Virus record (IMG/VR): IMGVR_UViG_3300026488_000020
Span: 1-64,000 of that record
Origin: a virus
Length of the DNA stretch: 64,000 nucleotides
Reading direction: 5' to 3' (one strand)
Positions 1 through 64,000 of the stretch are shown here, piece after piece. Below the pieces are notes generated by a model. It was not told the DNA's origin and did no database searches. It was given only the letters and a program-made list of their open reading frames with translations. Position 1 is the stretch's first letter. Each line of letters starts with the position of its first letter. A program made the position numbers and the translations under genes.

Positions 1-110
1 TCAACAGGTGTCTCAACTACTTCTTCAACAGTTTCAACAGGTGTCTCAACTACTTCTTCAACAGTTTCAACAGGTGTCTCAACTACTTCTTCAACAGCTT
101 CAACAGGTGT
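1..110. repeat. 33-bp coding tandem repeat (about 3.3 copies visible)
   Basis: tcaacaggtgtctcaactacttcttcaacagtt at 1, 34 and 67 (one mismatch), partial copy at 100. Confidence 0.9.
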
Positions 111-134
111 TTCTTCTTTTTTTCTTTTAGCCAT
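1..134 (-). CDS. Partial ORF (runs off the left edge), acidic protein with TVEEVVETPVE repeats
   Basis: ATG at 134 with upstream AGGA; translates MAKRKKEETPVEAVEEVVETPVETVEEVVETPVE...; not in the ORF track. Confidence 0.7.
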   Translation of the reverse strand, partial: MAKRKKEETPVEAVEEVVETPVETVEEVVETPVETVEEVVETPV

Positions 135-188
135 AATATAATTCCTATGTTTTATTTTAATATTTGTTATTGTTACCGAAAATATGTT

Positions 189-1352
189 TTAGAACATATT
201 TTCGATCTCATCCCTTAGATCAACATCTTGTTTATCTAGTCCAACACCAACATGTGATTTCTTTAGCGTAAGGTTTACAAGTGAGCCGGTTAATCCTGTA
301 CTAGCAATTAGTCCAATATTATCACCTGCTCGTAAATTCATTTTTGAAATGAATAATGGATTATAGCATCGATGACATATACCATCTTTTGCATGACAAT
401 ATAAAGGAGATCTAAGTTTAACAGTTTCACCAACAACATCTGATTTAGTTGTGAGTTGCATTTCTATTCCAACTTTAGTTCTATAATATCGACCTTCAAA
501 TGATTTTAACATATCTTTATCTCTAATTTTAATTTCAAGATACTTCTTTGTTCCACAATCTTCTAAATTAGATAATTTTATTCTTTCAGCAATTGCTGAT
601 AATTTTCGACCTAAATAACCAGGCTTAGCAGTTTCTGAACTCTTAGCATATAATGCTTGAATTGCTTGTGAACTACCATTAAAGAATTCTGTCTGAGTCA
701 TCCCCTCAACGTGTGAATTAGTAATAACATCATTAATTTCACCAAATGAATTAATAGATAATCCGACAGCAAGAAGAAGGGATTGAATATGTTCAACGCC
801 CCCTTTAGCTCCAGATTGATCACCTAGTAGATCAGCAACATAAATTTTATTTTCAATAAAATATGATTGTACTTCTTTAGCAATCTTTGTCATATCTTTT
901 TGTAGTTTTAATGCATCTTCCGGTGTTTGTTTAGATTTTTTATATACATCAACTGCTTCATTTTTTGCAGATACAAACTTCTTAGGAAGCGTTAACGCTT
1001 CAGGTTGAAATGAACTTGGAATAACTGATGATAATGTAAAACCTGCTTGCATCAATAGATAATAAAACCACATAAAATCAATACCATTATCAGTTACAGA
1101 ATCCGTTTTGTTTATCAATTCCGAGATTGTTTTTTTAGTTAATGTTTTAGTAATTTTAACTTTTGAATGTAAAATATTATCTTCGAGGTTATCTATAATA
1201 GAATCTCTTAGAAGAGATTCTGATAAATTTTTAGAAGTGTCTTGTTTGAGTCTTGTAAAGAATTTATCCAATCGCACATTTACCCATTCAGGTCTTTTAG
1301 TATGTTCAGGGTATACAAACTCCTGATTAAATGTTAAGTTGTCACCAATCAT
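189..1352 (-). CDS. Phage multisubunit RNAP-1 beta-prime middle fragment (region F, bridge helix, Zn site, trigger loop)
   Basis: SGAKG, NSHVEGMTQTEFF, ETAKPGYLGRKL (bridge helix), EDCGT, LRSPLYC...GICHRCY, NLTLKKSH (trigger-loop-like). Confidence 0.88.
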   Translation of the reverse strand: MIGDNLTFNQEFVYPEHTKRPEWVNVRLDKFFTRLKQDTSKNLSESLLRDSIIDNLEDNILHSKVKITKTLTKKTISELINKTDSVTDNGIDFMWFYYLLMQAGFTLSSVIPSSFQPEALTLPKKFVSAKNEAVDVYKKSKQTPEDALKLQKDMTKIAKEVQSYFIENKIYVADLLGDQSGAKGGVEHIQSLLLAVGLSINSFGEINDVITNSHVEGMTQTEFFNGSSQAIQALYAKSSETAKPGYLGRKLSAIAERIKLSNLEDCGTKKYLEIKIRDKDMLKSFEGRYYRTKVGIEMQLTTKSDVVGETVKLRSPLYCHAKDGICHRCYNPLFISKMNLRAGDNIGLIASTGLTGSLVNLTLKKSHVGVGLDKQDVDLRDEIENMF

Positions 1353-2932
1353 GTTAGTTCCTTTATATATGTTTTTATATATGTTTTATTTCCGGCATCA
1401 AATATTTTTCTAAAATTATTTTGAAACATATTTGATGTTTCTGTTTTAGTATCATCAAATTGTTTCAACAATTTCTTTAATTTATGCTTCTGATATTTAA
1501 CTCTTGATTCGAGATTCAGACCTTTAAAATAAAAATAATTTGGAGGTGTTGTGTGTGTGTATTCAAATCCCAAAACCTCATATAAATTACCATTACTCCA
1601 TCGTCTGTTCGCGTATGATATTATACTTTCTGGCTCATAATTTCTTTCAAAATATTTTAATAATTTTGATGCACCACCAATAACAGTTGTATTCAATTTT
1701 GAACAGAATCTTATTAATTCATATTGATACCTTTTATCATAACGTGATTTTCCAAAAGTCATTAATGAAACTAATTCATCATTATAATATAAACCTAACC
1801 GTATTGATGATTTTCCTGGACCTTGTAAATGATTTAACAATTCAAAGTTTGTTGAATCATTTACTTCCTTTATAACACACTTTCTTGCAAAAATTCTAAC
1901 AGTGTTCCCAATTTTAGAATTTATAACACTTTCCCATATTTTTCTTTTATATATCCACTCATTTTCAAATATTTGATATAATTGAAAATCTTTTTGTTCA
2001 ACCATGTCCAATTTAACAACATGTCTATTACGGTCTTCTACTGGACTATTAAACATAGAATATTTGCTTATTCCATAGCTATGAAACATAAGGCCATGAT
2101 ATTCAATTGCGAATTTATGTTTATACGATAATATATCCAACTCTTTTCCAATAAATATTTTATCACTTTGGATAGCATCTGGAATTAATGCGAGTATTTC
2201 CGTTTCTGCAAATGAAGTGCCTTTCCGCTTAGTAAAATCAATAGATAGTTCTTTAAATTTTTTATGGACCGCTGGTTGACAAACATTAAAATATTCCATC
2301 ATTGAACGTACCATTATATGATTATTGCTATCTAAAAAATTAGATTTAATAAAATCAACATTATACCAATTATCAAAAGATTTTATATGACTATGTTGAA
2401 ACGATTCTGTACCAAATTTTTCAAGATTTGTCTGCTTAACTTTATCCTTTATCATATGCGATTGAGATGCATATTCTGTACCAAATTTTTCAAGATTTGT
2501 CTGCTTAACTTTATCAGAACATAATATATTTGTGTGACCATATTTTTTTAGATTTGTTTCTTTTTTCTTTTTTATTGAGTCTTCTGATGCAAAATTATAT
2601 TCATGACCATATTTTTTTAGATTTGTTTCTTTTTGACTCTTTATAAATTCAATTGAGGTGTTTGAACATTTAGGTGAACAGTAAGTTCCAAAACCTTTTG
2701 ACGGAGAATTAAATTTAACAAAATTGTCACATAAAGGTTGCTTGCATTTGAGATCATCTTCTTTTATATTATTTTTAATAATGTATGCTCTAACTTTTAT
2801 ATCAATAGTTTTTAAATTGATTGATGGATAAAAAGATGTCTCTTCAATTATTTGATTTTTTAGATCATCGGATAATTTTGATGATAATCTTTGTGATTTT
2901 CCAACAAAAATTTTTGCCTTTAAATCTGACAT
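1349..2932 (-). CDS. Free-standing Hef-like homing endonuclease (KYG/KFG repeats, Vsr/PD-(D/E)XK-like nuclease, C-terminal GNAT-like domain)
   Basis: TNLKKYG/TNLEKFG repeats, ELDI...FAIEYHGLMFHS, RIFARKC, NHLQG, YELIRFCSK...GGASKLLKYF, ISYANRRWSNGNLY. Confidence 0.75.
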   Translation of the reverse strand: MSDLKAKIFVGKSQRLSSKLSDDLKNQIIEETSFYPSINLKTIDIKVRAYIIKNNIKEDDLKCKQPLCDNFVKFNSPSKGFGTYCSPKCSNTSIEFIKSQKETNLKKYGHEYNFASEDSIKKKKETNLKKYGHTNILCSDKVKQTNLEKFGTEYASQSHMIKDKVKQTNLEKFGTESFQHSHIKSFDNWYNVDFIKSNFLDSNNHIMVRSMMEYFNVCQPAVHKKFKELSIDFTKRKGTSFAETEILALIPDAIQSDKIFIGKELDILSYKHKFAIEYHGLMFHSYGISKYSMFNSPVEDRNRHVVKLDMVEQKDFQLYQIFENEWIYKRKIWESVINSKIGNTVRIFARKCVIKEVNDSTNFELLNHLQGPGKSSIRLGLYYNDELVSLMTFGKSRYDKRYQYELIRFCSKLNTTVIGGASKLLKYFERNYEPESIISYANRRWSNGNLYEVLGFEYTHTTPPNYFYFKGLNLESRVKYQKHKLKKLLKQFDDTKTETSNMFQNNFRKIFDAGNKTYIKTYIKELT

Positions 2933-2942
2933 GATTTGGTCC

Positions 2943-4193
2943 TTATTTATAAATGTTATCTAATGATCTTAAATAATATGATTCTATTGTCTTTGTTCTA
3001 ATTGAACCAATATTGTCTTCACATACAATTGAATCTTTTACATCTAAAGTTAAAGATGTTGTAAATGAATCACCACCCAAAGGTTTATACAATAATGAAT
3101 TAACAACAATATGATATGAATTTGTTGGTATTATAACAGGTGATAAAGCATGATATGAATTTTTATCCCACGCCGGATCTCTCTTTAATAATACTCTAAG
3201 GCTTGGATGATGCTCAAACATTTCCTTTAAAAGTTTTACCCATATTTCACGTTTACCTGGATTAGCATCAGTATATGCGTCAACATTTCTATAAATGTAA
3301 TCAAAGTGTGTTCCAAATTTTGATTGTGATAATCCTTCAACGTTTAACTGTTTAGCAAAATCTTCTGAGAAAATTGATTTACCAATCGATCCTACAACAA
3401 AAACATCAAAAACATTTAATAACACGTGCCACGGTAGACCAGCACAATTGAATGGTATATCTGGGCGTGCATTTGCAACTAATCGTACATTATTATCAAT
3501 ACGTTTAGATATAAGAGATGCTCTAAATGCACCTTCTTTCTTTTCTAATAACTTTAAAAAATAATCGTAAATTTCGATAACTGATTTTTGGATTTCAAGC
3601 TCTCTGTTCGATGTTTTTAAAACTGCCTGCATTAATGCATTCTCTTGCTGACCAATAGTAGTCAATCCTAAAAGATTCTTATATAACATTGTTAATTCAT
3701 CTTCAATTGTTATACCATGATTCTGAGTAAACATGCGAAACTTAGGTGGAACTACTAAATATTTACTGATAAATAATTCATCTCTTTTTGTATTTTGGAA
3801 ATGTCCAATTACTGCTTTATTTTTCTCAGTTTTATATTTATCAAAATCTATTTTGTTCCAATTATTAAACAACCATCCGATACCTGTACTACCATTATCT
3901 GATTCGATTAGTTCACCATTTACTAAGTTAACTTTTTTATCTGAGTATACAATTCTTTTAAAAAGTGGTGAAACTTTTTGTAACGCTTGTAAAATTGCTG
4001 GATGTAAAACATTTGTTTTTAAATTTATATAACCAAATGTTTTTGATATTTCTTCAGAAGATGTTCCGAAGATAGTGTTAGAATATAAACCATCATCAGT
4101 AGGAACATTGTCTCTATTAAAAGAATTCCGGTTTGTAACTTCTAATACTGATTCTGATTTAATAAATTTATTAATACTTAAAACTTTTAACAA
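2943..4193 (-). CDS. RNAP-1 beta-prime N-terminal fragment ending in the first half of the catalytic motif (..PLGGD), fused to a 41-aa split-intein N-fragment
   Basis: DDGLYSNTIFG, FGYINL, LVVPPKFR, ISKRIDNNVRLV, LLKRDPAW, YKPLGGD|SFT...; lacks the N-terminal Zn ribbon. Confidence 0.88.
   Translation of the reverse strand: MLKVLSINKFIKSESVLEVTNRNSFNRDNVPTDDGLYSNTIFGTSSEEISKTFGYINLKTNVLHPAILQALQKVSPLFKRIVYSDKKVNLVNGELIESDNGSTGIGWLFNNWNKIDFDKYKTEKNKAVIGHFQNTKRDELFISKYLVVPPKFRMFTQNHGITIEDELTMLYKNLLGLTTIGQQENALMQAVLKTSNRELEIQKSVIEIYDYFLKLLEKKEGAFRASLISKRIDNNVRLVANARPDIPFNCAGLPWHVLLNVFDVFVVGSIGKSIFSEDFAKQLNVEGLSQSKFGTHFDYIYRNVDAYTDANPGKREIWVKLLKEMFEHHPSLRVLLKRDPAWDKNSYHALSPVIIPTNSYHIVVNSLLYKPLGGDSFTTSLTLDVKDSIVCEDNIGSIRTKTIESYYLRSLDNIYK
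2946..3068 (-). other. Split intein N-fragment (IntN, 41 aa, Ser1)
   Basis: SFTTSLTLDVKDSIVCEDNIGSIRTKTIESYY... begins exactly after GGD, where xDGD is expected; resembles block A plus the N2 'I..IE.L' motif. Confidence 0.75.
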
Positions 4194-4256
4194 CTGGAAT
4201 CCTTTATTTTATATTTCTTATTTGTTGCTGGACTCAAAATTCCAGACCTTGTTATA

Positions 4257-7200
4257 CTACTGTACAACAGTACCTGGAGCTTGAGGTTTAAGAATACCTA
4301 GAGGATCAGCAGTATGTGGAGTTAACCCCATATCAACTTCATTTAACTTATTTGTCATTATTTGAACTTTTTCTTCTCTATCATCAGCTGATATATTATG
4401 AATAGTATTCTCGATATTTTCATCATTATATTCTGGAAATAGATTTCCAAGATTATTAGACATTTTAATAAGATTCTTAATCTTCTCTTTATCAATACGA
4501 ATTTTAACAGATGCTGAATCAGTTAAAATTTCTATACCATTATAATCTAAAGCATTTGTCTTAATAAATTGAAGAACTGATTTAAATGATTTAAATGGTA
4601 ATGATTTAATATATTTATTAATCAATGTTAAATCAATTTGACCTGTTGTATCAAATGAATGTTTAATATTATCTACCATTTCTAAATTTGCCTGTATTAC
4701 CATAGCATCTTCAGCGTTTTCATTCATCTGTAATCTAATATCTGTCCAATCGTCTTCAATGATTTTAATTACTAACTTCCCGAAAGGATGCATCATTAGG
4801 ATCTGCTTATTGAATTGATTATCTTTTAAGTTCATTTGTTCCCATTCGAGAATAGAATCAGTTTTACATAAAATTGCCCAAAACTCTTGACGCTCATCCT
4901 GCATCGCGGATATAAGATCATTAATGTTTTTATGTTCTGTATATTTAATTGAATCAGCTAATGATATATCACCTCTAAAATAAGTCATACGGCGATCATT
5001 ACTAGGGTGTGATAATGGAGTATCTCCATTTGTAAGCATTAACATATTGAAATGTCTTTCTACTTTAGCACTATCAACACCTTTCTTTTCAATTTGAATC
5101 CATTGATTTCCAGAGAGCATTTTTAAATTATCAACATCATGTGTCTTAGAAAAGTCTGACTCATCTAAAACGATAAGAGAACTAGATTCCATGAATGCAT
5201 TAAAGTTATTAGCTATTTTTTCAGAATTAACAATGTTAACATATTTATGATTTAAATAGTACTCTAAAAGTTGAGTTACAAAAACACCTTTACCTGTACC
5301 TTGAACAGTAGTGATTACTGGAATCACAGGCATTGTTTTAAATTGTCCCACACATATTAACCAGTTTACGAAATATTCGATAGAACCCTTTTGTGTAATT
5401 TGATTTAAATAGAACCAGATATTTGGTAAACGTTCTTCAATAATTTTGAGAGCTGATGTTAAATCCATCTGTTCAATTGATTCAGCAAGTTCATGAATTT
5501 TAAGATAATCTTGACCAGGAATCCATAAGTTAACATATTTAATAAAATCAATTTCATATGTATAAGGTTTCCCTGGACGAAATTCTTCAAAAGCATCAAT
5601 AAGAATGTGTTGTACAAATTTCTCGTGAAATACTGCGCGTAATTCCATATCAGCTGCGTGAACACCTAACTGATTCGCTAATATATGATCAGATAACATT
5701 CTAGTACCATCAAAGACTGATGATTTACCATCTTTAAATGATCTAATAATACATGCTCGCTGTTTATTAGCTAAACGATAATAAACAAAATCATCTTGAT
5801 TAATAGTATGAATGATTCCCATCACTTCACCTTCAACCTCTTCTTTATGAATGGTTTTACGATCAGCTGTTTTTAATTCAATTTGAAATTCTGCTTGAAG
5901 ATCAGCTAATATAACTTCGCGAGATACTAATGCTCCACCACGTTCGATATGAACTGCTGCCTCACCTTTTTCTTTCGCTAAATCAATTAACATTGAGATT
6001 AAGTTATATGTTTTACCATCTTCATGAAAATCTTTTACAATCGCTACTGCACCTAAAGGAAAATTTCCATTTTCATCCGGTTCAGCGTTTTGATATATAG
6101 CAAATGATCCATTATCATCTTCATGAAATGGGCATTTATACATTTTATATTTACGACTAGCATCTGGTAACAATTCCAATTCAGCTGCTTTAACCATATA
6201 TGATATTTGATCTTGAACCGGTATTTGTTTTAAAATATTTGAATCAGTAACATTTGAAATAAGTTGTTTATTTCCTTCAGATACTGCTGACTTCGCTTGA
6301 GCAATTGCTCTAGTATCTAATAATATTCTATCAATATTGATATTTGGAACATCTTGTGTGATTTTAAAATTATTTTTAAAAGTAATTGATTGAACAATTA
6401 ATGCTTTTTTAAGACTATCTATTTTAGAATCAGTTAATGTGCTATCCATTAATGTTGAACGAAATGATAATACTGCATCATCATACTTATCTTCATTGTA
6501 AAATTCTTTTATTTCTTCAGCAAAAGCTTTTTGATATTCTAGTTTCGGATTGATAGTACCAGCTAAACGTTGGGTGTGTGTAAAATCACCTGAAGATTTA
6601 TCATATTCAAACCAACATGAACTAACATTACCTGCATGGTCTGAACCATATACTACAAATTTTTCAGATGCTTTAATTAGTGCAAATTTGATATAATCAT
6701 ATACTTTACCAGCTTCAACTCTTTCAACTGCTCTATTAAATTTTAATACAAATTGTAATCCACCACCAGTTGCATAAGCTTTTTGTGTATGTACTTGAAT
6801 ATCTAAACCAGTATTATATAAAACATCATTAACTTTATTTAACACATGAGATGCTGCTACATGTCTAGAAGTCTCTTCATATGAATTAAAATTAAATCTC
6901 CCTTTTTTCTCTTTATCTATATGTGAATCTAAATCGATCACCATAGTATTTACACGGCGAAAAGAATGAGAACCTGGCGCCACTGGTTCACCTCTTTCAT
7001 CTTTTTCAATATATTTAAAGATTGCTGATGAAATTGAAAATCCTACGTCATTTTTCCATTCATTTTTCTTTACACTATTATATGTCTTTTCAATAACTTG
7101 AATGAGTTCTTCAACATTTCTAATCTGATCATATATAGTTCTTTGATTATCAATTTTATTACCATTTTTTTCATATGGTGCAACACAAGTCATACGAATC

Positions 7201-7367
7201 GTTTCATCTTCTGCTAAATCTTCTCCAATTACTGTATCCCAATAATCTCTAATATCATTAACTCTGATTCTTTTTTTCCAATTCACTGACCCATTTATTG
7301 CTGGTGCCTTTTGAAATTCATTTACAATCTGTTCTGCTGTTTTTGTTGTTTGGTTTATTGTTTGCAT
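4257..7367 (-). CDS. Primase-helicase: N-terminal AEP/RepB-like primase, CPFH Zn finger, C-terminal D5-like SF3 helicase
   Basis: VIDLDSH, ATGGGLQF, TQRLAGTIN, CPFHEDDNGSF, Walker A VQGTGKG, Walker B LIVLDES, IEKKGVD, MLTN, DRR. Confidence 0.8.
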   Translation of the reverse strand: MQTINQTTKTAEQIVNEFQKAPAINGSVNWKKRIRVNDIRDYWDTVIGEDLAEDETIRMTCVAPYEKNGNKIDNQRTIYDQIRNVEELIQVIEKTYNSVKKNEWKNDVGFSISSAIFKYIEKDERGEPVAPGSHSFRRVNTMVIDLDSHIDKEKKGRFNFNSYEETSRHVAASHVLNKVNDVLYNTGLDIQVHTQKAYATGGGLQFVLKFNRAVERVEAGKVYDYIKFALIKASEKFVVYGSDHAGNVSSCWFEYDKSSGDFTHTQRLAGTINPKLEYQKAFAEEIKEFYNEDKYDDAVLSFRSTLMDSTLTDSKIDSLKKALIVQSITFKNNFKITQDVPNINIDRILLDTRAIAQAKSAVSEGNKQLISNVTDSNILKQIPVQDQISYMVKAAELELLPDASRKYKMYKCPFHEDDNGSFAIYQNAEPDENGNFPLGAVAIVKDFHEDGKTYNLISMLIDLAKEKGEAAVHIERGGALVSREVILADLQAEFQIELKTADRKTIHKEEVEGEVMGIIHTINQDDFVYYRLANKQRACIIRSFKDGKSSVFDGTRMLSDHILANQLGVHAADMELRAVFHEKFVQHILIDAFEEFRPGKPYTYEIDFIKYVNLWIPGQDYLKIHELAESIEQMDLTSALKIIEERLPNIWFYLNQITQKGSIEYFVNWLICVGQFKTMPVIPVITTVQGTGKGVFVTQLLEYYLNHKYVNIVNSEKIANNFNAFMESSSLIVLDESDFSKTHDVDNLKMLSGNQWIQIEKKGVDSAKVERHFNMLMLTNGDTPLSHPSNDRRMTYFRGDISLADSIKYTEHKNINDLISAMQDERQEFWAILCKTDSILEWEQMNLKDNQFNKQILMMHPFGKLVIKIIEDDWTDIRLQMNENAEDAMVIQANLEMVDNIKHSFDTTGQIDLTLINKYIKSLPFKSFKSVLQFIKTNALDYNGIEILTDSASVKIRIDKEKIKNLIKMSNNLGNLFPEYNDENIENTIHNISADDREEKVQIMTNKLNEVDMGLTPHTADPLGILKPQAPGTVVQ

Positions 7368-7410
7368 TTTGTGCCTTTTGATATATTTATTTTATTTTAT
7401 TTTTGATATG

Positions 7411-8574
7411 TTAATTTAAATTAGATGTAGCGTTATATAATCCTAGGATTGCATCATCAGCAATCCATTGGTTAATTTCACCGTCATTTAAATTTCGATA
7501 GTAGTCTTTATGTTCTGGAGAAAATTGATTAGAATCTTCAATACCTTCTTTAGTAAAAATACCTGAAGCTCCTAAAATGTCCCCATCAGAGTTCTTCATA
7601 ATTGGTGTAAGAGGTAAAGAATAATTCGTAGCATCAACTCTTTCAGAAGTTAAATCGTACATCTTATTATTATTAGTTACCTGCTCTAAATAAAAAGATG
7701 AAAGCGGTATTGCTAAAATTTTTCCAGAATTTATCATTGCTGATAGAGCGCTACTTGAGCTATTTTTTTCATCATGATAACATTCTTTTGCTAAATATAA
7801 TTCATCATTTTCAACCTGATATGCGTCTTTTTTGATAAATTTTGATGGAAAATATTTGCTGAATACTTTAGATAATTGAATAAAAAGTTTTTTACGATTA
7901 TCTCTTGAATTTCTGATAGAGTATGATGCTCCAAGATAATTTAAAATTACAGTAAATGTGTAAATGTTAACATTAGTATTAATAAAAAATGCATTATCAT
8001 TATTTTTTAAATAATAACCTTTTAATATACCTAAACAGAAATCAGCATTTGAATTCATCAATATATTTTTATTCAATGAAATACCGTTTTTAGTATTAAT
8101 AAATAACCGGTAGAAACCATTAGCAGCGATATCTGGTATATCTTTAGTTAATAAATAATCAACAATATTATCAGTGCCTGCTAATGCATTACCAATTTGT
8201 AATCCGAAATCATAATTTAATTTTATATCATGTGTTTCACCATCTTGCACATATTCCATTACATCATTAGTTTTTAAATTTAAAGCTGGTATTGGATATA
8301 ATATGAATGCATCATTCTCAACCATTTTTGAGGTACAATCATCTACTCGTTTCATATGTTTATCTATACCTATAATACTGCTATCTTCACCAATAATAAA
8401 ATTAGTTTTTTTATTAAAATATCCTGGTGCTAGAACAGTATCTGTTCTATTAAAGTTATTTATACTCAACATTAAATATTTAGTTTGTACTTGATGTTCT
8501 TCAATTGTTAATGTTTCTTGTGTAATGACATCATTGCTGTCTGTCAGTCCTAAGACTGTTATTTTTTTATTCAT
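7411..8574 (-). CDS. Split intein C-fragment (328 aa, degenerate LAGLIDADG remnant) fused to a 59-aa RNAP-1 beta-prime C-extein starting SDGD
   Basis: Block F KMYDLTS, block G IMKN|S; the extein SDGDILGASGIF...DDAILGLYNAT matches beta-prime FDGDQMAVH...QDVVLGLYYMT. Confidence 0.85.
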   Translation of the reverse strand: MNKKITVLGLTDSNDVITQETLTIEEHQVQTKYLMLSINNFNRTDTVLAPGYFNKKTNFIIGEDSSIIGIDKHMKRVDDCTSKMVENDAFILYPIPALNLKTNDVMEYVQDGETHDIKLNYDFGLQIGNALAGTDNIVDYLLTKDIPDIAANGFYRLFINTKNGISLNKNILMNSNADFCLGILKGYYLKNNDNAFFINTNVNIYTFTVILNYLGASYSIRNSRDNRKKLFIQLSKVFSKYFPSKFIKKDAYQVENDELYLAKECYHDEKNSSSSALSAMINSGKILAIPLSSFYLEQVTNNNKMYDLTSERVDATNYSLPLTPIMKNSDGDILGASGIFTKEGIEDSNQFSPEHKDYYRNLNDGEINQWIADDAILGLYNATSNLN

Positions 8575-8621
8575 TCTTTTGCCTTTTTGGTTATTGATAA
8601 TTTGTTCTTTATTACAGTATA

Positions 8622-8635
8622 ATTTCTATACTAAC
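8622..8635 (-). promoter_or_regulatory. GTTAnnATAGAAAT putative phage promoter motif pointing at the 8574 gene
   Basis: Minus strand reads gttagtatagaaattatactgtaataaagaacaa, similar to 9646 gttaccatagaaattaatatagtaataaagaacaa. Confidence 0.55.
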
Positions 8636-8639
8636 TCAC

Positions 8640-8843
8640 TTCTATCTTTATCGATAAAGATAGAAAAATATTGCCAATTTTCTATCTTTAAAGATCGTTT
8701 TTGTTACCATAGAAATCAATTCAATTCATTTCTATGGTAACTATTTTTCTATCTTAAAAGATCGTTTAATATTTTTTAAGTAATTTTATTTACGTGTTAA
8801 CTATTTTATTTTTTTAAGATTTTCTATCTTTAAAGATCGTTTT
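8640..8843. repeat. Cluster of ATCTTT(ATCGAT)AAAGAT palindrome variants plus an inverted pair of GTTACCATAGAAAT
   Basis: Perfect 26-bp palindrome 8640-8665; variants at about 8678, 8745 and 8820; gttaccatagaaat 8703-8716 with its reverse complement at 8728-8741. Confidence 0.8.
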
Positions 8844-8880
8844 GAAGTTAATATAGAAATAGTAATTAAAAAGGGCATAT

Positions 8881-9558
8881 ATGTACAAAGTAGATACAAC
8901 AGACGCATCAGATTTATCAATTGAGGGAGAGACTCAGATTGTGGATTCAGATGAATTATATTATATGAAAAACGTAATGGATTCAATTAAAAATGTTAAC
9001 ATTAGAGAATTTAACTATATTGTATTCGAAGAAGATATTGATAATATGTACAAAACAGAATTTAACACATTCTTTAATAAATATATCATTGATTTAATCC
9101 AGCATCTTGATCAATATTTAAGTATTAATATTGATGAATTATTAAATGAACCATATAGAGTTAAGCACGCTTTTGTTAAAAATATTGTAAGATTCTTTAT
9201 GAATACGTTACCATATATTTACATGAAAGAATTTTTAGAGAATAATGGTGCAGATGGACTCCATGATGCATTAGATATGTTTAATGATGATCTTAAAGAT
9301 AATATAATCAAGCAGATTATATCAGCGAACTCACAATATTCAAATTTTAATACAATGATGAATGAAGTTAAAGATACCATCACAAATGAGAAGAAAAAAT
9401 ACAAATTTGAAGGTATGTTATCATTACTTGAAGCGTCAATGGACAATAAGAGTAAATTGTTAGATTATTATATTGATATTATACAATCATCAGGAAATGA
9501 TGGATTAAAAGTATTATTTAAACTATATCTTAAAAATGATTTAGAGAATATTTTATAG
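8881..9558 (+). CDS. Hypothetical protein (acidic, helical)
   Basis: 225-aa ORF with AAGGG RBS and the promoter-like motif at 8847. Confidence 0.75.
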   Translation: MYKVDTTDASDLSIEGETQIVDSDELYYMKNVMDSIKNVNIREFNYIVFEEDIDNMYKTEFNTFFNKYIIDLIQHLDQYLSINIDELLNEPYRVKHAFVKNIVRFFMNTLPYIYMKEFLENNGADGLHDALDMFNDDLKDNIIKQIISANSQYSNFNTMMNEVKDTITNEKKKYKFEGMLSLLEASMDNKSKLLDYYIDIIQSSGNDGLKVLFKLYLKNDLENIL

Positions 9559-9579
9559 GAACCTAAGGGTTCCTTTCTT
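9557..9579 (+). terminator. Putative intrinsic terminator
   Basis: aggaacc-taag-ggttcct followed by ttctt, at the stop codon. Confidence 0.55.
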
Positions 9580-9631
9580 GTGGCTCGATTCAGAGAATCG
9601 ATATAAATCAATAAAAATCTATATTTATTCT

Positions 9632-9659
9632 GGGAAATACAAATAGTTACCATAGAAAT
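9632..9659 (+). promoter_or_regulatory. Extended promoter-like repeat gggaaatacaaatagttaccatagaaat
   Basis: Also found at 9909 and 35090. Confidence 0.6.
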
Positions 9660-9904
9660 TAATATAGTAATAAAGAACAATACACAAGTATTAATATGGA
9701 ATAATCTATATGATATTAATATTGAGACTATATAAAGAAGAAAATGATTACAGCACTAGTTGCTATATGAAAAAGAGTAAATATAAAGTCAAGAGGCGGA
9801 TGGTCGTAACCATAGTTAGGTTATTCCTAGTTACGATTCTGAGCCCACTGGTGGTTTTTTATTGTTAGATTTCCTCTATTTATTAATGTATTTATACATT
9901 AATT

Positions 9905-9948
9905 CTTTGGGAAATACAAATAGTTACCATAGAAATAACTATAATAGA
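9905..9948 (+). promoter_or_regulatory. 44-bp promoter-like element containing TATAAT, near-identical to 35086-35129
   Basis: ctttgggaaatacaaa(t/c)agttaccatagaaataactataataga, one mismatch between copies. Confidence 0.65.
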
Positions 9949-9991
9949 TAAAGAAGAAAAGGAAATATACCCGCCAGAGGAGGTATAACAC

Positions 9992-10012
9992 AACAATAGA
10001 AATATTGTTTTT
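9992..10012 (+). terminator. Putative terminator hairpin with GAAA loop
   Basis: aacaata-gaaa-tattgtt followed by ttt. Confidence 0.4.
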
Positions 10013-10154
10013 AATTATTAGTTACCATACGAATAATCTTAAAAATCTCTAGGGATAAAGAAGGTTATTTCTATGGTAATTTAGTTGATCGAAAGATCTA
10101 GAATTGACAGAAATGTCGAGGCAACATAAGCCTGCAAGCTTTAAGGAGTAAATT

Positions 10155-11366
10155 ATGATAAATAGCAAAATAACAGAACAAGTTATTAAAAAAGTTTTAA
10201 AGGCAAAATTAAGGGGTTTGACATCTCCAGAGATATCAAATTTAGCAGATATTAGTTTCTCTACAGTAGATAAAATAATATCTGCTAGAGAAACATATGA
10301 GTATTTAAAAGACAAAGAGTTTTATAGAATATTTAAGATAAAATTCGACAATTTTTGTATTAAGAGTACAAAAATAACGAAGCTTGATATATTAAACATA
10401 TTAATGCAAAAATTAAATCAGACACCTATAGTTGATATAGCAAAGCAATATGTTATCTCAGAATCGTCAATCTGTAAAATAATATCTGCTGAAATTAATT
10501 TCAAATATTTAGAAGAGAAAGAATTTTATGATAAATTTAATAAAATCAACCAAAAGATTACAAATCAACCAAAAGATACATATGTTCCAACAAAAAATGT
10601 TTTAGAAATATATAAACATTGCATCAAATTTCCTGGATCAAAATTTTCAGAAATTAAAAAAAAATTTGAAATTAAAGAAACATTATTATCCAATATATTG
10701 TTAGCTCAGAAATCATATAGACGATTTAAAACTTCGCCTGAATTTTCGGATTATTTACATAGCGAAATTAATTTCACAAAAGAAAAATTAAAAAAAATAT
10801 CAAGTCTAAATGATAATAAAATTTGTAACGCATCTAAAAGAAAATTAATTTCATTAGAAGAGCAATTAGAAGGTATCAAAGAAGCGCAAGCTAATGAAAA
10901 ATCTTTTAAAAAGGATTTTAACGAAGCTAAAATAGCTCTAGAAAATGAACATGAACGTCTATTGAAGATTAATGTGTGCAACAATCTTCAAGAACTAGAA
11001 GAACTGGTAGGTTATGTAGAAGAAGTAGAAGAAGTAAAAGAAGTAAAAGAAGTAAAAGTACAGGTAATAAAAAATGAAAACTTTAACATAACAATGTTGA
11101 TTGGAGCAGTTAATGTTAAAAGATTTATTAGCTGGAGAATAAATGATATGTTGAATATCATTTATGATTTTAATATTGAGAAGTATGTTATGGTTCAGGA
11201 AGGTGTTGATTCACCTATAAATAAACCAACAGCTGAAGTATTAGTGCAATCAGCATTAGAAATATTGGAATATATTAACTTTACAAAAGATCATATAGAT
11301 TATTCTTTTGTGAAAAATATCAATAACAATCATTGGGAAAAAATGGAGAATAATAATGATCAATAA
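10155..11366 (+). CDS. Hypothetical protein with repeated HTH-like segments and a coiled coil
   Basis: Repeated EIS/DIA...IS.S...KIISA segments; AAGGAG RBS. Confidence 0.65.
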   Translation: MINSKITEQVIKKVLKAKLRGLTSPEISNLADISFSTVDKIISARETYEYLKDKEFYRIFKIKFDNFCIKSTKITKLDILNILMQKLNQTPIVDIAKQYVISESSICKIISAEINFKYLEEKEFYDKFNKINQKITNQPKDTYVPTKNVLEIYKHCIKFPGSKFSEIKKKFEIKETLLSNILLAQKSYRRFKTSPEFSDYLHSEINFTKEKLKKISSLNDNKICNASKRKLISLEEQLEGIKEAQANEKSFKKDFNEAKIALENEHERLLKINVCNNLQELEELVGYVEEVEEVKEVKEVKVQVIKNENFNITMLIGAVNVKRFISWRINDMLNIIYDFNIEKYVMVQEGVDSPINKPTAEVLVQSALEILEYINFTKDHIDYSFVKNINNNHWEKMENNNDQ

Positions 11367-11775
11367 ATTTATAAGTGCTTTAAAGAATTTTTTAAACACT
11401 GGAGAAAAAACTATTGTTTTAGATAGAGATAGTGCTATAAAGGTTTTAGGAGAATTTGAGAACTTAAAAAAGAAGTACTCAGATTTAGTTGATACTTATA
11501 ATATGACTGTCGATAAGTATGATGGTGCTGTTGATAAGTATAGTGAAGCTTTAACATCAAAAGAAGATTATAAAAACAGATGGGGAGCTAAAGTAAAAGA
11601 ACTATACACAAGTGAGTCCAAAAATAAAGAATTGATTGAGAAAGTGCATCGATTAGAAGCAACTGTTAAGTTACAACATGATAGAGTAATGTGTAATAAT
11701 TTGCAAAGATCGATCGATTTAATTGATCAGTTAAATGAACCAGAACCGCGGGAGCTTAAAAGTTTTTTAGCTTAG
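11356..11775 (+). CDS. Hypothetical coiled-coil protein
   Basis: 139-aa ORF, GGAG RBS. Confidence 0.7.
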   Translation: MINKFISALKNFLNTGEKTIVLDRDSAIKVLGEFENLKKKYSDLVDTYNMTVDKYDGAVDKYSEALTSKEDYKNRWGAKVKELYTSESKNKELIEKVHRLEATVKLQHDRVMCNNLQRSIDLIDQLNEPEPRELKSFLA

Positions 11776-11827
11776 ATTATATTTTAGGGGATGCTGAGTT
11801 AAAGCATATAATTAAAAAGGAGCAGAA

Positions 11828-12169
11828 ATGCCATTAGAATCAAATATAGAAGAAGTAGAAGTCGAAGAAGTTGGTATTAAAAAATATATATGCTCACATT
11901 GTGGTGGAACAGTAAAAGGTTCTTTTACATTTAGTGAAATTTTAGAAAATAATAAAGAGTGCAAGCATTGTTATTTTGGCACAATGCAACAGAGAGAGAA
12001 ACGGAAAGATTTATTTAAAGGTACACAATATGTTATACCTAAAAGTGAATTTGAAAAACATGTTCCAAAACCTCGCAAAGAGTTTAAAGGACATGTAAAA
12101 AGATATTCAAAAAAAGAACAAGAAAGAAATAGAAAAAATAATAAAGCTTTAGAAGCTTTATTTGAATAG
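11828..12169 (+). CDS. Zinc-ribbon hypothetical protein
   Basis: CSHC...CKHC; AAGGAG RBS. Confidence 0.7.
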   Translation: MPLESNIEEVEVEEVGIKKYICSHCGGTVKGSFTFSEILENNKECKHCYFGTMQQREKRKDLFKGTQYVIPKSEFEKHVPKPRKEFKGHVKRYSKKEQERNRKNNKALEALFE

Positions 12170-12297
12170 GTACCTCTTCGGAGGGCTTTAACAAGTATTC
12201 CTAGGAGTACTTACTAAGCAATATATGGTGATTTAATTTTAAATCAAAAAAGTCTTAAAGGACAAAGGTAGGCACCTAAACAACTGAGGAGTTAAAA

Positions 12298-12864
12298 ATG
12301 TCAGAAAATATAGAAGCAATAGAAGTATTATTAGTTAAAGGTGATAGAGGTCGTGACACATTTGTAGGTAAAACATTAGAGAATGGTAAAATGGTATTTT
12401 TCAAAGATCTAATGATTGGTATGCAACCAAATTATTCAGAACAGGAATTAAGAAATATGGGTAGATCCAGTGGTGAAAGTGATACAATTATTACTGTTCA
12501 TAAAGTTGTTGAATACAAGGGTTATATCGATGCTGTTATAGATGTTCGCCAAGCAGCATCTGTTAAGATAAAAGAAAAAGAAGCAGCTGATTTTGCTGCT
12601 GATTTGGAAGCAATTGCATATAGAGAGACAGTTAAAGAACAAGAACATGAAGAAGAAATTAAAAACATTCACCATGATAATGCAATGATGGAACGCATCC
12701 TAAAACGCCGTGAAGATGAGCGTCTAAACGCTGAGATAGGAACAATTAAAATTGTTGACATTGATAGTGTAAACAATTATATGCATAATGGTTATTGGAA
12801 ACTCGTTACAAGTCATGTTGTATTAGATGAAGTGCAATTTGTGATCCAAAAAGTAATTCAATAA
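12298..12864 (+). CDS. Hypothetical protein
   Basis: 188-aa ORF, GAGGAG RBS. Confidence 0.72.
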   Translation: MSENIEAIEVLLVKGDRGRDTFVGKTLENGKMVFFKDLMIGMQPNYSEQELRNMGRSSGESDTIITVHKVVEYKGYIDAVIDVRQAASVKIKEKEAADFAADLEAIAYRETVKEQEHEEEIKNIHHDNAMMERILKRREDERLNAEIGTIKIVDIDSVNNYMHNGYWKLVTSHVVLDEVQFVIQKVIQ

Positions 12865-12970
12865 TGTCAGAAGAATCAGGAGACTATATCGATTCAGATA
12901 TAGTCGATTGGTAGTGCGAAATTTAGTGCGAAATAATGGAACCGGAAGGTAATTAACAAGGAAATTAAAA

Positions 12971-13759
12971 ATGTCAAAAGCAAATACAAAATCACCAAAA
13001 ATTGAATTAAAGTCAAAATACAATATAAAGAAAATAACAACAGGTGTTACATATACAAAAGAATATACAAAATTTAAAGAAAATTCTATGTATCCAAAAC
13101 ATACCAAATATAATACTAAATTAGAACAAAATATTTTATCAGAAGGTACAAATCTTATTCCAATTCAGGTAGATAAAAATATGGTTATTGTTGATGGCCA
13201 TGGAAGATTAAAAATCTGTAAAAAACATAACCTGTTATTAAGTTATATAGTTGTACATTCAGATACGAAAACATTTGTAAAATTAAATGAGTGCTCAAGA
13301 AAATTAACACTGAGTGACAAGATTGAGATTCATGGTAGAACGGACTCTGAGTATAAAAAACTTTTTGATTTGCTTTTAAAATATAATTTAGGATATTCAT
13401 CAGTATCTCTTAAAACTGGTTATAAACCAGATTATGTCAAACAAGGTAAAACTATAAAAATTGACTTTATAGTATTAGAAGAGTTTATGAGATATATCCG
13501 AGATGTTCAAGGACTATCACATATTGTAGCAATTAAACCTATTGCTGATGCAATAGCAAAATTTGATAATGTTCAAGGCTTCAGTCGTAAACATTTAATT
13601 AAAAAAATGGTAACATATTGGGATGTTCTTAATCCTATACGTATAGGGGGATCAGAGGATACTTTATTTCAATTGAGCAGAGTTTATGATCACAAAGCTT
13701 TAAAGAAAAATCACAAGAATATGTTTTATAAAGTAAAATTAACAGATTCAAAAAACTAA
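12971..13759 (+). CDS. ParB/Srx N-terminal-domain protein
   Basis: PIQVDKNMVIVDGHGRLKIC; paralog of 21578-22303. Confidence 0.7.
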   Translation: MSKANTKSPKIELKSKYNIKKITTGVTYTKEYTKFKENSMYPKHTKYNTKLEQNILSEGTNLIPIQVDKNMVIVDGHGRLKICKKHNLLLSYIVVHSDTKTFVKLNECSRKLTLSDKIEIHGRTDSEYKKLFDLLLKYNLGYSSVSLKTGYKPDYVKQGKTIKIDFIVLEEFMRYIRDVQGLSHIVAIKPIADAIAKFDNVQGFSRKHLIKKMVTYWDVLNPIRIGGSEDTLFQLSRVYDHKALKKNHKNMFYKVKLTDSKN

Positions 13760-13772
13760 AAAAGGATCAGAA

Positions 13773-13958
13773 ATGATTACAGATGTAAATGAAATGAGTA
13801 TAGAGCAATTAGTTGCAACAGTAGATATAATCGTTGTTGGAGAATTTGATATCATGAATCTTGAATTAGCCGGTTTAAGAGTACCAATGAAAAGACATTC
13901 TTCTGAAGAAATAATTTCTTTAGATAAATGGCAATTACAATTACAAAAGGTTGCGTAA
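13773..13958 (+). CDS. Hypothetical protein
   Basis: 61 aa, AAGGA RBS, tiled in the operon. Confidence 0.6.
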   Translation: MITDVNEMSIEQLVATVDIIVVGEFDIMNLELAGLRVPMKRHSSEEIISLDKWQLQLQKVA

Positions 13959-14458
13959 TGATAAACCTTACAAGATTGGCTCTAAGTATCCAAAAATTAT
14001 TTTTGGATACTTTAGATATAAAATTTAATGGTTCAGGGATCGAGTTTGATCTCTTTGGAGAACCTTTTAAAACTGACGGTGAAACATACACTCACTTATA
14101 TAAAGATTATAATTGTCAAGGTGATGTATCTGTAGATAATGATATATTGGAGTATATTAGTATCAAAATTATGTACCATCAAGGGATGTCATTACATCCA
14201 GAAGCGATCGTTGATATATCACAAATTCATAGTATGGATTATGATAAATTAAAAAATTTTAGTAAAAGAATTAAAATGCCAATGCAAGTTGCATATGAAG
14301 GGTTGATAAACCAATCAGGATCAGCAGCACACATTTCAAACATTTTAAATTTAAACAAAACATTTGTAAAAAATGTTCGATCAATCAATCGACGTAATAT
14401 GATTAAAGTTGCCACACAAAAGGCTTTTGAAGAGTTTTCGGGATTAGGAGAAAATTAA
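13958..14458 (+). CDS. Hypothetical protein
   Basis: Coupled TAATG start; tiled ORF. Confidence 0.65.
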   Translation: MINLTRLALSIQKLFLDTLDIKFNGSGIEFDLFGEPFKTDGETYTHLYKDYNCQGDVSVDNDILEYISIKIMYHQGMSLHPEAIVDISQIHSMDYDKLKNFSKRIKMPMQVAYEGLINQSGSAAHISNILNLNKTFVKNVRSINRRNMIKVATQKAFEEFSGLGEN

Positions 14459-15723
14459 TGAAATTTGTAGATATAATGGAAGGATCAAAACATACAGATA
14501 TTGTATGTATTATTGATAAGAATGATGATTATCATTTAATCTTTAAGTTTGAGGGATTGTTTTATAATGAGATAATGAAAGTTGATAAACATTTTGGAAA
14601 AATTGGTCGATGTACATTAGATGCTTTTGATACTTTGCAAGATTTTGCAATCTTGACCTTATCGAAGAATGAACGAGTAACATTAGCACAAAGATTTTTT
14701 AGTTATGTTTATGCTAAGCAAGAAGTTCAATCAAATAAAAAAGCTTTGATAGATGCAAAACCAGTTGATGGTAATGTTGATGCTGAGATGAAAAAAGTTG
14801 TTGATGTAAAAATTGATAATCTTGATGAAATTGATGATACAGATGTATCTGTTGTATCTGATACATCAGATACAACATTATTTCCTCGTTGGAGAATACC
14901 AACAATAACAGAGTTTAATAAATTCTTTAAAAAGGGTTTATTGCCAAAACATTTAAATGTGTGGGCAGATGGAACTCAAACTTTTGGATTAAACTCTGGA
15001 TTCGTAGAGGAAACAACTTCTTTTGCAAAACATTTTCTATTACTAACTGATGGTAAAAATCTTCATAGAGTAAAAGGTTTGTTTACATATCAGGAAGCAT
15101 TAGAAGTTGCAACAGATTTATTTATTAATGAGACAGAATTTAACAATTTTGAATCAACACTAAAACTCATTCAAAAAGCAACTTATAAGAAAGCAACAGG
15201 TACAGGAGCAGTCGGTCGTAGAAGATCAACAGCTAAACCTATGCGATCAAAATTTAAGACTGGTGTCAAATATGTATCATTCCATTATGGTTTCGGCAAA
15301 CAGGAACAAGCACCAATAGATACAAAAGCTTTTTGTGTTAGAGCAGTAATTAATGCGTCTCAATCAAATCCCGTAGGAGTTAAGATTAGAGACTTTGAAT
15401 GTAATGATGTTGGAATAGTAAATGCTAGACATTATATAGATTCAGAAATAAGAAAATTAGGATTAGAAATTCCTTTATATTTCACACAATCACAATATGC
15501 ATTTATTAGTCAATATGGTGCAAGAATGTATGTTACAGTTACTGAATTTAAATCAGAATTAGATTTTGATAAAGCAAAATTTGAAATTATGGATCGTTAT
15601 TTTGATATTCCAGATAATTTTGTAATTGCCGAATCATTTGCAAAACGATTAGTGGTTGATCACAAACCACAAATAGCAACAGATACAATTAGTCCGGCTA
15701 TTTTAAACAACTTAAAGGTATAA
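14458..15723 (+). CDS. Hypothetical protein (WRIPT motif)
   Basis: 421-aa ORF, AGGAG RBS. Confidence 0.7.
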   Translation: MKFVDIMEGSKHTDIVCIIDKNDDYHLIFKFEGLFYNEIMKVDKHFGKIGRCTLDAFDTLQDFAILTLSKNERVTLAQRFFSYVYAKQEVQSNKKALIDAKPVDGNVDAEMKKVVDVKIDNLDEIDDTDVSVVSDTSDTTLFPRWRIPTITEFNKFFKKGLLPKHLNVWADGTQTFGLNSGFVEETTSFAKHFLLLTDGKNLHRVKGLFTYQEALEVATDLFINETEFNNFESTLKLIQKATYKKATGTGAVGRRRSTAKPMRSKFKTGVKYVSFHYGFGKQEQAPIDTKAFCVRAVINASQSNPVGVKIRDFECNDVGIVNARHYIDSEIRKLGLEIPLYFTQSQYAFISQYGARMYVTVTEFKSELDFDKAKFEIMDRYFDIPDNFVIAESFAKRLVVDHKPQIATDTISPAILNNLKV

Positions 15724-15725
15724 TT

Positions 15726-16010
15726 ATGTCAACAGTAAAATTTTATGAAGATGATAAAGCAAAGATATTAGCAGCATTATATAATGCATCTAAACCTCTT
15801 GGTATGGGAATGTTGCATTTTGACCCTACTGATATGACAGAAGCTGAGGCTTCTGAATTATTAAAAGAAACTCAACAATTTGATTATTTAAAAGGAAGAG
15901 TTATGAAAATATCTTTAGAATCAGATGAACTTAATACTTGGGCATATGATAGAGATAATGGTGAAGGTGCTGCACTACGCGTAATTGAAAAAATTAGAAT
16001 CAGAGCATAA
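15726..16010 (+). CDS. Conserved phage hypothetical protein
   Basis: KAKILAALYN...GMGMLH...FDYLKGRVMK...YDRDNG pattern, recalled from many phages. Confidence 0.7.
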   Translation: MSTVKFYEDDKAKILAALYNASKPLGMGMLHFDPTDMTEAEASELLKETQQFDYLKGRVMKISLESDELNTWAYDRDNGEGAALRVIEKIRIRA

Positions 16011-16036
16011 TTTAAAATAAAATTAAGGAGCTAGAA

Positions 16037-16567
16037 ATGGCTGATGATATAGAAAATATAAGACTAGTTCAAAAGGCAGAAAATCTTCAAAGAGTAACTC
16101 TACCTTATGATTATAAATTTCAATTAGGAAATCCACCATCAAATCAACAATTGTTAGAGATGACAAAACATTGTGATGAGGTAGGTGTTGCACATGCGAA
16201 TGAGCAATTATTTAACGCTGAGATATCTATTAATACTCCTGATATGTTAAAAATAAATTTACCATTTTTAGAAAAAGAATTTGAAAATGGTAGAGGTGAG
16301 GGAGTATGGGTATATCCATTAACATCAGATGATAATGATATATATAAAACAAACGAAATAGGTTCGGTTTTTAAATGTATTTTATTAAATGATAGTGAGT
16401 ACTACCCGTTCATATTTGGAACAATACTTGAAGCAGTTATTATAGACAAAACTAAAAGGCCAGTTATGAGAAAAAAATGGTTAAGTGATTCTATTGATAG
16501 ATCAGATGCACCATTCACTTTAGATGATGTACTTAAAGGTAGATTACATGAACAAGAGACAAACTAA
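16037..16567 (+). CDS. Hypothetical protein
   Basis: 176 aa, AAGGAG RBS; GEGVWV...LLNDS. Confidence 0.7.
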   Translation: MADDIENIRLVQKAENLQRVTLPYDYKFQLGNPPSNQQLLEMTKHCDEVGVAHANEQLFNAEISINTPDMLKINLPFLEKEFENGRGEGVWVYPLTSDDNDIYKTNEIGSVFKCILLNDSEYYPFIFGTILEAVIIDKTKRPVMRKKWLSDSIDRSDAPFTLDDVLKGRLHEQETN

Positions 16568-17516
16568 AAAACGTAATAAGAAAGTTCATCAGAATCTTCT
16601 TTCAATGATTCCATTCACGGTTAAAAATGATGTATATGGTGATGGATATTTTATATTCGAATTTGGTCCAGCTGAAATATGTTGGTTTTATCTTAAAGAA
16701 TTTTCAAACTGGAAATTTGGAATATGGTTAACTGAATATGGTTATGAAATATTTGGTCAAGGCATCGCTTCGATTGATAAATTCAAACCAACATATTCTG
16801 AAATAGCAACTGATGATATTAACGAGTTCGTTGATGATTTATTTATATTGTTAGAAACATATAAAGGTGAAGATACAAAATTTACAGAATATGTTGCCTC
16901 AGATAATGAATTGATCATATCTAATGCTAAAGTCCAGAAAGTTAATAATATACGTTTAGATTTTGTTAAACTATTCATTCATAATTTTAATGAATCATTT
17001 GAGTTAATTCAATTAACGCTGCATGATAGAAATACTAAAAATATGAATATTAGCCCAAGATATCAAATCAATGTTCATACACATAAAGATTTACAAAATG
17101 AAGAAAAATGTATTTTTGATGCATATGTGTATCTTCAGAATCAATTTGATGCTATAGGAATGTCTCCTGAAGATATTGATGCATTTGATGTTGATAGTTA
17201 TATTTTCGATTATTTTTCAGATGAATTAAAAGGTCGAAAATTTTATGAATATCAACAGAAACGATATGAATGGAAAGAATCATACGATGAATATGTTCAA
17301 TATCAATTTGATTATTATTGTAAAACATATGATGTGTTGGATAGCGATTTAGAGCAGTTTATACACAGTTTAAACACTTCTGCATATAAAGATGCAGATG
17401 ACATTAATCTTGCTATATACGACAAGTATAAGCCAGATGAATTAACATACAATGTTGGATATGCTAAAACATTATCTTTCAATCAAGCTAGAAAAAATCG
17501 AAAGATAAAGGACTAA
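16548..17516 (+). CDS. Hypothetical protein
   Basis: Long tiled ORF; probable start MNKRQTKK. Confidence 0.7.
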   Translation: MNKRQTKKRNKKVHQNLLSMIPFTVKNDVYGDGYFIFEFGPAEICWFYLKEFSNWKFGIWLTEYGYEIFGQGIASIDKFKPTYSEIATDDINEFVDDLFILLETYKGEDTKFTEYVASDNELIISNAKVQKVNNIRLDFVKLFIHNFNESFELIQLTLHDRNTKNMNISPRYQINVHTHKDLQNEEKCIFDAYVYLQNQFDAIGMSPEDIDAFDVDSYIFDYFSDELKGRKFYEYQQKRYEWKESYDEYVQYQFDYYCKTYDVLDSDLEQFIHSLNTSAYKDADDINLAIYDKYKPDELTYNVGYAKTLSFNQARKNRKIKD

Positions 17517-17519
17517 AAA

Positions 17520-17819
17520 TTGCAAAATTTAATGGATCAATCTCATGAAAAAAGAGACATTACCTTATTGACAAATTTTAATAAGCAAGAACGAGTATTA
17601 TATGAGGCAGCATTAATTTATGCATCGAATCATGCTAAAGGTTTAGCAATTGAAGAGAATGCATATGATCGTTTGGGTGGATTATTACCTGGAGATAATT
17701 CATTACATACTGCAAGACATTTGACACATATTGATAGAGGCAAGTTTTGGGACAAGTTTAGAAAACTTAAAAAGAAATCAACAGTTGAACATTTACAAAT
17801 TATTAAAGGAAGTAAATAA
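17520..17819 (+). CDS. Hypothetical protein
   Basis: Tiled ORF. Confidence 0.55.
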   Translation: MQNLMDQSHEKRDITLLTNFNKQERVLYEAALIYASNHAKGLAIEENAYDRLGGLLPGDNSLHTARHLTHIDRGKFWDKFRKLKKKSTVEHLQIIKGSK

Positions 17820-18184
17820 TGCAAGATATGCAAGAATTGCCTAGACTAGATCTAGCATTTTTAGATGTGTGTTTAGAGCAAGACAAAAATTTTGATGAGG
17901 ATCAATTTATTGAAAAGTTTTGTGGGAGCGATATCCAAGATAAAATGGATAATGGTTGGGTTAATGTTCCAGATACAAAAACAACAACTGCAGTTGTTTT
18001 TAATGGTGCTGTTCCATATGATAATGATGAAATGGATAAACTAGAATTATTCGAATCACCTATTGTAACTTTTAAAAATTTAAAACTATTAAAAAGTTTT
18101 ATTCAACAGAAAGGTACAATACAAGAGAAAGAATCAATTCTTAAAATGATCAAAAAATTTAAGAGTGGAGAATACGATGCATAA
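17819..18184 (+). CDS. Hypothetical protein
   Basis: Coupled start, AAGGA RBS. Confidence 0.65.
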   Translation: MQDMQELPRLDLAFLDVCLEQDKNFDEDQFIEKFCGSDIQDKMDNGWVNVPDTKTTTAVVFNGAVPYDNDEMDKLELFESPIVTFKNLKLLKSFIQQKGTIQEKESILKMIKKFKSGEYDA

Positions 18185-18305
18185 AATCACACAAACTGGT
18201 TGGTTATTATTAGCGGTGTCTATAGGTATCGGCTGGTTAATTGGTGACAGCAATGGAGCAGTTGTAGGATTCGTTGCATTTGCAACACTGTTGGCAATTA
18301 TTTAA
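18177..18305 (+). CDS. Small membrane protein (42 aa, not in ORF track)
   Basis: GGAG RBS; MHKITQTGWLLLAVSIGIGWLIG...FATLLAII. Confidence 0.55.
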   Translation: MHKITQTGWLLLAVSIGIGWLIGDSNGAVVGFVAFATLLAII

Positions 18306-18316
18306 AGGGTTATATA

Positions 18317-19279
18317 ATGAAGCAAAAAAACAAACGAAAACTAAAACCATTCTCAGATAAAACAATACATGCTACAATAAAGCAGAAAATGGATAAATGG
18401 ATATCGACTTTGCCAATTGAACTAAAAACAGAAGTTCAAAAATCTATTATTGTTACAGGTGGCTGTATTCCAAGTATGATGCTTGGAGAAAAAGTTAATG
18501 ATTATGATGTATATTTTAACAATTTAAAAACATTAGAAAAAATTACATTATATTACATACAACAATTCACTGATTTAAATAGTGAATCAGTGATGATGAT
18601 TCATAAAAAAACGTCAAAAGAAGATCGTTGTACAATCATCGATACGTTATATCCAGAGTCATCCGAAATGTCTAATATGAAATCGCAAGATTCATTTGAA
18701 TTAGATTATAATGATATCACACAAACCGTTGGAATTTATATACCATCAAATGGTGTAGCAAAAGAAACATTTTCAGCAAAAGATGATAAAAAATCTGAAA
18801 ATGAAAAGAAGCGAAAAACAAAATTTCGACCAGTATTTTTATCAGAGAATGCAATAACATTGTCGGATAATATACAAATGGTTATTAGATTTTGGGGAGA
18901 GCCTCAAGTTATCCACAAGAACTATGATTTTGTACATGCGACAAATTATTGGACATATGACGAAGGTGTTGTTATGAATCTACCAGCGGCTGAAGCTATT
19001 AGATTAAAACAATTAAAATATATTGGATCAAAGTATCCACTATCATCTATTATTCGTATGAATAAATTTCAAAAACGAAAATGGGTGGTATCAACAGTTG
19101 AGACAACTAAGATTTTATTCAATCTTAATGATTTTGACCTATATGATAAAACAACGTTAAAGGATCAATTAACTGGAGTTGACTTGCAATATTTTGAAAT
19201 ATTTTTCAAAAAGATTAGTGCAGGTGAAGATATAACATATGATTATTTAATTAAAGTGATGGATGAAGTAATCGTTTAA
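18317..19279 (+). CDS. Pol-beta-superfamily nucleotidyltransferase (CCA/poly(A)-polymerase head-like)
   Basis: IVTGGCIPSMMLGEKVNDYDVYF (GG...DxD); YDFVH; YPLSSIIRMNKF. Confidence 0.7.
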   Translation: MKQKNKRKLKPFSDKTIHATIKQKMDKWISTLPIELKTEVQKSIIVTGGCIPSMMLGEKVNDYDVYFNNLKTLEKITLYYIQQFTDLNSESVMMIHKKTSKEDRCTIIDTLYPESSEMSNMKSQDSFELDYNDITQTVGIYIPSNGVAKETFSAKDDKKSENEKKRKTKFRPVFLSENAITLSDNIQMVIRFWGEPQVIHKNYDFVHATNYWTYDEGVVMNLPAAEAIRLKQLKYIGSKYPLSSIIRMNKFQKRKWVVSTVETTKILFNLNDFDLYDKTTLKDQLTGVDLQYFEIFFKKISAGEDITYDYLIKVMDEVIV

Positions 19280-19292
19280 AAAAAGGACAGAA

Positions 19293-19886
19293 ATGTTTAA
19301 TGTAGAAACTGGGATGTTTACAAAAGAAAATGGCAAAATGTTTATTGATTGGTTTGATGAAGAAATCAATACAGAGAATCAATTGAATATGGTAGAATTA
19401 GATTATGTATATTTTAATCTTTTTGAGATCAATAAAACAGAGTTTCAAAAAGTTCTTGAAAAATGTAAAGAGTATAGTGAAATAACATATGAACAACATC
19501 AGGAATTGGTGGATGATGATCATTCCAAAAAATATATAGATATTAATAATAACTTATTTTTATCTGGAGCAATTGAAGGTGTTTCATTCGATTCAAATAA
19601 ACAGCTCACAATTTACGGAACAAACGCTCATTATACTATTTTGAGATTCGACGACAAGGATGCAACAACTGATGCTTATAATTTATTATGGCAAGGAATT
19701 GTTTATAATCGTTATGCAGTAATTGGTAAAGCCTTTGTAAAAAGAAGCCGTGTTGTTTCAACAAGATGGGACGATAATCAAGAGATGTTTATTACTTTAA
19801 AATCTAGATTGTTTTTAAAAACAATTGCCAATGAACATCAGGTTCAAGACTTTAATGATGTTATGAAAGGTAACTCATGTTATTAA
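19293..19886 (+). CDS. Hypothetical protein
   Basis: 197 aa, AAGGA RBS. Confidence 0.7.
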   Translation: MFNVETGMFTKENGKMFIDWFDEEINTENQLNMVELDYVYFNLFEINKTEFQKVLEKCKEYSEITYEQHQELVDDDHSKKYIDINNNLFLSGAIEGVSFDSNKQLTIYGTNAHYTILRFDDKDATTDAYNLLWQGIVYNRYAVIGKAFVKRSRVVSTRWDDNQEMFITLKSRLFLKTIANEHQVQDFNDVMKGNSCY

Positions 19887-20149
19887 GATTAATATTACAA
19901 TTAATCGTTTTAGGAATTGTTGCTCTTGATGGAAATGGTTACATTATTTATGTATTAACTATTATATTCATTATGCAATGGATGATCTTAAAACCTGCTT
20001 GGTCAAAAGCAAAAGAAGTTCACAGAGTTGAAATCTATAAGATCTATCGTCAGATGGAGTTACAGAGATTGATGCTAGTTGGTGATGTATTATTCATAGG
20101 TGTAACATTCTATGAACTTATATCATTTGTATTATATTTAATTAAATAA
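19877..20149 (+). CDS. Hypothetical membrane protein
   Basis: Hydrophobic segments. Confidence 0.6.
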   Translation: MLLRLILQLIVLGIVALDGNGYIIYVLTIIFIMQWMILKPAWSKAKEVHRVEIYKIYRQMELQRLMLVGDVLFIGVTFYELISFVLYLIK

Positions 20150-20169
20150 AGAAAATAAGGGAGAGAGTT

Positions 20170-20490
20170 ATGGGATATTACCATGAATTTAAAGAAGATA
20201 GAAAAGATGCCTTAAAACGGGTATTATGGATAAGTGCAATTGTATTGTTGCTTATGGTAATTTTTGGAATTGCTAGATCAGTTGGACTAATCGGTCAAAC
20301 TGCTGTTGAGAATGCGGTTTTTCAAAACTCATATCAAAAACAAAATGCTGATAAAAAAGCAAAAAATGTTTTTGCAGCACAACTTGCAGAGATTGAATAT
20401 CAACTTGCACATGAAACAGATGAAGATGTAATCAATCAACTTAGAAAACAACAGTCGATGCTTAGAGTCCAATCAGCGTCAGTTAGATAA
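20170..20490 (+). CDS. Single-pass membrane protein with coiled coil
   Basis: TM segment VLWISAIVLLLMVIFGIA. Confidence 0.65.
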   Translation: MGYYHEFKEDRKDALKRVLWISAIVLLLMVIFGIARSVGLIGQTAVENAVFQNSYQKQNADKKAKNVFAAQLAEIEYQLAHETDEDVINQLRKQQSMLRVQSASVR

Positions 20491-20523
20491 TCAGTTAGAT
20501 AAAAAACACAAAAAGGTAAAATC

Positions 20524-21084
20524 ATGAAAAAAATAATCGTATTAATCGCAACTCTAGTTGCCGTAACATTTAGCGCGTGTGGAACGCAATCAGCAGCAAA
20601 TAAAGAATCAGAAGCAGTTGAGAGACAACAAACACAATTCGCGAAAGGACAGCCCGTTCCAGCGAGTGCTTGGTCTCTAGAAAGAGATCTTTTAATTAAA
20701 CTTTATAACTTACGCAATGAGCGTGTATCAACGCACTCTGTATGGAGAAGCGATTACGGAATGATTGAAGGTGAATGTCAATCAATGGGTTACGGACTTC
20801 CTTATGATACATCATTAACAAACCCTTTTATGTTAACACATAAATATATTAGTTCAACAGCTGGTCGTATGAGTGGAGTAGTAGGTCAAGCAGAACCAAA
20901 TGGTATATTTGCAAGTACAAATACAAGTGCAACTTGGGTAATGTGTATTGGTGCAGGTGGAACTTTACAACCACATTATGTGGAGAGTAAGGTTACAGTT
21001 TATCCATATTTAGTTAAAGTAAATTTTGAAACTAATCGCGTTACACGTGTTGGTAAAAAATCAGTGAGCATTTCACAAAAATAA
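20524..21084 (+). CDS. Putative lipoprotein
   Basis: MKKIIVLIATLVAVTFSAC lipobox. Confidence 0.7.
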   Translation: MKKIIVLIATLVAVTFSACGTQSAANKESEAVERQQTQFAKGQPVPASAWSLERDLLIKLYNLRNERVSTHSVWRSDYGMIEGECQSMGYGLPYDTSLTNPFMLTHKYISSTAGRMSGVVGQAEPNGIFASTNTSATWVMCIGAGGTLQPHYVESKVTVYPYLVKVNFETNRVTRVGKKSVSISQK

Positions 21085-21124
21085 AACATTATAAAAAACA
21101 GTTAGAGTTTTTTAAGGGATCTAA

Positions 21125-21556
21125 ATGAAAAAAATAGAATTACACACAGATGGTTCAGCGTTAGGTAATCCAGGAAGAGGTGGATGGGGATTTATCCTTA
21201 TCTTTGGTAAACATGAGAAAGAAGGTTCTGGTAGTTTTAAACATGCTACAAATAATCAAATGGAGCTCACCGCCGTAATTAAAGGATTAGAATCAATTAA
21301 AGAACCATGTGATGTTCAATTATATTCTGATTCAAAGTATGTTTTAGATGGACTTGAAAAATGGATGATTAATTGGAAAAAGAACAATTGGAAAACAGCT
21401 GCGAAAAAACCAGTGAAAAATAAGGAACTCTGGATGGAATTAGATGCTTTAAGAGATAAGCATAAAATAACATTCAATTGGGTTAAGGGTCACAATGGTG
21501 ATGAATATAATGAACGAGTTGATGTTTTAGCAAATACTGCTGCACATAACGCGTAA
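21125..21556 (+). CDS. rnhA: Ribonuclease HI
   Basis: TDGSALGNPGRGGW, TNNQMELTAV, SDSKYV, WKKNNWKT, WVKGHNG, NERVD. Confidence 0.95.
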   Translation: MKKIELHTDGSALGNPGRGGWGFILIFGKHEKEGSGSFKHATNNQMELTAVIKGLESIKEPCDVQLYSDSKYVLDGLEKWMINWKKNNWKTAAKKPVKNKELWMELDALRDKHKITFNWVKGHNGDEYNERVDVLANTAAHNA

Positions 21557-21577
21557 ACGAAAGTTAAGGAAATTAAA

Positions 21578-22303
21578 ATGAGTAAAATGCAAAGAAAAAG
21601 ATTACACGTAAACGAGACAACTAAATATGGTTCATTAAAAATGCACCCATCACAACCTAAACACCGTAAACATGACCCAGATTTAGAAGCATCAATTATC
21701 AAACATGGAGGAAATATTCAACCAGGTCAGGTAAATAAACATAAAGTAATTTTAGATGGTCATGGTAGATTCCTTTATTGTAAAAAAAATAATCTACCTT
21801 TTAGTTACATCACTGTAGATGAGGGTGACTACAATTTAATTTCCGAACTTAACACAACTGGTTCATCATGGAGATTAGTAGATCATTTAGAATCACATGG
21901 TGCAACAGATAATAACTATAAGCAGTTATTTAATATGTTACTAAAACATGGTATAGCGTTTTCTGTTATTGATCAAAAACTCAATTTAACAACAAAACAT
22001 GTAAAACATGGATTACCAATAAATATTGATTTTGTTGATTTAGAAGAATTTATTCTTTTCAATAAAGAAGTGATAAAACTCACAGGTATTACAGCAACTA
22101 GAGCAGTTGCTAGAGCACTAGCATCATTCGATAAAATTGAAAAATTTGATCGAGAAAGAATGTTAAAAGCAATTATGAAAAATTGGACAAAACTTAATCC
22201 TGAAGTGATAGGTGGTGATCAATTTATTGCTAAAAAGTTATCAGAGGTTTATGATTATAAATCTAGATCAAAACTTAAACTATATTATTTAGTAAATAGT
22301 TAA
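21578..22303 (+). CDS. ParB/Srx N-terminal-domain protein
   Basis: VILDGHGRFLYC; paralog of 12971-13759. Confidence 0.7.
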   Translation: MSKMQRKRLHVNETTKYGSLKMHPSQPKHRKHDPDLEASIIKHGGNIQPGQVNKHKVILDGHGRFLYCKKNNLPFSYITVDEGDYNLISELNTTGSSWRLVDHLESHGATDNNYKQLFNMLLKHGIAFSVIDQKLNLTTKHVKHGLPINIDFVDLEEFILFNKEVIKLTGITATRAVARALASFDKIEKFDRERMLKAIMKNWTKLNPEVIGGDQFIAKKLSEVYDYKSRSKLKLYYLVNS

Positions 22304-22331
22304 AACGATCTTTATCGATAAAGATCGTTTT
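22302..22331. repeat. Perfect 30-bp palindrome AAAACGATCTTTATCGATAAAGATCGTTTT
   Basis: Self-complementary; identical copies at 62889, 62938 and 62987. Confidence 0.9.
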
Positions 22332-22459
22332 GTAAGATTAGATAGATAAAGAGATAAAGATGTAAAGATAATTATAGTTGAAACACTTGAACACTACAAT
22401 TGATGAGATTTAATCTCTGCTCTACATATCAATAACCCGAAACAGGAACAGGAAAAATT

Positions 22460-23572
22460 ATGAACAACAATACTACAACATCAGTAACAACACCAGTAAC
22501 AGCACCAGTAACAGCACCAGTGGAGGCGCCTTCAGTGGCAGTATCAAACACAACACCAGGAGTAACACCAATGATGAATACAACAGAAGCAACAACAGAA
22601 GCAACAACAGAAGCAACAACAGAAGCAACAACAGAAGCAACAACAGAAGCAGTAGTGGATGTAACAGCAGATTTATTTGATGCTGATGCACCAAAAGCGG
22701 AAAAAGTAGAAGTGCTTGAAAAAACAGAAACACACACAGCAGCGGTTGAAGCGGTTGAAGCAGCAAAAGCATTAGTTGATGAAGCGGTTGAAGCAGCAAA
22801 AGCTGAAAAAGAAACAGAAGTTGATGATATTGCACGCGTACAAAAAGTTATCCCAGCTGATTTAAAAGCTGATGTTAATTTCGACTTTTCAACATTACAT
22901 GCAGACCTTGCAACAGTTCATGCAGATAAAAATGTTTCACTAACAGCAAAAGATTTTGGTGGAAAAAACAACACAGCAGTTGTTCAATTTAATAATGGAA
23001 CATCAAAAGTTTTATCAAACATTTCAATGGATGGTTTAAGTACTTCAGTTGAGGGTGGATTCGTTCAAGCTCATGTTATGATTCCTTTAGATATGGTTGA
23101 AGATATTAGATCAATTCTTAAAGAAGCAAATGATAGAGCTTCTCAAATGATCGTTGATATGGTTGCTGCAAAAGCATCTAAGAAACAATCAGCTTTAAAA
23201 GAAGCAGTTAAAGCAGCAAAAGAAACTTTAAAAGAAGCAAAAGAAGCTCTAGCACCATTAGCTGATGAACACAAAGAAGCAATTAAAGTTGAGAAAGCTC
23301 GTCTTAAAGTAGTAGCAGATGCAGAAAAAGCTGCAAAAAAAGAAGAGAGAACTAAAGCAGCAGAAGCTAAAAAAGTAGAAGCCGAAGCTAAAAAAGCAGC
23401 AAAGATTGCAGCAAAAGCAGCAGCAGAAGCTAAAAAAGCAGCAGCAAAAGCAGCAGCAGTTGTAGCACCAGCAACAACAGTTTCAGCAGAAGAAGCAGCA
23501 GCAGCAAGTATTGTAGTTGATGCACCAGCAGCAACTCCTTCAATTGATATTGAAGCACTAGTAGCAGAGTAA
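22460..23572 (+). CDS. Low-complexity Thr/Ala-rich protein with a Lys/Ala-rich (histone H1-like) C-terminal region
   Basis: TTEA 12-bp repeats near 22580-22650; AEAKKAAAKAAA tract; strong GCA/ACA codon bias. Confidence 0.7.
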   Translation: MNNNTTTSVTTPVTAPVTAPVEAPSVAVSNTTPGVTPMMNTTEATTEATTEATTEATTEATTEAVVDVTADLFDADAPKAEKVEVLEKTETHTAAVEAVEAAKALVDEAVEAAKAEKETEVDDIARVQKVIPADLKADVNFDFSTLHADLATVHADKNVSLTAKDFGGKNNTAVVQFNNGTSKVLSNISMDGLSTSVEGGFVQAHVMIPLDMVEDIRSILKEANDRASQMIVDMVAAKASKKQSALKEAVKAAKETLKEAKEALAPLADEHKEAIKVEKARLKVVADAEKAAKKEERTKAAEAKKVEAEAKKAAKIAAKAAAEAKKAAAKAAAVVAPATTVSAEEAAAASIVVDAPAATPSIDIEALVAE

Positions 23573-23600
23573 ATTATGAATCAATTTCAGGATATAGAAG

Positions 23601-23620
23601 AAGAAGACTTCGGTCTTCTT
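23601..23620 (+). terminator. UUCG hairpin, possible terminator or processing site
   Basis: aagaagac-ttcg-gtcttctt. Confidence 0.5.
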
Positions 23621-23649
23621 GAAGAATAAATACAAATTAAAGGGAAATT

Positions 23650-24069
23650 ATGATAGTTGAAGTTGAAGAAGAATGGTATACGATTGGAATGTTATCAGCG
23701 AATCCTAAAAAATTATATGTTTTTGGTGATAACACTATTCGTGCAGGTCGAGGAGGACAAGCAGTTATTCGAGATTGTTTTAATGCAGTCGGAGTAGCTA
23801 CAAAACGATTACCAAGTGTTAGTGATAGTTCATATTATGCTGACACTCAATCAGATTATAAATCATTGACAAATGATTTATTTAATTTGTCAAAAGTAAT
23901 GGCGTCCCCTGAATTTCAGGACTGGACGATAGTATTTCCAAAAGATGGTTTAGGAACAGGTTTATCAGAAATGCCGCAAAGATCACCTTTTCTCTTTGAT
24001 GTTATGTCAAAATATTTAAAACAATATTTCAATGTTAATACAAACGATGATGGAACTTTAAACATTTAA
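23650..24069 (+). CDS. Conserved phage protein (FGDN...GxGGQA family)
   Basis: YVFGDNTIRAGRGGQAVIR...GVATK...FPKDGLGTG. Confidence 0.7.
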   Translation: MIVEVEEEWYTIGMLSANPKKLYVFGDNTIRAGRGGQAVIRDCFNAVGVATKRLPSVSDSSYYADTQSDYKSLTNDLFNLSKVMASPEFQDWTIVFPKDGLGTGLSEMPQRSPFLFDVMSKYLKQYFNVNTNDDGTLNI

Positions 24070-24095
24070 ACATTAGCTTCGGCTAATGTTTTTTT
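24068..24095 (+). terminator. Intrinsic terminator
   Basis: aaacattagc-ttcg-gctaatgttt followed by a T run. Confidence 0.85.
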
Positions 24096-24132
24096 AATTC
24101 AAAACACTTTTGAAGAACATAAAGGATAAGAA

Positions 24133-24987
24133 ATGTCAAAGAATAAAAAGCAAAGAGAACCAAGAAATGATGAAGGATATGATAAAACATATTTTTTAAA
24201 ACCCGAGAGATATGCAATTGATGAAATAGTTGAATATATCAACTCTGACGAATCATATGTTATATTAAATGATACTAGAGTAAAAGTTGAAGGTTTGAGA
24301 TTAAACACTTTTACAAAACACACAGTATGTTCATCATGTGGTAGAGCAGGATCACATTTTAGAATTGCTAGCAACAATGATTCTAAAAATGGTCCACACT
24401 CATTCCATTTATGTTTATGGTCAGATGATAAAATTCAAATGACAAAAGATCACATAATCCCAAAATCAAAAGGTGGTGCAGATCATCTCTCAAATATGCA
24501 ATGTATGTGCACAAAGTGTAATATGAAAAAGGGAAATAAGATGACAGACGATGACATCAAAAAAGGAGCATTTGTTGAAAATTATGATCCTATAAATTAT
24601 CCTGATAAACATGATAGTGGAAAGAAGATTGGAAAATCAACGGGTTTATCATATATATCGATCATGAAAAAACATGATCCAAAACATGAAGATATTTCAA
24701 GAGATGTTTTTAGAAATTCATATATAGGAAATTTATCAACCAGAGTAAATAAATGGTGTGAAAAACATCGTGCAAATATATACGAGCTTACAAAAGATCA
24801 TAATTTATGGGATCAGGCAACTATTGATGGAGTGTTAGATGATGCAACTATTGTATATAATTGTGTTCAAGAAATAGTAGACACATATCGAGGAACTTTT
24901 AGTGTTGAACATAAAGTTATGCGATTATTACCAAAGAAACAGCGACGCAAACTTTTAAAGAAATGGAGAACAGATGAAGAATCGTAA
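24133..24987 (+). CDS. HNH endonuclease
   Basis: CSSC...TKDHIIPKSKGGADHLSNMQCMCTKCNMKKG. Confidence 0.85.
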   Translation: MSKNKKQREPRNDEGYDKTYFLKPERYAIDEIVEYINSDESYVILNDTRVKVEGLRLNTFTKHTVCSSCGRAGSHFRIASNNDSKNGPHSFHLCLWSDDKIQMTKDHIIPKSKGGADHLSNMQCMCTKCNMKKGNKMTDDDIKKGAFVENYDPINYPDKHDSGKKIGKSTGLSYISIMKKHDPKHEDISRDVFRNSYIGNLSTRVNKWCEKHRANIYELTKDHNLWDQATIDGVLDDATIVYNCVQEIVDTYRGTFSVEHKVMRLLPKKQRRKLLKKWRTDEES

Positions 24988-25345
24988 ATATAAAACTTTA
25001 ATGTATGAAGCATTATCTGATGCTAATGAATATGCGTATGAGTCGAAACTTGATACAATATTGGAAGAAGTTAGAAAAGAAAAAAAGGACCTTAAACCTC
25101 ATGAGTTACATCTAGGTCATGGTGATGTGATTGATATGGCAGATATTTATAACCATCAGTCATTAGATGATGGTTGGCAAATGCGGGATGATCGTTCCGG
25201 TGAATATAGGGACACAATTTATTATTGTTATGATGCTAAAAAAGTATTAGAATTAATTAATCAAGGTTATGCAGAACTTGATTCAATTGAGTCATCAGCT
25301 GCAAAAAAAACAGCTTATTATTTTCGCATGCGTAGAAATTATTAA
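24974..25345 (+). CDS. Hypothetical protein
   Basis: Tiled ORF, GGAG RBS. Confidence 0.65.
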   Translation: MKNRKYKTLMYEALSDANEYAYESKLDTILEEVRKEKKDLKPHELHLGHGDVIDMADIYNHQSLDDGWQMRDDRSGEYRDTIYYCYDAKKVLELINQGYAELDSIESSAAKKTAYYFRMRRNY

Positions 25346-25356
25346 AAGGTTGTTAT

Positions 25357-25725
25357 ATGGATAATTTAGGATTAATAATTAATAGTCAATATGGTATAGC
25401 AGGTATAGCAGGAGATAGACAAAAAATGGATAGTTATCTAATGTTGATAATTTATGAACAATCTAATCCATATAATTTTTTGGCATCTCAAGCAGAAGCA
25501 GCAGTTGAATCATCATATTATTGGGAGAGTGAAAATGTAAAGTCTCTAATTAAAAGGGAACTATCCATTCAAGAAATACAGAAAAAGATAATGGGGAATG
25601 CAAAATTACACATTAATAAATATGCAGATTTAGATGTATCATGTTTTGAAAATTTGAAATATCAAGAAATACATGATTATAAATCTTTAGAATATCCAGG
25701 AAAAAGGAGTCGCAGATGGCGTTAA
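25357..25725 (+). CDS. Hypothetical protein
   Basis: Tiled ORF. Confidence 0.65.
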   Translation: MDNLGLIINSQYGIAGIAGDRQKMDSYLMLIIYEQSNPYNFLASQAEAAVESSYYWESENVKSLIKRELSIQEIQKKIMGNAKLHINKYADLDVSCFENLKYQEIHDYKSLEYPGKRSRRWR

Positions 25726-25994
25726 GTTTTGAAGAGGCTAGAAAATTATTAGCACAGGAAGAAGCTGTTCTAACAGCTTATAATATAATGTTGGTAAATG
25801 CTCAAGAGTATTTTGAAGCAAACTCGGTTAGTTCCAGATCAGAAGAAGATCAGATAATGTTTAGAAAGGTTGCAGTGTGCGATCATAGAAGATTAACGCA
25901 ACCACCTGGAACACCTTATATGACCGATGATGAAATTATATCTAGACTTCAAAGTCTAGATGAAAAATATGAAAAGGAAAAAGACAATGCGTAG
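25716..25994 (+). CDS. Hypothetical protein
   Basis: AAGGAG RBS. Confidence 0.65.
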   Translation: MALSFEEARKLLAQEEAVLTAYNIMLVNAQEYFEANSVSSRSEEDQIMFRKVAVCDHRRLTQPPGTPYMTDDEIISRLQSLDEKYEKEKDNA

Positions 25995-26304
25995 AAAAAC
26001 TTTAGATATTATAATGATGGGAATCTTATTAATGCCAAATGTAACTGTTAGTTACATTAGTGTATTTATTTCAAAATCTGATCAAGATTTATGGTTCGTC
26101 CTTAGTAGTTTGATCATTGCACTTATTGTGTTCGCGTCAAGTATATATGAGATGAAAGATGATAAAGAGTTTAAAAATTTTGGGTGGTATACTATATTAG
26201 TGATGCCTGGAATCAATGTAATATTACTTTTTGTAATATTAGTATTAGGTGGATTCATATATATGATCGAATCTTTTAAAAAATTTAGAAAGAATTTAAA
26301 ATGA
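25987..26304 (+). CDS. Hypothetical membrane protein
   Basis: Three hydrophobic segments. Confidence 0.6.
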   Translation: MRRKTLDIIMMGILLMPNVTVSYISVFISKSDQDLWFVLSSLIIALIVFASSIYEMKDDKEFKNFGWYTILVMPGINVILLFVILVLGGFIYMIESFKKFRKNLK

Positions 26305-26654
26305 AAATAAATTTTAAACTAGGAAAAGCCTTTTCAAAAGATGTTTTAACACGACTCATCAATCAAGGAGTTTGTAAAAATGTTTCGATTAATTCCAATG
26401 ATTTACACTTAACTGATATATTAACATTTGAGAATGAGTCTATAAACTTAATACTACATTTACCAAACTTTAAAAATGATGGGTGTTTATTTTTTATAGA
26501 AACTGGCTCTAATGACAATGCTATAGATTTAGTGGAAATATATTATAAATCATCTAAAACAATTGGAGAAGATTTTATAGTTACAGAAATTTTAAATTTT
26601 GCAGAACATGCTGCATTTAATTATGGTGAAATTAAAATTAAAATTAAGGAATAA
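26301..26654 (+). CDS. Hypothetical protein
   Basis: ATGA overlap with the upstream gene. Confidence 0.6.
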   Translation: MKINFKLGKAFSKDVLTRLINQGVCKNVSINSNDLHLTDILTFENESINLILHLPNFKNDGCLFFIETGSNDNAIDLVEIYYKSSKTIGEDFIVTEILNFAEHAAFNYGEIKIKIKE

Positions 26655-26656
26655 TT

Positions 26657-27067
26657 ATGAGCCCCGAATTAATGACTTATAAAACGTTTTGTGATTTAGA
26701 AGAAGAGAATATTTTAGAAATGAGAGATGATTTTGTATCAGACAATTATGATCGAATGAACTCAATTGCATTTATGTCACTAATTCCTGAAGGAGTTTTT
26801 GGTGTATCTATTTTTGGTGTAAGTTCAAAACTTTATATGAAATATGATGCAATTGATGTTGATAAATTTACAATAGATGAAACTAAAATATTATCAACAG
26901 CAGCTAATAAACTAATTGAGAAAAGTGATAAAGAGTTTTTAATATTAATATTAAAAACTCTTTTATTTAATTGTCAATGTGAGTTAGGTGGTATGTATAT
27001 AATGATGAAAATTCTTAGAGACCATCTTATAGAGCAAGGTGTAAATAAAATAGATTTGGAGTGTTAA
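26657..27067 (+). CDS. Hypothetical protein
   Basis: AAGGA RBS. Confidence 0.65.
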   Translation: MSPELMTYKTFCDLEEENILEMRDDFVSDNYDRMNSIAFMSLIPEGVFGVSIFGVSSKLYMKYDAIDVDKFTIDETKILSTAANKLIEKSDKEFLILILKTLLFNCQCELGGMYIMMKILRDHLIEQGVNKIDLEC

Positions 27068-27069
27068 TT

Positions 27070-27489
27070 ATGAGAGATTATGAAAGTATTAGAGAAGAGT
27101 GGATTCATTTAAGAAAGATCCCAAGTACAAAAAAAGTTGAAGTTGATTTTGTTAAACAAGCTACACTTGGACTAATTGTAGATAAGGTTGATAAGATGCG
27201 CAAGAGCGCTGGAAAAGGTGTATACGATGATTACGTCGCAGCAGCAATTAAAAGTGAATATAAGCAAACTATTGACGCTTTAAATCAAGGTGTTGAATGC
27301 CAAATTCAAGTAGATGTATTAGAAGCATTAATGCCTAAAGCATTAAGTCCTGAAGAAACATCTGGAACAATAATTGCGATAATTGCGAAATATGAAAAAC
27401 CAAATATGGGCACCATAATGAAAGATTTAAAAGATATCGAAGGCATCGATATGAAAATTGCATCTAAATTGGTCAAGGAGTTATTATAA
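27070..27489 (+). CDS. GatB/YqeY-domain protein
   Basis: LEALMPKALSPEE...NMGTIMKDLK...DMKIASKLVKELL. Confidence 0.7.
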   Translation: MRDYESIREEWIHLRKIPSTKKVEVDFVKQATLGLIVDKVDKMRKSAGKGVYDDYVAAAIKSEYKQTIDALNQGVECQIQVDVLEALMPKALSPEETSGTIIAIIAKYEKPNMGTIMKDLKDIEGIDMKIASKLVKELL

Positions 27490-27677
27490 TGGAAATTTTT
27501 TTAAATATATTATATATTTTAGTATTTGCTTCATATGTCTATATTGGTACAAAATTTATTGGAAGATCATCTCAATCTTGGAATTGGTATATATATATAT
27601 TTGAATTTTGTTTAGTATTACTTTGGCCAATTATTGCGATATTGGTTGCATTATTTGATAATAAGGATAAGTTATAG
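27489..27677 (+). CDS. Small membrane protein
   Basis: Two TM segments, AAGGAG RBS. Confidence 0.6.
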   Translation: MEIFLNILYILVFASYVYIGTKFIGRSSQSWNWYIYIFEFCLVLLWPIIAILVALFDNKDKL

Positions 27678-27886
27678 CTACAAAATTACGTGAACTTCAT
27701 TACACATACAATGAAAAACATTATGAAAAATTAAAACATATGAAAAATGTTGAAGTGACAATTGAGTATTTATATTATCACCCAACAATTCCATCATACT
27801 TAGTTGTAACATCAGATAAAAAAACAATAAATAAAATATTAAAAGATTTTAATATTTTAACATATGCACTTTCATAAGGAGGAAGC

Positions 27887-28462
27887 ATGATCAGTAAAAC
27901 ATTAACATGGGACGCAATATCACCTGGTGATAAATTCATAAGTTTCGATAAAGAATACACAATTGAATCAGTTATGGAATCAAAAACTAGTTTTTTATTA
28001 GAAGAATTAGATAGAGGTTTTTTAGCATTTAAAGATATTAATGATGTTGATTGGACATATATACAATCTAAGAATTATTTAGAAGTTAAAGAATCAGATG
28101 CGGATCATCCGCATGATCTTAACATTGTTATGAATAAAAAAGGTAAAGCAATTTTATCGTATTATTTATTTAAGACTGCTAAGAGATTAACATTTGATAT
28201 TTTACAACAATCAGATGAAACTAAATTTAAAGGAGATGATTTTGTAGGTTCGGGATTTGTATTTAAGGCTTCAAATGGTTATGAAGTAATCAGTAGAAGT
28301 AGAATGGATATTCAAACTGAGAGAATATGGTTACATGGTGCAACAACTAATGGTACTGAACATCGTTCAGGAACAATGGTTTTTTCATCGGATGCAAAAA
28401 GAGATATAGCTTATACAGAATTTGTAAAAGCTTTAAATGAATGGGGAGAAAATTATGAATAA
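27887..28462 (+). CDS. Hypothetical protein
   Basis: AAGGAGG RBS. Confidence 0.7.
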   Translation: MISKTLTWDAISPGDKFISFDKEYTIESVMESKTSFLLEELDRGFLAFKDINDVDWTYIQSKNYLEVKESDADHPHDLNIVMNKKGKAILSYYLFKTAKRLTFDILQQSDETKFKGDDFVGSGFVFKASNGYEVISRSRMDIQTERIWLHGATTNGTEHRSGTMVFSSDAKRDIAYTEFVKALNEWGENYE

Positions 28463-29231
28463 TAAATTATGTGTAGTATCAATGTCTGGTGGATTAGATA
28501 GTTCAACATTATTAGCTAGAGCTTTATCCGAAGGTAAAACATGTTTACCTATAAATTACAACTATGGTCAAGTCAATATTGTTGAAATGCACGCTCAAAA
28601 AAATGTATGGAAACATTTTAAAGATATTTATGGGGAACAACTGTTAGATACAATTGTTATTGATTTTACTAGCACCGTTGGTGATGTTATTAAAACATTT
28701 AGAGATAATATTGAGAATGGACACGCTGAAGAAACAACAGATATGAAATATTATATGCCATCAAGAAATCTTTTATTTATGAGTATGGCAGCTGTTGTTG
28801 GAGAAATTATAGCAAATGATAAAAGAATAACTAAACTAAGTTTAGGATTAGGTATTCATCAACATTCAGATATTTATGCAAAAGATTATTGGGATATTAG
28901 TCCACAATTTGCTAGTAAGTTGGCAGATCTTTTGAATTTAAATGATAATCTTGATGTTGAAATATATGCACCATATAAAGATGGATATAAATCTGAAATC
29001 GTAAAAGATTGTAAAACTTTTAAAGTTCCATATAAAAAAACTTGGACTTGTTATGAACCATATAAGTTACAAACTTGGAACGATGGGGACAATGATGGTG
29101 ATGCTATATATCAAAGATATGTTCCATGTTTAACGTGTGAAGCGTGTTTAGAAAGAGAAACACAATCAGAAGGTATCATTGAAGATATTAATGAATATTC
29201 AACAGATATTCAAATCGGTGTGATGGGTTAA
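28455..29231 (+). CDS. queC: QueC-family 7-cyano-7-deazaguanine synthase-like PP-loop ATPase
   Basis: VVSMSGGLDSS, YNYGQ, YMPSRNLLF, TWTCY, PCLTCEACLER. Confidence 0.85.
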   Translation: MNNKLCVVSMSGGLDSSTLLARALSEGKTCLPINYNYGQVNIVEMHAQKNVWKHFKDIYGEQLLDTIVIDFTSTVGDVIKTFRDNIENGHAEETTDMKYYMPSRNLLFMSMAAVVGEIIANDKRITKLSLGLGIHQHSDIYAKDYWDISPQFASKLADLLNLNDNLDVEIYAPYKDGYKSEIVKDCKTFKVPYKKTWTCYEPYKLQTWNDGDNDGDAIYQRYVPCLTCEACLERETQSEGIIEDINEYSTDIQIGVMG

Positions 29232-29232
29232 T

Positions 29233-29568
29233 ATGATGTTATATATATTTTATTTTTTTAGTACATTACTAATTTTAATGAATATTCGAATTTATATGAA
29301 CGCTATTTTGGGTCGTTCGTATAAACATTTTAATTTTTTATTATTATCATTAACTCTTATTGGAGTCCTTCTTACACCGTATCATTTATCTATTGAATTA
29401 ATTTTATATGTGTTATTTGGGACACTCTATGCGAATTTTATTAAGTTATCAATATCAGATGATATATCTGATTTTGGGATAAAAAGTTTTATTTTATTAA
29501 TACTATCACATGCATCATTTATGATATATGCAAATAATTATCAATCAATTTTTGATTACTGGAGATAA
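29233..29568 (+). CDS. Hypothetical membrane protein
   Basis: Four hydrophobic segments. Confidence 0.6.
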   Translation: MMLYIFYFFSTLLILMNIRIYMNAILGRSYKHFNFLLLSLTLIGVLLTPYHLSIELILYVLFGTLYANFIKLSISDDISDFGIKSFILLILSHASFMIYANNYQSIFDYWR

Positions 29569-29571
29569 ATA

Positions 29572-31218
29572 ATGAGAGCACTAACACAACAAGACGTTGT
29601 GACACACCTATCATCAACAGTTGATGATAGCGTCACATCATGGGAACAGGTTCCGGGAACATCAGCAATGTTGAATTTAGATTTAGCAGTACAAAGATTT
29701 ATGCAAGCTGTAAATAACAATGAGCGAATAGTTTTTGTTCATGATAGTGATGCAGATGGGCTAGGAACATATATGTTATCTATGATTTTCTTTAAAGTGT
29801 TTGGATATGCGAACATTGAAGTTATAATTACTGACCGTAAAAATGGTTATGGTTTTGTACCAAAATATGTTAATGATAGAATTAATGACAATGTTGGATT
29901 ATACATAACAGCTGATAATGGTATCACAAGTTTAGAAGCATGTGCCAGAGCAAAAGAATTAGGAATTGATACAATCATAACTGATCACCATCAAGTAGAC
30001 TCATATAGAGGATTACCTGATGCAATCGTTGTTGATCCACATCAAGAAGCAGATTCATTTCCATATCCAAATATTAATGGGACGTTTGTATATTGGTACT
30101 TCCTTAATGCAATTCAAGAAGTATCAAATACTCCTATAAATATGTATACTGAATTTTTACCGGAATTAGCATTAACAACAATATCTGATGTTATGCCGTT
30201 AACTGGTATCAATAGATTTATAGTTAAACAAGGTTTACATGTTTTTCCAACGCATCATCGACAGTGGGTAAAAACTTTTTTTGAGATGCATGATCGTCCG
30301 AATGTTACAGCCGAAGATTTATCTTTTGGTTTGATACCATCAATAAATGTTACATCAAGATTAACGAATGCTGAGGAATCAGCAATGTTTTTAACTCGTG
30401 AAAATCATTGGGAATCAAAAGAATGGTTAACATATATAAAAACTTTAAATGATGTTAGAAAGAAAAAGCAAGAATCATTAATGAAAGATATTAATAATTT
30501 ATATGCATCATGGATTGATGCTCCGTTTATATTGGTGCCTGGAAAAGATTTTGAAAAAGGTATTTTAGGACCAACAGCTGGCCGAATTGCTCAGCATCAT
30601 AGAAAGCCTACGATAATAATGTCACTAAATAAAGCAGGTGATACATATTCAGGGTCAGGTAGAAGTACAGGAGCAATTGATTTATTAGGGTTAGTAAAAG
30701 ATAATCCATATGTTATCAAAGATAAAACTGGTGGGCACAAAGCTGCATGTGGAGTATCTGTACCAGAAGAAGATTTGATACCATTTTGGCAACAGCTTCA
30801 AAAAGATACAATGGCTTTACATCCAGATCTATATATTGATAAACAAGTTGAACCTCTAGGTAAAATAGAGCTTCGAGATATAGATTATGAATTATTTAAA
30901 AGTATTGATGCTTTTCAACCATTTGGTGAGAAATTTAAGAAGCCATTATTTTATGGTAGAGCGATTTTTAAAAAAGTTGCTAAAATGGGAAAAGATAAGA
31001 ATCATTATCAGATGATCATATCTGATGGTTTAGGTACAGAAATTCGTGCAGTGTGGTTCTTTTTTACAGGAGAATTAAAATCAAATAAAAAATATGGCTT
31101 CGCATTTACAATAAATAAAGAAACATTTAAACCAAAATCTGATGAAGATCTAAGTTTAATGATTGAAAAAATTTATACGGAGGTTGAGTGGTCAGACATT
31201 GAAGATAAGGTTGATTAA
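29572..31218 (+). CDS. recJ: RecJ-like ssDNA exonuclease (DHH family)
   Basis: HDSDADG, ITADNG, ITDHH, TISDVMPL...NR, SGSGRS, GGHKAACG, FQPFG. Confidence 0.92.
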   Translation: MRALTQQDVVTHLSSTVDDSVTSWEQVPGTSAMLNLDLAVQRFMQAVNNNERIVFVHDSDADGLGTYMLSMIFFKVFGYANIEVIITDRKNGYGFVPKYVNDRINDNVGLYITADNGITSLEACARAKELGIDTIITDHHQVDSYRGLPDAIVVDPHQEADSFPYPNINGTFVYWYFLNAIQEVSNTPINMYTEFLPELALTTISDVMPLTGINRFIVKQGLHVFPTHHRQWVKTFFEMHDRPNVTAEDLSFGLIPSINVTSRLTNAEESAMFLTRENHWESKEWLTYIKTLNDVRKKKQESLMKDINNLYASWIDAPFILVPGKDFEKGILGPTAGRIAQHHRKPTIIMSLNKAGDTYSGSGRSTGAIDLLGLVKDNPYVIKDKTGGHKAACGVSVPEEDLIPFWQQLQKDTMALHPDLYIDKQVEPLGKIELRDIDYELFKSIDAFQPFGEKFKKPLFYGRAIFKKVAKMGKDKNHYQMIISDGLGTEIRAVWFFFTGELKSNKKYGFAFTINKETFKPKSDEDLSLMIEKIYTEVEWSDIEDKVD

Positions 31219-31436
31219 TGAATTGGTTTGAAAAATGGTTTTTGAAACAAGTATTTAAAAAACAAGTAAGACAAGGTTTTTTTCATCATGCGAACATTAT
31301 TGAATTATATACAATGATTGGTAATGCAGCAAGAGATGAATTTCATGAAGATAATGAACAAACTTTAAAACACTTTTTAAAAGAGTGTTTTGATAGTTCG
31401 TTAAATAATATTAAGAAGGCAGCAAGCAGATGGTAA
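31218..31436 (+). CDS. Hypothetical protein
   Basis: Coupled start. Confidence 0.6.
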   Translation: MNWFEKWFLKQVFKKQVRQGFFHHANIIELYTMIGNAARDEFHEDNEQTLKHFLKECFDSSLNNIKKAASRW

Positions 31437-31831
31437 GATATGATAAAAAAGATTCAATGGGTAATAAGCCGAAAGTAAAAGAAGATTTTAAAAGAGAACA
31501 TGTTCAAATATCAAAAGATATTATGCAAAAGATCTCGAAGATTTATATTGATAGATTAAAAGCTTTAGAAGTCAATGATGTTAAAATTGTGTCAAATGTT
31601 CATAGAGATCAAATTATTTTTAATGAGGCAGTATCACTTACACAATTAAGCACAAAACTTGGTAAAAAACTTGTATCAAAAAATGAGTTTGCAAAAGAGT
31701 TTTATATGTATTCATTGGATTCAATGATTGATGAAGCATATGGTAAAAAAGTTACAGCAATACAAGAGTTTCCATATAGTTTTCAAGAGACTCAAAATGA
31801 CAATGTTATCACATTTGAGTTTATAGTTTAA
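31430..31831 (+). CDS. Hypothetical protein
   Basis: Tiled ORF. Confidence 0.65.
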   Translation: MVRYDKKDSMGNKPKVKEDFKREHVQISKDIMQKISKIYIDRLKALEVNDVKIVSNVHRDQIIFNEAVSLTQLSTKLGKKLVSKNEFAKEFYMYSLDSMIDEAYGKKVTAIQEFPYSFQETQNDNVITFEFIV

Positions 31832-31867
31832 CGATCTTTAAAGATCGTTTTCATTAGTATAGAAATA
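31830..31867 (+). promoter_or_regulatory. 20-bp palindrome variant followed by the promoter-like motif
   Basis: aacgatctttaaagatcgtt at 31830-31849; attagtatagaaat at about 31854. Confidence 0.6.
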
Positions 31868-31896
31868 ATACATATTACACAAACAAGGAATTAAAA

Positions 31897-32940
31897 ATGG
31901 AAAGAGTAGAAGCACCAACAACAGTACAAGCAGTAGAGACACATGTATCACAATCACCGGCAGTAGCACCTGTTCAACAGGCAGCGGCAGTAGCACCTGT
32001 TCAACAGGCAGCAGCAATTGGTATTGACATTGGAGCAGCATTAGCTGATACACCTGCACCTGCACCAACACCTGAACAAGTTCAACAAGTTGCGCCCATT
32101 GAAGTTTCACCAATGGATATTGCAGTTGAGCCTGTAAAAGAAGCAGAGATTGCACAAGCGAAAGCTGAATCTCAAGCAGCGAAAGCAAATGAAGAAATTG
32201 AAGGTACAGAAATTGCAAGCATTCGTTCAGATTATTGGGGCGGTTTCACAGCAGCAATTGAAACCGTATCTGCAAACTTAGGTTCCGAAGATGTTGTTAG
32301 TATTAAAAAAGGTAAGCTGGTAGCATCAAAAGATGGTGGAATCATTGATTGTAATCTTACAAATCTTTTTGGAGATCAAGATTGGGACATTCAAGATCCA
32401 AACTTAAATCTTAAACTTCTAAAACTTATTAGAGGTGGAGACACAATTACAATCATGAAAGATGGAAATAAAAATCTTATTTATTCATCAAGTGCTGGAA
32501 AAATTCATTCATCAATTGCGATTACAACTCCTGATACTACTAACTTCAAACAGACAGAATTGGTTGATCTTGGAACAATTAAAACTAAATTTGAAATTGA
32601 TAAAGATGCTGTAAAAAATCTTATCACTGCTCGTAACATCTATAGTGCGCTTTATTATAATGTTACAATCGATACTAATACTTTTGAAATTCTTTCAATT
32701 GATGTTGATGATAAATTTAAAGAAGTATTTCACAGCGCGACTGGTCGTGAAACTATGAGATATAAAGTTCGTGAATTATTTCCAACAGCTAAGCCTGATT
32801 CTATTATTTTAGAAATTTATGATAATGCTGGTTCAGTGTTTATTCGCTCAGTAAATGATTATGCAATCACTACTATCTATTTTCAAATCGAAGCAATCAC
32901 TAATGAGGTTCGCGCAGATTTAGATTTCGATGATATGTAA
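31897..32940 (+). CDS. Hypothetical protein, candidate sliding clamp with a disordered N-terminal extension
   Basis: About 100-aa Ala/Pro/Gln N-terminus plus about 245-aa beta-rich domain; two genes upstream of the clamp loader (context inference only). Confidence 0.4.
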   Translation: MERVEAPTTVQAVETHVSQSPAVAPVQQAAAVAPVQQAAAIGIDIGAALADTPAPAPTPEQVQQVAPIEVSPMDIAVEPVKEAEIAQAKAESQAAKANEEIEGTEIASIRSDYWGGFTAAIETVSANLGSEDVVSIKKGKLVASKDGGIIDCNLTNLFGDQDWDIQDPNLNLKLLKLIRGGDTITIMKDGNKNLIYSSSAGKIHSSIAITTPDTTNFKQTELVDLGTIKTKFEIDKDAVKNLITARNIYSALYYNVTIDTNTFEILSIDVDDKFKEVFHSATGRETMRYKVRELFPTAKPDSIILEIYDNAGSVFIRSVNDYAITTIYFQIEAITNEVRADLDFDDM

Positions 32941-33296
32941 TGAGAACATTTTCTCCTGCAATGGACCATATTTATAAAAAGGTCCAATATCATATTGATA
33001 ACTTAGACTCAAAAGGTAATGGTGAAATCACAGCTCTATTTATAGAAGCTGCTGATTCAATGAATAGAACTTTTCAAAAATATTTTGAAGAGATGAATGC
33101 TATTGTAGATTCGGATATCAGTAGAAGAATTAAAATTAATATTTTACAAAGTATTCATTTAACTTTTGATGATTTATTTGATGATTTCGATGCAATTTCG
33201 GACATTTTAGGAAGTGTTGTTTATCATAAAGAATTTAGTTCTTTTATTAGCAATGTTTTAGATACAAAATATAAGAGATGCTTAGCTAAACTTTAG
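32940..33296 (+). CDS. Hypothetical protein
   Basis: Coupled start. Confidence 0.6.
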   Translation: MRTFSPAMDHIYKKVQYHIDNLDSKGNGEITALFIEAADSMNRTFQKYFEEMNAIVDSDISRRIKINILQSIHLTFDDLFDDFDAISDILGSVVYHKEFSSFISNVLDTKYKRCLAKL

Positions 33297-33304
33297 GAGA
33301 ATCA

Positions 33305-34336
33305 ATGGAAGATTTAATGCAGAAGCCATGGTTTGAAAAACATCGTCCTCGAGATATAGATGAAGTTGTTTTTGAATCAGCTGAAGATGAGAGAAAGATT
33401 AAAAGTTTTATTGAACAAGGATACATACAGGGAAATATTATCTCGTATGGTCCAGGTGGTGTCGGAAAAACAACAATTAATAAAATTTTATTACATAGTA
33501 TTGTAAAAACAAAAGATGATTATTTTGTTCTAAAAAAATCAGTTGCAAGTATTGAAGAATTGAAAGGTTGGTTAATAAACTCATCAATTGCTTCTAAGCA
33601 ACGTATTGTTATATGCGAAGAGTTTGATCAACTTAGTCCTCAAGCGCAAACTGCTTTGAAAGATGGACTAATGGAAAAATATATGCCTAAAGTCGCATTT
33701 ATTGTTACGACAAATAATATACATTCATTAGATCCAGCATTGTTGCAAAGATTTAATGAAAAACTTAATTTTACAACATTTAATGTTGATGGATGTTATT
33801 TTAGAATGAAACATATTTTAGATTTAGAGAATGTAAAATATGTTGAAGATGAGTTATATCAAGTTGTTGATTCTTTTAAAAATAAAGGAATTCGTGAACT
33901 TATTAATAATTTACAATCTGCGTCGGTAAATGGTGAATTTTCGTTAGCAAATTTAAATGCTAATATTATCAGTACATCTGGTATTGAGGATATTATATTA
34001 TCATATATTAAATATTATTTTCAAGTTATACTTGCTGAGACAGATATGGAGAAAGTATTTACAATATGTAATACACCAACACAATCAGTAGTAAATGATT
34101 ACTATTCACCAATGTTAAAATTTATGGAAACTGATCCATCTATAAATTATGATTATATCTACCGTACACTATTAAATGATCATGATGTAACATTACCGTT
34201 AAAGAATGTTATTACAAAATACTATCAACAAGCAAAATTGGTGCCTTTGAATAATATTCACTTACAATCATGCTTATTTGAATGTTTTGTAAGTTTGTAT
34301 ACTTTAAAAGGTGGAGAGAAAAAATTAATTCACTAA
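33305..34336 (+). CDS. Clamp loader (RFC small / T4 gp44-like AAA+ ATPase)
   Basis: KPWFEKHRP, GPGGVGKTT, ICEEFDQLS, AQTALK, TTNN, LLQRF. Confidence 0.88.
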   Translation: MEDLMQKPWFEKHRPRDIDEVVFESAEDERKIKSFIEQGYIQGNIISYGPGGVGKTTINKILLHSIVKTKDDYFVLKKSVASIEELKGWLINSSIASKQRIVICEEFDQLSPQAQTALKDGLMEKYMPKVAFIVTTNNIHSLDPALLQRFNEKLNFTTFNVDGCYFRMKHILDLENVKYVEDELYQVVDSFKNKGIRELINNLQSASVNGEFSLANLNANIISTSGIEDIILSYIKYYFQVILAETDMEKVFTICNTPTQSVVNDYYSPMLKFMETDPSINYDYIYRTLLNDHDVTLPLKNVITKYYQQAKLVPLNNIHLQSCLFECFVSLYTLKGGEKKLIH

Positions 34337-34373
34337 CATGAATCATTAAACGTTGAAAAACAAGGAATTTATT

Positions 34374-35030
34374 ATGAAGTTATTCATTCTAATCACATTT
34401 ATTACAATAACATTATATGCTAAAACTCTGAACACCATCCAAAAGGATAATTTAGAATTTGCGTATAATGTTGGAAAAACATTTACAATTGGTGGAGTGC
34501 ATCTAGGACATTCTGTTTCAGCATTAATGCTTAATGAAACGGAAGCTAGAAGATCGGTAGTTGGTGACAGATATCGATTAAAACATTACATTAAAGTTAA
34601 TGGTGCACTTATTAAAATTAAGTTTACTATAAAAAAATCAAAAAATTATGAGGGCAAGATTTTCAAAGTTATAACTAAAAGAACTTTAAATCCTTATAAT
34701 AAAAGATCATTTGGATATTATCAATTTAAAGTTGCTACAGCAAAACCTTTAATTCGAAAATATAAAAGATTATCAAATTATAAACATTTATTATTAGATG
34801 ATTCATTATTAATTAATGCATTGTTAAATGATTTAACATTTTCAGCAACACTTGCTGGTGTTTATTTAGTTGATCGTTATAATTCCGCAAAGAGATTAAA
34901 CTTATCAAATCCGCGAAATCGTGCAATATCCGCATATAATGGTGGTTGGGATAATACTGAATATTTAAGTAAATTCCGAAAACATATAAAAATTGTTTTG
35001 ACCTTAGGTCGAACATTACACTGGTCTTAG
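34374..35030 (+). CDS. Signal-peptide-bearing lysozyme-like / lytic transglycosylase protein
   Basis: Catalytic-like LNET, SFGYYQF, AISAYNGG motifs. Confidence 0.65.
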   Translation: MKLFILITFITITLYAKTLNTIQKDNLEFAYNVGKTFTIGGVHLGHSVSALMLNETEARRSVVGDRYRLKHYIKVNGALIKIKFTIKKSKNYEGKIFKVITKRTLNPYNKRSFGYYQFKVATAKPLIRKYKRLSNYKHLLLDDSLLINALLNDLTFSATLAGVYLVDRYNSAKRLNLSNPRNRAISAYNGGWDNTEYLSKFRKHIKIVLTLGRTLHWS

Positions 35031-35085
35031 GCCAGTATTCTTGTCGCAAAATCTCTAGGGATTAATGCATATATTTCTATATTAA

Positions 35086-35129
35086 CTTTGGGAAATACAA
35101 ACAGTTACCATAGAAATAACTATAATAGA
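35086..35129 (+). promoter_or_regulatory. 44-bp promoter-like element (copy of 9905-9948)
   Basis: Near-identical repeat containing TATAAT. Confidence 0.65.
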
Positions 35130-35238
35130 AGAAGACTTTTACATATGATAGGTCTCATACTCTCAGCTATACGTTGGTCATCGATGACAACTGTAGCTGA
35201 GTGGTGTGAGTCGCTTGACTATGTAGTAAGTCTTTCTT
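35129..35238 (+). ncRNA. Candidate rod-shaped small RNA or structured leader (about 110 nt)
   Basis: Nested pairings aagact/agtctt, tacat/atgta, ctcatac/gtgtgag, ctcagcta/tagctgag, gtcat/atgac; GC-richer than its flanks. Confidence 0.5.
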
Positions 35239-35266
35239 ATTTTATTCAAAAAATTAAAGGGGTACC

Positions 35267-35485
35267 ATGTTTAAAAAAATTAAAGTTTTAAAAGATGCTA
35301 TAATGGCTAATGATATGGAAACAGCAAAAGAAACGATAAAAGATAGTTTATCAACAATACACACAGATACATTGCAAACTGTAAGAGAGAGTACATTTGA
35401 AGCATTAGTATGGGGAGAACAAACGATAAAAAAAGCTAAAAGTAATTTAGCAAAAACAATCGCAGAATCAATAGGAGATAAATAA
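35267..35485 (+). CDS. Hypothetical protein
   Basis: AAGGGG RBS. Confidence 0.65.
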   Translation: MFKKIKVLKDAIMANDMETAKETIKDSLSTIHTDTLQTVRESTFEALVWGEQTIKKAKSNLAKTIAESIGDK

Positions 35486-35877
35486 TGATAGCATTACAAG
35501 ATTTAGCAAAGCCACCTAAAGATTATAATACAATGGTGGCGCGCAAAACTGGAGTTACCCCAAATAAGGTTGAAGGTGTTGTAGTCAATAAAAAATCTGG
35601 AAAAGGATACAATGTAGTTATTCTTATGGATACTGAAGAGATGCAACCAAATTCACAATTAAAAGTATATTGTAATTGTGACGATTTTAAGTTCAGATGG
35701 GCTTATGTTTTACATCAACAATCAGCTTTATTGTATCCAGCAAAGTTTAGATTAGAGCCACCAAAAAGTACAAATCCTGATCAAATTATGAATGCGTGTA
35801 AACATATTCATACCTTTATTAAATCAGAATCAGATAAAGGTTTAAAAGCATTTTCTAAAAGAAAAGGTAGTTTATAA
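35485..35877 (+). CDS. SWIM-type zinc-finger protein
   Basis: YCNCDDFKFR...ACKHI. Confidence 0.7.
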   Translation: MIALQDLAKPPKDYNTMVARKTGVTPNKVEGVVVNKKSGKGYNVVILMDTEEMQPNSQLKVYCNCDDFKFRWAYVLHQQSALLYPAKFRLEPPKSTNPDQIMNACKHIHTFIKSESDKGLKAFSKRKGSL

Positions 35878-38800
35878 TGGCTATTGAATTATCATTTTCT
35901 CTTTTTGAGAATGCATATAAATTAAGAGGCGTTACCAATCCTAGCCCTCTTAAAGCTGGTAAATTCAAATTTACAGAAGATGGTTTATATAGTGAATCAA
36001 TATTTGGTCCACTAAAATCATATTCTTGTAATTGTGGAAACTTATTTTCACGTGAGAATACTGGAATCAGATGTCCAACGTGTGATGTATTATGTGATAC
36101 AAATACTTTACGAAGTTCAACTTTTGGTAGAATAGATTTACCAAAAAATATTTTTATTGTGTTGCCAATTTTTCAAACATTCTTAGCAAATGTTTTTGGA
36201 CAAACAGCAATTAAGAGTTTATTAGATTATAGAAAATATGAAACCAATAAGCAGAAGCCTTATTTTTATTCGATCCAACAGCAGAAACTGATTAAAGGAA
36301 GTGCCTTTAAAAAGACAGAAGAGCGGATAATGAAGGAAGTGTATGATATAACAACACTGCATAAATTGTATAGAGCAATGTTAAAATCAAAAGTATTTCG
36401 TGAAAATATAATTGATCATTTATCTGATGCTAGAATTGCAGATTTTGTATTCGTAAATTTTATTTTAGTTATTCCACCAGATTCTAGACCATTGGTTCAA
36501 TTGAATAAACAATATCAAGCGCATCCAATAACAGCAGCATATACTGAGATTCTTAAGAATATTAAAAATTCTTTTCTTGATAAAGCATTTGTAACTAAAT
36601 CCGAAGGGTTTGGACAAACAGTTTATAAATATCAAAAATCAGTTAATAAACTATATGAAGAAGTTACAGATAAAAACTTTCAACGTAAAGAGAGTATTGT
36701 TCGAGAATCATTAGCTGGTAAAACTGTTGAGACATCTCAACGTGCAGTTATTGTACCTGAGCCAGTACTTGCTCCAGGTTCAGTTGCATTGCATGAAGAG
36801 ACTGTAAAAAAGATTTTTCAGCCTGAGTTATTACATTTTGTGAATAAACAATATGAAGCACAAGAAGGTGATTATTCAATTACTAATTTTGTAGAAACTG
36901 TTCATAATCAAACATCATCAAATGGTGATATTATTATCGATGATCAAATGTTTATTGATTTCTTAGATGCGAAAGCTTCTGATTTACGAATGATAATGGA
37001 GCGACCCCCAGTTTTATATAGATATAATATGGGTAATGTTTTACTCGGTTCAGTTTATATGGATAATAAACATGTGGGATTTAAACAAGATAGAGTTATT
37101 GGAGTAAATTCCATGAATGCTCCAATGTTTAACTTTGATTTTGATGGAGATTCAGTATCAATATATGCTTTAACCTCAAAACAATCTAAAGAAGCATTTA
37201 AATATGGATACACTGAAAATTCAATCGAGTTTGAACATAATAGAAACCTGATTCCTAGTTTGGAACATGAATCAATTTATGCCGCATACATGTTATCATT
37301 AGGTGCAAGTAAAAAAACTATTCGTAAATACGACATTGATGAATACGATGATTTCGATTCAATGAATGTTACTATTGATAGCATTAATAGAACACCTGGT
37401 AGACCAGTAGTGATTGCTGGTAAACAATATCCATATATTGTTGCGGTATTAAATAAAGCTTTAAATTGCAACAAAGAAATTTATGATGGGTCATATGTTT
37501 TAAATAAAAAGAATATAAATAAATTATTAAAGTTGTTAAGAGCTGAAGTTGGAGATGTTGAATTCTTTACTTATATGCATAACTTTGATAAATTTTTATT
37601 AGAGTGTTCTACTATTATTCAAGATTGTAATCCAACATTTGATTTACACGACTTTGCAATTGGTAATACTGAGATTGATGAATATAAAACAACATTGATT
37701 AATGAACCATATATAGCATTTCATCAGAATGATATATTATTCCAAGAGTTGGTTACACCAGCTGTAAAAGAATCAGATACAAATATTCTATCGAGAGTTT
37801 TTGAATCTGGCGCAAGAATAAAATCAGTACAACTTTTAAAAGCTGTATCAAATAATGGTGTACCGACAAATATTTATGGTAAAGCATTCCAAGAGAATAT
37901 TAAAAATTCTTTATTAGATGGCTTGACAAAAAAAGAATTTTTCATGGGTGGAGATTCGGCACGACTTGCTCTAGCACAAAGACAGGAAGCGATTCCTAAA
38001 GGTGGAGAACTTCAGAGAAAATTTTATTACAGTACTGGTTTTTTAAAATTATCAGATGATGATGATTGCGGGAGCACTAGAGGTTTTGAATTTAAGATTG
38101 TTGATAAAACACATCTTGAATCATTATTTTCCAGACATTATATGGATGGTTCAGAAATTGATACAACAGATATGAGTCTTATTGGTTCATATGTAACTTT
38201 ACGCTCACCTATATATTGTGAATCAAAAGGTTATAAAATTTGTAAAAAATGTTTTGGTAAAAAACAACCTCAGTCGAAAGCATTAGGTGCATCTATTGGT
38301 GCATATATCTCTGAGTCGATAATCCAATCTGTTTTAAGAACGCATCACTTTAGTGGAGCGTTTATTACTCAGATTAATTCAGTGATGGTAAAATTGATTA
38401 AGAAATTAAGATTTAAGTCACCAGATTTAGTATATTATGATGATGAGCAAGATATTCATGACTTACAAGAGTTATTAAATTCTGCAAAATATTATGATTC
38501 TGCAAATATGGTTGAGTTAGTTAAACAAGATGATGATACAGATAATGTTCATTATAAAGTTCAAATTAATGAGTTACCATTTAACGATGATTCAGTTAAA
38601 CAGTTAAATAATATTGTTGGTTATATTGATAGAAATCGTTCTGTTGATAATCTGATTAGTATTCCAGATATGTATAATTTTCTATTAGATAATGTTGTAT
38701 TACCAAATGGTATGTTATCAATATTTATCGAACTAGTTATTAGTATCTTATATTATGATGAACATGATGTTATGATTCGATATTCTAATTTAGAACCTGA

Positions 38801-38957
38801 CCATCAAGTAGCATTGAAAAATGTTATTGATAAGTTAGATCCAAAATTAGCAATATTTCACAATTTTAGTAATAAGGCTATTAATAGAATTTATACTACT
38901 AAAATAGATGGTAATTTAGATCATATGTATTTTGATCTGATAAATTGCTATCATTAA
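35877..38957 (+). CDS. Phage multisubunit RNAP-2 beta-prime subunit (largely unsplit, intact catalytic motif)
   Basis: DGLYSESIFGP, CNCG...CPTC Zn ribbon, VIPPDSRP, ERPPVL, FNFDFDGD, SGAR, DGLTKKEFF, DDCGS, CKKCFG, SVLRTHH. Confidence 0.93.
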   Translation: MAIELSFSLFENAYKLRGVTNPSPLKAGKFKFTEDGLYSESIFGPLKSYSCNCGNLFSRENTGIRCPTCDVLCDTNTLRSSTFGRIDLPKNIFIVLPIFQTFLANVFGQTAIKSLLDYRKYETNKQKPYFYSIQQQKLIKGSAFKKTEERIMKEVYDITTLHKLYRAMLKSKVFRENIIDHLSDARIADFVFVNFILVIPPDSRPLVQLNKQYQAHPITAAYTEILKNIKNSFLDKAFVTKSEGFGQTVYKYQKSVNKLYEEVTDKNFQRKESIVRESLAGKTVETSQRAVIVPEPVLAPGSVALHEETVKKIFQPELLHFVNKQYEAQEGDYSITNFVETVHNQTSSNGDIIIDDQMFIDFLDAKASDLRMIMERPPVLYRYNMGNVLLGSVYMDNKHVGFKQDRVIGVNSMNAPMFNFDFDGDSVSIYALTSKQSKEAFKYGYTENSIEFEHNRNLIPSLEHESIYAAYMLSLGASKKTIRKYDIDEYDDFDSMNVTIDSINRTPGRPVVIAGKQYPYIVAVLNKALNCNKEIYDGSYVLNKKNINKLLKLLRAEVGDVEFFTYMHNFDKFLLECSTIIQDCNPTFDLHDFAIGNTEIDEYKTTLINEPYIAFHQNDILFQELVTPAVKESDTNILSRVFESGARIKSVQLLKAVSNNGVPTNIYGKAFQENIKNSLLDGLTKKEFFMGGDSARLALAQRQEAIPKGGELQRKFYYSTGFLKLSDDDDCGSTRGFEFKIVDKTHLESLFSRHYMDGSEIDTTDMSLIGSYVTLRSPIYCESKGYKICKKCFGKKQPQSKALGASIGAYISESIIQSVLRTHHFSGAFITQINSVMVKLIKKLRFKSPDLVYYDDEQDIHDLQELLNSAKYYDSANMVELVKQDDDTDNVHYKVQINELPFNDDSVKQLNNIVGYIDRNRSVDNLISIPDMYNFLLDNVVLPNGMLSIFIELVISILYYDEHDVMIRYSNLEPDHQVALKNVIDKLDPKLAIFHNFSNKAINRIYTTKIDGNLDHMYFDLINCYH

Positions 38958-38973
38958 TCTTAAAAGGGATTAC

Positions 38974-39276
38974 ATGAAAGTTACAAAAGAATTAGTTTGG
39001 GATGATGAAACCAGAAATGGTGATTGTTATATGATTTCATATTATGATGATCTTGAAATCCAAGTTAACTATTTTGGTAAAGATTGTTATGGACTCATAA
39101 TGGAATATTGTGGTGATCTAATTTTTGAAAACGATATTAGTACTAATATCAACGTTGAAAGAGAAATTCTAAAAATGTTAAAAAAATATAAGATTGCGCA
39201 TGGAGCATTAGAGTTCCCAACAGAAGTTGAATTTGAAAAAATTTATATAGAATCTAAAAAAAATAAGGAAAAATAA
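38974..39276 (+). CDS. Hypothetical protein
   Basis: AAGGGA RBS. Confidence 0.65.
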   Translation: MKVTKELVWDDETRNGDCYMISYYDDLEIQVNYFGKDCYGLIMEYCGDLIFENDISTNINVEREILKMLKKYKIAHGALEFPTEVEFEKIYIESKKNKEK

Positions 39277-39500
39277 TGTTAAAGTCATTCACAAAAAAAG
39301 ATCTAAAAAAAGTGTTAAAAAATAAACTCGTTCAAGCAGGTGTACTTATTGTTGGTGCAGGATTTATTCTTGCAAACTTTTGGTCAATTGTTGGTTACGG
39401 TTTATTGGGTGCAGTTGTAGTTGTAGGTGGATTATTTGCATATGGTATGTATGAAGGTTATAAAGAAAATGCAGAAAATGCAGACGCTAAAAAGGATTAG
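39276..39500 (+). CDS. Small membrane protein
   Basis: Two TM segments. Confidence 0.65.
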   Translation: MLKSFTKKDLKKVLKNKLVQAGVLIVGAGFILANFWSIVGYGLLGAVVVVGGLFAYGMYEGYKENAENADAKKD

Positions 39501-39548
39501 ACTTAATTGTCTAATCCATTCTTGTGGCAAAATTCAACAAGGAATAAT

Positions 39549-40085
39549 ATGAATAAATTTAAAAGGTTAAAAGTATTTATTATAGATACTGTAAAGCAGA
39601 TATTGCAATTAGTAACATCAATTGCTTTTTTTTGGATGGTAATATCATACCCAATTTATATTGCAGGATTTGTTGTATTTATAGTTATATATATAGCATT
39701 CTCAGCTTGGAGAGTACATAACTTTATTTCGGAAACAGAAACAATAGGTGACCTTAGTAAATTATCAAATATTCAAATATCAAAAGAAGCATTCAGTTGG
39801 AATATTCTTTCACGTTTGATTTTATTAAAGGTTCTAAATGATTTTGAAAAAAAGGAGGCATCAAAAGATAATGATTTTGAAGATGCTAAAAATAGTGTAA
39901 GCTGTTGGGATGTATTAGATTTACATTTTGATGCAACATTAATTGATGTAAAAAAAGCATATAAACGATTAGCTAAAATTTACCATCCAGATACAACTGC
40001 ATTAGATATAGTTGATGCAAAAAGAAAATTCGACGAACTTACAAGATGTAAGAATATCTTAATATCAATTACTAAAGGAAAATAG
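39549..40085 (+). CDS. Membrane-anchored J-domain (DnaJ-like) protein
   Basis: VKKAYKRLAKIYHPD; N-terminal TM segments. Confidence 0.8.
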   Translation: MNKFKRLKVFIIDTVKQILQLVTSIAFFWMVISYPIYIAGFVVFIVIYIAFSAWRVHNFISETETIGDLSKLSNIQISKEAFSWNILSRLILLKVLNDFEKKEASKDNDFEDAKNSVSCWDVLDLHFDATLIDVKKAYKRLAKIYHPDTTALDIVDAKRKFDELTRCKNILISITKGK

Positions 40086-41480
40086 ATGTGTTCATTTGTA
40101 AAATTAAATAGTACTAAACAGAGAATTAGTGCACAACTTCCAGTTATATTAGAAGCATTAAATACAAAAGGTGGTGACGAATATACGTTTGTTATCGAAC
40201 ATAATGGATTTATTAACAGAATCACTAATGATGAATTAAATATTCTAAGTAAGTCTATTCCCGAAAATAGTTTTAAAGATATAGTTGATGAAGCATTTCA
40301 CTGTTTATTAGAAGATTTTGGAACATATGATGATTTTAATATTATTGCATTTTCCCGACTAACTCCTGAAATGGAAGAGACTAATAATTTATTATCTCAA
40401 CCATATGTTAGACCAAATGGTGATATTATTGTTGCTCATGGTACAATTCCGAAAGCTGAAGAACTTGCTAAGCAACATGGTATTAGTATTACTGTTGATA
40501 CTGATCTATTCTTTTGGTTAGATTTTAAAACAGTTTGTGATTATACTGAAGTAGTTGGTGGAAAGATATCAGCGATGATATGTAACGCAAAATCGGAGAT
40601 TAAAACATATCAAAATGGTTTAGGTCTTTATGGTTATAAAGTTACACATAATATAACAGGTTATTCATCAGATTATATTTCAAATATTGATTATGATTTT
40701 TTAAAGAAGATTCCAGATTTTGATATACGCAAAGTAAAAACATATGATCGACCCGAACGTGAAGTGTTGGAACCATTAAGATTAATTTCTTTATTTTCTG
40801 GCGGGTTAGATATTACATGTGCAACACAAAAAGCAATTGAAGATTTAGGACCAGATGAAATAAATTTATGGTATTTTGATTGGGGCACAAATGCAGCATC
40901 AGCTGAAATTGAGGCAGGTTGGAAATTTATGAAACGTTTAAAAGCAGAAACAAACATTACTGAAATTAATCATGAAACAATTAAAACTGATCAAATGTTT
41001 AGAGGTATTCTAAGTGCTTGTGATATGAATGGTACTAGATTAACAGATGATAGCGCTGTTGGTGCAGGTGAAGCGGAAGCTGAAGCTGCAATTTCATATG
41101 TTCCATATAGAAATACATTTTTAATTACTTTAGCTGCTGCTAGAGCTGAGCAAATGTATCCTAATGAGCGCATAGCGTTTGTTATTGGGGCAAACTTATC
41201 AGAGGGGATGGTTTATCTTGATAACTCTGAAACTTGGTTACATCGCATTAATGCAATGATTAAAGTAGGAGGTCAAAACACTATTGATTATAGTGTGATC
41301 GCACCATATGTTAACAGAACTAAAACTGCTATGGTTAAAGATGCAATTGATAATAATTTTATTCTTGATACATCATTTAGTTGCTACTTCCCAACAGGTA
41401 TAACTAAAAGCATTCCATGTGGAAAATGTGGTTCATGTTTATTAAAAGAAAATGCTCTTTCAAGAGCAGAAGGAAAATAA
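40086..41480 (+). CDS. GAT-QueC fusion (N-terminal class II glutamine amidotransferase-like domain plus QueC domain)
   Basis: N-terminal Cys2 (MCS), SRLTPE, QPY, AHGTI, VDTD; FSGGLD, YVPYRNTF, YLDNS, SFSCY, CGKCGSC. Confidence 0.8.
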   Translation: MCSFVKLNSTKQRISAQLPVILEALNTKGGDEYTFVIEHNGFINRITNDELNILSKSIPENSFKDIVDEAFHCLLEDFGTYDDFNIIAFSRLTPEMEETNNLLSQPYVRPNGDIIVAHGTIPKAEELAKQHGISITVDTDLFFWLDFKTVCDYTEVVGGKISAMICNAKSEIKTYQNGLGLYGYKVTHNITGYSSDYISNIDYDFLKKIPDFDIRKVKTYDRPEREVLEPLRLISLFSGGLDITCATQKAIEDLGPDEINLWYFDWGTNAASAEIEAGWKFMKRLKAETNITEINHETIKTDQMFRGILSACDMNGTRLTDDSAVGAGEAEAEAAISYVPYRNTFLITLAAARAEQMYPNERIAFVIGANLSEGMVYLDNSETWLHRINAMIKVGGQNTIDYSVIAPYVNRTKTAMVKDAIDNNFILDTSFSCYFPTGITKSIPCGKCGSCLLKENALSRAEGK

Positions 41481-41482
41481 AT

Positions 41483-41797
41483 ATGGAAATAGAATATAAC
41501 TATAAATATGTCATTGGAGGTATTTCCAATACAACAAAAATTGATAAATTAGTATCAAAAGATGAATTATTGGATTATTTATATAACACAATTACTCATG
41601 TGCAACTTCCTAGTCAAAAAGGAAGCCTCTTAAATTTTTGGGGAGAATATGAAGTATGTGTTGTAAATGCGCCACCTGAAATTAAAAAAATGTTTCCAGA
41701 CCCTCCTTCGCAAATAAAGAAAACTGAGCAGGAATGGATTAATGATGAAAAAATAGCAAAAGAAATTTTTATGACTTTTGCAAATACAATAAAATAA
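41483..41797 (+). CDS. Hypothetical protein
   Basis: AAGGA RBS. Confidence 0.6.
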   Translation: MEIEYNYKYVIGGISNTTKIDKLVSKDELLDYLYNTITHVQLPSQKGSLLNFWGEYEVCVVNAPPEIKKMFPDPPSQIKKTEQEWINDEKIAKEIFMTFANTIK

Positions 41798-41807
41798 GGG
41801 GAAATAA

Positions 41808-42104
41808 ATGTTATATGATATGCCAATGACACAAGCACAGATCAGAGATACAAAATTGAAGCCTGGTCAAGATTGTTATCAACTTCTTACGATTGAAGGT
41901 GATGACTTTACACAGATTAAAAGTATTTCTGAGATTGCTCAGAAATTAATTGAAAAGTATCCTAAAATTGATTTATTTATTTCCAGTAATGCTCATGATT
42001 TTGGAACCTATTATGGTCTAGAGGTTGAAGACTCATGGTTAGGTTGTTCAGATATTGAAGATGATAGTTTAATGATTGCTGAGGAGTTAGGTTATGATGT
42101 TTAA
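41808..42104 (+). CDS. Hypothetical protein
   Basis: AAGGGG RBS. Confidence 0.65.
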   Translation: MLYDMPMTQAQIRDTKLKPGQDCYQLLTIEGDDFTQIKSISEIAQKLIEKYPKIDLFISSNAHDFGTYYGLEVEDSWLGCSDIEDDSLMIAEELGYDV

Positions 42105-42267
42105 TCAACCAAAAGATTATACAGATGATGATATTGACTATACAGGTGTTGAAACAGAACCAAAAAGATTTAATCCTGTAAGCTTGACCATAGCTATCGT
42201 GATGTTTAGTGCAATTGTTTTTGGATTAACGAAATGTTCAAATGATTTACAGAGTGTTATATTTTAG
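42097..42267 (+). CDS. Small single-TM protein (56 aa, not in ORF track)
   Basis: MFNQPKDY...SLTIAIVMFSAIVFGL; fills an operon gap. Confidence 0.5.
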   Translation: MFNQPKDYTDDDIDYTGVETEPKRFNPVSLTIAIVMFSAIVFGLTKCSNDLQSVIF

Positions 42268-42287
42268 TTATATTTTAAGGAGAAATT

Positions 42288-42491
42288 ATGGATGAGTTAA
42301 GAGAAAACATTGATAAGATGTTTGAGGCTATGCATAATGGTCAATGGGATGAAGCAGGAACAATTTTAAGAAATTTTAGATGTTCTGGTCAAGAGTTTCA
42401 CGAAGGTATTCAAACACGTGGAGAGTCAGAATTATTTAAACTAAGCATGCTTGGGTTTTATAATAGAGAAATTGATTTTAAAGGAAAATAA
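42288..42491 (+). CDS. Hypothetical protein
   Basis: AAGGAG RBS. Confidence 0.65.
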   Translation: MDELRENIDKMFEAMHNGQWDEAGTILRNFRCSGQEFHEGIQTRGESELFKLSMLGFYNREIDFKGK

Positions 42492-42492
42492 T

Positions 42493-43143
42493 ATGAAAAT
42501 GTTTAAATTTGAGTTACCTGAAGATATAAAAAAGGCGCTATTAACATTTGAATCAATAACATTGAAAAATGGTACAATACTTAATCAATCAATTCTTGTG
42601 AATGATAAAAAAGAATTTACAGAAGAAGAGATTGGTATTAAAATTGCTTATGGGCATCCTAAAGATTATTTCGTTGAGATTATTCCAAAAGAAGATTTAT
42701 TCGAAATGGAATTAGATAAATTAATGAGTGCTGTTAATAATTTAACGGATGAATTCGATGATGATGTTGCTGGTCACATGATTGCTATTTATAGTAGTTA
42801 TAGACCAACGATGTATTTTAAAAAAACAGATGTTATATGCGCAATCAATGATAATGCTCAAGAAGGTATTCAAGACAATCTTAGAAGTCATTTGAAAAAT
42901 AAGATGCAAGGTAATGAATTTGTATGGTCAATAGGTGAATTATTTTATGATGATTTGCAAGCCGTTTATAAGTTTTATTATTATGATGAAAATTATAGAC
43001 ACACTACATCATCAGGTGCTGGAACACTAACTGGGTGGTTATTAGCGGAAGAGATTGAAAAAAGAGCGAAAGATAAAACAGTAATAACTTTAAATAACAA
43101 TTACAGATTATCAGAAAGTTTTTTTGATAGAATAAAAGGATAA
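42493..43143 (+). CDS. Hypothetical protein
   Basis: Tiled ORF. Confidence 0.65.
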   Translation: MKMFKFELPEDIKKALLTFESITLKNGTILNQSILVNDKKEFTEEEIGIKIAYGHPKDYFVEIIPKEDLFEMELDKLMSAVNNLTDEFDDDVAGHMIAIYSSYRPTMYFKKTDVICAINDNAQEGIQDNLRSHLKNKMQGNEFVWSIGELFYDDLQAVYKFYYYDENYRHTTSSGAGTLTGWLLAEEIEKRAKDKTVITLNNNYRLSESFFDRIKG

Positions 43144-43145
43144 AA

Positions 43146-44324
43146 ATGAATTTAATTAAATTCGAACCAAAAGTAGAATCTGATGCAGAGTTTTCAATTG
43201 TTCATGAATATCGAAAAATTGATCATACGAAAGTATATGATATTTTAGAAAACATGATGGCAAATATTGAGAATTTATTACCTGGAAACTTCACGGGTTC
43301 AATCACAAAAGAAGATCAAATAAGTGACTATCTTGGTGAACAAGCAAGTTATTTTGAAAAGATAATTATTAAAATGGGTGCTGATAATCATGATCAAAAA
43401 GTTGAGTTATTATATCCAAAGTTATTACAAGGCAACTATTTTAGAATGAATGGCTCATTATATGTTCCTATTCTATTCTTGGAACGCTCGCCATTGGATG
43501 TTTTAAAAGATGTTAAAAAAGGTAATAAAATTTTTGTAAACTTATTGCCAACATTTAATCTAACGTTTAACTTCCAAAAGAATGAAGTTCTATTTAGAAA
43601 GAAAACTGTAGAACTTAACACTTTTATGAGAGTGTTGTTTGCGAATGAGATTGATTATTATGAAGATCTTATTAGAGCAAAAGTTATAACTAGATGTGAA
43701 TTACCAGCACATGAGATCAATGCTCATGTTTATAAGATGATGGGATTCTATGAGACTAGTTTCTTTGATGTTCATAAAATAGGACTAGCTAAATTTTTTG
43801 ATGAATATATTTTATTAGATTATTTTAGAGGAATGTTTAAAGACTTCTTTGATGTTGATAATATTAAAGATATTGTCAAATTGGTTATTAAATATCATGT
43901 TGATGATGTTGATATTAATATGTCTGATTTAACTAACCGTAGAATCGTGATGAATGAATATCTTATTAATCCGATTTATGAAATGTATTTGAGATTACTA
44001 TATGGAGCAATCGATAAGAATGAGAAGCAACAGTTCTTACCGACTATGAATTCAAGAGTATTAATTACTTCAGGTTTTAGAGGGTTAATGCATGCTGGGC
44101 AGTATTTTAATATTAGTCTACCATACACATCACCTCTTATAAATAAAGTGTCGCAAGATATTTATATTATTAATGATGGACGTATTCCAAAATCATGGAC
44201 AGCGAATCATCCATCTGGTTTTGGTAAGCTTTGTCCGATTTCAGTATCAGCTCAAAAAATGGGTTCAAACCTTGTATTTACAAATAATACAAGAATTAAT
44301 TATTATGGTAAGGTTGAGGTATAA
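43146..44324 (+). CDS. Phage multisubunit RNAP beta subunit, N-terminal fragment
   Basis: YPKLLQGNYFRMNGSLYVP, DLTNRRI, NHPSGFGKLCPIS (corresponds to VHPTHYGRVCPIETP). Confidence 0.8.
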   Translation: MNLIKFEPKVESDAEFSIVHEYRKIDHTKVYDILENMMANIENLLPGNFTGSITKEDQISDYLGEQASYFEKIIIKMGADNHDQKVELLYPKLLQGNYFRMNGSLYVPILFLERSPLDVLKDVKKGNKIFVNLLPTFNLTFNFQKNEVLFRKKTVELNTFMRVLFANEIDYYEDLIRAKVITRCELPAHEINAHVYKMMGFYETSFFDVHKIGLAKFFDEYILLDYFRGMFKDFFDVDNIKDIVKLVIKYHVDDVDINMSDLTNRRIVMNEYLINPIYEMYLRLLYGAIDKNEKQQFLPTMNSRVLITSGFRGLMHAGQYFNISLPYTSPLINKVSQDIYIINDGRIPKSWTANHPSGFGKLCPISVSAQKMGSNLVFTNNTRINYYGKVEV

Positions 44325-44326
44325 AT

Positions 44327-44605
44327 ATGAAAATAGAAAATATCGAAAGAGTAAATCAAATAAAAGATGAGTTGTCAACATTTAAAAAAAATATTAATCA
44401 GATGCAAAATTGGATTAAAATTCATCCTGATGGCGAAGGTTTTTTATTACAAGAATTTTCAGATGGTTCTGGTCATTTAAATATTGGTTTTATGTTTAAG
44501 GATGGTGATTACAATGCTGGTATTTATAAAGAGTTAGCTAATGCTACTCTTGAAATATTTGAAAAGCATTATGCAGTATTACTTGCAGAAATTGAGGAGC
44601 TATAA
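44327..44605 (+). CDS. Hypothetical protein inserted between the RNAP beta fragments
   Basis: 92 aa, GAGG RBS. Confidence 0.65.
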   Translation: MKIENIERVNQIKDELSTFKKNINQMQNWIKIHPDGEGFLLQEFSDGSGHLNIGFMFKDGDYNAGIYKELANATLEIFEKHYAVLLAEIEEL

Positions 44606-47118
44606 TGAGTTTAGATAAATTAGTATATGATGGAAATTTAGAAGATGCTTTAGATGAAGCAAATCAACTAGAGCCATTGGATACAATTAATGAATTGACC
44701 GCTAAAGAATTAGCTGAATCAATTGAGTTGGATAAACTTGACTTAACAGAAGCATACGAAAATGCTGATGAATCTCAAATTATGTTTAGTCCACAAATTG
44801 AAGTTTTTGAACCATGGGCAGCACATGTTGATGCATCAAGAACAAACATGTCTGCAAAACAGTTGCTTCAAACAGTAACATCAGATAATAATGATTCACC
44901 ATATGTTTTAAATAAAAACTATCAAGCAATGACAAATATCAATTCCCCATTCATTGAGTATGCAAAAGAAGATGGTGTAATTTTATACTCAAATTTCAAC
45001 TTCTTGATAATTTATTATCTTGCATCAAACGAGTTAGAAACATTATATTGTCCAGATGTAAAAAAACTTACAAATAATACTTTAACTTTAAAGTATAAAT
45101 TAGATATGCATAAGAGTAAAAAGTTTTCAAAAGGAGATATATTATTTGATTATACTGGTCAATCAATTGATGGTAATGTTCCAAAGATTGGATACAGAAC
45201 TAAAATTCTATATGGTTCGTTTTATGGATATACCGCAGATGATGCATTTGTAATGTCTGAATCATATGCTGATAGAACTCGCATCGATTATAGTAAAAAG
45301 GTTTTTGTACCTGTTACTAAAGAGTTAAAATATTTAAAAAATTCTCTAGATAAATATTTATTTACTCCTGGTGAAGTATCAGATGTAAATTATTTAGAAT
45401 ATTTTAAAATTGATTCGTCTGATAGTATGTTATCAGAGTTTAACAATACAAGTACTAGACAATCAAAGATTTATGGTAAGTCTGTTGATTCAATTCATGG
45501 TGGAACTATCAAATCTTTAAAGGTTCATAGAATCACAGATAAAACCTTTGATGAATTAGATGATGAGTATATATACACTGAAGGGTTAATTCGCGAGGTT
45601 CAAGAACAATATCAACGTCAGATTGAGATTAAAAAAGATTTATTTAAACATTTAAATAATGTTTTTACAGTTGAAGGTCAAGCAGTTGAGTTCACGAACA
45701 ATATTTTTTCACAGTGGGAAAGTACTGATAAATTTCCGAATCTGTCATTAGAAGCGATTGCAACTGATTATAGAATTGATAAAGATAAGATTGATTATGT
45801 TGTTGAAATTGAGATATATAAATCTGAACCAACATGTGTTGGTGATAAATTTGCAAATGTTTTTGCAGGTAAGGGTGTATGTTCGTTAATTTTGCCAGAT
45901 AATATTATGCCCGCTGGTGCAGATATTATATTTAATCCTCTTGGGTTATTTGGTCGTAATAACTGGGGGACTGTTTTTGAGATGGGAATTTCAAAAGTTA
46001 TCCAAGATATTGAATCACATCTAGATGATCAATCTGCTGTTGTTTCAAGATTAGAGTTTGTGCGCCAAAATTTCTTTGAAGTATTTGATAAAGAATATTC
46101 AAAAGCAGTATTAGAATTAATATATTCATTTGATGATCCAAAAATGTATGGTTTATTTAAAGAATCTGTTTTAAAAAATGGATTATATTTCTTCGTGGAT
46201 AATTTTCCTGGTATATCATTTAAAGATTATATCGATACTTTTATCTTAAAATATCAAGAACGTTACGATATTAATATCACAGATAAAGAACCTATTGTTT
46301 ATTCTGAGGAGTTGATGCAATTTCTTAGAGATAGAGGTTTTATTCATTCAGTATGGGGTGATGATATTGTTCAAGCAGTTCAACAAGAATGTTATGTTGG
46401 ATACAATTACTGGATTAAATTATTTCATACATCTTATAGTAAATACAATGCAATTTCTTTTGCAAATAGTTATTCTAAGAGTACGGGTGAACCTCCTCGG
46501 GGTAGAACTAAGGGTGGTGGCTGTCATATTAGTTGGCAATCAACTGCTGCGTTGATTGGTCATATGGAAGGCAATCCATGTTCTGTCGAATTACGAACAA
46601 TTAAATCTGACGCAGTTCAAGATAAAAATAACTTTAATCGTAAGATGATCCAAAATGGTGAATATATTATGAAAGATAAATATAAGTCTCCCACAGTTAA
46701 TACTTTAAATAATGGCCTTAATATGCTTTGTTTAAAATTTAGTTCTATTCATGATAATAATGATGAAGATTCATTTGATGATGATTATTCTGAAGCATTA
46801 GAAGATGAAGAAGAAGTGAAAATTGATGATTTATTTACTGGAGGAAATAAAGATTATGAAAGGGCGGATAATCAAGATTTAGAAATTGATGAAGATGAAG
46901 ATATGGTTGAATCTGTTGCAGTTGAATCTACACCTGCACATAATCCAGAGACCGGCGAAATTATAAAGGTTATAGAATATACGCCTGAAAGTGTTATAAA
47001 GGTTATAGATATAACTGATATTGGTGAGCCAATAATTGAAGAAGAAATTGATAATTCTGATATTGAAGAGGTTTTAAATTCTGATTCTGTTCAGATCGAT
47101 ATAGATATAGATGATTAA
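44605..47118 (+). CDS. Phage multisubunit RNAP beta subunit, C-terminal fragment with acidic tail
   Basis: HVDASRTNMSAKQLLQ, GYTADDAFVMSES, VGDKFAN...GKGV, DIIFNPLG..GRNNWG, IKLFH, GEPPRGRTKGGG. Confidence 0.9.
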   Translation: MSLDKLVYDGNLEDALDEANQLEPLDTINELTAKELAESIELDKLDLTEAYENADESQIMFSPQIEVFEPWAAHVDASRTNMSAKQLLQTVTSDNNDSPYVLNKNYQAMTNINSPFIEYAKEDGVILYSNFNFLIIYYLASNELETLYCPDVKKLTNNTLTLKYKLDMHKSKKFSKGDILFDYTGQSIDGNVPKIGYRTKILYGSFYGYTADDAFVMSESYADRTRIDYSKKVFVPVTKELKYLKNSLDKYLFTPGEVSDVNYLEYFKIDSSDSMLSEFNNTSTRQSKIYGKSVDSIHGGTIKSLKVHRITDKTFDELDDEYIYTEGLIREVQEQYQRQIEIKKDLFKHLNNVFTVEGQAVEFTNNIFSQWESTDKFPNLSLEAIATDYRIDKDKIDYVVEIEIYKSEPTCVGDKFANVFAGKGVCSLILPDNIMPAGADIIFNPLGLFGRNNWGTVFEMGISKVIQDIESHLDDQSAVVSRLEFVRQNFFEVFDKEYSKAVLELIYSFDDPKMYGLFKESVLKNGLYFFVDNFPGISFKDYIDTFILKYQERYDINITDKEPIVYSEELMQFLRDRGFIHSVWGDDIVQAVQQECYVGYNYWIKLFHTSYSKYNAISFANSYSKSTGEPPRGRTKGGGCHISWQSTAALIGHMEGNPCSVELRTIKSDAVQDKNNFNRKMIQNGEYIMKDKYKSPTVNTLNNGLNMLCLKFSSIHDNNDEDSFDDDYSEALEDEEEVKIDDLFTGGNKDYERADNQDLEIDEDEDMVESVAVESTPAHNPETGEIIKVIEYTPESVIKVIDITDIGEPIIEEEIDNSDIEEVLNSDSVQIDIDIDD

Positions 47119-47148
47119 ACGCATATTACTATAGTAATATGCGTTTAA
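47115..47148. repeat. Perfect 34-bp palindrome over the beta-C stop codon
   Basis: ttaaacgcatattacta|tagtaatatgcgtttaa. Confidence 0.85.
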
Positions 47149-47175
47149 AATAAAATTAACATATAAAGGGTCGCA

Positions 47176-47625
47176 ATGAGAAAATATGATGATATTGAGC
47201 GAGATATGTTGTCAAATTATATTTTAGATGTTGTTCGAAATTTAATTGAAAACAAGATTCCATTTACATTGGCAATTGATAATTGGAATAATTGGTCAGC
47301 TGAGTTTCCTGCAAATTTAAAAGATAAAGATCGATTTATGATAAACATTAAAGAACAAGCATTGGATGATTCGTATGCAGATAAAGATGTTGTTGATATT
47401 GTGATTGATATTCAAGGAATTGAGTATCAAAAACGATTAGATATCAGCGACATACATGCAGTTTCATTTGATACTGGTTTACCACCTTTTATTGTAAAGC
47501 AGTATAAAGATAAACCTCCTGCACCCACTCCTAAAAAAACATTATCTAGGGATGTTGAAGATAAAGAAGGTTTAGAACATTCTTTAAAAATGTGGAAATT
47601 ACATAATAAGGAGATGTTTCAATGA
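47176..47625 (+). CDS. Hypothetical protein
   Basis: 149 aa, AAGGG RBS. Confidence 0.7.
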   Translation: MRKYDDIERDMLSNYILDVVRNLIENKIPFTLAIDNWNNWSAEFPANLKDKDRFMINIKEQALDDSYADKDVVDIVIDIQGIEYQKRLDISDIHAVSFDTGLPPFIVKQYKDKPPAPTPKKTLSRDVEDKEGLEHSLKMWKLHNKEMFQ

Positions 47626-49502
47626 GACATGCAATTAAAGATGATAGATGGCACGTTCTGAATAGAACTGGAATGTATCTTGGCTCAACTGTTCAAACAG
47701 ATTGTGAAGAATATTTAATTATAAATAACGAGTTTAAATTATTTAAGACTAAGTATGTGCCTGCTCTTGTAAAAATGGTAAATGAAATTATTGATAATTC
47801 TGTTGATATTTTAAAAGATTACAAATCAGGTAAAATTGATGTTGTAATGAATGTTGAAAAGAATCAAGTTATGGTAACAGATAATGGGAAAGGTATTCCT
47901 ATTAAAGAAATTGAGAATCTTGATGGTTCGCATATTCTAGTACCAAAGGCTTGTTGGTCGATTGCAAAATCAGGTTCAAATTTTAATGATGATGAAGAAG
48001 ATGCAAGTACAATTGGAACCAATGGTGTTGGATCATTTTGTACTAATGTATTATCTTCAAAGTTTGTTGGTATCACAGATGATGGAGAAAAAAAATATTC
48101 AGGTACATGGGGATCAAATTGTGATCCGAGTTCATATAATGAGACAATAAAAGAGAGTTCTGGTAAGAAAGGTACTTCAGTATACTTTGAACCGGATTTA
48201 GGTAGATTAGGTATTGAATCATTTAATGATGACACAATGTTAATTATTAAGCAACGGTTGATAAACTTAACGATCGCTTATCCAACTATTAAGTTTACAT
48301 TTAATGGTGAAAAAATCCAATATACTCAAAAGCAATTTATGGAATTGTTGGGTACAAATGGGAATATCTTTTCAGATAAAACTGGTAAATATTCTTACGC
48401 TGTGTTTCCAAGTGTCTCAGGAGATTTTGAAACATTTTCGATTGTAAATGGTTTGAACATTAAATCAGGTACACATATTGATTACTTATTAAAATATATT
48501 ACATCAACAATTAAAGAAAAACTTCCTAAAAAGTTTGATAAGATTACAGTTGGTGATATCAAAAATAAACTAAAGATTGTTTTTATTGGTAAAGATTTTC
48601 CTAAGATACAATGGAGTGGTCAAACTAAAGAGGTTGTTGGTAATTCTAATAAAGATATTAGAAGTTATCTTGGAGAAGATTGGAAAAAACTATTAATAGA
48701 TATTTCAAAAAATAAAGAAATCATTGCTCCAATTACATTTTTACATGAAGCTAAGCTTGATGCTGAAGAACGTAAAAAGGCAGCTGAAGTTGATAAAGAG
48801 TTAAAGAAAACTAAGGTAATGAAGCTTCGACACGCATCAAAAGAGAAAGTCTTTTTAATGTTAACAGAAGGTGATTCAGCACTTAAAGGAATTATTAAGG
48901 CTCTAGGCAGACTTTTAAATGGTTACTTACCACTTCGTGGAGTTGTAGCAAATCCATACACAAACAATATTCAAAAGATTGTTAAGAATGCTGAGTATAA
49001 AGATATTATGAATACTCTAGGATTAAAATTCTCAGAAGTTAATACATGTTTAAATATGAATTATAAGTATGTTGTTTTAACTACAGATGCTGATGTTGAT
49101 GGTGCACACATTCAAGGATTATTATTAGGATTCTTTTATAAATTTTGCCCTGATATATTTGAGCATAAACGTATTCTTATTTTAAGAACGCCAATTAAAG
49201 TTGCAAAAGATAAAAAAGAAAATATGGTTGCAGCATTTATTACTGAGCAAGAATATGTTGATTTTATGAAAGTGAAATCAAATTCAAAATATACGATTGA
49301 GTATAAAAAAGGGTTGGGTTCTCTTAATCCAAAAGAATATGAACAGTTTTTTAAATTGAGACCATTTGAGGAATGTTTAGTACAACTTGATTATACTGAA
49401 CATGATTTACAGCAAATGGTTAAATGGTTAGAAGATGATGCAGATTTTAGAAAAACTAAGATACAAGAACGCATCAAAGATTTTGATGTTGATTCAATAT
49501 GA
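47622..49502 (+). CDS. Type IIA topoisomerase large (GyrB/ParE, T4 gp39+60-like) subunit
   Basis: HVLNRTGMYLGS, EIIDNSVD, DNGKGIP, GTNGVGS, TEGDSA, PLRG, TDADVDGAHI, KKGLGS. Confidence 0.93.
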   Translation: MRHAIKDDRWHVLNRTGMYLGSTVQTDCEEYLIINNEFKLFKTKYVPALVKMVNEIIDNSVDILKDYKSGKIDVVMNVEKNQVMVTDNGKGIPIKEIENLDGSHILVPKACWSIAKSGSNFNDDEEDASTIGTNGVGSFCTNVLSSKFVGITDDGEKKYSGTWGSNCDPSSYNETIKESSGKKGTSVYFEPDLGRLGIESFNDDTMLIIKQRLINLTIAYPTIKFTFNGEKIQYTQKQFMELLGTNGNIFSDKTGKYSYAVFPSVSGDFETFSIVNGLNIKSGTHIDYLLKYITSTIKEKLPKKFDKITVGDIKNKLKIVFIGKDFPKIQWSGQTKEVVGNSNKDIRSYLGEDWKKLLIDISKNKEIIAPITFLHEAKLDAEERKKAAEVDKELKKTKVMKLRHASKEKVFLMLTEGDSALKGIIKALGRLLNGYLPLRGVVANPYTNNIQKIVKNAEYKDIMNTLGLKFSEVNTCLNMNYKYVVLTTDADVDGAHIQGLLLGFFYKFCPDIFEHKRILILRTPIKVAKDKKENMVAAFITEQEYVDFMKVKSNSKYTIEYKKGLGSLNPKEYEQFFKLRPFEECLVQLDYTEHDLQQMVKWLEDDADFRKTKIQERIKDFDVDSI

Positions 49503-49742
49503 TTGAAATATCGTATGCTGATGCTGGAATATATACGTTTTTAGTTTTTGTTGCTGGTATTGTGTATGAACACATTGCTAGCAAATTCAATTACAAAACC
49601 GGTAAATATGAAGGTTAATTTAAAATAAACACTAAATGCTATGCAATAGCAAACTCAAATTATGGAAACGTATTCGGACATAACACAAGTACTCGCGAAG
49701 GTAGAGCTGCTTCTAGAGCCGCAAATTTTGATCAATCGTTTT

Positions 49743-49770
49743 AAACGATCTTTATCGATAAGGATAGAAA
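49743..49770. repeat. Hybrid copy of the dispersed palindrome
   Basis: aaacgatctttatcgataaggatagaaa directly upstream of the 49772 ATG. Confidence 0.7.
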
Positions 49771-49771
49771 A

Positions 49772-50311
49772 ATGAAAATAGTAGAAATACTTGAAGATTT
49801 ATATAATATACATGGCAGATTATTAAATGATTATGCATGGCTAACCGCTGAGAAAATAGAAACATATAAATATGCATCAAAAGGTGATTATTTTATATAT
49901 GATGAGGTTAATGAGTGTTATGTTAATCATAACTCTTCAATTCCAAAACATGTAATTGAAGAAGCAAAACACAAAGTTTCTAATATTTTAGAATTACTCT
50001 ATCAGATGGAAGATGTTGCAAAAAATAGATACGATATATCATGTCTTAGAGGAGAGCCTCTAAGACACTTTATAGAATTAGATGTTGATAATCTGATTAT
50101 TGGTGAAATAGATACAATGTCTGGTGATGGTGAAGTAGGTGTAACATTAGAATTAAATTCAAACATCTTTAACTTTTGGTGGGTAGGAGCAGAGCCTCTA
50201 GGACACTTTCAATATTTTAATGATTCTGAAGATGCAAGAGATGAAGCTAAAATGTTTATATTAGATGCGCGAATAGATTTGATACAAAATTTAATTGAAA
50301 GAAGTGTTTAA
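49772..50311 (+). CDS. Hypothetical protein
   Basis: 179-aa ORF. Confidence 0.65.
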   Translation: MKIVEILEDLYNIHGRLLNDYAWLTAEKIETYKYASKGDYFIYDEVNECYVNHNSSIPKHVIEEAKHKVSNILELLYQMEDVAKNRYDISCLRGEPLRHFIELDVDNLIIGEIDTMSGDGEVGVTLELNSNIFNFWWVGAEPLGHFQYFNDSEDARDEAKMFILDARIDLIQNLIERSV

Positions 50312-50707
50312 ATGACAATAATTAGAAATGAGTATGGTAATTCAATGTTTATTGCTATACGATTAAAAAAGGGTGATGTTACTGATAAAATGTTTAAATA
50401 CATTTTGAACTGTTCACAATCAGATATTGATGAACTCAAAGAAGGTCATCAATATGATGGATATATTGATTATCTTAATATGCAGGATGAAGTGGATAGT
50501 GATATTCGAGGTGATCATATTCTACAATTTATCTGGCCAGAAGATGATGATGACTCTTTATTTATAGGTGTTCCTATAAGTTTTGAATCTCTTGAACCAT
50601 TTAGTATCAACTTTATTGATGTTGATGTTCAAAAAATTGTTAACTTTAAAATGAGATTTAAACTAGATTTAGGTATCAAAAACTATATTACATGTCCAGG
50701 AGAATAA
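50312..50707 (+). CDS. Hypothetical protein
   Basis: Tiled ORF. Confidence 0.65.
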   Translation: MTIIRNEYGNSMFIAIRLKKGDVTDKMFKYILNCSQSDIDELKEGHQYDGYIDYLNMQDEVDSDIRGDHILQFIWPEDDDDSLFIGVPISFESLEPFSINFIDVDVQKIVNFKMRFKLDLGIKNYITCPGE

Positions 50708-50968
50708 ATGGAAAAAATGAATGTTGAGTGGAGAGAAACGGCAAGTGCAAGTGCGATTGCAAAAATTCTAGGAATTGATTTTAGCAAACATAAAGAGTTT
50801 AAAACTCTTTTAGAAGGTTCTGGTCTGGAAACCACAGATGAGGAATATGTTGTAAAAAATAGAACAGTACAATATAAAGCATATAATATTATTGATACAA
50901 TTTATTTTTGTAAAGATGCATTAGTTCGTGAAAATGAAAAAACAGTTACTATTGAGATCGAGGAGTAA
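50708..50968 (+). CDS. Hypothetical protein
   Basis: AGGAG RBS. Confidence 0.65.
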   Translation: MEKMNVEWRETASASAIAKILGIDFSKHKEFKTLLEGSGLETTDEEYVVKNRTVQYKAYNIIDTIYFCKDALVRENEKTVTIEIEE

Positions 50969-50970
50969 TT

Positions 50971-51690
50971 ATGTTAGAATATTTTAGAGTTCAAAAAGAT
51001 AAATTAAAAGATGCTAGACATATATTACCATTATGGAATTATTTAGAACCAACATTAGAAGTATCTTCTAATGTATCTGAAAATAATGATTATGAAATTG
51101 AAAAGGTATCTTCAAAAACGTTACAAATTGTTTTAAATTCACATATTACTGGAGAATTATATTTAAGAACTTTTGGAGATACTAAATACATTGTGTGTCA
51201 ATTTGGTGATGAAGAGATTTGGTTTGATGTTGATACATTAGAAACACGTGCACCAAGTTCTTGGAAATATGGTGAAGATTTTTATATTAGAAAGAAGAAG
51301 CCTAAAACATCGATTAGAAATTGTTTATCACATGAAGAAGCAGTTTTATTATACAACCAGGGTGTTGCATTATACAATGCTATATCAAAAGATTATGCAT
51401 TTAAATATGCAAACAAACATTATGTTTCAAAAGATATTGCTAGGAACAATCAACACACTTTTAAGAAACAGATTTGGAAGATTAGTAGATTAACTGTTCA
51501 AGATAACCTGATTGAGTTATTAGAGAAATCTAAGAAAGTTATATTAACACAATCTAATCATAATGTTGGAATTGTTGGTAAATTTACAAAACATGTAAAT
51601 GGTCAAAAATCTTTAAAAAATCAAATTAAGGGTGAGTTCAAATTAGTAAAACATTTTATACATAATGTTTTACACCATTTTAAAAAATAG
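50971..51690 (+). CDS. Hypothetical protein
   Basis: GAGGAG RBS. Confidence 0.7.
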   Translation: MLEYFRVQKDKLKDARHILPLWNYLEPTLEVSSNVSENNDYEIEKVSSKTLQIVLNSHITGELYLRTFGDTKYIVCQFGDEEIWFDVDTLETRAPSSWKYGEDFYIRKKKPKTSIRNCLSHEEAVLLYNQGVALYNAISKDYAFKYANKHYVSKDIARNNQHTFKKQIWKISRLTVQDNLIELLEKSKKVILTQSNHNVGIVGKFTKHVNGQKSLKNQIKGEFKLVKHFIHNVLHHFKK

Positions 51691-51698
51691 GAGCATTA

Positions 51699-53117
51699 AT
51701 GGCAAACTTAAAAGAATTGAATAGAGTATTCTCTGAGATTAATCTTGGAGATTTTTATGATACAGATTATTGTGATTATGCAATTTATAGAGCACTGCAA
51801 CGTATTCCAAGTTTAATTGATGGTTTTGCTCAGACGCAGCGTAAAGTTGTATACACAATGATTGATCAAAATATTGATAAAAAGACGAAAGTATCCGATT
51901 TAGCCGCAGTTGTATCATTAGCTACAAAGTATCATCATGGTTCTTTATCTATTGAAACAACAATTACAAATTTAGTTCCTCAATGGAATAATCAAGTGCC
52001 TCTTCTTAGAGAGGATGGTACATATGGTTCAAGATCAGAAAGAGAAGCTTCAGCTTCTAGATATATCGAATCGAGATTGTATAAATATTCAAAAGTTATT
52101 TTTAATAAGATAGATAATGAATTATTTGTGAAGAAACAGATTGTTGAAGGTAAGCAGATTGAGCCAGCGAATATGTTGCCAATTGTACCTTTACTCTTGA
52201 TTAATGGTCAAAGTCAAATTGGTGTTGGATATTCATCGGATGTTCTACCTCGAGATATAAAAGTTATTTTAAAATTGATGCGAGAAGTTTTAACAGGTAA
52301 GCGTAAAGAGATACCAACTGAGATACCACCAGCTGCTCCGTTATTTAAAGGCTCCATTATAAAAAATGATAAGAGTGGTTGGGATTTTTATGGAATCGTT
52401 GAAGAGTTGAAAAAAGGCGAAATTCATATAACTGAAGTTCCTCCTAGATATACTCGAGAATCATATATGAATGTTTTAGAAGTTTTAAAAGATGCTGGTA
52501 AAATAAAATCGTATAATGAAAATATTGTCGGAGATGAATTTGATATAGTTGTAAAATTTGGGTCATTGGCTACTTTAAACGATGCTATTAAACTTGATTC
52601 AAAAACTGACCAAAATGTTAGAAATTTAAAGATTATTCAATTTTTAAAACTAACTGGTACAAAGTCGGAAAACTTAACAGTTGTTAACACTAAAGATGAG
52701 ATAGTAAGATATAACAATGTTGCTGAAATATTGTTTGAATATATTATTTACATGCTTGGTGTTTACAAGAAGCGTAAAGCATATTTGCTTGAGAAGATGC
52801 GTAAAGATACTATCATGAATAATGAAAAGATTAGATTTATTCAAATGGTAAATAATGATATAATTCTTTTAAAAAATAGAAAGCGTAAAGTTATTGATGA
52901 TGATCTAGTTTTAAAAAACTTTGAGAAATTTGATAATTGTTATGATTATTTATTGAATATGCGTCTAGCGAGTTTAACTTCTGAAAAGATTGATGAATTA
53001 GAAAGTGTTATTAAAGAGGATGCTGCATCTATTATTAAATTAGAAGAAACAACTGCTGCAAAAATATGGTTAGAAGATTTAGATCAATTTGAGAAATTTC
53101 TCAAAAAAGGAGAGTAA
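51699..53117 (+). CDS. Type IIA topoisomerase medium (GyrA/ParC, T4 gp52-like) subunit
   Basis: RIPSLIDGF..TQRK, YHHG, GTYGSR, SASRYI (catalytic Tyr), PLLLING..IGVGYS, ITEVP. Confidence 0.93.
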   Translation: MANLKELNRVFSEINLGDFYDTDYCDYAIYRALQRIPSLIDGFAQTQRKVVYTMIDQNIDKKTKVSDLAAVVSLATKYHHGSLSIETTITNLVPQWNNQVPLLREDGTYGSRSEREASASRYIESRLYKYSKVIFNKIDNELFVKKQIVEGKQIEPANMLPIVPLLLINGQSQIGVGYSSDVLPRDIKVILKLMREVLTGKRKEIPTEIPPAAPLFKGSIIKNDKSGWDFYGIVEELKKGEIHITEVPPRYTRESYMNVLEVLKDAGKIKSYNENIVGDEFDIVVKFGSLATLNDAIKLDSKTDQNVRNLKIIQFLKLTGTKSENLTVVNTKDEIVRYNNVAEILFEYIIYMLGVYKKRKAYLLEKMRKDTIMNNEKIRFIQMVNNDIILLKNRKRKVIDDDLVLKNFEKFDNCYDYLLNMRLASLTSEKIDELESVIKEDAASIIKLEETTAAKIWLEDLDQFEKFLKKGE

Positions 53118-53483
53118 ATGAAAATAACTCTCCCATCAAAAGATACTGATCATTACGAAATCATGAATTATAAAATCAATTTTAACATTGATCTAAAATC
53201 AATTAAAGTTGATAACGATATTTTTGAGGATATGCAACGATACACGCTACCAATATTAGATAAACATTTATCTAAAGTTTTTAAATTATATGGTGATGTT
53301 ATGCGCAAAGATACAAAAAGACTTAGATTTAAATATGTTATTGAAAAACTTGATAATCCTGAAAAAGTTATTGATGATTTAAATGATAAATTAAAGCATA
53401 TTTTTAATGTTGCGAGTATAACATATTTAAAAAAAGGGACTGATTATATGATTATCATATGGATTGGTCAAAAGGAGAATTAA
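53118..53483 (+). CDS. Hypothetical protein
   Basis: AAGGAG RBS. Confidence 0.65.
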   Translation: MKITLPSKDTDHYEIMNYKINFNIDLKSIKVDNDIFEDMQRYTLPILDKHLSKVFKLYGDVMRKDTKRLRFKYVIEKLDNPEKVIDDLNDKLKHIFNVASITYLKKGTDYMIIIWIGQKEN

Positions 53484-54541
53484 TGGTAAGAATGATAAAA
53501 TATAATAAGATTGGTGATTTTAAAAAAGTTATTCGATCAATAAAAGATCAAGCAAAATATGATGGTATTGCAAGATTACCTACAATTGAGTTTGATGGTA
53601 CTGAAAAAATTCATGGTACAAACGCGGCAGTCTGTTATTCACATTCCGATGGCTTCTGGGTACAGAGTCGAGAAAGAGTTTTAACAATTGCTGAAGATAA
53701 TTTAGGATGTGCTTACGCAGCATATAAACATGAAAATGAATGGACAACGCTGCTTTTAGATTTAGCAAAGTCACATAATGTTGATCTAGATAATGAAATT
53801 CTCACTATTTATTATGAATGGGCTGGAGGATCTATTCAAAAGAAAAGTGCATTGACTGGTCTTGATAAAAGATCAATAATATTTGCACATGCGAAAGTAT
53901 CTCCTCTATTACCTGATCCAAAAATTGTTAAATCTGAACATCAACCTGCATATTGGGTTGATACTGTAGACGATGATGGAAATTATATAATGAATGCTGA
54001 AGCAGAAATTTATAATGTCTTAGCATATACAACTTGGAGAATTGAAATAAATTTTAATAATCCAGAAGCATCAGTAAATGATCTTAACAAAACACTTCAT
54101 GACAATGAATCAAATTCCCCTATTGGAAAATATATGGGAATCGAAAACAATGTTTTAGAAGGTATGGTATGGACAGGTAGAAATACTGATGGCACCCTTT
54201 TAAAATTTAAAGTTAAAGGTGAGAAACATACTGTTTCAAAAGTTCGCACATTAAAACCAGTTGATGATGTTAAAGAGCAGGCTAAAAATGATTTGATTAA
54301 ACTTGTATGTAATCCTTCAAGATTAGAACAAGGCTGGCAGCTCATATTTGGTGCAAACAATGAAAAGAAAAGACCAGAGAAAACAGACATTCCTGATTTT
54401 CTAAGATGGGTAATTAATGACATCATGGATGAACATGTTGATGATTATTTTGAAGCAAACATTGAGCCGAAAGAACTCAATGGAAAGATTAGCACTGTTG
54501 CAAGAATATGGTTTCTTGATCAGTACGCGGCATCAGAATAA
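53483..54541 (+). CDS. ATP-dependent RNA ligase (Rnl2-like)
   Basis: Motif I TEKIHGTN, QSR, YYEWAG, EGMVW, KFKVK. Confidence 0.8.
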   Translation: MVRMIKYNKIGDFKKVIRSIKDQAKYDGIARLPTIEFDGTEKIHGTNAAVCYSHSDGFWVQSRERVLTIAEDNLGCAYAAYKHENEWTTLLLDLAKSHNVDLDNEILTIYYEWAGGSIQKKSALTGLDKRSIIFAHAKVSPLLPDPKIVKSEHQPAYWVDTVDDDGNYIMNAEAEIYNVLAYTTWRIEINFNNPEASVNDLNKTLHDNESNSPIGKYMGIENNVLEGMVWTGRNTDGTLLKFKVKGEKHTVSKVRTLKPVDDVKEQAKNDLIKLVCNPSRLEQGWQLIFGANNEKKRPEKTDIPDFLRWVINDIMDEHVDDYFEANIEPKELNGKISTVARIWFLDQYAASE

Positions 54542-55056
54542 TGAAAATTGTTTTAGAAGGTGAAACCTTAGAGGAGCAACTTGAACATGCAAAAAGATTG
54601 ATTGAAAAATATCGAATGGATAAACTAACAGGTTTATATCGTAGAGATGATTTTGATGAAACTATAACTAGATTTATATCAGAATTTAATTCAAAACGCA
54701 AAGATTTTTTAGTTGCATTGGTGGATTTGAATGATTTACATAATCTAAACTACACTCATGGTTATGATTATGGTGATGATAAGTTAGTGCAACTTGCTGA
54801 CTCATTATTAGAGGTATTTGATAAATCTTTAATTTATAGAATTGGAGGCGATGAATTTGCAATATTGTGCAGACAAGAAACATATGAATCCATTTATTTA
54901 AAATTAGATTCACTTGGATGTAGAGACCATATTGAATTTGGAATTGTTGATACAATTGGAAAAGATTTATCACACACCAAAGGAAAACATTTTGTTAAAG
55001 AAGCTCATGCTATTTTAACTTCACATAAAAGAGAAAAGAAGATAGCTCGTAAATGA
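54541..55056 (+). CDS. Stand-alone GGDEF-domain protein (putative diguanylate cyclase)
   Basis: DKLTGLYRR, VDLNDLHNLNYTHGYDYGD, YRIGGDEF. Confidence 0.85.
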   Translation: MKIVLEGETLEEQLEHAKRLIEKYRMDKLTGLYRRDDFDETITRFISEFNSKRKDFLVALVDLNDLHNLNYTHGYDYGDDKLVQLADSLLEVFDKSLIYRIGGDEFAILCRQETYESIYLKLDSLGCRDHIEFGIVDTIGKDLSHTKGKHFVKEAHAILTSHKREKKIARK

Positions 55057-55097
55057 GCTATCTAAAAGTGTAAACACAATTCAATTAGGAGAATTTT

Positions 55098-56222
55098 ATG
55101 ACAGAAAACGATAATATAACAACATTGGCTGTTCCAGAATACATTACAGCCGAGCTTAATATTCAAGAAGTAAAAGAAGAATATAATAAGTTTATGGAAG
55201 CATCAAGAAGTGTTTCTGAAGAGATTGCTGATGTTATTAATGTAAAAGAGATTCAAGATATTGCAGATTTGATTAAACAATTCAATGACCGATTAGAAGG
55301 AACTGTTGAAGTTGAACAACAATCAACTACTGAAAAAGCAACAGGTAAAACGATTCAACGTTTATCAATGATACCATTTATTGGTAAATTTTTAGAAGAT
55401 GATGCTACAGAAGCGAAAGAGAAAGAAGAAAAATCTAAAACAGCTAGAAGTATTCTACAAGAAATGTTTGATGTGTTCACAGAGAAATCTGACATGTTAT
55501 CATTATCATTTGAGAGAGCATTTAAATTGAGAGAGATTCTTTTAGCAAAAGAAATTAAACTTAATATGTTTAGCACGCAAGTAAAATATATAGTTATGAA
55601 TACTGATAATCCTATGGATAAAATCAACGCTATTAAACTTGGTGGATTAGTTGAAGCAAATAAACTTAAAAATAAAGAAAAGATTTATAATAAACTTGAC
55701 TTTATTTTACAATTCATTGAAGAACAATTAACTACAATTTCGTTGATGATGCCTGGTATAGAAACAGGTTTAGTTGAAGATTCTGAAATTGCAGATTTCT
55801 TAACATCTGTTGCTGATATGAATAAAATATTTAAATCGTTAACTGATTTATCAAATTCTGTTGGGCGTGCAAGTTCAGAAAAAGTTATGACTTTAATCAC
55901 TGAAGTTAATGAATCTATGTCTGAGACAGTAGATATTGAACATATGGAAAAGCTTGCTGCGACCAATAAGAAATTTATGGATCGTATGATTAAAGGAACT
56001 GAATCAAAGATTCGTCGAGATGCAACATCATATGGAAAATTGATGGATATTGGTCAATCACTTGATCAAAATGTTATAGCATATCAATCATCTGCTAAAA
56101 AGGTTTTATTGGAATCTAAAACATATATGGGTGCTCTTGATTCCGCAGTTGAAGAATCTTTTGAGGCTTCAATAATTGAAGTTGAATCAGATCCTAAAGG
56201 CACAGTTATCACCGCTGAGTAG
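55098..56222 (+). CDS. Coiled-coil protein, possibly TelA/toxic-anion-resistance-like
   Basis: All-helical 374 aa; IPFIGKF amphipathic segment; resemblance only. Confidence 0.4.
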   Translation: MTENDNITTLAVPEYITAELNIQEVKEEYNKFMEASRSVSEEIADVINVKEIQDIADLIKQFNDRLEGTVEVEQQSTTEKATGKTIQRLSMIPFIGKFLEDDATEAKEKEEKSKTARSILQEMFDVFTEKSDMLSLSFERAFKLREILLAKEIKLNMFSTQVKYIVMNTDNPMDKINAIKLGGLVEANKLKNKEKIYNKLDFILQFIEEQLTTISLMMPGIETGLVEDSEIADFLTSVADMNKIFKSLTDLSNSVGRASSEKVMTLITEVNESMSETVDIEHMEKLAATNKKFMDRMIKGTESKIRRDATSYGKLMDIGQSLDQNVIAYQSSAKKVLLESKTYMGALDSAVEESFEASIIEVESDPKGTVITAE

Positions 56223-56225
56223 ACA

Positions 56226-56924
56226 ATGTCTTATAAGATAGATAATGTTCCGATGAATTATAATAAAAAAATAAAGGATATAAATATGGAAGCAGATTTA
56301 AATGTTGAATATGGTGAGTTCAACAAAAATGATAAAGATTTAATTAAAGTAAAAATGTTTACTGAACGAGAGATTAACGAAATGTCTCCTAATGATATTT
56401 TAGATATTATTAGTATTAGCACGTTAGATGATGATATTGTTTATTTAGATAATGTTGTATCAGTTAGTCCTGGCGAAGTTTTGCTGAAACATGGAGAACC
56501 GATCCCGGTTTCTTCATATGAGAAATATGAAGAACTTCGATTACGATTTGAAAGATATAAATTATTTAAAATTGTTAAAGATCCTACTGATCAAGTTGCA
56601 TCATTATTAAAACATAAGATCGAACTTACAGAACAGAATATTGTTGAGATGCAGGAAATGCGTGGTCAATTTGCAACTGAAATGGAGACTCTTCGTGAAG
56701 ATGTTCGAAATAGTATGAACAATGCGAGTGATAAAATGTTGCAAGAAATGAGAATATCAATTGAATCTTTAAAAGACTCAGCTAAGAAAACTAGTGATAC
56801 AGTCAATGATTTAGTCACAAATGTTAATTTTAAATTAGATAGAATTAAGGCGAATGAACTTAATGCTGTTTTAGATAAATTAAAAGTTGTTACAACAATG
56901 CTTGCGGATGTAGTGGAGGATTAA
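56226..56924 (+). CDS. Hypothetical coiled-coil protein
   Basis: Tiled ORF. Confidence 0.65.
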   Translation: MSYKIDNVPMNYNKKIKDINMEADLNVEYGEFNKNDKDLIKVKMFTEREINEMSPNDILDIISISTLDDDIVYLDNVVSVSPGEVLLKHGEPIPVSSYEKYEELRLRFERYKLFKIVKDPTDQVASLLKHKIELTEQNIVEMQEMRGQFATEMETLREDVRNSMNNASDKMLQEMRISIESLKDSAKKTSDTVNDLVTNVNFKLDRIKANELNAVLDKLKVVTTMLADVVED

Positions 56925-56925
56925 T

Positions 56926-57651
56926 ATGGGTTTTTTTAATCGTATGAATCATCGCATAAAAAGTATTTTTAAAGATTATTATATAGAGTTGGCTGATACC
57001 ATAAAAGAGCAACGACAAATTATTGAAGATGCTCATAATATTTTAGTTGCTGGTGATGATTTGATTGGTAAAGATATTAAATTTGCAACAATTGAGCAAG
57101 CAGAAGCAAATATTATTGCACTGTCAAAAACAATTGATAAATATCTTGATCAACAACCAGATGTAGTAATGACTGTTGATAATTTGCAAAAATTATTAGT
57201 TAATAATCGTTATCCAATGGAAGCATCTGGCCGAGTATATAGATCAAGTATAAGTTCTAAAAATGTTTATTTTGATATGTATAATAAAATATTAGATTTT
57301 GATTTTAGAAACGTTGATGTTATTGAACTTGAAATATTTCATAAATTTGGACAAAAATCAAAATTTACACCAAAGATGCAGAAACTATATGATATGAAAT
57401 TGAAGAAAAAAGTTGCTAAATTTACGGATGATTATGATCATGGATTAGCAATTTATTTTGAAGATTTAGTATATCCTAGACATTATACACAATTCTTTTA
57501 TTTTATGCATCGATACTTAGCAATAATGATTGATCATGTTGAGACAAATAAAAAACCTAAGATAATGTTGAGACCAACGGAAATTGACTTTTTAAAATTT
57601 TTAAAATTCGCAGAGAATCCTCAAGGGTTTTTTGTAGTATCAAAGGATTAA
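56926..57651 (+). CDS. Hypothetical protein
   Basis: GGAGG RBS. Confidence 0.7.
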   Translation: MGFFNRMNHRIKSIFKDYYIELADTIKEQRQIIEDAHNILVAGDDLIGKDIKFATIEQAEANIIALSKTIDKYLDQQPDVVMTVDNLQKLLVNNRYPMEASGRVYRSSISSKNVYFDMYNKILDFDFRNVDVIELEIFHKFGQKSKFTPKMQKLYDMKLKKKVAKFTDDYDHGLAIYFEDLVYPRHYTQFFYFMHRYLAIMIDHVETNKKPKIMLRPTEIDFLKFLKFAENPQGFFVVSKD

Positions 57652-57652
57652 T

Positions 57653-57931
57653 ATGAATATTCCACTATATTTACAATTGTATATCGGGTTCGTTATATTA
57701 GGATATGTTGTGAATTTTTATTATATGAATTCAATATTATTTTCAACATTTAAAACAGATGATCAAAAATTTAAAGTTTATGGTCCTACACTATTAGATT
57801 TATTATTTAAAAAAATGTATATACCATATCAATTTGCATTTTTAAAAACTGACTTTAAAAAAGAATTTTTAAAGAAGCAGAACTTTATAGATATGAGCTA
57901 TATTGAATATGTTATAACACAAGTTCGATAA
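57653..57931 (+). CDS. Hypothetical membrane protein
   Basis: N-terminal TM segment. Confidence 0.6.
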   Translation: MNIPLYLQLYIGFVILGYVVNFYYMNSILFSTFKTDDQKFKVYGPTLLDLLFKKMYIPYQFAFLKTDFKKEFLKKQNFIDMSYIEYVITQVR

Positions 57932-57950
57932 CACAAAATAAGGAAATAAT

Positions 57951-58223
57951 ATGGCAAAAATAACTACTCAAAGAAATGGATGGTTAATTCCCGGAACTGA
58001 TTGTGGAATGATGAATTCCGAAAACGCTATCAGAATTAAAATTGAAAGTATTGCTCAGTTTAGAAAGAAGGTTCATGCTGATTCAAATAGTTCATTCTTT
58101 TATAATGTAGAAATTAATGGTAAATTAATTTACAAATATATTACAAAAAAAGATATGGATGATGATTTTGAAAGAATTGAATATATTATCACGAATGATG
58201 TTGATGAAGGTCGGGTATTTTAA
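57951..58223 (+). CDS. Hypothetical protein
   Basis: AAGGA RBS. Confidence 0.65.
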   Translation: MAKITTQRNGWLIPGTDCGMMNSENAIRIKIESIAQFRKKVHADSNSSFFYNVEINGKLIYKYITKKDMDDDFERIEYIITNDVDEGRVF

Positions 58224-58555
58224 TGAAATTATCAGACAATGAAATATATGCTATTCAGTGGTTGATCGTTGGATTGATTATGAGTTTAACCGCTTTAATT
58301 GTTCATCCAGAATGGGCAATAACATTAGGTGGTTTTCTTTTAATGTTTGGGGCAGTGTATGTATATTTTGGTAAGATATTTTATTCGATTATGGTGTATA
58401 CTATTGCCGATGTATGTTGGTTAGTTAACGCTTATCAACATGGAGATGGATTTGGAGCGCTAACAGTAACTATTGGTATAATTGTAGGTACATCTGTTGT
58501 TTATAAGATGCAAGTTGGTAAATTTAGAAAAAGTATAAGGAAAGATAATGAATAA
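58223..58555 (+). CDS. Multi-pass small membrane protein
   Basis: Four TM segments. Confidence 0.65.
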   Translation: MKLSDNEIYAIQWLIVGLIMSLTALIVHPEWAITLGGFLLMFGAVYVYFGKIFYSIMVYTIADVCWLVNAYQHGDGFGALTVTIGIIVGTSVVYKMQVGKFRKSIRKDNE

Positions 58556-59570
58556 AAAAATAATAAAAAAATTAGAGAAATCTAAAATAACTTTACATAA
58601 GTATCAAATTAAAAAATTTATAAATTTCTTAGAAGAATTAGGATTTGATAGTGTTTTTATTTCTTATGATGAAGCATCTTATAATAAATATGTTTTTTGC
58701 ATAAATCAATATAAAAACACTTGTACATTATATTATTATGTTGAAGATGAATGTTGTACGCGAGAAGAAATCAGTTTTGGCGACTTAATCTTGATAAGTA
58801 ACGGTGAAGATTTTAAAGAAATTACAACAATTAGTAAAATGTGTAATTATAAAGAAGCATCCCAAAAAAAAGAAGCTATTGATAAAATGCTTCTAAAAAC
58901 ATTATCATCTGAAAATCGCAAATTTGCGCAAAGTATTAAAAATCTAATTATGGTTAATGAAGTAATTGAGAAATATAATACACAAATTACACAAATTTTT
59001 AATACTAATTATTATTCAAAATTATGTAAAGATATATTACGTGATTTGACAGGAGATGATTGTTATGGTCTGATTGAAATTCCAGTTGGTAATAGATACG
59101 AGGAACTCATGTTACATTTACATTTGGATAATGTTAATTTATATAGAGGTGCTGCAACATATGAAGGTTCCGGCATATTTGCTGATGTTGGATTACAACA
59201 TGTGTCACATATTATAAATATTCAAACATTTATTGACGAATTAGATTCCGCAGTTATACAATCATCTAAATTAAATAGTATGTTTGAAGTATCTTTTGAT
59301 GGAACGTTTAATTGGGCAAATGACAATAATGATGTTCAAAAATTTATTTCATTTAAAGAATTTGAATGTGCTATAGAAAGACAATTATATGAAATTAAAA
59401 ACTCTCAAGATATTATATTTAAAAATTTTTATAAAATTTTAGTTTTATTAAAAGCTGATATGACAGCTTGTGATATATTAGTTATTGATAAATATCAAGA
59501 TTGTGGAAATGAGCCTGATAGTGCATCAATACAAGACAGCATTGAGATAGATAAAAAGGAAATTAAATGA
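58548..59570 (+). CDS. Hypothetical protein
   Basis: 340-aa ORF. Confidence 0.7.
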   Translation: MNKKIIKKLEKSKITLHKYQIKKFINFLEELGFDSVFISYDEASYNKYVFCINQYKNTCTLYYYVEDECCTREEISFGDLILISNGEDFKEITTISKMCNYKEASQKKEAIDKMLLKTLSSENRKFAQSIKNLIMVNEVIEKYNTQITQIFNTNYYSKLCKDILRDLTGDDCYGLIEIPVGNRYEELMLHLHLDNVNLYRGAATYEGSGIFADVGLQHVSHIINIQTFIDELDSAVIQSSKLNSMFEVSFDGTFNWANDNNDVQKFISFKEFECAIERQLYEIKNSQDIIFKNFYKILVLLKADMTACDILVIDKYQDCGNEPDSASIQDSIEIDKKEIK

Positions 59571-60022
59571 ATGTTATAGAATTACCGAAAATGATAGCTG
59601 AGGATATTTGGAATTTAATTGATGAGCTTCAAAATACATCAGGCACAAATGATAAAAAAGAAATTCTTGCGGCAACTTTAGGACATCAAGAATTATATAA
59701 ATATTTACAATATGTCTATGATGAGGTCCATTATGTATATGGTAAATCAAAATTGCCATCAATTCCAAGAGTTGTTCCAACAGATGAAAAAGATTGGATA
59801 CATGATGAGAATTTATTAGAACTATATGCATTAGTTGAAAATATGAATGATGGTGTATTAAAAGGCAATTCATCTGATCAAGCAATGATTGATTATTGTG
59901 TGGGTAAGCCTTCTTATTATGAAGACCTGCTTTTCTATATCATAAAACGCAATATAAAAGCTGGTATCAACGCAAAAGGAATTAATGATGTATTTGGTCG
60001 AGTAATACCTATTGCGCCATAA
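59567..60022 (+). pseudogene. Truncated paralog of the DNA ligase N-terminal DNA-binding domain
   Basis: LQNTSGTNDKKEIL...YVYDEVHYVYGKSKLP...IKRNIKAG matches the N-terminus of the 60582 ligase; stops before the catalytic Lys motif. Confidence 0.7.
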
Positions 60023-60103
60023 ATAATATAATTATTTTCAGTTTGTCCAAAATGTGCTAGTGAACTGGTTGGAAAAAATAATACTAAACCACAGAGTGAA
60101 ATA

Positions 60104-60625
60104 GTGAATCGATTTATTAAATCTCACGGAGATAGATATGATTATTCAAAATTTGAATATGTTGATGCTCACACAAAAGCTAAAATTATTTGTAGAAAGC
60201 ATGGGATATTTGAACAAAAGGTTCACGATCATTCAAAAGGAATAGGTTGTCCAATATGTTCATCATCAAAAGGAGAATTGAAAATAATTAATTTTTTACA
60301 AAAGAATGGTATTGATTTTAAAACTCAATATAAATTTAAAGATTTGAAACAATTAAGGTTTGATTTTTATTTACATGATTTAAATATCTTGATAGAATAT
60401 GATGGTATTCAACATTTTAAGCCTATTGATTTTTTTGGTGGAGTAAATTCTTTTAAAATATTAAAAGATAATGATACATTAAAAAATAATTATTGTAAAA
60501 ATAATAATATTCGACTAATTCGAATAAATTATAAGCAATTTAAAAAGTTAGATAAAATTTTATCTAAAATAAAGGAAATATATGAAAACAGTAATGGAAA
60601 TGATATTGCGGCTACAATCAACTAG
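60104..60625 (+). CDS. Homing-type endonuclease (Zn-finger repeats plus Vsr/PD-(D/E)XK domain), probably 5-prime truncated
   Basis: HGDRYDYSK, CRKHG...GCPIC, SKGE, LRFDFYL, IEYDGIQHF, LIRI; the frame stays open upstream to 60032 with another CPKC. Confidence 0.75.
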   Translation: MNRFIKSHGDRYDYSKFEYVDAHTKAKIICRKHGIFEQKVHDHSKGIGCPICSSSKGELKIINFLQKNGIDFKTQYKFKDLKQLRFDFYLHDLNILIEYDGIQHFKPIDFFGGVNSFKILKDNDTLKNNYCKNNNIRLIRINYKQFKKLDKILSKIKEIYENSNGNDIAATIN

Positions 60626-62144
60626 TGGGTCAAATGATAAAAAAATTATTCTTGAAGAATATAAAGATGATGAATCAGTTAAAAAATATTTAGTATATGT
60701 TTATGATGAAGTAAATTATGTTTACGGTAAATCAAGTTTACCTAAAAATTTAGTATCTGAAAGTGAAGAACTTGTTGATATTGATGATGGGGAAGATGCA
60801 TTCTATAAACTTATAAATGACATGTCTACTCGAAAAATTGTCGGAAAAGAAGCAGATAAAGAAATAAATTCTTTTATTATTCAAAATCACCCATTTTATC
60901 AAAATTTATTATTGTACATTTTAAAGAGAGATATAAAAGCATCTGTTGGAGCAAAGTTAATAAATAAAGTTGTTCCGAAACTAATTTTAATTTGGCCATA
61001 TCAACGATGTGAATCAGAATCATATATGAAGAAAAGAATCGTCTATCAAACAGATGGAGATAATCATGGTGCAATGGCTCAATCGAAAGCTGATGGTTCA
61101 TTTTTAAATGTAGTTGTGTCTCCAGAAGTCGGTAATGTATCAGCAACTACTCGATATGGTAGAGAAGCCCAAACTTCTATATTTTTAAATACTTTATCAA
61201 ATATTCCAACATTGATGGATTTTGATGAAGATTGGGTAATTCATGGAGAACTTTTAATTAAGAATCCTGATGGAACTATTATGGAACGTGCTAAGGGTAA
61301 TGGTAAAATTAATAAGTTTAATAAAAGAAATAGCACTTGGAAAGAGATGCAAAATAAACTAGATAAAGCAAAAACATCAAAAGCTTGTGAGAAAATTGAA
61401 AAAGAGATGGATGAGGCACATGCAGAATGGTTATATATTTCTAAGAATCTTGTTTATGAAGTATGGGATATTTTACCATATGAGAATTGGATGTCTCTAG
61501 AATATTCAGTTGATACATTAACTCGTTTTAACACTATAATGGATTGTGTTGCAAAATATAATGATTATATTGAAAAAGCAGGTACAAATATTAATAATTG
61601 TGAATTACGAATAATTGACCACGAAATTGTTTTTGATGAAGAACAAGCTATGGAATTCTATCAAAAACAATTAGATGCTGGTCTAGAAGGCATGGTAATT
61701 AAAAATCTTGATGCAACATGGGAACATGATACAAATCGTCAAGGAATTATTAAACTTAAAGATTTTAAAGAAAATGATTTAATTATTGTTGGTGTTAAAA
61801 TGGCTGATCCTGATTCAGCATTCGCTGGTGGTATTGGAGCATTAATTGTTGAATCGTCAGATGGTATCATTCATACAAATGTTAGTGGTATGAAGAGACA
61901 CGAAAGAGGATTAGAAAGAGTTGATCCAAATGACTCATCAAAAGGTCTTAAAATTATCGATGGTTTCGATTTTGAACAATTTACAGGTAAAGTTGCTGCT
62001 GTAAAATATAATGAGATGTCTTGTAACAAGCAAGGGTCTTATGATTTATTTCTTGCAAATGTTTTAGAAATAAGAGACGCGTCTGATAAGTCGTTTCCAG
62101 ATGACTTTGAAAAAATTAAGAAAGAAGCAAAATTTAAAGGATAG
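60582..62144 (+). CDS. ATP-dependent DNA ligase (T4 gp30-like)
   Basis: AQSKADGSF, TRYG, HGELL, VWDIL, GLEGMVIKN, IKLK, NVSG, EIRD. Confidence 0.9.
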   Translation: MKTVMEMILRLQSTSGSNDKKIILEEYKDDESVKKYLVYVYDEVNYVYGKSSLPKNLVSESEELVDIDDGEDAFYKLINDMSTRKIVGKEADKEINSFIIQNHPFYQNLLLYILKRDIKASVGAKLINKVVPKLILIWPYQRCESESYMKKRIVYQTDGDNHGAMAQSKADGSFLNVVVSPEVGNVSATTRYGREAQTSIFLNTLSNIPTLMDFDEDWVIHGELLIKNPDGTIMERAKGNGKINKFNKRNSTWKEMQNKLDKAKTSKACEKIEKEMDEAHAEWLYISKNLVYEVWDILPYENWMSLEYSVDTLTRFNTIMDCVAKYNDYIEKAGTNINNCELRIIDHEIVFDEEQAMEFYQKQLDAGLEGMVIKNLDATWEHDTNRQGIIKLKDFKENDLIIVGVKMADPDSAFAGGIGALIVESSDGIIHTNVSGMKRHERGLERVDPNDSSKGLKIIDGFDFEQFTGKVAAVKYNEMSCNKQGSYDLFLANVLEIRDASDKSFPDDFEKIKKEAKFKG

Positions 62145-62146
62145 AA

Positions 62147-62488
62147 ATGCATTTTAAAACGGTAAGTTCAAAGAAAACCGTAAAATCAAAGGATAGTTTT
62201 AGTCGAAAATGGAGTGCCAGTACAACAGTAAGAGCTGTAAATTTAGGCAATGTTTATATTATTAAAGTTAAATCAAATATTGATTCATCATTTGGTATCA
62301 CTTTAGGAAATTTTGAATTAATGTATCTTAAAGATGGTAAATGGTTACAGATAGCGAATGGTTATGATATTGATAATGATATTATGAGTAAATTTAAAAT
62401 GGGGACATATGATAGTATTGAATTAGCTTATGAACAATGGTTCAATCTATGTATAGATTATGTTATTAAAATAGAGGATGGTTTATAA
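62147..62488 (+). CDS. Hypothetical protein
   Basis: AAGGA RBS. Confidence 0.65.
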   Translation: MHFKTVSSKKTVKSKDSFSRKWSASTTVRAVNLGNVYIIKVKSNIDSSFGITLGNFELMYLKDGKWLQIANGYDIDNDIMSKFKMGTYDSIELAYEQWFNLCIDYVIKIEDGL

Positions 62489-62548
62489 ACCATCCATAAA
62501 ATTGTATGGAATAATATTGTTATTTCTATACTAACTAAGGAAAAATAA

Positions 62549-62884
62549 ATGCGAGAAACATTTAATGAATTTATAAAAAAAGATCATGATTTATTTAATC
62601 AATTGATTGAGGTTAATCCTAACCTAGCTGAGAAGTCAGTTAAAAATGATAAGTATATTGTTTATTATAAAAATGATTTAATTTTAGTATTAGATAACAG
62701 ACCTTCTGCGGTATTCATAATGGGAGTTATTGTTCGAGAAGATAAAAGAAATAATGGCATTTGTACAAATGCTTTAAAAGATGCAATGATGGATATAAAC
62801 AAACCTTATTATGCAATTCCTCAAAATGATATTGCTAAGCACATTATGTTAAAATTAGGTGTGAAGTTTTTTAAAGCAAAATAA
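62549..62884 (+). CDS. GNAT-like acetyltransferase
   Basis: GVIVREDKRNNGICT (acetyl-CoA-binding motif A-like), N..A.....KLG. Confidence 0.55.
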   Translation: MRETFNEFIKKDHDLFNQLIEVNPNLAEKSVKNDKYIVYYKNDLILVLDNRPSAVFIMGVIVREDKRNNGICTNALKDAMMDINKPYYAIPQNDIAKHIMLKLGVKFFKAK

Positions 62885-63023
62885 TGACAAAACGATCTTT
62901 ATCGATAAAGATCGTTTTATAAAAGCAAAATAATGACAAAACGATCTTTATCGATAAAGATCGTTTTATAAAAGCAAAATAATGACAAAACGATCTTTAT
63001 CGATAAAGATCGTTTTATAAAAG
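62873..63023. repeat. Three tandem 49-bp repeats, each containing the 30-bp perfect palindrome
   Basis: aaagcaaaataatgacaaaacgatctttatcgataaagatcgttttata x3; palindromes at 62889, 62938 and 62987. Confidence 0.92.
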
Positions 63024-63032
63024 GAAATTAAT

Positions 63033-63347
63033 ATGTCAAAAGAAATTTGGGAAGAAGACCCAGCAAATTTATTAAAAAATTTAGATACTGATGCTAGTCA
63101 TTGGGCGCGAGCCTTTATGTCTAGAATTGAACATGGGTATTTTACAAAAGAAGGTATTGATGAAGATTTAATGATATCATGGTTTGCAAATGCTATTGAG
63201 AATGCTAAAGATTCTGAGAGATTTGTGTATGCGAAACCTGATGAAATGGATGAAATTTTAGATACTATGATGAATGAATGTAATGATCATAATGAACGAT
63301 CGAAAAGCATTAATGTAAACACAGCAAAGGTTGTTAATAATGGATAA
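63033..63347 (+). CDS. Hypothetical protein
   Basis: DASHWARAF...MISWFANAIE; AAGGA RBS. Confidence 0.7.
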   Translation: MSKEIWEEDPANLLKNLDTDASHWARAFMSRIEHGYFTKEGIDEDLMISWFANAIENAKDSERFVYAKPDEMDEILDTMMNECNDHNERSKSINVNTAKVVNNG

Positions 63348-63498
63348 AGAAGATTTTTATGATATGTTATTATCATTTGCTAAGATGTCTCAAACAATTG
63401 ATGATAAACATTTTAAAACTATTTTAGATTCAGTTGATGCTGAAAAATATGATAATGATATGAAAGTAGAATTTGCAGATATGGTTAGGAGTTTTTAA
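63340..63498 (+). CDS. Small hypothetical protein (52 aa, not in ORF track)
   Basis: MDKEDFYDMLL...; fills an operon gap. Confidence 0.5.
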   Translation: MDKEDFYDMLLSFAKMSQTIDDKHFKTILDSVDAEKYDNDMKVEFADMVRSF

Positions 63499-63780
63499 AT
63501 GAAACCTTTAGGATTTAATGTACAATCAGAAATGGTGTCAGCAATGTCTGCGATGAACATGAGAGAAGATGATGCTGAAAGATATATTTATTTTACAGAC
63601 ATATATGATTCAGTTAAGAACGCTCATAATATGTGTTCAAATAATATACAATCACCATCAGAAGATATATTATTAAAAGTTATTGAATTGTTAAAACATG
63701 ATGATTTACACAAAAAGCATTTTTTATTAAATCATGCTATCGAACACATTGAATCAGCGATAGAGGCGTTAAATCGCTAA
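63499..63780 (+). CDS. Hypothetical protein
   Basis: AGGAG RBS. Confidence 0.65.
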   Translation: MKPLGFNVQSEMVSAMSAMNMREDDAERYIYFTDIYDSVKNAHNMCSNNIQSPSEDILLKVIELLKHDDLHKKHFLLNHAIEHIESAIEALNR

Positions 63781-63834
63781 GAAATTTTACAGAGTTATTT
63801 CTAACTTAACTCTGAATTTATATGAGGAGAAAAT

Positions 63835-64000
63835 ATGAATTTTAAATTAGTACAGGAAGCTATTCAACGAGGATGGAGTACAACAGAAACTGATTTTGAT
63901 AATATAATATTTGATCAAGATTTTTTAGATTGGACAAGTATTGAATCATATGATAATGATGATATACTGGAAGTATATGAAGAAGTATCAAAAGAAGAAT
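63835..64000 (+). CDS. Partial hypothetical protein (runs off the right edge)
   Basis: GAGGAG RBS, MNFKLVQEAIQRGW... Confidence 0.6.
   Translation, partial: MNFKLVQEAIQRGWSTTETDFDNIIFDQDFLDWTSIESYDNDDILEVYEEVSKEE

Follow-up and report, generated by a model that had tools for sequence, protein, structure and literature searches.

The fractured genes of Dassa et al. 2009 are reportedly essential phage-type genes, divided into two by a split intein and accompanied by a free-standing homing endonuclease gene. Their halves are said to be adjacent, the N-terminal one first and the endonuclease gene separating them, with the intein broken at its canonical site. The window analysed here, a stretch of 64,000 nucleotides from an uncultured hydrothermal-vent jumbo phage, contains a locus that resembles them in being divided over two genes, very probably by an intein, and in having a free-standing homing endonuclease gene in its vicinity. 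In the window, however, the halves come in the opposite order and are separated by a primase gene, and an apparently dead LAGLIDADG domain is kept inside the C-terminal intein fragment (IntC).

The PolB16 OarG intein (Pasch et al. 2023, PMC10189870) is a natural, atypically split intein with Ser as both its first residue and the +1 residue. Its block B His is dispensable, while a more N-terminal His, in motif NX, is essential (PMC10189870). It shares with the present element a split near the N-terminus, a short N-terminal fragment (IntN) and Ser at both junctions. However, its IntN has 15 aa and its IntC is devoid of an endonuclease domain, whereas the IntN of the window has 41 aa and its IntC carries a LAGLIDADG domain. 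The host genes differ as well, being a DNA polymerase in the former and an RNA polymerase beta'-N gene in the latter. Inteins of RNA polymerases have been described in archaeal rPol A'/A'' and in eukaryotic RPB2/RPA2/RPC2 (PMC1635734). Like the element of the window, these occupy highly conserved sites near the active centre, but all of them are contiguous, and the eukaryotic ones reside in the second-largest subunit. No paper describing a split intein within a phage RNA polymerase was found in a literature search.

The locus is best explained, with a probability of roughly 0.84, by a naturally split class 1-type intein with Ser at both junctions that interrupts the D-S-D-G-D motif in beta'-N, a subunit belonging to one of the two multisubunit RNA polymerases of the phage. 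The catalytic Mg-binding loop is most likely present only once two proteins have been spliced together. The best reading of the element itself is a cysteine-free, atypically split and fixed intein with an inactive endonuclease domain, and its split point is unusually close to the intein N-terminus. The original prediction had proposed a split intein for this gene pair, and the proposal is supported by the fold, the in-silico joined product, the splice residues and the lack of a substitute gene in two 97-100% complete relatives.

All genes of the split locus lie on the minus strand. The beta'-N ORF (4193-2943, 416 aa) begins with a TTG start and ends with a stop codon at 2945-2943. Its first 375 aa (3069..4193) form the N-extein, the N-terminal part of RNA polymerase beta', which ends in ...YKPLGGD; the first catalytic Asp is the last residue of this segment (...PLGGD, codon 3071-3069). 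It is followed by the IntN of 41 aa (2946..3068), starting with Ser1. The second ORF (8574-7411, 387 aa) is located 3.2 kb upstream on the same strand and comprises an IntC of 328 aa and a C-extein of 59 aa. IntC (7591..8574) ends in ...PIMKN, with the codon of Asn328 at 7593-7591. Its residues 1-116 and 244-328 make up the Hint part, and alignment to I-DmoI with VIA-align places a LAGLIDADG-like domain at residues 117-243 (7846..8226). The C-extein (7414..7590, stop 7413-7411) begins with SDGDILG, holds the second and third catalytic Asp and ends in ...LGLYNATSNLN (the ORF 8574-7411 ending ...DDAILGLYNATSNLN). Each of the two separate genes thus consists of an extein and an intein fragment. 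The coordinates that had been predicted for both ORFs, including the switch from beta' homology to a 41-aa Ser-initiated tail after YKPLGGD and the passage from PIMKN to SDGD, are exact to the base, and the catalytic Asp triad is split as claimed: the DxDGD loop is complete only across the gene pair and in neither gene alone.

Between the halves lies a primase/helicase-like gene of 1036 aa (4257..7367; Pfam DUF5906, 2e-16; phrog_1156, DNA primase). The beta'-N/IntN gene is followed by the free-standing homing endonuclease gene (1349..2932, 527 aa; phrog_3339, 9e-111), which separates it from the gene of the beta' C-terminal subunit (189..1352, 387 aa; Pfam Rpb1 domain 5, phrog_3015, phrog_2962). 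The intergenic gaps at the locus measure 10-63 nt.

The identity of the host gene is clear from both its sequence and its predicted structure. The beta'-N protein matches phrog_2986 (1e-37) and Pfam Rpb1 domain 1, and its closest named homologue is g145 of the AR9/PBS1 virion RNA polymerase, with 31% identity to the N-extein. An AF2 model of the protein has the beta' N-terminal fold, its top Foldseek match being the AR9 RNA polymerase chain 7s01_d (E 1e-14), with bacterial beta' chains next. A search of 1.8 billion proteins pairs the 59-aa C-extein with the C-terminal end of P0149, a beta'-N homologue that is not split (E 4e-6); the C-extein also matches AR9 exon 3, in agreement with the proposed resemblance to the downstream beta' region. 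When joined in silico, the two exteins can be aligned with P0149 from one end to the other (435 columns, gapless across the junction, 33% identity, E 2e-71). P0149, natural and unsplit, reads LGGDSDGD at this point; removal of the element therefore restores a contiguous known host protein and, as expected, rebuilds the D-S-D-G-D motif. These P0149 matches of the C-extein and of the joined exteins place the split-gene pattern far beyond chance.

Ser1 directly follows GGD in the window and in 103 of 104 relatives, and Ala is found at intein position 1 in one relative, P0219. The IntN tails of the relatives are 34-71 aa long and start with the consensus S-[FLMY]-[NST]-[TS]-N-[FIYV]. Ten such tails compared with Pfam matched no intein family. 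In the AF2 model of the beta'-N protein, IntN forms a long beta-hairpin whose strands span residues 381-393 and 396-410 (pLDDT ~88). Its length of 41 aa fits the N-terminal piece that is absent from the model of IntC.

The fold of IntC is that of an intein. Its AF2 model (pLDDT 81.6) was searched with Foldseek, and the best 12 matches are all intein homing endonucleases, led by PhoVMA, PI-PfuI, TliVMA and PI-SceI (E 7e-7 to 3e-4). Superposition with VIA-align on PI-SceI gives a Z of 14.0 and an rmsd of 4.0 over 264 aligned residues; the RecA, DnaB and DnaE mini-inteins give Z 10.0-10.5 and rmsd 2.4-2.7 over ~115-124 residues. In all these alignments the model starts at intein residue 20-46, and its residue 328 falls on the terminal Asn of the inteins. 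The Hint and LAGLIDADG folds are thus found where the original prediction had suggested looking for a Hint domain, and only the N-terminal strands (the first 20-46 residues) are absent from the model. The architecture of Hint plus LAGLIDADG is shared with PI-SceI, PI-PfuI and the Tli/Pho VMA inteins, the best structural matches. However, these are contiguous, begin with Cys1, contain active endonucleases and have 7-12% identity to IntC, which lacks the first ~40 residues of such inteins, these being located on another protein. Sequence models, by contrast, hardly recognise the intein: of 25 family members, Pfam Intein_splicing (PF14890) has matches in 2 (best E 1.6e-5), and it has none in the IntC protein of the window. 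A PDB profile search for the intein gave chance matches only, and comparison of the IntC protein with named phages gave no match.

The residues expected to carry out splicing are strongly conserved. The terminal Asn and the Ser at +1 (Asn|SDGD) are kept in all 129 family members, and SDGDIL is invariant in the IntC-family alignment A1. Ser1, the terminal Asn and Ser+1, which had been proposed as the splice residues, are essentially invariant across ~100 relatives. RNA polymerase function cannot account for the conservation of Ser1 and Asn. At the expected place of block B (TxxH), the A1 alignment contains no conserved His, and the penultimate residue of IntC is Lys in 115 of 129 members and His in only 4. 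Neither the block B His nor the penultimate His is universal among inteins (PMC10189870; Gly-Asn ends are listed in PMC1635734). The only invariant His of the IntC family is H27, at intein position 68; block B would be expected ~38 residues further on. By analogy, H27 may be an NX-type His, although the Arg/Lys that precedes the NX His of PolB16 OarG is not found before it.

The missing block B and penultimate His, together with the Ala1 of P0219, would also suit an arrangement in which the intein halves merely hold the chains together and form no peptide bond, leaving a two-chain catalytic loop or cleavage without ligation. Such an outcome is improbable. Docking alone has no need of a near-invariant Ser1, Asn328 and Ser+1, and a 369-aa intein retained at the buried Mg loop should obstruct the active centre, judging from known RNA polymerase structures. 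Moreover, cysteine-free inteins with a dispensable block B His, for which another His substitutes, are known (PMC10189870), and the spacing of H27 resembles that of His68/His109 in the same study.

The LAGLIDADG domain of IntC has the two-lobed fold of this family. Residues 117-243 align with I-DmoI over ~115-120 residues at a Z of 6.5-7.2, a middling value that is backed by the whole-intein matches. In A1, the two motif helices read ...G.xIGxxL and ...LGILxGY. At the positions of the catalytic Asp/Glu (read by eye), helix 1 has Asn, Lys or Arg and helix 2 a near-invariant Tyr. Having apparently lost the catalytic acidic residues, the domain is predicted to be inactive. The free-standing endonuclease (1349..2932) is related to AR9 g146 (39% identity, E 3e-51), the endonuclease inside the AR9 intron at the corresponding DxDGD site. 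Its gene is absent, duplicated or relocated in relatives.

AR9 thus carries a selfish element in the same codon neighbourhood, together with a related endonuclease. However, the interruption in AR9 concerns the RNA and lies inside one gene (PMC12350094), whereas that in the window appears to concern the protein and is spread over two genes. In AR9 beta' g145 the sequence reads GGDYD|GD at the corresponding place, with an annotated intron exactly there. This precedent raises the alternative that a split group I or group II intron joins the two pieces of the gene in the window at the RNA level. A search of positions 1-10000 with Rfam gave no intron match at E<=1, whereas Rfam detects the group II intron of AR9 with 80 bits; for group I introns the power of this negative is limited, given that the AR9 group I intron is also missed. 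Room for an intron is absent in gaps of 10-63 nt, cis-splicing is impossible with the 3' piece upstream of the 5' piece, and the 328 aa that precede SDGD belong to a single conserved open frame, whose product has an intein fold and an invariant final Asn. An intron-based joining is therefore very unlikely. No RNA run is listed among the sequencing runs with this sequence. Four DNA runs contain short contig pieces only, and none of the joints listed (21-35 letters on the shorter side) links 3069 to 7590, a result that bears neither on expression nor on alternative DNA forms.

A second, unsplit beta' of 1026 aa with an intact NFDFDGD is encoded on the plus strand (35877..38957) and belongs to the other polymerase set. 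It has only 22% identity to the split beta'-N, over 138 aa, and from this divergence it is judged to be no stand-in for the split gene. Apart from it, no RNA polymerase-type DxDGD was found in the contig itself or in two relatives that are 97-100% complete. The separate gene with an intact DxDGD that could have supplied the split polymerase, and thereby overturned the original prediction, does not turn up in either of these two relatives.

Searches of viral contigs for beta'-N loci with single-sequence patterns gave none, while an alignment-based search succeeded. As judged from sequence, about 100 related phages have the split layout in common. The clade comprises ~100 sequence clusters, part of them from genomes of 270-290 kb, in which both ORFs are intact and kept at identities down to 30%. 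The order IntC gene, primase, beta'-N/IntN and beta'-C recurs in six independent viral contigs with 35-69% beta'-N identity. The primase separates the halves in every one of the six relatives with full coverage, and across these contigs the identities of IntC and beta'-N drop in parallel. In one 97% complete genome the halves are ~13 kb apart. An exhaustive profile search revealed no fused form among 70 clusters, and near-identical pieces of the split locus are present in sequencing runs of other studies. The presence of a complete second beta' (35877-38957) could suggest that it does all transcription and that the split pair is either decaying and no longer functional or a product of faulty assembly. 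This is hard to reconcile with the intact ORFs of ~100 clusters, the common order in six independent contigs and the pieces recovered from other studies; two polymerase sets are, by annotation, known from AR9-like phages. A remnant or artefact is accordingly a most improbable explanation.

With the split intein as the preferred reading, trans-splicing would begin with docking of the IntN hairpin into IntC, completing the Hint fold. Ser1 would then attack the Asp375-Ser bond, the N-extein would be transferred to Ser+1, and cyclisation of Asn328 would release the intein. The predicted result is a beta'-N of 434 aa with the loop ...LGGD-SDGD..., which would assemble with beta'-C (1352-189) and the beta subunits. 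Among uncultured jumbo phages, the element itself would be fixed in a large clade, inherited vertically and no longer able to move.

A post-translational switch on phage transcription, also raised in the original prediction, has no support and is set aside; the layout disfavours it because both genes lie in one tightly packed same-strand block. An unlikely further reading takes the split for more than a frozen accident. Trans-splicing would then be a checkpoint, both obligatory and rate-limiting, that sets the timing or extent of assembly of the (probably virion-packaged) polymerase, and the LAGLIDADG domain, nuclease-dead but retained in the excised IntN-IntC complex, would have a job of its own, e.g. 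DNA binding.

Should splicing be confirmed, a whole jumbo-phage clade would rely on protein trans-splicing to make the Mg-binding loop that is universally conserved in multisubunit RNA polymerases. Annotation pipelines will label beta'-N genes of this kind as truncated or catalytically dead and the IntC gene as hypothetical. Cysteine-free split inteins are very rare and sought after in engineering (PMC10189870), and the clade would provide many natural ones with a short IntN. A smaller intein type is also found at the DxDGD site in P0143. With the AR9 intron, the intein of the window and this smaller type, the site emerges as a hotspot of different selfish elements.

A single dense gene block, all on the minus strand and with intergenic gaps of 10-63 nt, fills the leftmost 8.6 kb of the window. 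In transcription order it encodes a 387-aa protein (IntC plus its C-extein, 8574-7411), a 1036-aa primase/helicase-like protein (7367-4257; DUF5906, phrog_1156), a 416-aa beta' N-terminal protein termed beta'-N (4193-2943; phrog_2986 at 1e-37, Rpb1 domain 1), a 527-aa homing endonuclease (2932-1349; phrog_3339 at 9e-111) and a 387-aa beta' C-terminal protein (1352-189; Rpb1 domain 5). A tandem short peptide repeat, ETPVE(T/A)VEEVV, occupies 1-141 of the same strand in an ORF that runs past the window's left edge. The source viral contig spans 84 kb (completeness about 30%), identical proteins are also carried by a 286-kb contig, and the sequencing run with the complete stretch is a hydrothermal-vent metagenome.

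Both boundaries of the original prediction hold. The beta' homology of beta'-N stops at PLGGD (Asp at 3071-3069) and is followed by 41 residues, the first of which is Ser, and the 387-aa ORF ends with KN, then SDGD and 55 further residues. The nearest named relative of beta'-N is from Bacillus phage AR9 (31% identity), whose virion-polymerase beta' gene g145 is annotated as a join of three pieces and reads GGDYD/GD at the corresponding place. The last intervening sequence of g145, with endonuclease g146 inside, is located exactly at this slash. Because AR9 is interrupted at the same place, the window's two pieces correspond to what lies on either side of a known hotspot for interruptions. The first g145 interruption (locus L004, 6448-7945) is a group II intron by Rfam (80.7 and 55.2 bits), consistent with PMC12350094, whereas the AR9 record labels it "group I intron VSR". 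Joining of the window's pieces by RNA splicing is unlikely: the 3' piece is located upstream, there is no non-coding room for an intron, and Rfam gives no signal in window 1-10000, whereas the AR9 group II intron scores 80 bits, with limited power for group I, since AR9's own group I intron was also missed.

Sequence models detect almost nothing of an intein in the IntC protein. Its AF2 model, built from a 25-sequence alignment (pLDDT 81.6, pTM 0.79, low score confined to the 59-aa tail), yields intein homing endonucleases as every top Foldseek match. The expected Hint fold was recovered by structure, with a VIA-align Z of 14.0 against PI-SceI and about 10 against the RecA, DnaB, DnaE and Aes123 PolB1 inteins. 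In all comparisons, residue 1 of the model corresponds to intein residue 20-46 and residue 328-332 to the intein's last residues. As modeled, the 387-aa protein is thus an intein missing its N-terminal start. Residues 117-243 align with I-DmoI (Z about 7). Read by eye from the alignment, the two LAGLIDADG helices have Asn/Lys/Arg and a near-invariant Tyr in place of the catalytic acids; the domain is probably inactive as an endonuclease.

In its predicted structure, the 41-aa tail of beta'-N fits this missing start. The AF2 model of beta'-N (48 sequences, pLDDT 83.7) adopts a beta' fold, with the AR9 polymerase chain 7s01_d as top match (E 1e-14); a low-confidence hinge (372-376) is followed by a confident two-strand hairpin (381-410). 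Among 104 relatives, the tail measures 34-71 aa and begins with the consensus S-[FLMY]-[NST]-[TS]-N-[FIYV], Ser1 being present in 103. The remaining relative, P0219, bears Ala at this position, which could be explained by an error in sequencing, by loss of function in this copy or by another mechanism. At the other junction, Asn followed by SDGD is found in 129/129 IntC family members. Docking of the two intein halves without ligation would leave the invariant Ser1 and Asn unexplained and is considered unlikely.

The split intein reading also predicts a particular product. The in-silico joined exteins align end to end (E 2e-71) with P0149, an unsplit natural beta'-N of 445 aa that reads LGGDSDGD; the predicted spliced product therefore exists as a real protein elsewhere. 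A substitute gene with an intact DxDGD, which would have undermined the original prediction, is absent from two relatives (97% and 100% complete) beyond their second beta'. On the window's own contig, the only further DxDGD of polymerase type lies in a divergent unsplit beta' at 35877-38957. With 1026 aa in one chain, this second beta' differs from those of AR9 and phiKZ, which are divided into N and C subunits; among named sequences it is most similar to beta' genes of Rhizobium jumbo phages (about 24% identity).

IntC relatives number 96 at 90% clustering, and an exhaustive profile search gives 70 clusters at 50%; none is fused to beta'-N, and all complete members measure 330-470 aa. The order IntC gene, primase, beta'-N/IntN, beta'-C is kept in six independent viral contigs, and IntC/beta'-N identities drop together across contigs (53/67, 50/69, 35/40 and 32/36 percent). 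At the sequence level, this parallel fall and the kept order indicate long-standing vertical inheritance of the split pair. In a 272-kb genome (97% complete), the halves lie about 13 kb apart. A decayed gene or assembly artefact is contradicted by the conservation of both genes and by the independent assemblies.

Some catalytic residues deviate from the usual intein pattern. The IntC family alignment contains no conserved His at block B, and the penultimate intein residue is usually Lys rather than His. H27, the sole invariant His of IntC, corresponds to intein position 68, which places it about 38 residues ahead of where block B would be expected. This spacing resembles that of the cysteine-free PolB16 OarG intein, which has an NX-motif His68 and a dispensable N3-motif His109 (PMC10189870); however, the Arg/Lys preceding the NX His there is not conserved before H27. 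A literature search found no published split intein in a phage polymerase.

A smaller, different IntC-like protein, P0143 (249 aa), occurs at the same site; it lacks an endonuclease domain, bears a canonical block B (S-E-D-H) and ends with KN before TDGD (Thr+1), which suggests that a second intein type may occupy the same loop. The free-standing endonuclease gene adjoining beta'-N, related to AR9 g146 from the intron at the same DxDGD site, differs between related viral loci: it is absent from L005, present before and after beta'-C in L006, and located between the IntC gene and primase in L007. Finally, AACGATCTTTAAAGATAGAAAA, a 22-nt motif containing a palindrome, occurs in three copies (8678-8841, minus strand) upstream of the IntC gene, where the flanking genes diverge, with a related copy at 31828-31849 and about 0.01 copies expected by chance; the motif may serve as a promoter or operator.
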